Of a stretch of DNA of 17,015 bases, positions 1 through 17,015 are shown piece after piece; positions within the stretch are counted from its first letter, which is position 1, and the number at the start of each line of letters is the position of its first letter. A model generated the notes under the pieces. That model ran no database searches. It had not been told where the DNA came from and was given only the letters and a program-made list of their open reading frames with translations. The DNA lies in IMG/VR virus record IMGVR_UViG_2737471853_000007, positions 1 to 17,015 of that record; one strand, given 5' to 3'. Made by a program: the position numbers and the translations under genes. The DNA is from a virus (taxonomy: Duplodnaviria; Heunggongvirae; Uroviricota; Caudoviricetes).

Positions 1-121
1 TATTATGCGGGATACTTACACGTCCATGTCTGATTTGAATAGACTGGTTCAGTACTTTTAATCTGGAAGTTTGTTATTTTTATTTGATTTGAAAAAGATG
101 CCATTGTAACCTCAACAATCC

Positions 122-760
122 TTGTTTCGAGTATTTATTATGATTGACTTCTTAAACCACATATTGCCTATATTATCTGCTATTGCATTCCCTATAGTTG
201 TGGTAGTAGTAACTCTTTATATAGTCTACAGAAGCGGAAGTACATCCATCATTGCTAATAAGATATGGGGGATATTCATTGGTGAGAAAAATTTCTTCAA
301 TGAAGAATTAGCATTAAAAGAAAAGGTTGAACATGATGTTGCTAAATTCAACTTTAAAGTAAATCTGAAAACCAGGAATCTCACTCAAATTGAACAATTT
401 TATAAATTTCTGGAAAAATTCGATCTGGATATAGATAACTTCAAAGGACTTCGTGACTGCTACTTGCCATCATTGCAGAAGGTCAAAAAAACATCTAAAA
501 GTGAAATATTTAATATTGGCCTGGTTGTCTTGTTAATAGGCGGTTTTTTGTTACCTATCTTCATTGGCGTGTTTATATTTAGAGACATTTCTACTTTCGA
601 CGGAGGGAAATTAGCAAATCTATTCTTTTATACGTTTTTGATTTCTGCCAGTACAGTTTTAAGTTTTAGTCAGTTACTTAGAAAGATTAAGTCAATCAGA
701 ACCCGTAAATTGATCTATAAAAAGAAATGCGAATATCTTGCAAACAGAAAGCCCATGTAG
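122..760 (+). CDS. Hypothetical membrane protein, about 3 predicted TM helices; candidate moron
   Basis: 212-aa ORF with hydrophobic stretches (ILPILSAIAFPIVVVVVTLYIVY; IGLVVLLIGGFLLPIFIGVFIF; LFFYTFLISASTVLSF) and a basic C-terminus. The track start is TTG at 122 with no clear SD; an in-frame ATG at 140 (MIDFLNH...) is an alternative start. Opposite strand to the structural operon and convergent on the tape measure gene. No recognisable family motif. Confidence 0.45.
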   Translation: MFRVFIMIDFLNHILPILSAIAFPIVVVVVTLYIVYRSGSTSIIANKIWGIFIGEKNFFNEELALKEKVEHDVAKFNFKVNLKTRNLTQIEQFYKFLEKFDLDIDNFKGLRDCYLPSLQKVKKTSKSEIFNIGLVVLLIGGFLLPIFIGVFIFRDISTFDGGKLANLFFYTFLISASTVLSFSQLLRKIKSIRTRKLIYKKKCEYLANRKPM

Positions 761-768
761 GGCTTTCT
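746..768. terminator. Putative bidirectional hairpin between convergent genes
   Basis: Perfect 9-bp inverted repeat AGAAAGCCC (746-754) / GGGCTTTCT (760-768) with a 5-nt loop, overlapping the stop of the + ORF and abutting the tape measure stop codon at 768-770. T-rich flank on the minus-strand side (TTTCTGTTTG). Confidence 0.45.
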
Positions 769-2978
769 TAAGTATTACGTCTCTGACTGCTTCTTACTGC
801 TTGTGTAACGCTGTTAGCATGCTTCTTCAACATTTCATTGAATTTCTTATCATCACCTGCAACGTCACCCTGAATGATTAAGGGAGCGTTAACGGTGATG
901 TCACCAGCAGTACTACCGCCTTTGTCCTGAGTATCGAGAAACTTAGTCAGCTTCTTGTTAGCTTCTGGCTGGACGACACGCTCACCGGCTTTCAGTACGA
1001 ATGATTTGTTATCGTACCCGGCAGGTAGCTCATCGACACCGCCGTGGAACTGCCCCGCATCAGCACCTTTTGCAGTACTGATAATGCTCAATCCAAGAGA
1101 GGCTACCTGTGCATAGTTCGCAAGGTTTTGAGGCCACGGCGTAGCAAGTGCCTGTGCAAGTGCGGATTGAATGCTTAGTACTGTCTGAGCTATCGTGATC
1201 CCACGTGAAACCATGAATGCCGCTTCGGCTGCACCCGACGATTCACCAAATGCGGCCACCATCGCCCCACTAAGGTTTTGTGCAGTATCTGAGAAGATTG
1301 TGAGTTGTTGCTGTGCATTCTGGTTACTGATATCAATGGCCTGAGCATTGTACTTTGCTGTTATCTGAGCCTTACGCTTTTCGTAGTCTTCATGACCTTT
1401 CAACAGTAAATCATTCTGTGCTAATTCAGCATTCATCGCGTCCTGATTATCATTCAGGCGTTGATCAGTATCATCATAAGCAAATGGATTACCACCATTG
1501 ATACGCTGATTTTGCTGTTGTGATAAGTACCCTTTCTGCTGATCATTTAGCAATCCAGAACTGATTAGAGAATTAGTATCTTTAAGACCTTGATTTGGAT
1601 CTGAATAGCCGACCATAGAATTAATTAGATCAGTACGTTGTTTAGCACCGGAAGTATTCGCATTCTTTAGCATTTCATCAGGATTAATACCGAGTACTTT
1701 AGCTGAATCAGTAATCGTTTTTAAAAGTGCCTTTTGCTGTCTGTCAAACTGCTGTAGGCGTACTTTAAAACCATCTTCCCCAACCTGAGCAAGAGCAGTT
1801 TCTAAATTACGTTGAGCCTGTAGCCGTTTTGCATCTGCCTGCTTTTGAGCTTGTTCTGCTTGCTTGTGTAACTGATCGGCTTTCTTCTGTGCATCTTCAC
1901 GCTGTTTGCCCTGATCTACCCAACCACCTTTAGGGGCTGTCACTGTAGCAATATCATTCTGAAAGTTGCTCACCAGACCTTCAAGATTCTTTTTAGCGTC
2001 GGCGTACTGGTTCCCCTTGCCGTTATCCATCGAGCCAGTATGAAGGGCTGCACCTTGATAGTTTAACGCCCCCGCCATGCGTAGCTTCTCCCAGATATCT
2101 AACATATCCTGTAGACTACCTTTGGATTCCTTTATACGTTGGTTAAGATCCTCAAATAATCCCGCCTCATGTGGCTTTTGATTGGCGGCATCATATACAC
2201 TGTTCATTGCATCAACTAAAGGTGAAAGGCCATCGGCGATAGTACCTTTAATATTAGTGGTTAGCTTAGTTAGATTCTTATCAAATTCCGCGTACTTTTC
2301 GGCTGCTTCATTAGTAACATCGGCGTTCTGTTGCTGGATATATGCAGTTGCATCTGCTTCATTATTGAACTGCTGTAAAGTACTAATCATATGAGATGAA
2401 TCACTTGCTAATGTTTCCATTACGTTGACAATTTCACCCTGAGATTTACCCGCATCACGCATAGCATAAAACGTATGAATAACGGCTTTCATACCGCCAT
2501 CAGTTTGTTTCAAGTACTTGTTATAGTCCTGTAGATTCAGGCCAAACTCTTTTAAATCATCAGACACGCCACCGCCAGCACGAAAGGCATCACCGAGTTT
2601 ATCTAAAGTATCCTTGTTAAAGTCTCCAAACTTATCCATTTCAAGACCAAGACCACTAAACGCCGATGATAGCTGTTGTAGCTGTACTACTGATAGACCA
2701 GTACTTTTACTGATTTCATTCATCTCGCGAACATACTCACGTGAAGACTGTACCAGTGCAGCAAGTCCACCAATACCAATAGCCGCAGCACCTGCAAGGC
2801 CAGTCATAGCAGTACTGAATCCGCCAGCCATCCCACTAAAGCGGCCTGTGAACTCTTCAACTACACCGCCAGCCTTACCACCAAATTCTTCTACTGCTTC
2901 AGTACCTTGCTGTAAAGCCCGCTGTAAGCCACCGGAATCACCGTCAATTTCTACACGGATTACATTATTCTTTGCCAT
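768..2978 (-). CDS. Phage tail tape measure protein
   Basis: 736-aa ORF directly downstream of the G/GT chaperone pair. Gly/Ala-rich hydrophobic N-terminal region (MAGGFSTAMTGLAGAAAIGIGGLAALV), long Q/A/K-rich low-complexity helical middle (QKKADQLHKQAEQAQKQADAKRLQAQRNLE), typical tape-measure composition and operon position. Confidence 0.8.
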   Translation of the reverse strand: MAKNNVIRVEIDGDSGGLQRALQQGTEAVEEFGGKAGGVVEEFTGRFSGMAGGFSTAMTGLAGAAAIGIGGLAALVQSSREYVREMNEISKSTGLSVVQLQQLSSAFSGLGLEMDKFGDFNKDTLDKLGDAFRAGGGVSDDLKEFGLNLQDYNKYLKQTDGGMKAVIHTFYAMRDAGKSQGEIVNVMETLASDSSHMISTLQQFNNEADATAYIQQQNADVTNEAAEKYAEFDKNLTKLTTNIKGTIADGLSPLVDAMNSVYDAANQKPHEAGLFEDLNQRIKESKGSLQDMLDIWEKLRMAGALNYQGAALHTGSMDNGKGNQYADAKKNLEGLVSNFQNDIATVTAPKGGWVDQGKQREDAQKKADQLHKQAEQAQKQADAKRLQAQRNLETALAQVGEDGFKVRLQQFDRQQKALLKTITDSAKVLGINPDEMLKNANTSGAKQRTDLINSMVGYSDPNQGLKDTNSLISSGLLNDQQKGYLSQQQNQRINGGNPFAYDDTDQRLNDNQDAMNAELAQNDLLLKGHEDYEKRKAQITAKYNAQAIDISNQNAQQQLTIFSDTAQNLSGAMVAAFGESSGAAEAAFMVSRGITIAQTVLSIQSALAQALATPWPQNLANYAQVASLGLSIISTAKGADAGQFHGGVDELPAGYDNKSFVLKAGERVVQPEANKKLTKFLDTQDKGGSTAGDITVNAPLIIQGDVAGDDKKFNEMLKKHANSVTQAVRSSQRRNT

Positions 2979-3674
2979 TCTTTTTCTTCCCTAAAACTTG
3001 AGTCTTAATTAACTCTCCTATTGATTTAATATCACTAGATTGTTTATCTTTTGATTTCTCTTTCCGTTCCTGTTCTTTTTCAGCAGTAGTTTTAGTACTG
3101 TCACCGAGTACATCCAGAAAATCAAAATCTTGTACTTTGATACTTTTCCTTGCTTCTGGTGTTATGTTCCCATTACTGATAGTAGTGTAATAACACTGGT
3201 ACGCATGTTTCATCATTTCAATCTGAGTACCGGATGGTTCAATAAAAGCATCGTAAATCATTAGCATATTGAGTACTTCAGGATCTAAGCTAAAGTACTC
3301 TTCTGGTGATAAGCCTCTTTTGTTAACCATCTTACAAAAGTACTTTAATTCGATATCACCCCTTACTTTTTTTCTACTTCATCCGTAGGATTTGAATCAT
3401 TTACGAGTTTGATAATTGCCGCGTATATTTCATTTTGAATGACAAAATCAATACTGTTTACATTAATGCGTCCATCAATATCTTCATCTGAAAAGATAGG
3501 ATCACCATTTTCATCTTTCGCACATAAGATTAGTGTTTGTGCAACATCAGTACATTTTGCAAAGTCTCTGCCATTTGGACGATGAATATAGATAGTTTCA
3601 CCTGCTACTTCGTAGGGTTGTAGTACTGGCTGTAGTTTCTTCATAAGCTGGTTTAAGTTCATTTGTTTCTCCAA
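2965..3674 (-). CDS. Tail assembly chaperone GT-like fusion product made by programmed -1 ribosomal frameshift (shift site at 3366-3372)
   Basis: The minus-strand mRNA at the end of the G ORF reads GAA AAA AAG TAA. The heptamer A AAA AAG (plus coordinates 3366-3372) is a classic -1 slippery site. The -1 frame is open from 3378 through the 121-aa ORF 2965-3330 (KK-VRGDIELKYFCK-MVNKRGLS...), which ends 14 bp inside the tape measure gene. Predicted fusion is about 236 aa. Confidence 0.7.
3363..3674 (-). CDS. Tail assembly chaperone (lambda gpG-like), zero-frame product
   Basis: 103-aa acidic ORF between the major tail protein and tape measure genes, ending in the slippery heptamer. Position and size match the conserved G/GT chaperone arrangement of long-tailed phages. 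Confidence 0.7.
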   Translation of the reverse strand: MEKQMNLNQLMKKLQPVLQPYEVAGETIYIHRPNGRDFAKCTDVAQTLILCAKDENGDPIFSDEDIDGRINVNSIDFVIQNEIYAAIIKLVNDSNPTDEVEKK

Positions 3675-3678
3675 TAAA

Positions 3679-3714
3679 AAAGGGAAAGTACAATACCTTC
3701 CCTTTATTTATTTT
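3679..3714 (-). terminator. Putative rho-independent terminator or attenuator downstream of the major tail protein gene
   Basis: Inverted repeat AAAGGGAA (3679-3686) / TTCCCTTT (3698-3705). On the minus-strand transcript the stem is followed by a U-run (TTTTTT then ATTGG). Lies in the 40-bp gap between the tail protein stop (3715) and the chaperone start (3674). Confidence 0.5.
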
Positions 3715-4179
3715 TTACTCACCAGTACCCGTAGTGATTAGACCTGAATCGATAGCAGCCCCATCTACAGCAAGTGTAAATGTCTTAGTTACTACTTCGT
3801 CTTTGTCACCACCGATAGTAGTACTTGAGACAAAGCACGTATAAACCACATAGAATCCGTTCTCTTTAGTAGCATCTTCAAAATAGCTTAGTTTGATTTG
3901 GCAACGCTTTTGATCATCTGCCAGTTGTTCTAATTTTTGGTGTACTGTGTTATCTGCAAGATAGTTAACCGCAAGTGAAATGTCAGGGATAGATTTAGTA
4001 CCCAATAGTTTACGGTCATATGCTGAGTTAAATGTTTTAACACTAATTACAGTACTTTCAAAACCAGAAGTAGTGAAGGTATTCACCTCTGGTACTTCTG
4101 CAAAATCAGTAGCAACGGTAGAACCCGCAGAACCTACCTCTACAGTAATATTAGCACCAGAAAAAATATCCATAGCCAT
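3715..4179 (-). CDS. Major tail (tube) protein, short form
   Basis: 154-aa ORF immediately upstream of the terminator and G/GT chaperones, the canonical position of the major tail protein. Strong SD (TATAAGGATATAAAAACT-ATG). Paralogous to the N-terminal 140 aa of the 946-aa ORF (shared MA(M)DIFSG and GDKD(E/Q)VVTK(T/S) motifs). Confidence 0.6.
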   Translation of the reverse strand: MAMDIFSGANITVEVGSAGSTVATDFAEVPEVNTFTTSGFESTVISVKTFNSAYDRKLLGTKSIPDISLAVNYLADNTVHQKLEQLADDQKRCQIKLSYFEDATKENGFYVVYTCFVSSTTIGGDKDEVVTKTFTLAVDGAAIDSGLITTGTGE

Positions 4180-4235
4180 AGTTTTTATATCCTTATATAA
4201 GTTTAATCGGGCAACGTCCTGTCACCCTTTTATAT

Positions 4236-7076
4236 TTATTTATTATCGATTAGTGATTGTACTAATACTTTCAAGTTTTCAATTTCAGTACTGAGATCAT
4301 CATTCATCTGTTTTAATGCTTTAATTGCGGCTAAACCATCTAACATCATTGGTGTTTCATCAAGATGGTACAGATCACCAACTTCTTTTACGTATTGTGG
4401 ATCTATATCCATAATCTGTTGTGAAACTACTCCACGGCGTGGTGTCTCGTCTTCATCAGATTTAAAAGTAAAGTTAACAAAGTCCATCCGAGAAATATTA
4501 TCAAGTGCAATATTGAGATCTAATGGTTCACCAATATCTTTGGCCCTTTCATCAGAGACAGCAGATGTAGTCAACTGTGCCCATGTTCCCCACGCCATAG
4601 CATTGGTTTGAACACGTGTATATATGCGATTGCTGGTGTCATAGAATCGCTGCTGATACCACTGGTTAGTAGTACCTGTGCCATTATAGTTCCCAGTGTT
4701 TAACCCTTGAGTTGCCTGAGTGAACAAAGACCCATATACGTTCGCAGCAGCACTCCCCGAAGGTGAGTTAGTCCATGAACCACCAACGGCACGCCATCCT
4801 TGAGCACCTATATTCATATCCGAACCGGAAGAATCGTATGATGTGCCATTAGGGGCAAGTCCTCCAGCAAGGCCAATGGGAGAACCATAGCCCGAAATTG
4901 GCGGTAGATATGCCCAACCCTGTCCAGTGACTGACCCAATCTTATCTCTGAAATAGAAAATAAGTCCCTTACCGGCTTCCTGGCTATTTTCAATTCTTAC
5001 CCGGCGACCTACCACATCATCACCACCACTAACATCTAAGTTGATTGCGGGCCAATCATCCCGCGATACCGTGAGTTGATTGCTGATCACTTGAGGTTGA
5101 TTGAACGTATTTGACCTGTCCAATGTCGGTACTTCATGCCACTGCCATTTACCACTGTTCAGTGATGGTTGTACGCCTCCAGCAAAGACACGATTACCAT
5201 CAGGCTGAACAAGCATTCCAGAATAAGACGGTGAACCATCATACTGTGATACAAAACCAGCACCGCCGAATGATGGAGGGGAATCAATAGTTGCTGTAGT
5301 CGTTCGAATGAACCCTTTCGGTGCATCCTTCATATCGGCAACATGGCGAGGATCTATTCCAAGCCCAACTTCTGATAGCGTCCTGTCAATTGAGTAAATT
5401 TGCTGTCCGTTCAACGTTGCTGCACTGGCTACTATTCCCAAAGTACCTTTGCCTGTTGCTGTTTCGCCACCCGATGCAAACAGACGTACATCAAAATCGT
5501 TACCAGTACCGGAACTATGCATATCAAGGAATGTCAGTACTGCCGTAGTACTACTACCCAGCTCAATACCCCTTGAAGTGGTTGAGTTGCTTCCAATAGC
5601 AATAGATCCGTTGAAGTTCTGCCCCCCATCCCATGTATTGGTAGCGTTGAGCAAAGGTACAGTACCGCCAGATGTACCAACGTTTACCGTCGCAGCCGTA
5701 CCAAGTCCAAGATTCGTTCTTGCCGCCGCAGCCGTGGTCGCTCCAGTACCGCCACTCGTTAGGGGTAATGCAGTAGAAAGGGTTAAGGTCGATAACGTCG
5801 CCTGACCGCCTGTGATAGCGACTGCGTTAGAGTTCTGCACCGCAAGGGAACCTAAACCGAGATTAGTACGGGAAGTGACAATATTATTAAGGTCTGCAAG
5901 ATTACTTGCGATCTTTAGCTGTGCGTCATTAGTAACGTTAGATAAACCAACATCGGCTTTAGTTACTGTCACATTGGATGATAATGCATGACCGTTTACT
6001 GTGATTGTTTTAGGAACCAAATCTGTATTAACATGAGTAGTTAATGTATTAATTGAATTATTAACCTCATCAATATCGCTATCAATTTGTTCTTTCGAAT
6101 ACACATCCAGATTAGTACGGGCAATTTCATTATCAGCGATATCGGCTAAATTACTGATAACTTTTAACTGAGCATCATTAGTGACATTTTCTAATTGAAT
6201 ATCTTGTTTTGTAAGTACTACATCGCTTGAAAGCTCATGACCATTAACGGTACGCTCGACGGGTACAGAACCGGTGTCAGTACTGGTTAATGTAATGTCT
6301 GCTGTTAGTGCTTTACCGTTGACGGTTCGCGTGAGAGGAACATAACGTGCGTCCATCTGTGTAGCCGTGTAGATACGAGTCCATGCCGTGGTGGCATTTT
6401 TTGCGAATAGGCTTAGTGTGCCTGTTTTTGTCATCGCAAATTCAGCAACGCTCGAACCGTCGACAAGCCCTATGCCCATCATATCGGCCCCAGCAGGATT
6501 ACCCTGTTGTGTTGACGGTATTTTGATAAAGCTGTTACCCGTTGGTGTGACTGGTGCGTACTGCGGTATACCAGTAGTGTTAGCACCTACGCCGTAATCC
6601 CCCTGATAGACAGGAAGAAGTGCAGCCATTGTCATTACACGGGCAACTACATCAGCAGGTGTAAAAGAATAGGATTTAGTAACTACCTGATCCTTATCCC
6701 CGGATAATTGAGTACCCGTAACGTAACCATTGACGATGGCATAAGTGATCTGACTTTCTTCTAAATCTAATTGATACTGAATAATGACCTGAAATACAGA
6801 TTGTGATTCAGCCATTTCATCTAAGAATTGGTGCGTAGGATCATCAGGTAAGTATGCAACCACAATATCAAATGGTTCTACTGATTTATCAGATAGTAGT
6901 ACTGTCTTGTACTCATTATCATAGGTTTCAAAATTATTTGTTTCTGACTGGATGGTTAGAGCAGGAAATTCAGTTACATTATTAATAGTAACATTGCCTA
7001 TGCCCTGTGGTGAACGGTTTCCAGTGTCCGTATTATATTGTAAAGTTAATCCCTTACCTGAAAAAATGTCGGCCAT
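4236..7076 (-). CDS. Tail fiber-like protein: N-terminal major-tail-protein-like domain, tandem fiber repeats, C-terminal intramolecular chaperone (peptidase S74-like) domain
   Basis: 946-aa ORF. Residues 1-140 are homologous to the 154-aa tail protein. The middle has tandem repeats (ERTVNGHELSSDVVLTKQDIQLENVTNDAQLKVISNLAD / TITVNGHALSSNVTVTKADVGLSNVTNDAQLKIASNLAD; RTNLGLG twice) and Gly/Ser/Thr-rich fiber-like sequence. The C-terminus (SAVSDERAKDIGEPLDLNIALDNISRMDFVNFTFKS...) matches the Ser-x4-Lys autoproteolytic chaperone module of tail fibers and endosialidases, followed by a coiled-coil tail. Confidence 0.8.
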   Translation of the reverse strand: MADIFSGKGLTLQYNTDTGNRSPQGIGNVTINNVTEFPALTIQSETNNFETYDNEYKTVLLSDKSVEPFDIVVAYLPDDPTHQFLDEMAESQSVFQVIIQYQLDLEESQITYAIVNGYVTGTQLSGDKDQVVTKSYSFTPADVVARVMTMAALLPVYQGDYGVGANTTGIPQYAPVTPTGNSFIKIPSTQQGNPAGADMMGIGLVDGSSVAEFAMTKTGTLSLFAKNATTAWTRIYTATQMDARYVPLTRTVNGKALTADITLTSTDTGSVPVERTVNGHELSSDVVLTKQDIQLENVTNDAQLKVISNLADIADNEIARTNLDVYSKEQIDSDIDEVNNSINTLTTHVNTDLVPKTITVNGHALSSNVTVTKADVGLSNVTNDAQLKIASNLADLNNIVTSRTNLGLGSLAVQNSNAVAITGGQATLSTLTLSTALPLTSGGTGATTAAAARTNLGLGTAATVNVGTSGGTVPLLNATNTWDGGQNFNGSIAIGSNSTTSRGIELGSSTTAVLTFLDMHSSGTGNDFDVRLFASGGETATGKGTLGIVASAATLNGQQIYSIDRTLSEVGLGIDPRHVADMKDAPKGFIRTTTATIDSPPSFGGAGFVSQYDGSPSYSGMLVQPDGNRVFAGGVQPSLNSGKWQWHEVPTLDRSNTFNQPQVISNQLTVSRDDWPAINLDVSGGDDVVGRRVRIENSQEAGKGLIFYFRDKIGSVTGQGWAYLPPISGYGSPIGLAGGLAPNGTSYDSSGSDMNIGAQGWRAVGGSWTNSPSGSAAANVYGSLFTQATQGLNTGNYNGTGTTNQWYQQRFYDTSNRIYTRVQTNAMAWGTWAQLTTSAVSDERAKDIGEPLDLNIALDNISRMDFVNFTFKSDEDETPRRGVVSQQIMDIDPQYVKEVGDLYHLDETPMMLDGLAAIKALKQMNDDLSTEIENLKVLVQSLIDNK
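5847..6335 (-). repeat. Intragenic tandem repeats (TVNG(K/H) fiber repeats) inside the tail fiber gene
   Basis: Three diverged copies are visible at DNA and protein level: the RTVNGKAL copy near 6314-6336, the ERTVNGHEL copy near 6241-6261 and the TITVNGHAL copy near 5991-6012. Each of the last two is followed by an NVTNDAQLK(V/I) block, and the region ends with RTNLGLGS at 5847-5870. Confidence 0.55.
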
Positions 7077-7093
7077 TTTATATCCTTATAGCG

Positions 7094-7486
7094 TTATCTT
7101 GTTTTCTCCGTAACTTGAATATTTATCGTGAATGATAAAGAAACCGAGCCAGTTATAGGGTCTGTTACGATATCGGATTGTTCATATGAGTAAGAGAGAA
7201 TGATTAAATCAGCATCCTTGAAAGCACGTGCTTTCTCATTATCAAAAGTACTGATAATCTGATCATAAGTAATTGACGGTGCAGTATTACCTGATTCTGG
7301 TTTTGGACTAATCAAGTACTGAATAGCAAAGTTACCTGCTTGTCTCTGCCCTCCAAAAGAAATTGAAGACAATGAGTAATCAAATGCTATCTGTTCAAAT
7401 ACATCTGCATCACGTGATACTGTTAGATTCTTAGTTGCGTTGATTAGTTGTTTCATTGTCTGGCGTACTTTCTGTACTAACATCAT
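7094..7486 (-). CDS. Hypothetical phage neck / tail-completion protein (position-based)
   Basis: The track ORF starts at 7564 and overlaps the upstream gene by 77 bp. An in-frame ATG-ATG at 7481-7486 lies 1 nt after the upstream stop (TAA at 7488-7490), giving a coupled about 130-aa product (MMLVQKVRQTMKQ...). No family motif recognised; the role is inferred only from its position between capsid and tail genes. Confidence 0.45.
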   Translation of the reverse strand: MMLVQKVRQTMKQLINATKNLTVSRDADVFEQIAFDYSLSSISFGGQRQAGNFAIQYLISPKPESGNTAPSITYDQIISTFDNEKARAFKDADLIILSYSYEQSDIVTDPITGSVSLSFTINIQVTEKTR

Positions 7487-7487
7487 A

Positions 7488-7811
7488 TTAGTAGTCCTCT
7501 GCAAATGAAGCACCAGCAGAAGTACGAAAGTAGCAATTAACCATACCTGACAGATCATCTTCAATATTATAAATTGTTTGGTTTACACCATCGATGATCA
7601 GTACTGTACCGATATCTATATCAGTATTAACTAAATCATCCTTTCTCATTGTTACGTATGTTTCTGTACTTTCGATAAATCCACCTGCCGCTTCAATAGA
7701 AACGGGAAGTACTTCTACAATTCCAGTAAAAGTACTTCCCGTAGAAGTTTGGATTAATTGACCGAAAGCATTTAGAAACGTATCTTGTTGACCGTTAGAA
7801 AATGCTCTCAT
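7488..7811 (-). CDS. Hypothetical head-tail connector / head completion protein (position-based)
   Basis: 107-aa ORF immediately downstream of the capsid gene (stop 7817, start 7811), tightly packed in the operon. No recognisable motif. Confidence 0.45.
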   Translation of the reverse strand: MRAFSNGQQDTFLNAFGQLIQTSTGSTFTGIVEVLPVSIEAAGGFIESTETYVTMRKDDLVNTDIDIGTVLIIDGVNQTIYNIEDDLSGMVNCYFRTSAGASFAEDY

Positions 7812-7816
7812 AGTTA

Positions 7817-11638
<3,822 letters not shown>

Positions 11639-11641
11639 TTA

Positions 11642-14009
<2,368 letters not shown>

Positions 14010-14023
14010 TTATTGAGATCACT

Positions 14024-14587
14024 ATGTCAGACCGCAACAATGATTTTTCTTTGCTGGTAAAGTTACTGAATAGCTTCCTAAAGAATGAAGATATAAAGAG
14101 GCGTCTGTATTCCTTCGTCAGTAATGAAACTAATGATTGGGAAAAATGGCTACAAATTGAATTTGAGCACTTCCTTAACAAAAAAAGAAAATATGAAGTT
14201 AAACGTGAAGTTACAGCTTTTCTTGACCCTAATAATTTCCCTGCAAGCAAGCTCTCAAAAATCGATATAATAATGAGAGAAAAAGATACCCTTTTTGAAG
14301 ACTATATCTTTATTGAGCTGAAATGTACTAAGCGTTCATCTGCCTTAAAAAGAGGATTGCAAGCAGACCATTTGAAACTCAACTCTATACAAGAATGTAA
14401 GTATCCGATGCGAAATTCTTTCTGTGTTGGTTTTCATTTATATTGCTCATCATCTGTAGTTGAAGAAATGGACAAGTATGTAACCGATACCCTTAAAGGA
14501 TCTTATGCAGTATTCAAATTATGCGAATGTCCGACAAACCGTCATTGCGATTGTGCGTTAAATGAAATAGGTGTTGTACTTTGCTAA
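14024..14587 (+). CDS. Hypothetical small protein with PD-(D/E)xK-like nuclease motif and C-terminal Cys cluster
   Basis: 187-aa ORF divergent from terS with only 38 bp between start codons. Candidate catalytic motif E (QIEFEH) ... D (SKIDIIM) ... ExK (IFIELKC) with restriction-endonuclease-like spacing. C-terminal CxC...HCDC cluster. No AGTACT hexamer, unlike the phage operon. Confidence 0.5.
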   Translation: MSDRNNDFSLLVKLLNSFLKNEDIKRRLYSFVSNETNDWEKWLQIEFEHFLNKKRKYEVKREVTAFLDPNNFPASKLSKIDIIMREKDTLFEDYIFIELKCTKRSSALKRGLQADHLKLNSIQECKYPMRNSFCVGFHLYCSSSVVEEMDKYVTDTLKGSYAVFKLCECPTNRHCDCALNEIGVVLC

Positions 14588-14676
14588 GTGCGGTGCGGGA
14601 AGCTATCTAAACTTCACACATAACTTAAAGAATCCGGTGCCGAAAACTCGCGTTCTAAGCTGGGCTGCCGGAGTAC

Positions 14677-14760
14677 CTTAATTAGTAATTTAACTTAATT
14701 AGCTTGCTTAAAAATACTTACATTCTATTTTACATTAGCATTATTACAATGTTATATTAA
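14677..14760 (+). promoter_or_regulatory. Putative promoter/operator region upstream of the DUF3800 gene
   Basis: 9-bp direct repeat CTTAATTAG at 14677-14685 and 14693-14701, immediately upstream of a -35-like TTGCTT (14704-14709) and a -10-like TATTTT about 16 bp downstream. The AT-rich context makes the exact promoter assignment uncertain. Confidence 0.3.
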
Positions 14761-14766
14761 TAGCAC

Positions 14767-15921
14767 ATGCACATTGTAGCTCATAAAGGAATGACCAAAT
14801 TGGTAAAGAATGTATATTTCGATGAATCAGGATTCACTGGTAATAACTTACTTTCAAAAGATCAGCCTTTTTTTAGTTACGCAGCAGTCGTGACTGATGA
14901 TGAGGAAAGTAAACAGTTTGTTGATTATATAATAAACAAGTACTCGATCGCAGCCGAAGAGCTAAAAGGTAGCACTCTCGTAAATAGCAAGAGATTTCAA
15001 CCAGCCGTAGATGAAATACTTAATCATTTCCGTGGTCGTATGCGTGTGGTTGTAAACGAAAAAAAATATGCCCTCTCAGGAAAATTCTTCGAATATATTT
15101 TTGAGCCAGTATTAGCAGCTAAAAGCTCAATTTTTTACAACCTTAAATTTCACCTATTCATCTCAAATATAATGTATTTTTCTTTAATAGCTAAGGATGA
15201 ATATTCAGAACTATTACATTCGCGATTTGAAGATTTTTCACGAGGTAAAATATTGGTTAATAGTTTTATCGAACCAGTTGTTGGTTCTAAAAATTCTGAA
15301 ATTATGATGGACATTCATGATTTCGCCAAGAATAACATCTCTATAATTGAAGAAGAATATGAAGGCCTTGAGGGTACTGGGATTGATAAGTGGTTATTAG
15401 ATTTGACAACGACTTCTCTTTATAATCTCCTGTGCGATATGAGTAGTAAGTTTGGTACATTGAGAGCTATATGCGACAGCTCAAAACCATTAATTACTCA
15501 TCAGGACTCATTCAATGAGATGATAGGCAATGATGAGATTGTGTTCGAGACTTTTCATGATAAAAAAATCCCGATCACATTTAAGCTATCTGAGCCAATG
15601 ATTCTTTCTGATTCTAAAGTCACGCATGGTATACAAATTGCGGATGTGGTAGCTGCGGCTAGCATTTATGTCCTTAACAAGAAAAAATCGAAAGAAAAAT
15701 ATCATTCTAAATGGCTAAATCATTTTGAAGATGAGATTTTTTATTGGCAGTGCTGTGTTGTTCCCACACCAGAAAACCTTGACCCTAAAAATGTTAACAA
15801 CCATTTAAATAGATATATTTTGCAAGAAATTGCAGAGCGAAGCAGAAACTCAACTCCTGTTTTAGATGATATTGAGAAGGATATAATAAGAATTTCCAGA
15901 ACATTAGCCATGCTACGTTGA
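14767..15921 (+). CDS. DUF3800-family protein (function unknown)
   Basis: 384-aa ORF with both signature motifs recalled for DUF3800: N-terminal DES (VYFDESGFTG) and C-terminal QxxD (THGIQIADVVAAA), within the family length range. The start is uncertain: the ATG at 14767 has no SD, and the alternatives are ATG at 14791 or in-frame TTG at 14800, 9 nt after AAAGGA. Confidence 0.75.
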   Translation: MHIVAHKGMTKLVKNVYFDESGFTGNNLLSKDQPFFSYAAVVTDDEESKQFVDYIINKYSIAAEELKGSTLVNSKRFQPAVDEILNHFRGRMRVVVNEKKYALSGKFFEYIFEPVLAAKSSIFYNLKFHLFISNIMYFSLIAKDEYSELLHSRFEDFSRGKILVNSFIEPVVGSKNSEIMMDIHDFAKNNISIIEEEYEGLEGTGIDKWLLDLTTTSLYNLLCDMSSKFGTLRAICDSSKPLITHQDSFNEMIGNDEIVFETFHDKKIPITFKLSEPMILSDSKVTHGIQIADVVAAASIYVLNKKKSKEKYHSKWLNHFEDEIFYWQCCVVPTPENLDPKNVNNHLNRYILQEIAERSRNSTPVLDDIEKDIIRISRTLAMLR

Positions 15922-15931
15922 AATATATATT

Positions 15932-15961
15932 CTCATGCTGTTTTATCAATAACAGCATGAG
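15932..15961. terminator. Putative bidirectional hairpin between convergent DUF3800 and lipoprotein genes
   Basis: 11-bp perfect inverted repeat CTCATGCTGTT (15932-15942) / AACAGCATGAG (15951-15961) with an 8-nt loop, 11 bp after the DUF3800 stop. Flanks are AT-rich on both sides. Confidence 0.5.
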
Positions 15962-16033
15962 GGTATTATATATTATTTAATTTTTCATCATGCCACATAC
16001 ACTTAATAATTCTATCTCTTTGATTTTTGTTTA

Positions 16034-16306
16034 TTATCTATATTGATGCATTTTTTTAATTCTTTCCTCTCGTATATGGCATGTAGTACTGCCATTGTCC
16101 ACCTGGTAAATCGGATTGTAGGTGCGGCCACAATCACTCTGGAACTGAGGCCGGTAGTACTTCACCCCGTTTCGTGTGCCAGCGTCGAACAGTACTATTG
16201 TAGCCTTGTTATCAACGTTGCCGACAAAGGCTTTATCCATGAATGAGTGATGTACGCTGCCGCAGCCTGTGAGCAGTACTACCAACATGACGATTAGTAT
16301 TTTCAT
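16034..16306 (-). CDS. Small lipoprotein (signal peptide with lipobox LTGC)
   Basis: The track ORF starts at 16342, but the internal ATG at 16306 gives MKILIVMLVVLLTGCGS..., a classic lipoprotein signal peptide with lipobox. SD AGGGA lies about 9 nt upstream, and the start is 10 bp after the upstream gene stop (TAG at 16317-16319). Mature part is about 70 aa with two further Cys. Confidence 0.6.
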   Translation of the reverse strand: MKILIVMLVVLLTGCGSVHHSFMDKAFVGNVDNKATIVLFDAGTRNGVKYYRPQFQSDCGRTYNPIYQVDNGSTTCHIREERIKKMHQYR

Positions 16307-16316
16307 TGTTATATCC

Positions 16317-16826
16317 CTATAGAAGTTGTTCGCATTGTTCAAAGCGGATTGGCCTGTACTCTCCCTGTACTGCCCATACCCCCGACTCTCGTAAAATCCT
16401 GTGATTTCGATTGCTGCTGACTTGTACGATCACCTTGTCGCAGTACTGCATGATGTTATTGATGAGTACCGGGAAGATCAGCCGCTCTATGTGTTCTTCA
16501 GTGAACCGTCTATTTAGTCGAACTAAGTCGTAACCGTCCGTTAGCAGTGGTTCAGCAGCCATGTACCGTATGAATGGTAGATCTTCATAGCGTGTACCTG
16601 TGCCAGTACTGAGCACGCACAACAGCCCCTTTTCTTTGAACCATGCGGCTTTACCCTGAATCATTCTTAACTGGTTCTGATAGACCACGTGACGGATATA
16701 TTCACTTTCTTTTCCTGCCCCCATCAGTACCTGGCAACCGTTTATCAGTACACGGGTTTCCAGCTCTACGCCGAGTAACATACCGTCCAATGAAGTGATC
16801 GGAATTGCCCAATGTTCGAGTTTCAT
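16317..16826 (-). CDS. Hypothetical protein with degenerate EAL-like (YdiV-like) features
   Basis: 169-aa ORF. LLGVELETRVL resembles the EAL signature region (E. coli YdiV: LVGVELITHF, as recalled), LSTGTGTRYEDL resembles the DDFGTGYSS region, and C-terminal VWAVQGEY resembles the QGY(LF) motif. It is shorter than a full EAL domain, so the assignment is weak. Confidence 0.35.
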   Translation of the reverse strand: MKLEHWAIPITSLDGMLLGVELETRVLINGCQVLMGAGKESEYIRHVVYQNQLRMIQGKAAWFKEKGLLCVLSTGTGTRYEDLPFIRYMAAEPLLTDGYDLVRLNRRFTEEHIERLIFPVLINNIMQYCDKVIVQVSSNRNHRILRESGVWAVQGEYRPIRFEQCEQLL

Positions 16827-16950
16827 GTTGATCTCTCAGTTGTCATAACTGATTGATAATTGATCATTTTTAACCATTGATCAAATTAAAATGATCGATA
16901 ATTACATTTCTACCGTTTTTAGTGGTAAGTATTTTGATGGCTGGATCTGT
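16827..16950 (-). promoter_or_regulatory. GATC-rich upstream region with repeated TTGATCA-like motifs
   Basis: Five GATC sites in about 120 bp (16830-16833, 16862-16865, 16879-16882, 16893-16896, 16944-16947), embedded in repeated ATTGAT(C)A motifs (GATTGATAATTGATCATTTTTAACCATTGATCAAATTAAAATGATCGATAATT) directly upstream of the start codon at 16826. Confidence 0.3.
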
Positions 16951-17015
16951 GCGAAATGTGATGCAATACTGTATGGATAACCAGTATTAATGTAGTGTAA
17001 ATAGACCCGTTTTAG

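Follow-up and report, generated by a model that had tools for sequence, protein, structure and literature searches.

The stretch analysed here (the window, 17,015 nucleotides in full) is the terminase-to-tape-measure module of a prophage of ~32 kb and ~39% GC. Its lineage, temperate siphoviruses of ~32 kb from Enterobacteriaceae, has its integration site between yeaG/prkA and mipA and integrates by means of a serine recombinase. The lineage's known hosts are all Enterobacterales; GC content is 36-42% in the element against 50-57% in those hosts, and the early region is hypervariable among relatives. The features of the window are as follows, with "sites" denoting copies of AGTACT.

1..104, minus: 5' end of the next tail gene (185 aa), running off the window; holds the site at 51-56 (gene call L075:12875-13432, placed on the window via a 99.9%-identical composite)
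122..760, plus: accessory ORF, DUF6216 (PF19723, E = 1.3e-21); 32% GC; 0 sites, 2 GTAC
768..2978, minus: tape measure protein (phrog_13674, E = 8e-87); 8 sites
2965..3330, minus: probable tail assembly chaperone extension, by position only, without a family match; 3 sites
3363..3674, minus: tail assembly chaperone (phrog_344); 1 site
3715..4179, minus: major tail protein (phrog_158, E = 5e-19); 2 sites
4236..7076, minus: 946-aa protein combining an N-terminus like that of major tail proteins with a fibre region and an S74 chaperone domain (phrog_158 at residues 1-152, phrog_1980, PF13884); 6 sites
7094..7811, minus: two small head-tail connector ORFs, 156 aa and 107 aa (weak PF05354); 5 sites
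7817..9643, minus: prohead protease-major capsid protein fusion (phrog_617, E = 1e-80; PF04586 and PF05065); 5 sites
9591..11099, minus: portal protein (phrog_21, E = 1e-72); 5 sites
11099..11629, minus: head-tail joining protein (phrog_5774); 1 site
11642..13531, minus: large terminase, GpA type (phrog_15, E = 1e-116); 11 sites, the richest of the long genes
13437..13985, minus: small terminase (phrog_57); 2 sites
14024..14587, plus: orf187, accessory, 187 aa, without a family match in profile searches; 34% GC; 0 sites
14767..15921, plus: accessory DUF3800 gene (PF12686, phrog_12991); 1 site (14939)
16034..16826, minus: two small early or late-regulatory ORFs, 102 aa and 169 aa; 43-47% GC; 6 sites
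AGTACT starts: 51, 909, 1074, 1177, 1693, 2379, 2513, 2700, 2811, 3094, 3272, 3294, 3339, 3622, 3820, 4051, 4287, 5536, 5547, 6214, 6279, 6898, 7247, 7315, 7600, 7708, 7731, 8241, 8856, 8903, 9353, 9447, 9928, 10178, 10440, 10882, 11031, 11489, 11741, 11948, 11990, 12410, 12743, 12941, 13158, 13287, 13323, 13337, 13488, 13711, 14939, 16085, 16156, 16191, 16275, 16442, 16605

The AGTAC half-site as the enriched unit

An earlier note on this DNA had estimated 55-60 copies of AGTACT, a roughly tenfold excess. The exact count is 57, about elevenfold above the mean of 5.0 (sd 2.3, maximum 10) in 200 dinucleotide-preserving shuffles of the window, and AGTACT is the commonest of all hexamers there. 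Many 6-bp palindromes are absent from the window, and among the rest only AGTACT stands out, at 11.3x, with CACGTG next at 3.1x. Palindromes of the same W-S-W-W-S-W build are not enriched (AGATCT 1.2x, TCATGA 1.3x, TGTACA 0.3x). Core genes hold 56 of the 57 sites, the one at 51-56 being assigned to the tail gene that begins at 104 on the minus strand. The densest cluster (13287..13342, three sites in 56 bp) sits at the TerS/TerL junction.

Does the excess arise in the proteins or in the DNA? In 1000 synonymous-codon shuffles within genes, which keep the proteins and each gene's codon usage, 12.9 +/- 3.2 copies are expected (maximum 25) against 55 observed (z = 13), so that the observed/expected ratio does not fall to about 1; shuffling codon order gives 6.5 +/- 2.5. 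The excess is a uniform ~4.3-fold across the reading frames (28/6.7, 6/1.3 and 21/4.9). Within the tape-measure gene (768-2978), sites 909 and 1074 lie in frame 0 (AGT-ACT, Ser-Thr) and sites 1177 and 1693 in frame 2 (xxA-GTA-CTx, Val-Leu), just as the earlier note had read them, and its argument that this is a DNA-level effect rather than one of codon pairs stands. Ser-Thr dipeptides number 49 against 26 expected; the pressure on the DNA prevails over codon choice and extends even to dipeptide content. A third-order Markov model predicts 29.4 copies and a fourth-order model 55.3. The latter value is no refutation: it shows only that two pentamers, AGTAC and GTACT, carry the signal.

These pentamers occur 94 and 93 times, making 187 AGTAC half-sites on both strands of the window. 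Observed/expected for GTAC in the window rises from 1.04 without an A-flank to 3.13 with one and 11.3 with two; the whole element gives 1.12, 3.12 and 11.7, and a set of 13 diverse relatives 1.15, 2.88 and 8.4. Half-sites enriched ~3.3-fold each and independently of one another yield an overlapping pair, AGTACT, enriched ~11-fold: independent flanks predict 55.3 copies against the 57 observed, and 2978 against 3123 in pooled relatives. What is selected is AGTAC, an asymmetric pentamer, on whichever strand it lies, rather than the six-base palindrome itself. All the information in the motif lies within 8 bp, in the GTAC core and positions -2 and -1. Half-sites are evenly divided by strand relative to transcription in the element (58 vs 55), and the corresponding counts in phage RaK2, to which we return, are 366 and 314.

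The plus-strand ORFs do not share in this enrichment. Their AGTACT counts of 0, 0 and 1, as reported earlier, are correct; were they as rich as the minus-strand genes, they would together hold 9.3 AGTACT and 25 GTAC, against the 1 (P = 0.001) and 7 (P = 2e-5) found. The proposal that they were recently acquired holds for the DUF3800 gene: of 47 relatives just 3 have it (93-100% identity), which makes it a recent insertion. A second copy, 87.6% identical, is found at another place in the chromosome of E. coli G3/10. The slot of orf187, found in 19 of the 47 at 27-100% identity, is a variable one.

A signature of the lineage and of unrelated jumbo phages

AGTACT is the top 6-bp palindrome in all 68 TerL relatives (62-100% amino-acid identity), at 2.9-15.6x. 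The alternatives left by the earlier note, a signature of the phage or host lineage or selection on a DNA-level site, can now be narrowed. The signature is the phage's and not the host's: 50 kb of E. coli chromosome is neutral (AGTACT 4 vs 5.0 expected; GTAC 120 vs 115), and around an integrated copy ~21 kb of host flanks carry 1 AGTACT against ~59 inside the element. Selection on the site is borne out by its retention. At 78-85% nucleotide identity AGTACT is kept at 0.53 against 0.32 for control hexamers, and where the amino acids are identical at 0.63-0.73 against 0.28-0.41. At synonymous positions retention is 1.5-2.6x that of controls, and this conservation reaches relatives as low as 60% nucleotide identity. 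The sites nevertheless turn over, because a TerL codon alignment that includes 10 window sites has relatives' sites at 26 different columns in total. Retention combined with turnover is in keeping with selection that acts on site density and not on particular positions. A persistent pressure at the DNA level, specific to the lineage, has shaped the core genome in favour of AGTAC in all reading frames.

Ordinary restriction avoidance is superimposed on this pressure. In pooled relatives GGTACC (24 vs 235 expected) and CGTACG (11 vs 109) are avoided about tenfold, and in a few sub-lineages AGTACT has been purged as well, completely so in relative L090, where the half-site is still at 4.1x.

The same motif, with the same flank preferences and strength, occurs in RaK2-like jumbo phages, lytic myoviruses of ~350 kb that are unrelated to the prophage; the overlap is confined to a lysozyme, a tail-fibre domain and one weak 174-aa match. 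RaK2 has 937 AGTACT (11.9x, against 11.3x in the window), the AGTAC pentamer at 5.5x (5.6x in the prophage), a probability of a 5'-A given GTAC of 0.58-0.59 in both, and 0 CGTACG; unlike the prophage lineage it does not avoid GGTACC. Under the codon-aware shuffle it shows 261 AGTACT against 83 +/- 7.8, with all frames enriched. The genome paper for RaK2 does not mention the motif (PMC3622015). Holders of the signature span Alcyoneusvirus, Asteriusvirus and Mimasvirus (RaK2, K64-1, 121Q, GAP32, Munch and Hallingskeid), and the clade keeps it on E. coli, Klebsiella, Cronobacter, Salmonella and Erwinia. Phages T4, RB49 and KP15, from the same hosts, lack it. In RaK2 early promoters, pairs of sites stand 20 bp apart (AGTACTTGACA-N11-CAGTACTGTATAAT), an arrangement not found in the prophage.

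What might read AGTAC

A DNA-reading activity is probably involved in the excess. Our leading, though tentative, reading, to which we give a probability of a little under 0.4, is that AGTAC is the selected recognition site of a DNA-acting protein encoded by the phage. AGTAC would be the target of a sequence-specific protein acting on double-stranded DNA with a short, enzyme-like footprint; the phage would gain from a high density of sites, which may serve as a genome-wide mark of its own DNA. Against this, motif strength among relatives does not follow the presence pattern of any gene, and equal strength in two unrelated lineages points to a shared external reader or to convergence, not to a gene of the element's own.

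The sole conserved non-structural candidate, and a weak one, is a predicted gamma-class N6-adenine methyltransferase of 236 aa at the mipA-proximal end of the element (GAFFTP, motif I, NPPFG). Its gene is present in 30 of 31 right-end loci and itself holds 4 AGTACT; the AlphaFold model has a pLDDT of 85, and profile searches liken motif IV to M.TaqI and, weakly (E = 0.025), the FFTP region to EcoR124 HsdM. MmeI, PglX and HsdM, to which the enzyme is structurally related, usually read asymmetric 5-6-mers strand by strand, which would suit independent AGTAC half-sites. A virus-encoded orphan methylase with AGTACT specificity is on record, Mollivirus ml_135 (bioRxiv 10.1101/2019.12.21.884833). 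That the element's enzyme is the reader is nonetheless doubtful. RB49 encodes a full-length homologue (54% identical) and has AGTACT 0 vs 8.7 expected, with GTAC at 0.8x; RaK2 shows the signature at full strength without encoding a homologue; and GGTACC is avoided tenfold, which implies that adenines in GTAC are unprotected on entry into a new host. Each of these argues against a link between methyltransferase and signature. In the L033/L108 relative the methyltransferase is truncated and AGTACT is still at 8x.

The reader might instead belong to the host: a protein conserved in Enterobacterales would bind or act at AGTAC or AGTACT, and some AT-rich phages would have accumulated sites to recruit, titrate or evade it. 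Two lineages that share no specific gene but have the same motif parameters speak for this, as do the persistence of the jumbo-clade signature on five enterobacterial genera and the position of the RaK2 motif, right beside the -35 and -10 elements of early promoters of the sigma70 type, which are read by host polymerase. We consider it unlikely all the same, given the neutral host chromosome and the phages T4, RB49 and KP15, which infect the same hosts without the signature. The sole known host protein of such a kind is SlmA, whose site, GTGAGTACTCAC, has an AGTACT core; we know of no other candidate. SlmA is ruled out: there is no site with one mismatch or fewer, GAGTACTC is found at 0 of 113 sites, and G is the rarest base at position -1.

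Somewhat less likely again is a mutational or repair drive, modelled on Vsr/Dcm at CCWGG, in which sequence-specific, biased mismatch repair or gene conversion turns near-cognates into AGTAC and enriches it without selection for function. Repair acting strand by strand would yield independent, multiplicative half-sites, HNH and GIY-YIG nucleases are plentiful in both lineages, and RaK2 has a gene for a C5-cytosine methylase. Transition neighbours fall mildly short of expectation (AGTATT/AATACT at 0.77 of the codon-aware value; TAGTAT 0 vs 6.0; ATAC 65 vs 97), but this shortfall is weak beside an 11-fold enrichment, and the remaining neighbours are at ~1.0. We found neither a Vsr-like gene nor a C5-methylase in the element, and the Vsr effect in E. 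coli is modest. The purge of AGTACT in L090, with its enriched half-site, is unexplained by such a drive unless selection acts too.

A compositional fossil, left by a former low-GC host or arising passively as other palindromes were purged, is very improbable and largely refuted: the low GC of the element and the very many absent 6-bp palindromes would fit it, but synonymous sites are actively conserved, AGATCT, TCATGA and TGTACA do not behave like AGTACT, and the lineage's known hosts include none outside Enterobacterales. The idea that codon usage, codon-pair or dipeptide preference, perhaps with tRNA supply, creates the hexamer through AGT-ACT (Ser-Thr) and GTA-CTN (Val-Leu) is already refuted by the codon-aware shuffles of window and RaK2, the excess in all three frames and the equal sense and antisense half-site frequencies, even though Ser AGT, Thr ACT and Val GTA are preferred codons and RaK2 has its own tRNA-Ser and tRNA-Thr.

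Comparison with known systems

Restriction-site avoidance in phage genomes (PMC6286503) is also active in this lineage, at GGTACC, CGTACG and, in L090, AGTACT itself; elsewhere it is reversed for AGTACT, a restriction-type palindrome that is enriched. Chi, DUS/USS and KOPS resemble AGTAC as short oligomers kept dense by additive selection while their positions turn over. Each of them, however, is 7-12 nt in length and strand-biased, has a known host machine as its reader and is in excess in the host chromosome, whereas AGTAC is strand-symmetric and phage-specific; the element has only 1 Chi site. The over-representation of CCWGG in E. coli, ascribed to Dcm and Vsr very-short-patch repair, is another likeness, a methylase target enriched in coding DNA by a translation-independent, DNA-level process, but that effect is small and needs both an m5C methylase and the Vsr endonuclease.

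The closest analogy to a phage-encoded reader of AGTAC would be HIP1 with its orphan methylases. HIP1 is a property of the host chromosome, secondarily acquired by cyanophages, whereas AGTACT belongs to the phage and the host is neutral. In the prophage the unit is an asymmetric pentamer, and the palindrome is made up of two independent half-sites; its sites lack the quasi-periodic spacing of HIP1 (CV 0.88), and its methylase link is only a candidate one, partly contradicted. Like the highly iterated palindrome of cyanobacteria (GCGATCGC; PMC4390886, PMC5861425), AGTACT is hyper-abundant beyond Markov and codon expectations in all reading frames, conserved above background and accompanied by a candidate orphan methylase.

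Size and unit of the AGTACT excess

By exact count the 17,015-base window contains 57 copies of AGTACT; 200 dinucleotide-preserving shuffles gave an expectation of 5.0 ± 2.3 and a maximum of no more than 10. AGTACT is the commonest of all hexamers in the window and, at 11.3 times expectation, alone stands out among 6-bp palindromes. The earlier note had seen this over-representation by eye, had argued against a single codon-pair effect and had named a codon-aware model as one way to refute it. The claim survives that test. Shuffling synonymous codons within each gene, which keeps the protein sequences and the codon usage of every gene, predicts 12.9 ± 3.2 copies (maximum 25 in 1000 shuffles) against 55 observed (z = 13), and shuffling codon order predicts 6.5 ± 2.5 for the same 55. 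The excess over the synonymous shuffle is uniform across the three frames (28 observed for 6.7 expected, 6 for 1.3 and 21 for 4.9, about 4.3-fold in each), and the frames that the note had assigned to individual sites were correct. An artefact of codon pairs or dipeptides can be set aside, since the excess persists with proteins and codon usage kept, both in the window and in the Klebsiella jumbo phage RaK2 described below. Protein composition is itself bent by the motif: there are 49 Ser-Thr dipeptides where 26 are expected, 28 of them spelled AGTACT, and 38 Val-Leu dipeptides where 26 are expected, 30 of them spelled GTACTN. A third-order Markov model expects 29 copies and a fourth-order model 55, the latter merely showing that the signal is carried by pentamers.

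Which pentamer is clear once GTAC sites are sorted by how many of their flanks complete AGTAC, which we call A-flanks.

Table. Observed/expected GTAC sites with 0, 1 or 2 A-flanks
Window: 1.04, 3.13, 11.3
Whole element: 1.12, 3.12, 11.7
13 diverse relatives: 1.15, 2.88, 8.4
Phage RaK2: 1.19, 2.79, 11.9

From this series, the enriched unit is 5'-AGTAC-3' on either strand, acting multiplicatively. Independent flanks predict 55.3 copies of AGTACT in the window (57 observed) and 2978 in the pooled relatives (3123 observed); the half-sites are independent, and the palindrome itself is not the selected unit. Among pentamers AGTAC and GTACT rank first, at 5.6-fold, and the half-site is equally frequent on the two strands (58 sense, 55 antisense). 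Information in the motif is confined to 8 bp. The base at -1 is A in 0.58 of cases. At -2, C is preferred and G disfavoured; C stands at 0.36 there in E. coli DNA too, so that -1 is the only phage-specific position. The spacing of AGTACT showed no regularity (coefficient of variation 0.88, against 0.99 ± 0.09 for random placement), and no helical periodicity was detected at 10.5 or 11 bp.

The sites are also kept. Across the genes for the large terminase (TerL), portal, capsid and two smaller proteins, retention of AGTACT exceeds that of frame-matched control hexamers at each level of divergence, for example 0.53 against 0.32 at 78-85% nucleotide identity. Where the encoded amino acids are identical, which isolates synonymous positions, retention is 0.63-0.73 against 0.28-0.41, the gap growing with divergence; these comparisons are not phylogenetically independent, and all bins point in the same direction. 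Sites turn over as well, with 26 alignment columns of TerL occupied across relatives against 10 in the window.

Restriction-site avoidance overlies the enrichment. In the pooled relatives GGTACC (24 for 235 expected) and CGTACG (11 for 109) are both purged about tenfold, while TGTACA is neutral (364 for 378). In a few relatives the full palindrome has been purged and the half-site is still enriched. One such locus, L090, has 4.1-fold enrichment with one A-flank and 1.2-fold with two, and carries 4 copies of AGTACT for 15.9 expected (P = 0.0004). This confirms the half-site as the selected unit, and suggests that in some hosts AGTACT comes under restriction. Other short words are scarce in the window too: CTAG is strongly depleted (7 for about 55), A-tracts are avoided under the codon-aware null (AAAAAA 7 for 23.8, AAATTT 2 for 10.9), and more than 25 six-base palindromes are wholly absent, among them AAGCTT, CAGCTG, CTGCAG, GAGCTC, GGATCC and GTGCAC.

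The element and its cargo

The minus strand of the window is a lambda-like siphovirus module. Walking outward from both of its ends gave a 36-kb composite, 99.9% identical to the window, and placed it in an element of about 32 kb. No deposited phage matched the window by megablast, and the best TerL match by tblastn was 35% identical. The features used here are as follows.

122-760, plus strand: DUF6216 ORF
3715-4179, minus strand: major-tail-protein gene
4236-7076, minus strand: adjacent second major-tail-protein gene, 946 aa, fused to fibre
13437-13531, minus strand: 95 nt shared by the TerS and TerL reading frames
14024-14587, plus strand: orf187
14767-15921, plus strand: DUF3800 ORF
Minus-strand module: small and large terminase, head-tail joining protein, portal, protease-capsid fusion, connectors, the two major-tail-protein genes, chaperones, tape measure
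Element, in order: large serine recombinase next to yeaG/prkA; hypervariable early region; structural module; lysis genes; conserved right-end module adjoining mipA
Right-end module: GIY-YIG protein, three small ORFs and a 236-aa methyltransferase (loci L075, 19488-22211, and L078-L105)
Frequencies among 31 right ends: SegE-like GIY-YIG nuclease 27, 186-aa ORF 27, 103-aa ORF 18, 96-aa ORF 27, methyltransferase 30

The note's counts of 0, 0 and 1 AGTACT in the three plus-strand ORFs were right. The site at 51-56 belongs to the beginning of the adjoining minus-strand tail gene, and 56 of the 57 copies therefore lie in core genes. At core-gene density the plus-strand ORFs would hold 9.3 copies, where they have 1 (P = 0.001), and 25 of GTAC, where they have 7 (P = 2e-5), and their GC content is 0.32-0.34 against 0.40 in the core. 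The proposal that all three were recently acquired holds for DUF3800, a recent insertion carried by 3 of 47 relatives (93-100% identity), with a copy elsewhere in another E. coli genome. It holds in part for orf187, whose slot is variable (19 of 47 relatives, 27-100% identity). By presence counts for these two, and by GC and motif depletion, the plus-strand ORFs fit the description of morons, or accessory genes.

The same contrast can be read in a degraded copy of the element in E. coli (NZ_CP123310.1, 2144337-2190265; L069), at the same site between mipA and yeaG. It is broken by IS3, IS5, ISSen4 and a group II intron with a reverse transcriptase, and its TerL is fragmented. The inserted mobile DNA has almost no AGTACT, so the mosaic of native and foreign sequence is legible from the motif alone. 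This gives the motif a practical use, for it cleanly splits the native genes of the element from recent cargo and host DNA.

Several features of the element deserve mention in their own right. The 946-aa protein begins like a major tail protein (phrog_158, residues 1-152), passes into regions resembling tail fibres and closes with a Peptidase_S74 intramolecular chaperone domain, an arrangement suggestive of a fibre-bearing subunit of the tail tube. TerL has been called at 540, 573, 587, 595, 617 or 629 aa depending on the assembly, leaving its true start uncertain. In one relative (L064, 10001-12407) a 98%-identical match to TerL residues 1-352 only is spread across 2.4 kb of DNA, which implies an insertion (intron, intein or IS) within the terminase gene. 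A 166-aa early protein (L071, 5304-5804) matches large HNH homing endonucleases in their non-catalytic C-terminal part alone (phrog_953, 227-371 of 420) and may be a stand-alone DNA-binding domain. In some right ends two ORFs of 235 and 69 aa, variable, low in GC and free of the motif, lie on the opposite strand just before the methyltransferase, a layout that resembles a controller-plus-nuclease cassette.

Two phage lineages and their hosts

AGTACT is the top 6-bp palindrome in all 68 TerL relatives, at 2.9 to 15.6 times expectation, and reaches 17-18 times in one sub-lineage. These relatives have 36-44% GC and come from high-GC hosts that include Buttiauxella, Pluralibacter, Enterobacter, Scandinavium, Pseudescherichia, Citrobacter and Klebsiella. 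A 50-kb sample of the E. coli chromosome is neutral (4 AGTACT for 5.0 expected, 120 GTAC for 115, 5'-A at 0.24), and at the E. coli locus about 59 copies lie inside the element against 1 in about 21 kb of host flank. The earlier note had offered a signature of the phage or host lineage; the phage half of that stands, and a signature of the host genome is ruled out by the neutral chromosome and the motif-poor flanks.

This signature also marks an unrelated phage clade, and equally strongly. Scanning IMG/VR for dense triplets of AGTACT led to the Klebsiella jumbo phage vB_KleM_RaK2 (345,809 bp).

Table. The signature in RaK2 and in the prophage
AGTACT: RaK2 937 copies, 11.9-fold; window 57 copies, 11.3-fold
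GTAC: RaK2 2.8-fold; window 2.9-fold
AGTAC pentamer: RaK2 5.5-fold; element 5.6-fold
Probability of 5'-A given GTAC: RaK2 0.59; window 0.595
CAGTACTG, share of sites: RaK2 26%; element 21%
CGTACG: RaK2 0; window 0

Long ORFs of RaK2 hold 261 copies where synonymous shuffling expects 83 ± 7.8, with enrichment in all frames, and its relatives on other hosts are enriched too (121Q 9.8-fold, GAP32 11.4-fold, Munch 9.0-fold, Hallingskeid 12.3-fold). This is not a general trait of low-GC coliphages, since T4, RB49 and the Klebsiella T4-like phage KP15 have no AGTACT enrichment. By tblastn and phmmer, all that the element and RaK2 have in common is a lysozyme, a tail-fibre domain and a 174-aa protein of the element that weakly matches RaK2 ORF075; the 174-aa protein occurs in only 3 of 33 prophage relatives, and so cannot be the driver. 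Gene presence or absence among relatives gave no signal against motif strength.

At least 12 early sigma70-type promoters of RaK2 (L214, RaK2 226990-238059) are built to one conserved plan of about 40 bp, AGTACTTGACA-N11-CAGTACTGTATAAT, in which AGTACT sites lie exactly 20 bp apart. The pair looks like an operator pair for a regulator; a search for promoter pairs of this style in the prophage found none. Extreme restriction avoidance coexists with the AGTACT excess in RaK2. At least 14 six-base palindromes expected 2-30 times have zero copies (CTGCAG, GCATGC, AGGCCT, CCTAGG and GAGCTC among them), and the first 50 kb (L229) lack GCGC.

A second IMG/VR scan found no further lineage enriched genome-wide, only local clusters in high-GC contigs, and most other IMG/VR matches were repeat-protein artefacts (L150, L162, L174). 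One local cluster, in a 62% GC viral contig (L292, 11396-11665), packs 13 AGTACT into 270 bp of intergenic DNA just past the 3' end of a minus-strand Prim-Pol/PriCT-2/AAA_25 primase-helicase ORF (11688-13619), and these sites look like origin iterons or operators built on AGTACT. Between 50 and 100 kb, RB49 (L230) has no AGTACT, GGTACC or CGTACG, for 8.7, 5.1 and 7.6 expected. GATC is enriched 1.5-fold in RB49 and 2.1-fold in KP15 (L241, 100-112 kb), with GGATCC and CGATCG at about 4-fold in the latter, perhaps a further example of a methylase target enriched by a phage.

What might read AGTAC, and known systems

The AGTAC enrichment is specific to phage lineages, strand-symmetric, codon-independent and maintained by selection. 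That two unrelated lineages show it equally strongly, in hosts that are neutral, points to an unrecognised interaction, strong and specific, of phage DNA with a protein. AGTAC would be the recognition site of a sequence-specific DNA-acting protein, and a high density of sites would benefit the phage. The most far-reaching reading, to which we give a probability of roughly one in three, is that an undescribed system of DNA marking, DNA binding or counter-defence targets AGTAC and that at least two unrelated Enterobacterales phage lineages, a temperate siphovirus of about 32 kb and the RaK2-like phages of about 350 kb, are each saturated with it.

Where the reader of AGTAC might be encoded is a separate matter. 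We lean tentatively, at less than even odds, towards the phage itself, and the protein that invites attention is the 236-aa methyltransferase of the right end. It has an invariant GAFFTP, a motif I (ELCAGIG) and a motif IV (NPPFG), and so shows the order of motif I and then motif IV (NPPF/Y) on a Rossmann fold that is the pattern of gamma-class N6-adenine DNA methyltransferases. Its AlphaFold model is confident (pLDDT 85), and the gamma-class DNA adenine methylases lmo1582, MmeI, HsdM and M.TaqI align to it over 204-208 residues. In a profile search its FFTP region matches an HsdM subunit weakly (E = 0.025). Gamma-class adenine methylases often recognise asymmetric sites of 5-6 bases strand by strand, a habit that would suit AGTAC, and the gene, present in 30 of 31 right-end loci, itself carries AGTACT. 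Its top structural match is an rRNA methylase, and some homologues match Pfam MTS (PF05175). On the other side, no separate target-recognition domain is visible in the AlphaFold model. The avoidance of GGTACC implies that GTAC is unprotected, which counts against the link. RB49 has a 54%-identical homologue yet zero AGTACT, RaK2 has the full signature and no homologue, and a relative with a truncated copy is still enriched 8-fold. Presence of the methyltransferase as a predictor of enrichment is contradicted by RB49, RaK2 and distant homologues in high-GC contigs. Taken together, this evidence makes a link to AGTAC possible but weak, and this protein a doubtful candidate for the phage-encoded reader.

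A reader of AGTAC encoded by the host, in hosts whose own DNA is neutral for the motif, is unlikely. SlmA, whose binding-site consensus GTGAGTACTCAC places GTG...CAC flanks around an AGTACT core, was rejected: no nucleoid-occlusion site was found within 1 mismatch, GAGTACTC occurs at 0 of 113 sites, and G is the rarest base at -1. A Chi-like function through real Chi sites was likewise rejected, the element having just 1. Less probable again is a drive from biased repair, for which searches with Pfam, NCBIfam and PHROGs, covering element proteins that included part of the late region of the composite, found no m5C methylase or Vsr-like endonuclease; the deamination neighbours AGTATT and AATACT stand at 0.77 of codon-aware expectation, on small counts. 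With sites retained above matched controls, a compositional fossil is very improbable, and a by-product of translation barely credible for an excess that persists with proteins and codon usage kept. What remains goes to something not yet conceived.

Phage genomes are known for avoiding short palindromes, which are restriction targets. A restriction-type palindrome that is the commonest hexamer, 11-fold in excess and at a cost to codon and amino-acid choice, is the reverse of that habit. Enrichment of AGTACT or AGTAC in phages is not described in the literature we searched, the RaK2 genome paper included. If the interaction behind it is identified, it could prove to be a new epigenetic self-mark, a new way to evade or exploit a host system, or a repair drive. 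It is directly testable because RaK2, 121Q and GAP32 are cultured and the prophage resides in sequenced isolates.

We class the enrichment with iterated functional oligomers, among which it is unusual in being phage-borne, in running against palindrome avoidance and in recurring in unrelated lineages. A viral orphan methylase with AGTACT specificity has been described in Mollivirus (bioRxiv 10.1101/2019.12.21.884833). The nearest concept is cyanobacterial HIP1 (PMC4390886, PMC5861425). Like HIP1, AGTACT is a palindrome far above Markov expectation, codon-independent, present in all frames and conserved above background between relatives; unlike HIP-type motifs, it has no quasi-periodic spacing and the palindrome is not the selected unit. 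If AGTAC is indeed the target of an undescribed system, phages hold a counterpart of the HIP1 problem in systems that are genetically testable.

Follow-up and report, generated by a model that had tools for sequence, protein, structure and literature searches.

The 17,015-nt stretch of viral DNA analysed here (hereafter the window) very probably carries, among the tail genes of an enterobacterial siphovirus-like prophage, a programmed -1 ribosomal frameshift of the lambda G/GT type, in which an upstream open reading frame, G, is joined to a downstream one, T, at A AAA AAG. This reading, already proposed in the initial annotation, agrees with the order of the genes, with family membership and fold, with the geometry of the frames and with conservation in 35 of 35 loci; its support is computational and comparative. 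We infer the slip itself, its efficiency and the roles of G and T from what was obtained here, namely sequence geometry, the chaperone homology and fold of G, synteny, and conservation at both the nucleotide and the peptide level; judged by these, the site appears to be an ordinary, well-supported case of a known phage tail-chaperone slip. The elements concerned are the following.

3715 to 4179, minus strand: major tail (tube) protein gene, 154 aa, immediately 5' of G; matches phrog_158 (E 5e-19) and Pfam Phage_tail_3 (30.2 bits, cut-off 24.2 bits)
3669 to 3672, minus strand: ribosome-binding site of G, GGAG (3672-3669), 6 nt 5' of the G ATG, read from the sequence
3363 to 3662, minus strand: gene G, predicted tail assembly chaperone, 99 codons, ATG at 3662, stop TAA at 3365-3363
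3379 to 3381, minus strand: -1 frame TGA (3381-3379), the 5' boundary of the 16-nt interval for a shift into T
3366 to 3372, minus strand: slippery heptamer A AAA AAG (3372-3366), P-site AAA at 3371-3369 and A-site AAG at 3368-3366
3363 to 3365, minus strand: zero-frame stop TAA, directly 3' of the heptamer, which ends G and is predicted to be bypassed by shifted ribosomes
2965 to 3366, minus strand: T segment (VRGDIELK...NGKE), 133 codons in the -1 frame plus the stop TAA at 2967-2965
768 to 2978, minus strand: tape measure protein gene, 736 aa; matches phrog_13674 (E 8e-87) over residues 3-733

Read along the minus strand, the order of genes is major tail protein, G, T and tape measure protein, which places the G/T pair where lambda has it, and the surrounding module includes terminase, portal, protease-capsid fusion and connector genes. 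Truncation of the tail module after the tape measure gene was considered and ruled out; in the relatives it continues with distal tail genes past an antisense DUF6216 gene. No tRNA genes or tandem repeats were found in the region. The G gene corresponds to the product of standard decoding, and that product can be recognised by homology and fold as a tail assembly chaperone, with HK97 2ob9 as its best structural match; a sequence-profile search of the PDB with G returned nothing useful. T found no family match in PHROGs, Pfam or NCBIfam, and because it matches no known family, its putative role in binding the tube protein is argued from position and analogy. Besides the 154-aa tube protein there is a 946-aa tube-fibre paralogue.

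The minus-strand 3' end of G reads GAA (3374-3372) AAA (3371-3369) AAG (3368-3366) TAA (3365-3363), exactly the ending given in the initial annotation, and the first T codons after the junction are GTA AGG GGT GAT. Because of the TGA at 3381-3379, the -1 frame is open only from 3378; its continuation from there into the next ORF, as had been claimed, was borne out for 133 codons to the TAA at 2967-2965. The tape measure ATG lies at 2978 and therefore overlaps the end of T by 14 nt, the same overlap that was first reported. The start of G had been placed at TTG 3674 and is here moved to ATG 3662, which has GGAG at 3672-3669 before it and opens an M-N-L N-terminus common to 21 of 21 aligned homologues. 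T itself lies in the -1 frame, open back into the end of G and without a start or ribosome-binding site of its own, as would be expected of a lambda-type pair, and is predicted to be translated only as the C-terminal part of a 232-aa GT fusion.

Under the proposed frameshift, ribosomes would initiate at ATG 3662 and translate G up to its last two sense codons, where tRNA-Lys would occupy AAA in the P site and AAG in the A site. For most ribosomes the next codon would be UAA (3365-3363), where the 99-aa G protein would be released; in a minority both tRNAs would slip one base 5' onto A AAA AA, after which the shifted ribosomes would read GUA (3366-3364) as Val, bypass the stop and continue for 133 codons to the UAA at 2967-2965, giving the 232-aa fusion (...EVEKK-VRGD...). 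By analogy with lambda, the tape measure protein would be covered by many G and a small number of GT molecules, with the major tail protein brought in through the T domain; both chaperones would be absent from the finished virion. On the lambda model both would also be required, in unequal amounts. E. coli has a single tRNA-Lys (mnm5s2U34), which decodes both AAA and AAG and pairs better with AAA, and for this reason A AAA AAG is shift-prone in itself, even without strong stimulators. Among the heptamers tested in E. coli, with its single tRNA-Lys, A_AAA_AAG was the most shift-prone (PMC5009743). The G:GT ratio of lambda is about 30:1 (PMC5009743), and tail-chaperone frameshifts measured with reporters amount to 6-7% (PMC3711429). 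For lambda, the shift is reported to depend on the U34 modification of tRNA-Lys (PMC3296357).

The bare string AAAAAAG is not enriched in the window (5 observed, 6.2 expected). Across the 11 minus-strand genes the X XXY YYZ pattern fits at 10 of 4273 in-phase positions, and A AAA AAG occurs in phase just once, at the end of G, where it is the sole slippery heptamer within the admissible shift region (3378-3366) and thus lies, as in lambda-type pairs, inside the G/T overlap. The chance of finding any X XXY YYZ heptamer at the three admissible positions of this 16-nt overlap is about 0.7%. On comparative grounds, conservation of the site in all 34 related loci settles the matter against a chance origin.

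The 35 loci analysed consist of the window and 34 relatives drawn from isolate genomes, viral contigs and metagenomes; the relatives span 54-100% nucleotide identity, and protein identity among the loci falls to 49% for G and to 40% for T. All 35 end G with GAA AAA AAR TAA and have T in the -1 frame, with TAA directly 3' of the heptamer in every one. The slip site is A AAA AAG in 32 of them and A AAA AAA in the other 3, this sole variant being still a slippery heptamer, and both arrangement and slip site are therefore kept among diverged homologues, as is the rule for lambda-type pairs. The -1 frame stop abuts the heptamer at 19 loci and leaves an overlap of 10 nt; there, only the heptamer can join the frames. 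Among the 29 distinct G-T sequences, only 19% of 710 columns are invariant. The longest unbroken stretch of them is GAAAAAAA, after which come R and an invariant TAA, and the second longest measures 5 nt; conservation in the G-T region peaks at GAAAAAAA-R-TAA. A first set of 18 sequences had shown a 13-nt invariant run, GAAAAAAAGTAAG, with invariant third codon positions at only 10 of 100 sites in G. Synonymous variation was seen in 8 of 12 columns for the other invariant Lys/Glu codons, and the three slip-site codons were constant in the same comparison.

The length of the A run bears on an improbable alternative, transcriptional slippage, in which RNA polymerase would add one A within the A7 run, the A8 mRNA would be decoded normally as E-K-K-V-R-G-D and the GT protein would be identical to that of a ribosomal shift. 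In programmed transcriptional realignment, as in Thermus dnaX (A9) and IS elements (A8-A9), an A run likewise sits at the junction of overlapping frames, and one added A in the mRNA yields the same fusion protein. The site here is a homopolymer run, three relatives (L027, L028 and L036) carry an A8 run (G-A8-TAA), and productive slipping on 8 A has been suggested for some bacteria (PMC1088944). In most bacteria, however, both selection against prone runs and their known use begin at about 9 A or T (PMC1088944), and a published threshold is An with n>7 (PMC3711429). Measured against run-length thresholds taken from PMC1088944, which call for at least 8-9 A or T at the junction, the run is short: A7 in the window and in 32 of 35 loci, A8 in three relatives. 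Unlike realignment sites, with their usual 8-9 A, these 32 loci keep 7 A together with the phase of the ribosomal heptamer and the 3' G; exactly A7 and then G is the optimal ribosomal heptamer for an E. coli-like tRNA-Lys, rather than a longer run. Transcriptional slippage may make a minor contribution.

A second alternative, which we regard as very improbable, is that T is a separate protein of 121 aa begun at its own ATG (3330-3328), with no fusion; it would start MVNKRGL and lack the peptide from VRGDIELKYFCK. That ATG is invariant in all relatives, and public gene calls list G (99 aa) and the truncated 121-aa T ORF apart. Nothing like a ribosome-binding site precedes it, however (UACUUUUGUAAG AUG), and the 12 T-frame codons 5' of it are conserved as a peptide, (V/I)RxDxxLx(Y/H)(F/Y)(C/L)K, with synonymous changes present, a pattern that would be unexpected if the stretch were untranslated; among these 12 codons a start is lacking in 16 of the 18 distinct versions. 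Nowhere in the G-T region, moreover, are nucleotides better conserved than in the heptamer and the adjoining stop. As a start signal for T, the SD-like AGAGGUGAU that lies right after the stop was considered and rejected: no conserved start codon follows it, and it is missing in six metagenome relatives. In the last alternative, which has next to no likelihood, the true gene would be one in-frame ORF, and the frame change would reflect either pseudogene decay or a mistake of sequencing or assembly within the poly-A run. Homopolymers are error-prone, and in one relative, L021, GAAAAAATAAG does fuse both frames. The two-frame layout is kept, however, by 34 other loci of diverse isolate, viral-contig and metagenome origin, which excludes the sequencing error named from the start as a possible refutation. 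L021, a long-read 'tig' assembly rich in fragmented genes, is likely an artefact because its neighbouring genes are broken into short ORFs, as expected of uncorrected long reads. P0001 was considered as a natural G-T fusion and set aside as an artefact, since its long-read assembly is noisy and the genes next to it are fragmented.

For the ribosomal frameshift, no dnaX-type stimulator is supported here. An upstream SD-like element of the dnaX type (about 10 nt 5' of the heptamer) was not found, the best duplexes with the 16S 3' tail having -1.9 to -5.4 kcal/mol at varying positions. Downstream there is one candidate.

3305 to 3360, minus strand: candidate downstream helix, unsupported, pairing GGUGAUA (3360-3354), 5 nt after the heptamer, with UAUCACC (3311-3305)

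Its 5' arm, GGUGAUA, doubles as an SD-like sequence. In the main clade the possible helix is 7-8 bp long, with MFE z-scores of only -1.2 to -2.2; the z-scores are positive in the two most divergent relatives. The RNAalifold consensus (-2.3 kcal/mol) has a covariation term of -0.07, indicating no covariation, and pair counts were no better than in shuffles. With its arms lost in diverged relatives and across the wider family, this helix, with an inner CUUUUGU/ACAAAAG pairing, was rejected as a family-wide element, and an Rfam search for frameshift elements gave no match. Inspection of RNA structure 3' of the heptamer, a check proposed in the initial annotation, thus yielded no covarying structure.

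UAA stands directly after the heptamer in 35 of 35 loci and UGA directly 5' of it in 19, and on this account the family may, though we hold this for rather unlikely, use a minimal stimulator-free 'shifty stop' cassette, in which the G:GT ratio would be set by release factor acting at UAA-G versus tRNA-Lys re-pairing, and not by RNA structure. As a clade-specific addition, the SD-like AGAGGUGAU could pair with UAUCACC about 45 nt 3' and so tune efficiency.

The arrangement resembles lambda G/GT and HK97 gp10/gp10-11 in having two overlapping ORFs between the major tail protein and tape measure genes, a short upstream product with the tail-assembly-chaperone fold, a downstream ORF in the -1 frame without its own start, an X XXY YYZ heptamer at the 3' end of G, and a layout kept despite sequence divergence. 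The lambda heptamer is G GGA AAG, whereas here it is A AAA AAG. Further differences from lambda and HK97 are that the zero-frame stop here directly follows the heptamer, with an overlap of only 10-16 nt, that searches of PHROGs, Pfam and NCBIfam detect no sequence relative of the T domain, and that megablast, blastn and tblastn found no homologue in 50,697 deposited phage genomes. With E. coli dnaX (tau/gamma) the site shares an identical A AAA AAG and the same single tRNA-Lys (mnm5s2UUU) in an enterobacterial host. The dnaX shift, roughly 50%, comes with an SD-like stimulator some 10 nt before the heptamer and a stem-loop some 6 nt after it (PMC3711429), whereas here there is no upstream SD-like element and the downstream helix lacks covariation; the shift in dnaX also leads to the shorter product, and here to the longer. 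The dnaX comparison drawn earlier thus holds for the heptamer and fails for the stimulators, which are absent or unsupported.

In this enterobacterial group of prophages the site has so far gone unannotated, and every source name encountered for a G homologue is 'hypothetical', 'uncharacterised' or 'phage protein'. The region should be annotated as encoding a 99-aa G and a 232-aa GT joined at 3366, and the value of the finding is mainly one of annotation, leaving knowledge of phage tail assembly or recoding unchanged. How a low fixed ratio is set could also be studied on this small natural system, where a dnaX-type heptamer lacks evident stimulators and is directly followed by a stop.

The G-T region, searched at distant similarity against complete E. 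coli genomes, gave no match; matches to E. coli chromosomes are confined to that end of the window which carries terminase and DUF3800. The hosts are Enterobacterales and include E. coli, Shigella, Enterobacter, Scandinavium, Pluralibacter, Rahnella and Phytobacter. The RGD tripeptide just after the junction, which had been judged probably incidental, was rightly so regarded: it is present in only 9 of 18 distinct junction versions, and the others have RTD, RCD, RSD, KTD or IES in its place.

The window holds a minus-strand module of structural genes. Its first genes encode a small and a large terminase (GpA-type), a head-tail joining protein, a portal of the lambda family and a protease-capsid fusion; after these lie two small head-tail proteins, a 946-aa protein, the major tail protein (154 aa), G, T and a tape measure protein (matching phrog_13674, E 8e-87). 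G, the short upstream ORF, matches the "tail assembly chaperone" family phrog_344 (E 1.8e-6), as do all 21 of its aligned homologues, and no family match was found in PHROGs, Pfam or NCBIfam for T, the downstream -1 frame ORF. The homologues of G come from E. coli, Shigella, Enterobacter, Rahnella and Phytobacter, and wherever the source gives them a name it is "hypothetical", "uncharacterised" or "phage protein". Among close relatives, an antisense DUF6216 gene precedes the distal tail genes, one of which codes for a Phage_Tail_Tip protein. The first three of the following features are read directly from the sequence and the fourth is a possible pairing:

3662 to 3363, minus strand: G ORF, 99 residues, from ATG 3662 to TAA 3365-3363
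3672-3669, minus strand: GGAG before the G start
3372-3366, minus strand: A AAA AAG heptamer
3360-3354 (GGUGAUA, 5 nt past the heptamer) with 3311-3305 (UAUCACC), minus strand: candidate downstream helix

The initial annotation had described the end of G, the open -1 frame and the overlap with the next gene correctly. G ends in ...D-E-V-E-K-K, with GAA at 3374-3372, AAA at 3371-3369 and AAG at 3368-3366 directly before the TAA. The -1 frame has a TGA at 3381-3379 and is open from 3378 (minus strand); ribosomes that slipped back one base on A AAA AAG would read GTA 3366-3364 next, and the frame reads VRGDIELKYFCKMVNKRGLSP... for 133 codons to TAA 2967-2965, overlapping by 14 nt a downstream ORF of 736 codons that begins at ATG 2978. 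The start of G had been placed at TTG 3674, a mechanical ORF start that is unlikely to be the real one, as all 21 aligned homologues begin M-N-L.

Relatives of the G-T region comprise 18 IMG/VR loci, two GTDB genomes (Scandinavium lactucae and Pluralibacter gergoviae) and 15 metagenome loci, with none found among the 50,697 deposited phage genomes searched. Throughout the window and the 34 usable related loci (35/35), at protein identities down to 49% for G and 40% for T, G ends in GAA AAA AAR TAA with T in the -1 frame. The heptamer is A AAA AAG in 32 of these and A AAA AAA, also slippery, in three metagenome relatives (L027, L028 and L036), where A AAA AAA TAA, an A8 run, lies at about 1493-1504. 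In 19 loci the TGA of the -1 frame is flush against the heptamer and the overlap is 10 nt, so that there the frames can be joined by the heptamer only.

This pattern of sequence is best explained if two tRNA-Lys slip in tandem by -1 on A AAA AAG; ribosomes that do not shift would stop at once on UAA and release G, and those that do would produce a 232-aa GT fusion. Of the heptamers tested in E. coli, A AAA AAG is the one most prone to shift, because AAA is a better partner than AAG for the cell's single tRNA-Lys (mnm5s2U34) (PMC5009743). The lambda G:GT ratio is about 30:1 (PMC5009743), and prophage tail-chaperone sites give 6-7% in reporters (PMC3711429); a low ratio needs no strong stimulator, in agreement with the site as observed. 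The efficiency here and the parts played by G and T are inferred from these systems by analogy. Transcriptional slippage at the A run, which would yield an identical protein, may contribute as well, especially in the three A8 variants; however, A7 is under the usual threshold of 8-9 (PMC1088944, PMC3711429), and A7-G is kept in 32 of the 35 loci.

Selection on the slip site and on the start of T is apparent in the alignments. An alignment of 18 distinct G-T sequences shows no variation in 34% of its 698 columns and in 10 of the 100 third codon positions of G; its longest invariant run is GAAAAAAAGTAAG, at 13 nt, and the second longest has 8 nt. With 29 distinct sequences (at least 54% nucleotide identity), the share of invariant columns drops to 19% (of 710) and the longest run is GAAAAAAA, followed by G or A and an invariant TAA; the second longest is 5 nt. 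Synonymous variation is present in 8 of the 12 other invariant Lys/Glu codon columns and in none of the three slip-site codons. Independent translation of T from its first ATG, at 3330, is contradicted on two counts: no ribosome-binding site precedes that codon, and the 12 T-frame codons between it and the heptamer keep the peptide pattern (V/I)-R-x-D-x-x-L-x-(Y/H)-(F/Y)-(C/L)-K through synonymous changes (TAC/TAT, TTT/TTC, TGT/TGC, AAG/AAA, TTA/CTG), with no start codon in 16 of 18 distinct versions. This stretch is therefore predicted to be translated in the T frame, with G as the sole way in. A poly-A sequencing error as the source of the frame change is excluded by the two-frame arrangement of 34 other loci, the one fused version (L021/P0001) coming from a noisy long-read assembly in which genes are broken up. 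In that locus (4083-4095) the two frames are fused by an A6 run, probably an A8 site whose homopolymer length was miscalled.

By count alone the heptamer shows no enrichment in the AT-rich window (5 observed versus 6.2 expected); it is phase and position that carry weight. In the 11 minus-strand genes, 10 of 4273 in-phase positions fit X XXY YYZ, and in-phase A AAA AAG occurs once, at the G-T junction; the chance of any such heptamer in the overlap, with its three admissible positions, is about 0.7%.

Judged on sequence, the site has all the testable features that define the lambda/HK97 G/GT frameshift, which upholds the original proposal of a -1 programmed frameshift of this kind; dnaX, by contrast, has the heptamer alone in common with the site. 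Particular to this family are the very short overlap, a stop invariably adjoining the heptamer, an orphan T domain and no representative among deposited phages. The site is one more case of a known type, of worth chiefly for annotation.

Inspection of the downstream RNA, as the initial annotation had advised, left GGUGAUA/UAUCACC as a possible pairing that covariation does not favor: the consensus for the alignment stands at -2.3 kcal/mol and its covariation term at -0.07, pair counts are no higher than in shuffles, MFE z-scores reach only -1.2 to -2.2 and become positive in L017 and L018, and the arms are replaced in diverged relatives. Rfam gave no match, and no upstream SD-like element was found, the best duplexes with the 16S 3' tail (-1.9 to -5.4 kcal/mol) varying in position. 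A strong SD-like sequence, AAGGGGUGAU or AGAGGUGAU, which takes in the 5' arm of that pairing, does begin within the G stop codon (3353-3364, minus strand) in the main clade only (L001-L016, L019, L020; absent from L017, L018, L030, L032, L034 and L036). It would pair with the 16S 3' tail at about -13 kcal/mol (-8.6 in the weaker RCD variants), is complementary to the UAUCACC about 45 nt downstream, and has no conserved start codon 3' of it. It encodes R-G-D in the T frame, a tripeptide earlier taken to be incidental, and rightly so, as it is clade-specific and GT is expected to act as a chaperone inside the cell.

Several other features of the module were observed. A terminator-like hairpin and T-run (3679-3705, minus strand) lies in the 52 nt that separate the stop of the major tail protein gene (3715) from the start of G (3662); it could leave G, GT and the tape measure protein less expressed than the tube protein. 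The 154-aa tube protein (3715-4179, minus strand) and the 946-aa protein (4236-7076, minus strand; 928-939 aa in relatives) are tandem paralogues: residues 1-152 of the latter form a major-tail-protein domain (phrog_158; 29% identity to the former, E 7e-17), behind which come a long fibre-like region and a Peptidase_S74 intramolecular chaperone domain (841-897), and the protein might be a fibre decoration of the tube or a special ring. The protease-capsid fusion (608 aa, 7817-9643, minus strand) combines Peptidase_S78 (61-150) with Phage_capsid (346-604). The antisense DUF6216 gene (122-760, plus strand), directly beyond the tape measure gene, looks like a moron inserted within the tail operon; relatives have it between that gene and their distal tail genes (185 aa, 207 aa, DUF6950, Phage_Tail_Tip). 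Also on the strand opposite to the module, a DUF3800 gene (14767-15921, plus strand) adjoins the terminase genes. Positions 12475-16993 match one E. coli chromosome at 97.5%, with an IS3 transposase annotated within the matched region, and the DUF3800 gene alone matches another at 87.6%; these matches suggest mosaic exchange at the packaging end of the window.

Follow-up and report, generated by a model that had tools for sequence, protein, structure and literature searches.

A tail-fibre protein that begins with a paralog of the neighbouring tail-tube protein: a candidate virion anchor in a Caudoviricetes tail module

The locus raises the question of why a 946-amino-acid (aa) tail-fibre protein should begin with a domain resembling the phage's own major tail protein, encoded next to it, and what that domain does in the virion. 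In the window, by which we mean the whole 17,015-nt stretch of DNA analysed, ORF calls place every gene of the tail module on the minus strand, and the relevant features are as follows.

4236–7076, minus strand: ORF of the 946-aa fibre protein (ORF list; stop codon at 4236–4238)
6642–7076, minus strand: tube-like domain, residues 1–145 of the 946-aa ORF (N-domain), proposed virion anchor and paralog of the major tail protein encoded alongside
6582–6641, minus strand: linker, residues 146–165, joining the tube-like domain to the shaft, with the motif LLPvYQGDYGVGsNG (two family alignments)
4557–6581, minus strand: fibre shaft and distal domains, residues 166–840, a mosaic exchanged between relatives (PHROG tail-fibre matches)
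6036–6266, minus strand: fibre repeat copy 1, residues 271–347 (TVNGHxLSS...NVTNDAQLK...RTNL)
5787–6017, minus strand: fibre repeat copy 2, residues 354–430, 49% identical to copy 1
4239–4556, minus strand: S74-type intramolecular chaperone, residues 841–946, from SDERAK (Pfam PF13884, PDB sequence match, motif position)
3715–4179, minus strand: 154-aa major tail (tube) protein, the conserved paralog (Pfam Phage_tail_3, other tail-tube families, phrog_158)
7094–7486, minus strand: 130-aa tail terminator with a predicted gpU-like fold, directly upstream of the fibre gene
7076–7090, minus strand: first copy of the 15-nt string TATAAGGATATAAAA, a Shine-Dalgarno core AAGGA with an AT-rich spacer, its last base being the A of the fibre ATG
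4183–4197, minus strand: second copy of TATAAGGATATAAAA, separated by 3 nt from the ATG of the major tail protein, a site kept family-wide
3679–3705, minus strand: terminator-like hairpin with a T-run, directly after the tube gene (consensus scan only)

The hairpin is possibly an attenuator closing a strongly expressed fibre–tube segment; a promoter scan found sites no commoner than in shuffled sequence. The tape measure ORF translates to 736 aa, and a separate pb9-type distal tail protein is encoded downstream of the tape measure gene; in L002, a locus of the window's lineage, it has 185 aa (16974–17531).

An earlier note on this DNA had claimed homology between the start of the 946-aa ORF and the 154-aa tail protein on the strength of the peptides MADIFSG / MAMDIFSG and SGDKDQVVTKSYSF / GGDKDEVVTKTFTL, all of which are present in the ORFs. 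The homology holds: residues 3–138 of the long ORF align with residues 4–136 of the short one at 29% identity (BLASTP, E = 7e−17), and the family profiles of the N-domain and the tube protein match with 99.7% probability (hhalign, E = 4e−25). Both ORFs match phrog_158, 'major tail protein' (1.4e−17 for the long and 5.4e−19 for the short ORF), and the 154-aa protein exceeds the Pfam Phage_tail_3 threshold (30.2 versus 24.2 bits). Residues 1–165 alone gave no Pfam match even at E ≤ 10, and the whole 946-aa protein gave no NCBIfam match. Judged from sequence, the N-domain and the major tail protein next to it are true paralogs.

Structure prediction of the N-domain, a check that the earlier note had asked for, points to a tail-tube fold with moderate confidence (mean pLDDT 71.6, only 50–57 in the hairpin region); the model is a beta-sandwich flanked by a helix and bearing a long hairpin, and its nearest structures are solved tube proteins. 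Nearly all matches in a BFVD fold search were short tube proteins, and a sequence search of solved structures with the tube protein found none. The topology of the domain appears complete, because the two paralogs align pairwise with just 3 gap positions. Positions conserved in both paralog families cluster at the N-terminus (M..DIF.G), in the poorly ordered hairpin-like region (TY/F..Y..LL) and in the last strands (VVTK). Both families are strongly acidic (mean pI 4.1 and 4.5), a property in keeping with a tube-type domain, though weak as a test. The N-domain evolves more quickly than its paralog, at a mean pairwise identity of 0.58 versus 0.73 for the tube protein, and has a loop, NtDTGNrSPQG, that is conserved in its own family and missing from the tube protein; given this faster evolution and family-specific loop, its contacts cannot equal those of the tube protein.

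The linker motif that follows is family-conserved, with G162 and G164 invariant in the family alignments. The suggestion that some 800 aa of fibre repeats come next stands in part: there is one clear repeat of ~77 aa (residues 271–347 versus 354–430, E = 1e−20), and the remainder of residues 166–840 matches assorted tail-fibre PHROG families. The S74-type chaperone proposed for the end of the ORF was recovered as Pfam Peptidase_S74 (PF13884) at residues 841–897 (E = 1.6e−8, 35.2 bits versus a cutoff of 22), and a PDB sequence search linked the C-terminal region to the MYRF chaperone domain (E = 0.0012); the fibre's other solved-structure match was one short alignment to another phage tail fibre. 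The motif SDERAK, which we take to be the catalytic Ser-Lys autocleavage motif of the S74 domain, begins at residue 841. These matches support the assignment of the 946-aa protein as a fibre with an S74 autochaperone.

The pairing of the two genes is not peculiar to the window. A search for homologous two-gene arrangements, likewise advised beforehand, found ~45 related loci reaching down to 27% identity, and every complete locus among them has the order stopper, terminator, tube-domain fibre, tube protein, chaperones, tape measure. Across related IMG/VR loci the tube protein is 64–96% identical. In ~100 of 130 protein clusters (50% identity), the domain lies at residues 1–150 of proteins of 670–1560 aa with varied distal parts; nearly all of the best 120 full-length matches share the N-domain and differ in the fibre part, and alignments of relatives with a shared N-domain span only 26–64% of the whole protein. 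Prophages with a tube-domain fibre come from Escherichia, Shigella, Enterobacter, Klebsiella, Phytobacter, Rahnella and other hosts, and the existing annotation of these fibres is merely 'tail fiber domain-containing protein'. The exact 946-aa protein is carried, for example, by the strain of assembly GCA_042763645.1 and by isolate SRR23529897. In two loci, L093 and DCP80 (L001), a second fibre protein is encoded after the tube-domain fibre, so the tube-domain protein would be the virion-proximal segment.

No further side-fibre gene was seen in the tail modules read, and no p132-like collar gene was recognised in the tail module by Pfam, PHROG or related loci. Short N-domain homologues (P0121–P0126) were considered as stand-alone second tube proteins and rejected, those inspected (P0126 and P0121) being contig-end truncations or a deletion fusion. 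Among isolated phages, the arrangement had a single matching record, DCP80, which looks like a chimeric assembly. In complete E. coli genomes, megablast matches to the whole window were confined to the terminase/DUF3800 side, except for short stretches (~75% identity) where the fibre gene encodes its C-terminal chaperone, and a more sensitive blastn search with positions 6500–7811 gave no match. The literature covered, which excludes most subscription journals, and a term search of the RBPseg fibre-atlas paper contained no description of a tube-domain–fibre fusion.

The reading towards which we lean is that the 946-aa protein is a side (lateral) tail fibre, attached by a diverged copy of the phage's own tube protein. 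The tube-like domain would most likely fix the fibre to the virion by taking an in-line place in the tube. The S74 chaperone would nucleate trimer folding and then cleave itself off near Ser841, giving a mature trimer with three tube-like domains at its N-terminal end. These domains would join the tube stack in line through the contacts of the tube protein's N-terminal arm and long hairpin, making a specialised ring or half-rings of three neighbouring subunits, and the shaft would exit where other tube proteins carry their Ig-like decorations, at the C-terminal, outward-facing end of the domain. The distal two thirds of the protein would be an exchangeable receptor-binding part. A single polypeptide would replace the T5 trio of p140 tube-paralog ring, p132 collar and pb1 fibre.

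In-line incorporation in itself we consider fairly probable, since the conserved positions shared by the paralogs include the N-terminus and the hairpin-like region; in T5, ring-to-ring contacts are made by the N-terminus and long loops of the tube protein, and fibres are anchored by a tube-paralog ring (PMC10038345). Phage Nocturne116 has a mixed hetero-hexameric ring. The preferred reading also draws on the constant N-domain joined to variable distal parts, the two-protein fibres, the constant gene order and the lack of a further side-fibre gene in the modules read. Points against it are the moderate confidence of the N-domain model, the faster evolution and private loop of the N-domain, and the two trimers that a six-chain ring would hold, an unusual number of fibres. 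Placing the N-domain at a defined tip-end position, beside the distal tail protein, is a more tentative proposal, against which stands the location of the fibre gene, which flanks the tube gene on its neck side, away from the tip genes. In a mirror-tree comparison over 24 non-redundant loci, with terminator, tube protein, chaperones, tape measure and distal tail protein as partners, the distances of the N-domain correlated with those of the tube protein at a Spearman rho of 0.72, the distal tail protein at 0.66 and the terminator at 0.62, which did not tell a tip-end from a neck-end placement.

The start sites of the two genes bear on an alternative that we regard as unlikely, in which, as in the earlier note's version with fibres along the tail, paralog and tube protein would polymerise together over its full length, or in several successive rings, with long trimeric fibres projecting throughout and a fibre-to-tube ratio set by the similar strong ribosome-binding sites of the two genes. 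As the earlier note had observed, the start contexts are nearly the same: TATAAGGATATAAAA is exact in both, where ~0.12 chance matches would be expected even with 2 mismatches allowed. Among the late-operon genes checked, a strong TAAGGA site precedes solely the fibre and tube genes, and both lie upstream of the terminator-like hairpin, two points in favour of this alternative. The copies are out of register, with the fibre ATG overlapping the last A and the tube ATG preceded by an extra ACT. In 31 related loci, the string upstream of the tube gene, ttaTATAAGGATATAAA, is conserved and the fibre gene in most retains only an AAGGA-type core; fibre–tube upstream identity of at least 14 nt is restricted to the window's lineage (L002, L051). 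The extended identity is thus lineage-specific, which argues against co-polymerisation, and the 31-locus comparison also rules out the supposition that the duplication had included the ribosome-binding site. Neutral upstream bases could not have persisted since a duplication now at 29% protein identity, and the 15-nt identity is therefore secondary, through convergence or gene conversion.

Co-polymerisation would further suit the nearly gap-free alignment of the paralogs and the surface display of C-terminal extensions of tube proteins, as in lambda gpV and SPP1 gp17.1*. Nevertheless, the known tube paralogs T5 p140 and T4 gp48/gp54 sit in single defined rings; 29% identity together with a conserved loop of its own is more divergence than co-polymerisation would seem to require; and pre-formed trimers of ~840 residues at every ring would presumably carry a steric and metabolic cost.

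We give just as little credence to a head-proximal version, matching the earlier note's fibres at the top of the tail, in which the final tube ring, just below the terminator, consists of the paralog and carries whisker-like neck fibres. Late-gene order often mirrors virion position, and in all loci the fibre gene lies between the terminator and tube genes, on the neck side; this is weak evidence, however, because tandem duplication of the tube gene puts the copy there whatever its function. Moreover, the sole side-fibre gene seen would place ~840-residue fibres at the neck, probably short of the tip where a 736-aa tape measure sets the tail, and co-variation of the N-domain with the terminator is not above that with the distal tail protein.

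Slightly less likely again is that the N-domain is not built in at all, and either binds laterally to the assembled tube, the tip complex or a chaperone, or is a little-used relic in a fibre that attaches elsewhere. Its faster evolution, its private conserved loop and its failure to match a Pfam tube family when taken alone would all be compatible with such a role, but the domain is full-length at the extreme N-terminus in ~100 clusters, the segments through which tube proteins make ring-to-ring contact are conserved in both paralog families, and a relic would not persist down to 27% identity with unchanged gene order. That the N-domain is itself a gpU-type terminator cap bearing the fibres, one version of the earlier suggestion that they stand at the top of the tail, is highly improbable: the fibre gene does sit immediately before the tube gene, the place of gene U in lambda, but the best matches of the N-domain are tube proteins, and this version is ruled out because the 130-aa neighbour with a modelled terminator fold is encoded separately at 7094–7486.

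Few phages offer atomic detail on how lateral fibres are held to a siphophage tail, and a fibre that brings its own tube subunit, kept in ~100 protein clusters, would be a candidate simple solution. If confirmed, the tube-like domain would offer a portable anchor, recognisable from sequence, for host-range engineering, and a natural case of a six-fold tube accommodating three-fold fibres; annotation of tube-domain fibres would also improve, since the N-domain matches no curated model. Should the fibre instead co-polymerise along the tail, it would be self-anchoring, with neither collar nor baseplate adaptor, on a tail studded with receptor-binding fibres, and would be widespread in prophages of enteric bacteria.

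Among known systems, the closest analogue of the proposed anchor is the p140/p132/pb1 collar of phage T5. The L-shaped T5 fibre pb1 ends in an S74-type autochaperone, a feature at the end of the 946-aa protein as well. In T5, a duplicate of the tube protein provides a special in-line ring for side-fibre attachment (PMC10038345), as the N-domain would here. The two differ in that ring, collar and fibre are three proteins in T5, where the trimer-forming p140 is deliberately decoration-free, consists of a double tube domain and has only 9% identity to pb6 (PMC10038345), whereas here the fibre is covalently joined to a single tube domain of ~145 aa with 29% identity to the tube protein, and no collar protein was identified. 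The traits of the p140 family (decoration-free double domain, trimeric pseudo-hexamer, p132 collar) are not those of this protein, which may nonetheless work like p140. According to the T5 authors, p140 and p132 are restricted to T5-like phages, and other siphophages must anchor their fibres otherwise (PMC10038345).

As in lambda gpV, SPP1 gp17.1* and T5 pb6, the extension here would leave the C-terminal end of the tube domain, outside the tail. Lambda gpV has an Ig-like domain, and SPP1 gp17.1* is made by frameshifting. T5 pb6 also bears an Ig-like domain (PMC10038345). In those phages a small monomeric domain is carried by the tube protein or by a recoded version of that protein, whereas here a separate, diverged gene would supply a trimeric fibre of ~700 residues with an autochaperone; recoding of the SPP1 type does not apply, as the two ORFs are separate and the fibre has its own start and only 29% identity to the tube protein. 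'Evolved' Hcp proteins of type VI secretion, with a C-terminal effector, belong to another machine and carry a toxin cargo, without a trimeric shaft or autochaperone. Finally, lactococcal phage p2 ORF15, T4 gp48/gp54 and Nocturne116 DTP1/DTP2 are likewise tube-fold proteins, whose single specialised rings bear or anchor the receptor-binding parts; in contrast to these distal tail and initiator paralogs, the domain described here is nearest in sequence to the tube protein, in a phage that encodes its pb9-type distal tail protein separately.

ORF calling with Pfam and PHROG matches placed the region in a minus-strand late operon, listed here in transcription order:

13437-13985, minus strand: small terminase, first in the order listed
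11642-13531, minus strand: GpA-type large terminase, after the small terminase
between the large terminase and portal genes, minus strand: head-tail joining protein, 176 aa
9591-11099, minus strand: lambda-type portal
7817-9643, minus strand: protease-capsid fusion
7488-7811, minus strand: FII-like protein (stopper), 107 aa
7094-7486, minus strand: 130-aa protein (terminator), directly preceding the 946-aa ORF
4236-7076, minus strand: 946-aa ORF, the tube-domain fibre
3715-4179, minus strand: major tail (tube) protein, 154 aa, following the 946-aa ORF
2965-3674, minus strand: two small chaperone-like genes (99/103 aa and 121 aa)
768-2978, minus strand: tape measure protein, 736 aa, last in the list

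The two chaperone-like genes lie ~30 nt apart without overlap, so a lambda G/GT-type frameshift arrangement is not evident. The tube gene is directly followed by a terminator-like hairpin and its T-run (3679-3705, minus strand), and the 107-aa gene contains, within its coding region, an inverted repeat with a 17-bp stem (7702-7742, minus strand). In longer contigs with an identical 946-aa protein, the tape measure gene is followed by genes for a distal tail protein of the pb9 type, two small proteins and a ~1070-aa tip protein; in two contigs with this protein (L002 and L003, 14099-16310) the tape measure gene, an intact 736-aa ORF in the window, is split into 639 + 107 aa. A DUF6216 membrane protein encoded on the opposite strand (122-760, plus strand), between the tape measure and distal tail protein genes, is a moron-like insertion within the tail module and is also present in related contigs.

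The earlier note had read the start of the 946-aa ORF as a paralog of the major tail protein, and this was borne out: its first 138 residues align with that protein at 29% identity (E = 7e-17, BLASTP), and alignments of the N-domain and tube-protein families match each other at 99.7% probability (E = 4e-25). Both proteins matched phrog_158, and the 154-aa protein passed the Pfam Phage_tail_3 threshold. The PDB label of Sf11 gp24 is 'neck whiskers', but its own paper identifies it as the tube protein. In 97% of locus pairs, conservation was higher for the tube protein than for the N-domain. In the Escherichia phage DCP80, the N-domain resembles the window N-domain more closely than it does either of the tube proteins, and the tube protein is nearer to the window tube protein, which argues that the tube-gene duplication is old and happened once.

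Fibre anchors on virions usually show a conserved N-terminal module joined to exchangeable distal parts. When residues 1-150 were searched exhaustively, without a profile, 130 clusters (at 50% identity) emerged; in about 100 of these, the proteins are 670-1560 residues long and have the domain at their very N-terminus. Nearly all of the best 120 full-length matches carried the N-domain at 40-100% identity, with the fibre only partly covered. The homologous two-gene arrangement was found in 39 viral contigs, three genomes and further loci, and every complete contig has the identical order of stopper, terminator, tube-domain fibre, tube protein, chaperones and tape measure, which is kept even at 27-31% identity. 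Of phage records, DCP80 (PQ671644.1) alone has this arrangement; the record, classed as Gaprivervirus, resembles a chimeric assembly, with a ~26-kb siphophage module joined to T4-like genes and rIIA present twice in opposite orientations. Among 5,426 complete E. coli genomes, long and close matching was confined to the terminase/DUF3800 side of the window (12475-16993, 97.5% identity in NZ_CP123310, broken by an IS3 element), and the structural module was not found in them even by sensitive blastn (query 6500-7811).

E. coli assemblies carry the exact 946-aa protein, named 'tail fiber domain-containing protein'. A claimed C-terminal S74 chaperone was confirmed by a Peptidase_S74 domain above threshold, starting with SDERAK at residue 841; the claim of fibre repeats stood in part, as the protein's central region has matches in several PHROG tail-fibre families but contains a single repeat of ~77 residues. 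In two lineages of distant relatives (L093, 6001-11156; L001, 8763-13136) a further fibre protein has been inserted behind the tube-domain fibre, so the tube-domain protein is the virion-proximal segment of such two-protein fibres; that of L093 has a weak T4 gp36-like match, and the S74 domain is on its second fibre protein. Four loci (L016, L017, L019, L022) encode 808-845-aa fibre variants with a ~300-nt gap between fibre stop and tube gene start; no precomputed S74 match exists for database proteins of these lengths, so a separate small gene for fibre assembly may lie in the gap. In L013/L057 (IMGVR_UViG_2698536647_000002) and the short database homologue P0121, a deletion fuses N-domain residue ~170 to the tape measure's C-terminal portion; shaft, tube gene and chaperones are all lost in L013/L057, indicating a defective prophage copy.

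A shared start context was likewise found, the 15-nt string TATAAGGATATAAAA lying upstream of both fibre and tube genes with a 4-nt offset relative to the two start codons; among the late genes checked in the window, the strong site is limited to these two. Over 31 related loci the tube-gene site is almost invariant and the fibre-gene site keeps only an AAGGA-like core, site identity of at least 14 nt occurring only in the window's own lineage. The proposal that the duplication included the ribosome-binding site therefore fails: with proteins diverged to 29% identity and the long match lineage-restricted, inheritance from the duplication is ruled out, and the sequences point to later convergence or gene conversion.

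The residues that both paralog families conserve are concentrated at the N-terminus, in the long-hairpin region and in the final strands, and both families are strongly acidic. Since ring-to-ring contacts in T5 are made by the N-terminus and long loops (PMC10038345), we propose from these shared features that the fibre is anchored by a tube subunit, in a ring within the tube. A trimeric fibre would insert its three tube-like domains into the stack of the tube, where they could make up a specialised ring or half of one; the shaft would exit at the outer C-terminal end of the tube domain. Placed near the tip, such a ring would have its parallel in T5 p140 and would suit a side fibre; no side-fibre gene besides the 946-aa ORF was seen in the tail modules read in the longer contigs. 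Gene order hints at a neck position for the ring, and the strong, matched ribosome-binding sites of the fibre and tube genes hint at a higher copy number of the fibre protein; a co-variation comparison gave no separation between the tip, neck and high-copy readings.

The closest analogue of the tube-domain fibre is the T5 collar, which is built from three proteins: p140, a duplicate of the tube protein, makes up one ring; p132, the collar protein, encircles that ring; and pb1, the fibre, is attached to the collar (PMC10038345). No collar protein was recognised in the window's tail module, and membership in the p140 family was rejected, the domain here being single rather than double and decorated rather than bare. 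Unlike frameshift or Ig-type tube decorations, the 946-aa protein is a separate, diverged gene bearing a trimeric fibre. The tube-domain fibre is a real, conserved feature, and a new form of an already known theme, that of specialised tube paralogs serving fibre attachment.

Follow-up and report, generated by a model that had tools for sequence, protein, structure and literature searches.

The window analyzed here, the whole stretch of 17,015 nucleotides of IMG/VR virus record IMGVR_UViG_2737471853_000007, belongs to an uncultured lineage of temperate enterobacterial phages. These phages use a serine recombinase for integration, and the hexamer AGTACT saturates their native DNA. The best TerL match among cultured phages is 35% identical. 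An accessory slot in this genome is delimited on the left by terS, the small terminase gene (13437..13985, minus strand; phrog_57 match, E 5e-22, and a weak Phage_Nu1 match), which is followed by a gene for a gpA-type large terminase (11642-13531). The right border of the variable slot is a native phage gene for a 102-aa lipoprotein-like protein (16034..16342, minus strand; family F5), which is kept in relatives, has native composition (7.5 AGTACT per kb) and weakly matches the Cor-like exclusion protein phrog_1119 (E 0.004).

Two plus-strand genes lie between these landmarks, as a preliminary description of the locus had stated. ORF1 (14024..14587, 187 aa) has its ATG 38 bp from the terS start and is transcribed away from the late operon. 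ORF2 (14767..15921) follows on the same strand at a spacing of 179 bp; its longest reading frame is 384 aa, and the RefSeq call is 373 aa from TTG 14800. Non-coding DNA of 112-180 bp flanks ORF2 on both sides. Between the two genes lies a conserved non-coding phage element (14620..14690; core GGTGCCGAAAACTCGCG ... GGAGTACCT), and a consensus scan identified a promoter-like site for ORF2 (14729..14758, plus strand; TTTACA, 18 nt, TATATT, with TG upstream; 10/12 matches). It is no more than a consensus match: sites of this kind are not more numerous in the region than in shuffled sequences. A terminator scan detected a perfect hairpin with a 16-bp stem directly after the ORF2 stop (15927..15966), terminator-like on both strands, and none between ORF1 and ORF2.

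ORF1 belongs to an unannotated family of at least 194 clusters at 50% identity. The E...D...ExK arrangement and Cys cluster that had been noted in this protein are both present and conserved in homologues. The catalytic set comprises E46 (QIEFEH), D81 (KIDII) and E98-x-K100 (FIELK); none of these four residues varies among 8 close homologues or among 20 phage homologues reaching down to ~27% identity, and in 112 distant family members they are conserved to 90% or more. Structure prediction followed by fold search, proposed earlier as a check on both proteins, gave a restriction-endonuclease-like alpha/beta core for ORF1, with D81 in predicted strand 77-86 and E98/K100 in predicted strand 94-102. 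By its modeled core fold, its D...(D/E)xK on consecutive strands and its helix glutamate, ORF1 is a predicted nuclease of the PD-(D/E)xK superfamily. The cysteines (C101, C125, C141, C167, C169, C175 and C177) include a C-terminal CxCx5CxC cluster in which C167 and C169 are invariant in homologues and C175/C177 are exchanged only for H/E or D; the cluster is restricted to the phage subfamily.

Sequence searches of Pfam, PHROGs, PADLOC and the PDB assigned ORF1 to no family, nor did a profile of the 112 family members; a word-indexed search with a wide ORF1 profile yielded 13 hits and gained little. Two distant homologues are solitary chromosomal genes in non-phage contexts and provide no clear lead. 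The core fold and E...D...ExK are common to ORF1, to single-protein PD-(D/E)xK defense or restriction nucleases (Shedu SduA, NucC and type II enzymes such as SwaI, BglII and BamHI) and to the CinB nuclease; PADLOC families, Shedu and other catalogued single-gene nuclease defenses among them, showed no match to ORF1 at E<=1.

ORF2 scores 38 bits with Pfam PF12686 (DUF3800), for which the cut-off is 21; the match has E 3.3e-9, covers profile positions 1-145 of 149 and agrees with the identification made earlier from the DES and QxxD motifs. PF12686 is likewise carried by 120/120 ORF2 homologues among the matches listed. In an alignment of 65 homologues, the motifs D19-E20-S21 and Q290-x-x-D293 show no change at D19, E20, Q290 and D293, while S21 is conserved to 90% or more. 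The predicted fold is RNase HII/HIII-like, which matches the RNase H-like fold predicted for DUF3800 in the literature. The view that DUF3800 has no assigned function is outdated: published work predicts an RNase H-like nuclease, acting as effector of type VII retrons and as accessory protein of Cas12/Cas13 (PMC7736814, PMC10910872, PMC12669027).

The DUF3800 proteins of type VII retrons and the TPR-DUF3800 proteins of Cas12a2/Cas12a3/Cas13 loci, which are linked to immunity loci (PMC7736814, PMC10910872, PMC12669027), have the Pfam family, an RNase H2-like predicted fold and the N-terminal DE in common with ORF2. In contrast to those loci, that of ORF2 is without a reverse transcriptase, msr/msd RNA, CRISPR array or TPR domain, and ORF2 is a solitary gene that is mobile by itself; its QxxD is intact, whereas the Q is missing from retron-linked DUF3800 proteins (PMC7736814). 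A type VII retron was rejected as an identity for the locus, as the window has no RT ORF, the neighbors are ORF1 and the lipoprotein-like gene, no PADLOC model (retron models included) matches ORF2 and no Rfam RNA was found. ORF2 is only 11-14% identical to RNase HII/HIII (PDB 1io2, 4py5, 2d0a, 3puf). Unlike these enzymes, it has a large helical insertion (about residues 99-230) and a C-terminal helical domain, and its catalytic residues differ at the third and fourth positions (D237, QxxD). Nor is ORF2 a housekeeping gene.

The preliminary description had further reported a near-absence of AGTACT from the two genes and had read this as a sign of foreign origin. AGTACT occurs 57 times in the whole window versus 5.0 +/- 2.3 expected. 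The segment 14024-15921 holds 1 copy, as reported, where the rest of the window would predict 7.0 (Poisson P=0.007), and the 2.37-kb gap 13717-16084 holds one (P=0.001). For ORF1 alone, 0 copies in the window versus 1.95 expected is not significant (P=0.14). When 28 homologues were pooled, ORF1 genes carried 0.43 copies per kb; DUF3800 genes carried 0.66, and both values compare with 3.18 in structural genes and 3-7.5 in other native genes. Because these densities lie far under those of structural genes, both ORF1 and DUF3800 have the composition of cargo, although for ORF1 this is clear only after pooling. AGTACT and GTAC densities did not differ between 26 relatives with ORF1 and 47 without it (P=0.34 and 0.54), which rejected ORF1 as a ScaI-like enzyme or AGTACT reader. 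ORF1 was also rejected as the endonuclease of a type II restriction-modification system, since its presence is unrelated to AGTACT density and no methyltransferase adjoins it in the window or in relatives; the sole methyltransferase seen lies ~9 kb from ORF1 in locus L003. A literature search gave nothing relevant on AGTACT enrichment in prophages.

Both genes were screened for with HMMs over all 152 loci. The only cases with both are L003 and three IMG/VR contigs, each a copy of the window phage (98.7% identity or higher). Among 80 relatives sampled through terS alone, ORF1 was present in 28/80 and DUF3800 in 8/80 (5 without ORF1), and ~40 carried neither. Loci with ORF1 but without DUF3800 number in the dozens (L001, L002, L008-L056), and at least 12 distinct loci have DUF3800 only. 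The latter gene lies right after terS, with no ORF1, in E. coli G3/10 and in L060-L063, and is found solo in a P2-like prophage, at a Pseudomonas prophage end, in a Serratia icd islet and, within integron cassettes, in the Vibrio cholerae superintegron. In E. coli AREA_C483, a prophage that is IS-riddled and has structural deletions still retains both genes intact. A gene-neighborhood survey had been suggested to examine whether the pair co-occurs; beyond the near-identical copies of the window phage it essentially never does. The single cassette or two-component system proposed in the preliminary description was not sustained, and a two-gene defense system was rejected for want of conserved co-occurrence or adjacency across unrelated genomes.

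The element at 14620-14690 was detected by nhmmer in 39/80 terS-sampled relatives. In all but three of the 39, it lies 56-104 bp upstream of terS where ORF1 is missing and 632-682 bp upstream where ORF1 is present, in which case it sits just past the ORF1 stop. Positions 14605-14654 are the only nucleotide-level segment common to ORF1-only and DUF3800-only relatives, and in L094, which has neither gene, a 45-bp stretch of the element is 100% identical. The element is a candidate cos or late-operon cis element; a megablast of 13400-16400 against GenBank phages returned no cultured relative by which to place the genome ends (cos). The ORF1-type left arm extends to 14647-14654 and the DUF3800-type right arm begins at 14605, and from these alignments the window looks like a recombinant of the two. 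L063/L102, which are more divergent DUF3800 loci, match the window at nucleotide level over 14748-15966, as far as the hairpin; in more divergent DUF3800 loci, conserved DNA shrinks to the ORF plus hairpin, or to the coding region only. Judging from this pattern, the hairpin at 15927..15966 travels with the DUF3800 gene.

In relatives, the terS-proximal slot holds Old (251 bits), PDC-M45A/C, PDC-S29, PDC-S31 and a PLD nuclease. Most slot families are without a known role, further unannotated ones being F7, F10, F13, F17, F28, F29, F41 and F49. Going by its occupants, the slot is an accessory/defense hotspot that holds known or candidate defense genes in relatives, in agreement with the earlier description of a module-boundary site of this kind. 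Defense hotspots of temperate phages and satellites, namely the P2 old/tin and Z/fun loci and the P4 hotspot, were reportedly described by Rousset et al. 2022. Like the P2/P4 hotspots, this slot has a fixed position in a conserved prophage, accepts alternative unrelated cargo genes in different relatives and includes an Old-family ATPase-TOPRIM nuclease among its occupants. Unlike them, it lies directly beside terS, in a lineage that has a gpA/Nu1-type terminase, a protease-capsid fusion and a serine recombinase and whose TerL is at most 35% identical to that of any cultured relative, and most of its occupants, ORF1 and this DUF3800 type among them, are at most putative defense genes.

Taken together, these data suggest that ORF1 and ORF2 are probably two independent single-gene cargo nucleases (morons) at neighboring insertion points, each plausibly protecting the lysogen. 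Their independence is indicated by their separate distributions, by the element between the insertion points and by the promoter-like site and terminator of ORF2. The hotspot extends from terS to the next native gene. A first module, between terS and the conserved element, would consist of ORF1 as a small predicted PD-(D/E)xK nuclease, and a second, beyond the element, of the stand-alone DUF3800 gene with its putative RNase HII-like core (DE...D...QxxD), promoter-like site and terminator hairpin. Each gene would act alone as a prophage-expressed nuclease that guards the lysogen against other phages: ORF1 may cut invading DNA, and RNA:DNA hybrid or structured nucleic-acid intermediates may be the substrate of the DUF3800 protein, which would act on them directly or as an abortive-infection effector. 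Of the nuclease-like defense module originally proposed, the nuclease folds, the foreign composition and the defense-gene boundary are thereby retained, and the joint action of the two genes is not.

Several observations count against this explanation. Neither gene matches any PADLOC model, and association with a hotspot, most of whose gene families are without a known role, is weak evidence for defense. A solitary DNA nuclease expressed in a lysogen would need a means of self/non-self discrimination. The fixed place of ORF1 beside terS, together with a correlation of its divergence with that of terS (rho 0.68), could mean a role on the side of the phage.

This last point bears on a reading that we regard as rather unlikely, in which ORF1 serves the phage or itself, as a packaging or terS-linked nuclease or as a selfish free-standing homing-type endonuclease. 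Wherever the terS flank of an ORF1-bearing locus was captured, ORF1 adjoins terS (gap -27 to 80 bp), and its presence or absence is polymorphic at this one fixed site among relatives. Its identity tracks that of terS, and some alleles 92-94% identical lie beside terS genes only 64-68% identical, which implies lateral exchange. Packaging does not need ORF1, however, since it is missing from ~2/3 of relatives with the same gpA-type terminase, and its transcription away from the late operon and cargo composition also argue against such a role. ORF1-bearing phages have a different terS 5′ end, 13840-14605 being without nucleotide homology to L004 and L060-62, which would suit a terS-linked function; ORF1-less relatives have another terS 5′ end plus a terminator hairpin, and their flanks are not colinear with those of ORF1-bearing phages, which argues against a clean-insertion (homing) model. 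Moreover, the divergence of ORF1 usually far outpaces that of terS (for terS at 50-85% identity, the ORF1 median is ~35%), unlike that of a recently spreading homing gene, and distant ORF1 homologues are solitary chromosomal genes.

Phage accessory regions carry anti-defense genes besides defense genes, and one or both nucleases could instead destroy host immune nucleic acids, the DUF3800 protein for example acting on retron msDNA or on guide or signaling RNAs. An RNase H-like predicted fold suits RNA-DNA hybrid substrates such as msDNA (PMC7736814). We nevertheless consider counter-defense improbable: the identifiable neighbors in the slot are defense systems rather than anti-defense genes, DUF3800 also resides in chromosomal integron cassettes and decayed prophage remnants, where counter-defense would bring the host no benefit, and the literature places DUF3800 on the defense side, in retron VII and Cas12a2 loci.

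The functional unit might also be the DUF3800 protein together with an unrecognized non-coding RNA from its flanks. Weinberg et al. described structured RNA motifs in the vicinity of DUF3800 genes, 11 in number and unrelated to one another (PMC5737381), and non-coding flanks are present on both sides of ORF2. Neither the window nor 9 other DUF3800 loci gave a match at gathering score to any Rfam family, DUF3800-I to XI included, and nothing appeared within 13900-16100 at E<=10. The spacer upstream of ORF2 shows no folding advantage over shuffles (z -0.02 and -0.59), and conservation in divergent loci is confined to the ORF and hairpin or to the coding region; a protein-plus-RNA unit thus seems quite improbable. 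The least probable reading, a horizontally acquired two-component defense or abortive-infection system of ORF1 effector and DUF3800 partner, draws on the close same-strand adjacency of two AGTACT-poor genes with no detected terminator between them, but co-occurrence is limited to one phage clone with each gene common without the other, the genes flank a conserved phage element in a recombinant-like window, and DUF3800 moves singly in integron cassettes and other prophages.

The locus carries a caution, in that adjacency and shared foreign composition do not prove an operon: comparative context split the apparent cassette in two. The terS-proximal slot, with its many unannotated families, is a compact place in which to seek new immunity genes. 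Tentatively, the ORF1 family may represent a new single-gene anti-phage nuclease and the ~375-aa DUF3800 type (phrog_12991) a second, RNase H-like one, both in an undescribed terS-proximal hotspot of an uncultured lineage. On that tentative reading, the ~10-fold enrichment of native DNA of the lineage in AGTACT/GTAC means that motif density could pick out cargo genes. If either gene protects lysogens, a single-gene nuclease system would be added to the anti-phage repertoire. It would also be the first function of a stand-alone DUF3800 protein, a family whose only role to date is that of a predicted accessory nuclease in retrons and Cas12/Cas13 loci.

The late operon of the window lies on the minus strand and comprises a tape-measure-like gene, tail genes, a protease-capsid fusion, the portal gene, a gpA-type large terminase gene (TerL, 11642-13531) and the small terminase gene (terS, 13437-13985). 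Both plus-strand genes of the preliminary description were confirmed next to it, as was their AGTACT depletion: ORF1 (14024-14587, 187 aa), with 38 bp between its start and the start codon of terS, and ORF2 (14767-15921, 384 aa if read as the longest ORF). A 99%-identical copy of ORF2 is annotated in RefSeq as 373 aa, corresponding to a TTG at 14800 in the window. ORF2 is preceded by a promoter-like site (14729-14758) and followed, directly past its stop, by a perfect hairpin (15927-15966). Beyond it lies a conserved native block composed of a minus-strand, lipoprotein-like 102-aa gene (16034-16342), where AGTACT reaches its peak density for the window (4 copies in 309 bp), and a second gene (16317-16826). 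The 102-aa product weakly resembles Cor superinfection-exclusion proteins (phrog_1119, E = 0.004) as well as PD-T4-4_B (E = 0.006). At the structural operon's other end, a plus-strand gene for a DUF6216 membrane protein (122-760, E = 1e-21) adjoins the tape-measure-like gene; its GC content of 0.31 and its lack of AGTACT (0 vs. 3 expected) mark it as a probable second cargo gene.

ORF1 and ORF2 had been taken to form a single foreign cassette. This did not hold up, as an HMM screen covering all 152 loci detected both families jointly in copies of one phage only. Just 2 of the 5,426 complete E. coli genomes contain sequence matching the window. In AREA_C483 the whole stretch is present at 98.7% identity as a prophage between mipA and yeaG. 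This prophage is riddled with insertion sequences (IS3, IS5 and ISSen4 in the terminase gene, 15241-19339 of locus L003) and is without its portal-to-tail structural genes, and ORF1 (99% identical) and DUF3800 (100% identical) are both kept intact in it. The match to E. coli G3/10 begins at window position 14605, and the related prophage carries terS followed by DUF3800, without ORF1. ORF1 homologues were found in 47 IMG/VR loci and in metagenome and Logan contigs, divergent beside terS in every locus that includes that flank (TerL identity 42-100%); DUF3800 was present in only three of these contigs, all copies of the window phage. Five further relatives (L060-L063 and L149) have terS and then DUF3800, with no ORF1. 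DUF3800 genes also occur in unrelated contexts: near the att site at the end of a Pseudomonas prophage, in a Serratia islet next to icd and an integrase fragment, as single-gene cassettes in the Vibrio cholerae superintegron, and in a P2-like prophage (L064, 6982-9146) beside a DUF4062 gene, between gpU and tail-fibre genes. The P2-like location is another cargo site for DUF3800.

An unbiased sample of the lineage was assembled from 80 distinct contigs collected through terS alone. ORF1 was present in 28 of these relatives, always as the first gene beside terS, and DUF3800 in 8 (3 of them the window phage), with ∼40 carrying neither. Across phages, ORF1 is followed by DUF3800, by gene families F17, F7+F10, F28, F29, F13, F41 or F49, or by PDC-S29 or PDC-M45 genes; in other phages native genes come directly after it. 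Since these followers vary and are also present without ORF1, ORF1 has no fixed partner, and the two genes are very probably independent of each other.

Module boundaries were set by nucleotide comparison of the window with its relatives. Relatives with ORF1 only align from terS to 14647-14654 and resume at ∼16068; in those with DUF3800 only, the alignment starts at 14605 and extends across ORF2 into the adjoining native genes. The segment common to both types (14605-14654) is part of a conserved non-coding element (14620-14690) with the core GGTGCCGAAAACTCGCG ... GGAGTACCT. Searches with nhmmer located the element in 39 of the 80 terS-sampled relatives, and in all but three its distance upstream of terS is 56-104 bp in phages without ORF1 and 632-682 bp, just beyond the ORF1 stop, in phages with it. 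ORF1 is thus placed between terS and the element, with DUF3800 and other variable genes beyond it. The element may serve as a cos site or in control of the late operon. In more divergent DUF3800 loci, the DNA that travels with the gene ends at the 15927-15966 hairpin. In one relative (L134), a PLD nuclease gene is inserted between the element and terS, as ORF1 is. Five relatives that carry no ORF1 (L094, L101, L107, L109 and L116) have a perfect hairpin and T-run on the terS sense strand, within the ∼40 bp directly upstream of the terS start codon, which the window phage does not have; a terminator ahead of the late operon in such relatives suggests antitermination control.

Genes between terS and homologues of the native block were clustered, and 20 family representatives were scanned. 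This accessory slot has many alternative occupants, including an Old-type ATPase-TOPRIM nuclease (F38; PADLOC Old, 251 bits), matches to PDC-M45A/C (F18 and F19; DuOB, DUF488) with an adjoining gene containing mSLOG and DUF4326 domains (F20), PDC-S29 (F39, EcsC-like) and PDC-S31 (F26, DUF2971) proteins, a PLD-family nuclease (F52) and an 8xMP/RipA-type membrane protein (F12). That the slot is an accessory and defence hotspot, with both ORFs as its cargo, is well supported and likely. The slot region of one relative (L002, 11767-14759) encodes a DUF3944 protein together with a reverse transcriptase (RVT_1, 425 aa) with zero GTAC, a pair that could be retron, DRT or Abi-type cargo.

Nucleotide composition separates cargo from native genes. 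No hexamer is more frequent in the window than AGTACT (57 copies vs. 5.0 ± 2.3 in shuffles), which is spread over the three codon frames (27/7/21). Only 1 copy falls within 14024-15921, compared with 7.0 expected from the remaining window (P = 0.007), and 1 across 13717-16084 (P = 0.001); GC content is 0.34 for the two-gene stretch vs. 0.39 for the window. The earlier argument from foreign composition was therefore right, and it generalises to densities pooled over 80 relatives. AGTACT and GTAC occur at 3.18 and 9.1 per kb in structural genes and at 3.0-7.5 and 10.7-13.7 per kb in native non-structural families (F1, F2, F5, F6), as against 0.43 and 3.4 per kb in ORF1 genes (7 AGTACT copies in 16 kb, 28 genes), 0.66 and 2.5 per kb in DUF3800 genes, and 0 and 0.8 per kb in Old; the remaining slot families are likewise low. 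ORF1 thus counts as cargo despite its fixed place beside terS. Its identity correlates with that of terS (rho 0.68) but is usually far lower, and some alleles 92-94% identical lie beside terS genes only 64-68% identical; ORF1 is thus fast-evolving and exchanged between phages.

AGTACT/GTAC saturation is a trait of the whole phage lineage that the host does not share: AGTACT ranks first among hexamers in most phage loci examined, and the E. coli sequence around the AREA_C483 prophage contains 1 copy in ∼19 kb vs. ∼60 in the ∼25-kb prophage. The saturation is unlinked to ORF1 presence. AGTACT and its GTAC core are ∼10-fold over-represented, whatever the codon frame, across native genes of the lineage (window and L001-L145; TerL identity to ∼43%), with AGTACT at background level in cargo genes and the flanking chromosome. 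In one sublineage (L015-L017, L056) the top hexamer is TAGTAC, with GTAC still enriched; the selected motif may have shifted there. We found no explanation in the literature on AGTACT over-representation in prophages.

Pfam, PHROGs, PADLOC and the PDB sequences contained no match to ORF1. When 5.8 billion proteins were searched with a word index, only 7 clusters emerged (57-99% identity), and exhaustive profile comparison with 1.84 billion representatives returned 194 at E ≤ 1e-3, mostly ∼180 aa; none of 112 family members scanned had a meaningful Pfam match. Close homologues and 20 phage homologues (to ∼27% identity) all retain E46, D81, E98 and K100, residues that are at least 90% conserved across the wide family. 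The AlphaFold model is confident (pLDDT 90.5, pTM 0.86), and Foldseek against the PDB gave weak, same-class matches only (R2 endonuclease, MGME1, AF1548, Cas4, SduA, Can2). The invariant motif, model and fold matches together uphold the PD-(D/E)xK-like reading, and ORF1 is a divergent, unannotated predicted PD-(D/E)xK nuclease with an apparently intact active site. Its Cys cluster is also genuine, the C-terminal part reading CxCx5(C/H)x(C/D) in phage homologues, and is restricted to the phage subfamily in the wide-family comparison.

The assignment of ORF2 to DUF3800 was borne out by a PF12686 match above the gathering score (38 vs. 21 bits). ORF2 also aligns along its entire length with phrog_12991 ("unknown function"; E = 8.5e-119) and has 311 homologues at E ≤ 1e-3, which bear the name DUF3800 protein in E. 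coli, Enterobacter, Serratia, Vibrio and other genera; no PADLOC model matched. D19, E20, D237, Q290 and D293 are invariant among 65 homologues. This agrees with published descriptions of DUF3800 as modelled on RNase H2 and associated with or fused to retron type VII (PMC7736814), and as a nuclease of RNase H fold that accompanies some Cas12a2, V-A2 and VI-F loci as an accessory protein (PMC10910872, PMC12669027).

These comparisons reveal two intact nuclease-fold genes, independent cargo modules whose hotspot is occupied by defence systems in other phages. Each gene alone would be a prophage-encoded immunity nuclease. The RNase HII-like core and published connections with retron msDNA and RNA-guided systems suggest that DUF3800 would act on RNA:DNA hybrids or structured nucleic acids; the ORF1 substrate would be DNA, requiring some self/non-self discrimination. 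A defence function for both genes is proposed tentatively, and the statement as a whole, independent cargo genes in a hotspot acting as defence, is one that we moderately favour. It is unlikely that ORF1, a gene fixed in position and exchanged between phages yet cargo in composition, has a role on the phage side or a selfish, homing-type one. Counter-defence seems improbable for genes sharing a slot with Old and PDC families. No reverse transcriptase, CRISPR array or Rfam RNA was found near ORF2. Action of DUF3800 with an undetected RNA partner, for which 11 unrelated structured RNA motifs associated with the family offer precedent (PMC5737381), appears quite improbable here. The original two-component model, which the adjacency of the genes in the window phage had favoured, is highly improbable given their separate distributions.

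Three of the kinds seen here were already known: cargo genes at prophage hotspots, defence by single-gene nucleases, and DUF3800 proteins predicted to be RNase H-like accessories of immunity. The lineage is without a close cultured relative: megablast against 50,697 GenBank phage records gave no match, and its best GenBank TerL relative, Escherichia phage DCP80, is 35% identical. The lineage-wide AGTACT saturation is a more surprising feature than the two-gene finding. New are the unannotated ORF1 family, a stand-alone mobile type of DUF3800 as a hotspot occupant, and a terS-proximal hotspot in an uncultured phage lineage.

Follow-up and report, generated by a model that had tools for sequence, protein, structure and literature searches.

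A predicted prophage promoter for an EAL-like gene combines a putative IHF site with GATC-containing boxes, a design shared with chromosomal STM1697

Flagellar inhibitors and Dam-linked DNA sites

STM1697 and YdiV are inhibitors of the flagellar regulator FlhD4C2, and the residues with which STM1697 binds FlhD have been described (PMC5622320, PMC8262846). Inside host cells, STM1697 expression is switched on "by some unknown mechanism" (PMC5622320). The gene, also designated STM14_2047, has the LysR-type regulator YeiE as a repressor, again through a mechanism described as unknown; relatives of STM1697 were reported to be absent from E. coli and Shigella (PMC8262846). In S. Typhimurium 14028, SMRT sequencing by Sanchez-Romero et al. 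revealed 33 under-methylated GATCs out of 19,229, with such sites in only 16 regulatory regions; the entry "STM2047, hypothetical protein" in that study has three GATCs, one of them hemimethylated at -68, and its fusion, silent in all conditions tested, was dropped from further analysis (PMC7708049). We found the GFP primer of that study to be an exact match to the 3' end of the STM1697 ORF, confirming the identity of "STM2047".

A second system of relevance is the promoter of Salmonella intA, the integrase that reintegrates prophage ST64B, where an IHF-Dam switch operates and where IHF represses and hinders Dam (PMC12455584). The locus analyzed here lies in a stretch of 17,015 bp (the window) and is akin to intA in three respects, namely an IHF motif over the -10, a prophage-linked promoter and GATC nearby; however, the sequence and the gene are unrelated, and the GATC of intA precedes the IHF motif by about 20 bp, whereas one GATC of the window falls inside the predicted IHF footprint, with others upstream. 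Based on comparison with relatives, we give somewhat better than an even chance to the reading that the region comprises a sigma-70 promoter, an IHF site and ATyGATC boxes in a design shared with chromosomal STM1697, and that it is Dam-sensitive and occupied by protein, not a free-standing switch.

The prophage gene pair and its predicted promoter

The window is a prophage, as exemplified by genes for a Nu1/GpA-type terminase, a portal, a protease-capsid fusion, a tail fibre and a tape-measure protein. Complete contigs with an identical 169-residue protein place the prophage beside yeaG/prkA, inserted by a large serine recombinase, and one E. coli genome has a degraded copy flanked by mipA and yeaG. 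The host of relative L002 (relatives are designated by L numbers) is another enterobacterium, as its yeaG shares only 86% identity with the E. coli gene. Megablast of the promoter region against sequenced phages yielded nothing, and there is no close sequenced phage.

Across the prophage, GCGC is absent from the window (0 vs. 27 +/- 5 expected from shuffles), from the 18.5-kb L002 prophage (L002:2000-20510; 0 vs. about 22 expected) and from the diverged relatives L013, L011 and L035, while the adjacent 2 kb of host DNA contains 21; AGTACT (about 2-fold) and GTAC (about 1.4-fold) are over-represented in the prophage and GGTACC is absent, which suggests that this entire phage family avoids a restriction site. 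The interval separating the EAL-like/lipoprotein pair from the terminase genes holds a 187-aa gene and a DUF3800 gene in antisense orientation (14024-15921, plus strand); the DUF3800 gene is missing from several relatives and resembles inserted cargo. A GC-rich element (14588-14680; minus strand …GCGAGTTTTCGGCACCGG…CCCGCACCGCAC) adjoins the 187-aa gene that precedes the small terminase gene and is conserved in L008, L013 and L012, making it a candidate cos or other cis element. Beyond the window, an ORF-free stretch of about 550 bp between the 174-aa and 237-aa genes of the early region (L002:6395-6943) may contain a non-coding RNA or a regulatory region.

The original prediction had placed the GATC cluster in front of an EAL-like/lipoprotein gene pair, and both assignments held up. 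A Pfam search of the 169-residue protein gave no match; its AlphaFold model (pLDDT 80.8), on the other hand, had as best PDB match in Foldseek the STM1697-FlhD complex (5hxg, E = 2.4e-10), with YdiV (3tlq) next, and BLASTP against Salmonella STM1697 returned 26% identity (E = 1e-18), the prophage protein being about 58 residues shorter. Among the FlhD-contact residues, F160, L173 and Y180 are kept, with substitution of L172 by V and of H176 by N. Together, a degenerate EAL fold and contact residues retained apart from L172 and H176 suggest, as judged by model and alignment, that the protein is probably an FlhD4C2 inhibitor. The 90-aa lipoprotein gene is also called in L001, L003 and L005, and its product has a weak match to phrog_1754. 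The features of the region are listed in Table 1.

Table 1. Features of the promoter region and the genes that it serves (positions in the window; GATCs named by their distance from the ATG)
Feature	Position	Strand	Sequence or remark
Lipoprotein gene, 90 aa	16034..16306	-	MKILIVMLVVLLTGC...; second gene of the pair; from the ORF list
EAL-like gene, 169 aa, degenerate	16317..16826	-	First gene served by the promoter
GATC -7	16830-16833		Between Shine-Dalgarno GAGAG (16833-16837) and ATG
Predicted IHF site, lambda H' type	16846..16871	-	AAAAA, TGATCAAT, TATCAATCAGTTA
P1 -10 hexamer (predicted)	16856..16861	-	AATTAT; predicted transcription start near 16849
GATC -39	16862-16865		Last four bases of the P1 spacer, abutting the -10; between the A-tract and the WATCAR core
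GATC -56	16879-16882		Within the predicted -35 hexamer TTGATC
P1 -35 hexamer (predicted)	16879..16884	-	TTGATC; holds the -56 GATC and palindrome TTGATCAA
GATC -70	16893-16896		Within box AATTATCGATCATTT, 16889..16903 (-); about -47 relative to the predicted start
Possible P2 (low confidence)	16901..16928	-	TTACCA, 16 bp, TGTAAT
GATC -121	16944-16947		Within TGGATC, 16942..16947 (+)
Divergent promoter (predicted)	16962..16986	+	Extended -10 TGCAATACT; overlapped by LexA box TACTGTATGGATAACCAGTA at 16967-16986
IS3-family element end	16996..17015		Matches L004, which has a transposase gene there

The most conserved element in front of the gene, overlooked in the original prediction, is the IHF site together with the core promoter. 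The predicted promoter P1 matches the consensus at 8/12 positions and has sigma-70 geometry (spacing of 16-18 bp, with A2 and T6 in the -10). In all 13 sequences scanned, drawn from three diverged lineages, a TTGnnn is positioned exactly 17 bp upstream of AATTAT, with spacer sequences that differ among them. The -35 variants of the relatives (TTGACT, TTAACT, TTGATA, TTGATG, TTGCGA and TTGCCA) thus retain TTG and not GATC. In the more distant L011-type and L033-type lineages, the best -35/-10 candidates are 19-21 bp apart, outside this geometry. A generic promoter scan did not report P1; its sole candidate, in minus orientation (TTGTCA, 16 bp, GATCAT), was unconserved in other lineages and was rejected. 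From these comparisons, the GATC region appears to be the promoter-operator of the prophage EAL-like/lipoprotein operon.

A possible second promoter, P2, has a counterpart in L007 and L045 (TTACCA, 16 bp, TATAAT; 10/12 matches), and the window version is probably weak because of the G at the second position of its -10. P2 overlaps a dyad, TACC-N9-GGTA (16911-16927), as read from the sequence. The dyad centre, about 70 bp upstream of the predicted start, corresponds to the geometry of a LysR-type recognition site; several relatives retain the dyad in the form ACC-N9-GGT, and L013 has ATC-N9-GAT.

Using a published IHF consensus (bioRxiv 10.1101/382655), we searched for a composite pattern of an A-tract, 8 bp and the 13-bp core WATCARNNNNTTR, and obtained one match in the window vs. 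0.01 expected; the core by itself, TATCAATCAGTTA, occupies 16846-16858. Among 24 distinct relatives, T-A-T-C-A of the core is present in 24/24 and is followed by A or G, the N4 varies freely, and the terminal T-T-A is found in 22/24, 24/24 and 24/24, respectively; the A-tract is missing in the L031 and L046 variants. Over the 24 sequences, such a pattern of conservation is what one would expect from the IHF consensus, in support of a predicted site. The H' site of lambda attP, AAAAAA GCATTGCT TATCAATTTGTTG, has the same A-tract, 8-bp spacing and TATCAA-N4-TTR; however, H' serves recombination, whereas the window site lies across a core promoter and has a GATC among the 8 bp of its spacer. Because the predicted IHF site covers the P1 -10 hexamer and the predicted start point, its position suggests repression.

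On the far side of the region, intact copies of the prophage have a 178-bp divergent intergenic region between the 169-aa gene and a 103-aa gene (phrog_2100; L002:9511-9822) that is faced by the LexA-box promoter. The window LexA box, CTGT-N8-CCAG, has one mismatch and overlaps TGCAATACT, and a perfect CTGT-N8-ACAG is found in six relatives (L008, L013, L033, L035, L036 and L038); TGGATC (16942..16947) would be the weak -35 of this promoter, 17 bp from AATACT. With a box over the -10, as in LexA-repressed promoters, and the one mismatch in the window, the divergent promoter looks SOS-controlled and would serve the 103-aa gene. The product of this gene may be an SOS-induced antirepressor-like protein, and the arrangement is kept in most relatives. 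The window departs from the intact relatives L001-L003 exactly at the end of the IS3-family element, which, as in L004, cuts the 103-aa gene off from the SOS promoter; in this strain, the insertion would uncouple the 103-aa gene from LexA control. The -121 GATC is specific to the window lineage, given that other lineages have TGGATT.

GATC sites, repeated boxes and the STM1697 promoter

All five GATCs that had been placed upstream of the minus-strand ATG at 16826 were confirmed at their positions, and the repeats that had been described around them are genuine, reading on the plus strand as ATTGATA (16852), ATTGATC (16859), ATTGATC (16876) and AATGATC (16890). Three of the GATCs are within ATTGATC/ATCGATC boxes, a fourth box (ATTGATA) is without the C, and the remaining two GATCs, at -7 and -121, fall outside the repeat boxes. 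A repeat search detected two families of 15-nt direct repeats and one 15-nt inverted repeat that is 87% complementary; the latter is formed by the -70 box AATTATCGATCATTT and the -39 box, 31 bp apart, and has at its centre the palindrome TTGATCAA that is part of the -35 region.

Is the cluster more than chance in AT-rich intergenic DNA devoid of a specific function? As had been proposed, GATC density is locally high (5 observed vs. 0.31 expected in 124 bp at the local 30% G+C). The whole window has 66 GATCs in 17,015 bp, or one per 258 bp, and is not enriched (66 vs. 54.7 +/- 6.3). With random placement in the window, the densest five GATCs span 96 bp (P = 0.028), the densest four 63 bp (P = 0.10) and the densest three 31 bp (P = 0.33), and this range of P values, 0.03-0.3, would be compatible with chance; within the window alone, the cluster is marginally unusual. 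It is the comparison with relatives, not the in-window statistics, that makes the cluster convincing: position-specific conservation extends across lineages with 44-50% identical proteins and to chromosomal orthologues. These comparative data effectively refute a chance cluster, which we regard as scarcely credible.

For this comparison, upstream regions were collected from genomes, viral contigs and metagenomes with 44-99% identical proteins. Between -100 and -30 before the ATG, diverged relatives have 2-4 GATCs vs. 0.08-0.2 expected. A GATC at -70 (+/-1) is present in nearly all members of the L001-, L008- and L013-type phage lineages, and the one at -39 in 20/22 phage sequences, having been lost in L032 and L044 (GATT, AATT). 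The others are more restricted: 1) the -56 GATC is limited to two of the three lineages and has disappeared from L039, L051 and the L031 group; 2) the L013 lineage has extra GATCs at -91 and -82, both lost in L047; 3) two more distant phage lineages carry a single GATC, at -39; and 4) the -7 GATC is found only in part of the closest lineage. GATCs are lost but the surrounding boxes persist in L047, L014, L039, L051, L032 and L044, and the IHF core likewise persists where close relatives lose GATCs. As judged by these alignments, individual GATCs are evolutionarily dispensable. The original suggestion of repeats bound by a protein fared well in this respect, with boxes conserved far past the level of the protein itself, and it is this excess of box over protein conservation that makes the repeats resemble protein-binding boxes. 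The inverted-repeat geometry of the -70 and -39 boxes suits a tetrameric LysR-type repressor or SeqA as candidate ligands. As single-stranded DNA, the region folds no better than shuffled sequences (z = -1.6), and an Rfam search of the whole window gave no match.

Searching the phage database gave a single match, a 2.2-kb record of what is in fact the chromosomal steC-STM1697-sapF locus. The 125 nt upstream of STM1697 align collinearly with the window-type promoter at equal distance from the ATG, with a local alignment score of 27 vs. 16.5 +/- 2.6 for 1000 shuffles. The STM1697 promoter has a ATTGATCG box at -70, followed by TTGATT, 17 bp and CATTAT, and then GTTAAAAGCGCATTATCAGGGAGTTA; it thus has in common with the window the ATyGATC box at -70, TTGATn, 17 bp, xATTAT, the A-tract with TATCAR-N4-TTA, a GATC near the start codon and a homologous downstream protein. 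There are also differences: STM1697 resides on the chromosome, with steC and sapF as neighbours, has an extra box at -88 and lacks GATC in both the IHF site and the -35 hexamer. In orthologues from S. enterica (including subsp. diarizonae), S. bongori and Citrobacter, two GATCs (-88 and -70) are preserved together with the IHF core (-33). A further GATC of the STM1697 orthologues is at -19, none is present at -39, and STM1697 itself also lacks the -56 site. The Citrobacter orthologues are only 47-50% identical to STM1697 and have different neighbouring genes, and the retention of these elements despite such divergence indicates that the STM1697-type promoter evolves slower than its protein. 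About 125 bp upstream of STM1697 (L053:960-990), there is also a sequence, TTAGCAAGTTAT, that is absent from the prophage version and is similar to the SlyA palindrome TTAGCAAGCTAA.

With the ATG as reference, the hemimethylated site at -68 is the bottom-strand A of the -70 box that the locus has in common with window position 16893-16896; with a transcription start as reference, it could be in the -88 box. The opvAB numbering in PMC7708049 is about 5.5 nt off that of the original opvAB paper, which leaves the reference point ambiguous.

These data bear on whether the GATCs are incidental parts of a repeated operator, either ATTGATCAAT palindromes or (G/T)ATCAAT heptads bound by some host or phage protein, with Dam having no regulatory part. 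The conserved unit does exceed GATC (TGATCAAT, ATCGATCA, TATCAAT), boxes outlive mutation of the GATC (ATTGATTGAT in STM1697, TTGATATGAT in L039, TGATTAAT in L032), and GATC is not enriched window-wide. However, the homologous Salmonella promoter has a GATC that is under-methylated in vivo, which argues that Dam and a bound protein interact there, and we hold an operator with incidental GATCs to be possible but doubtful. If such an operator belonged to a phage-wide repressor, its boxes would be expected elsewhere; a search for the TGATCAAT box in 20 kb of prophage, intergenic DNA of the immunity region included, found no other cluster, which argues against an operator of the main phage repressor. 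The window promoter is probably Dam-sensitive, and control involving Dam methylation is plausible by analogy with the Salmonella promoter.

The original prediction had invoked switches of the pap and agn43 type, and this part was not sustained. A classical Dam phase switch of the agn43/gtr/opvAB kind, to which Mu mom also belongs as another OxyR/Dam switch, would entail a LysR-type protein such as OxyR at alternative GATC half-sites with heritable ON/OFF states. The window shares with these switches several promoter-proximal GATCs in a putative protein-binding region, three of them within 35 bp of a promoter, a LysR-type link through the repression of STM1697 by YeiE, a resemblance to the agn43 region (CGATCAATATC, TTATCGATCG), and a best OxyR-consensus match of 13/20 that spans the -70 to -39 boxes, compared with 14/20 for the agn43 control. 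However, that match is at chance level, as 13% of shuffled sequences also score 13/20; neither the repeat search nor the relatives reveal a second, mutually exclusive set of sites; and the window GATCs are not strictly conserved, with the upstream ones missing in two phage lineages, unstable in others and lost even in close relatives. In addition, the Salmonella site is hemimethylated and not non-methylated, with a fusion that was silent throughout. We consider such a switch quite improbable; as read from these comparisons, the GATCs are parts of putative protein-binding boxes and do not form a free-standing phase switch of the pap/agn43 type.

The hexamers CGATCA, TGATCA, TGATCA and AGATCA, flanking the predicted IHF site, raise yet another reading, that of a DNA-processing site, either a Dam-gated packaging site like P1 pac or a SeqA-binding replication origin. 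P1 pac, which is Dam-sensitive, comprises seven TGATCA/G hexamers and an IHF site (PMC10028697), whereas the window element has only 3-4 hexamers and is tied to a gene start. Moreover, the element accompanies the EAL-like gene at non-phage chromosomal loci of Salmonella and Citrobacter, the terminase belongs to the lambda Nu1/GpA type and not to PacA/PacB, the conserved GC-rich non-coding element at about 14588-14680 is a better cos candidate, and neither a DnaA-box cluster nor an initiator gene is nearby for an origin. Given the non-phage loci and the better cos candidate, both the packaging-site and the origin readings were ruled out, with only the very slightest chance left to them in our estimate.

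Proposed mechanism and its meaning for motility control

For the promoter-operator reading, we propose that IHF would bend the promoter DNA and occlude RNA polymerase, leaving the gene silent in ordinary growth. YeiE would be the best candidate for a repressor, because it represses STM1697, with H-NS as an alternative. Dam and the bound protein probably compete for the GATCs, such that protein occupancy would render them hemi- or unmethylated, and methylation of the GATCs would in turn weaken rebinding, as at the IHF-Dam switch of intA. An effect of the methyl group on IHF binding is not assured, because IHF contacts the minor groove (N6-methyladenine). Once expressed, the 169-aa product would bind FlhD and shut down flagellar synthesis.

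A bolder version, which we put forward as unlikely, is that chromosomal and prophage silencers of the STM1697 type share an ancient promoter gated by IHF, YeiE and Dam through the -70 and -39 boxes, in which loss of the bound protein by replication or stress would permit methylation and fix the gene in the ON state. If this were true, joint gating would explain the surge of STM1697 inside host cells, and temperate phages would be spreading an epigenetically controlled shut-off of motility among E. coli, Shigella and their relatives.

The window brings together three observations, namely the hemimethylated GATC of "STM2047", the induction of STM1697 and its repression by YeiE, and this link between promoter design and STM1697 regulation is previously unrecognised. 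The design spans the chromosomes of Salmonella and Citrobacter as well as prophages of E. coli, Shigella, Lelliottia, Pseudescherichia and Scandinavium, and supplies defined sites for mutation. Relatives of STM1697 do reach E. coli and Shigella, carried there by prophages.
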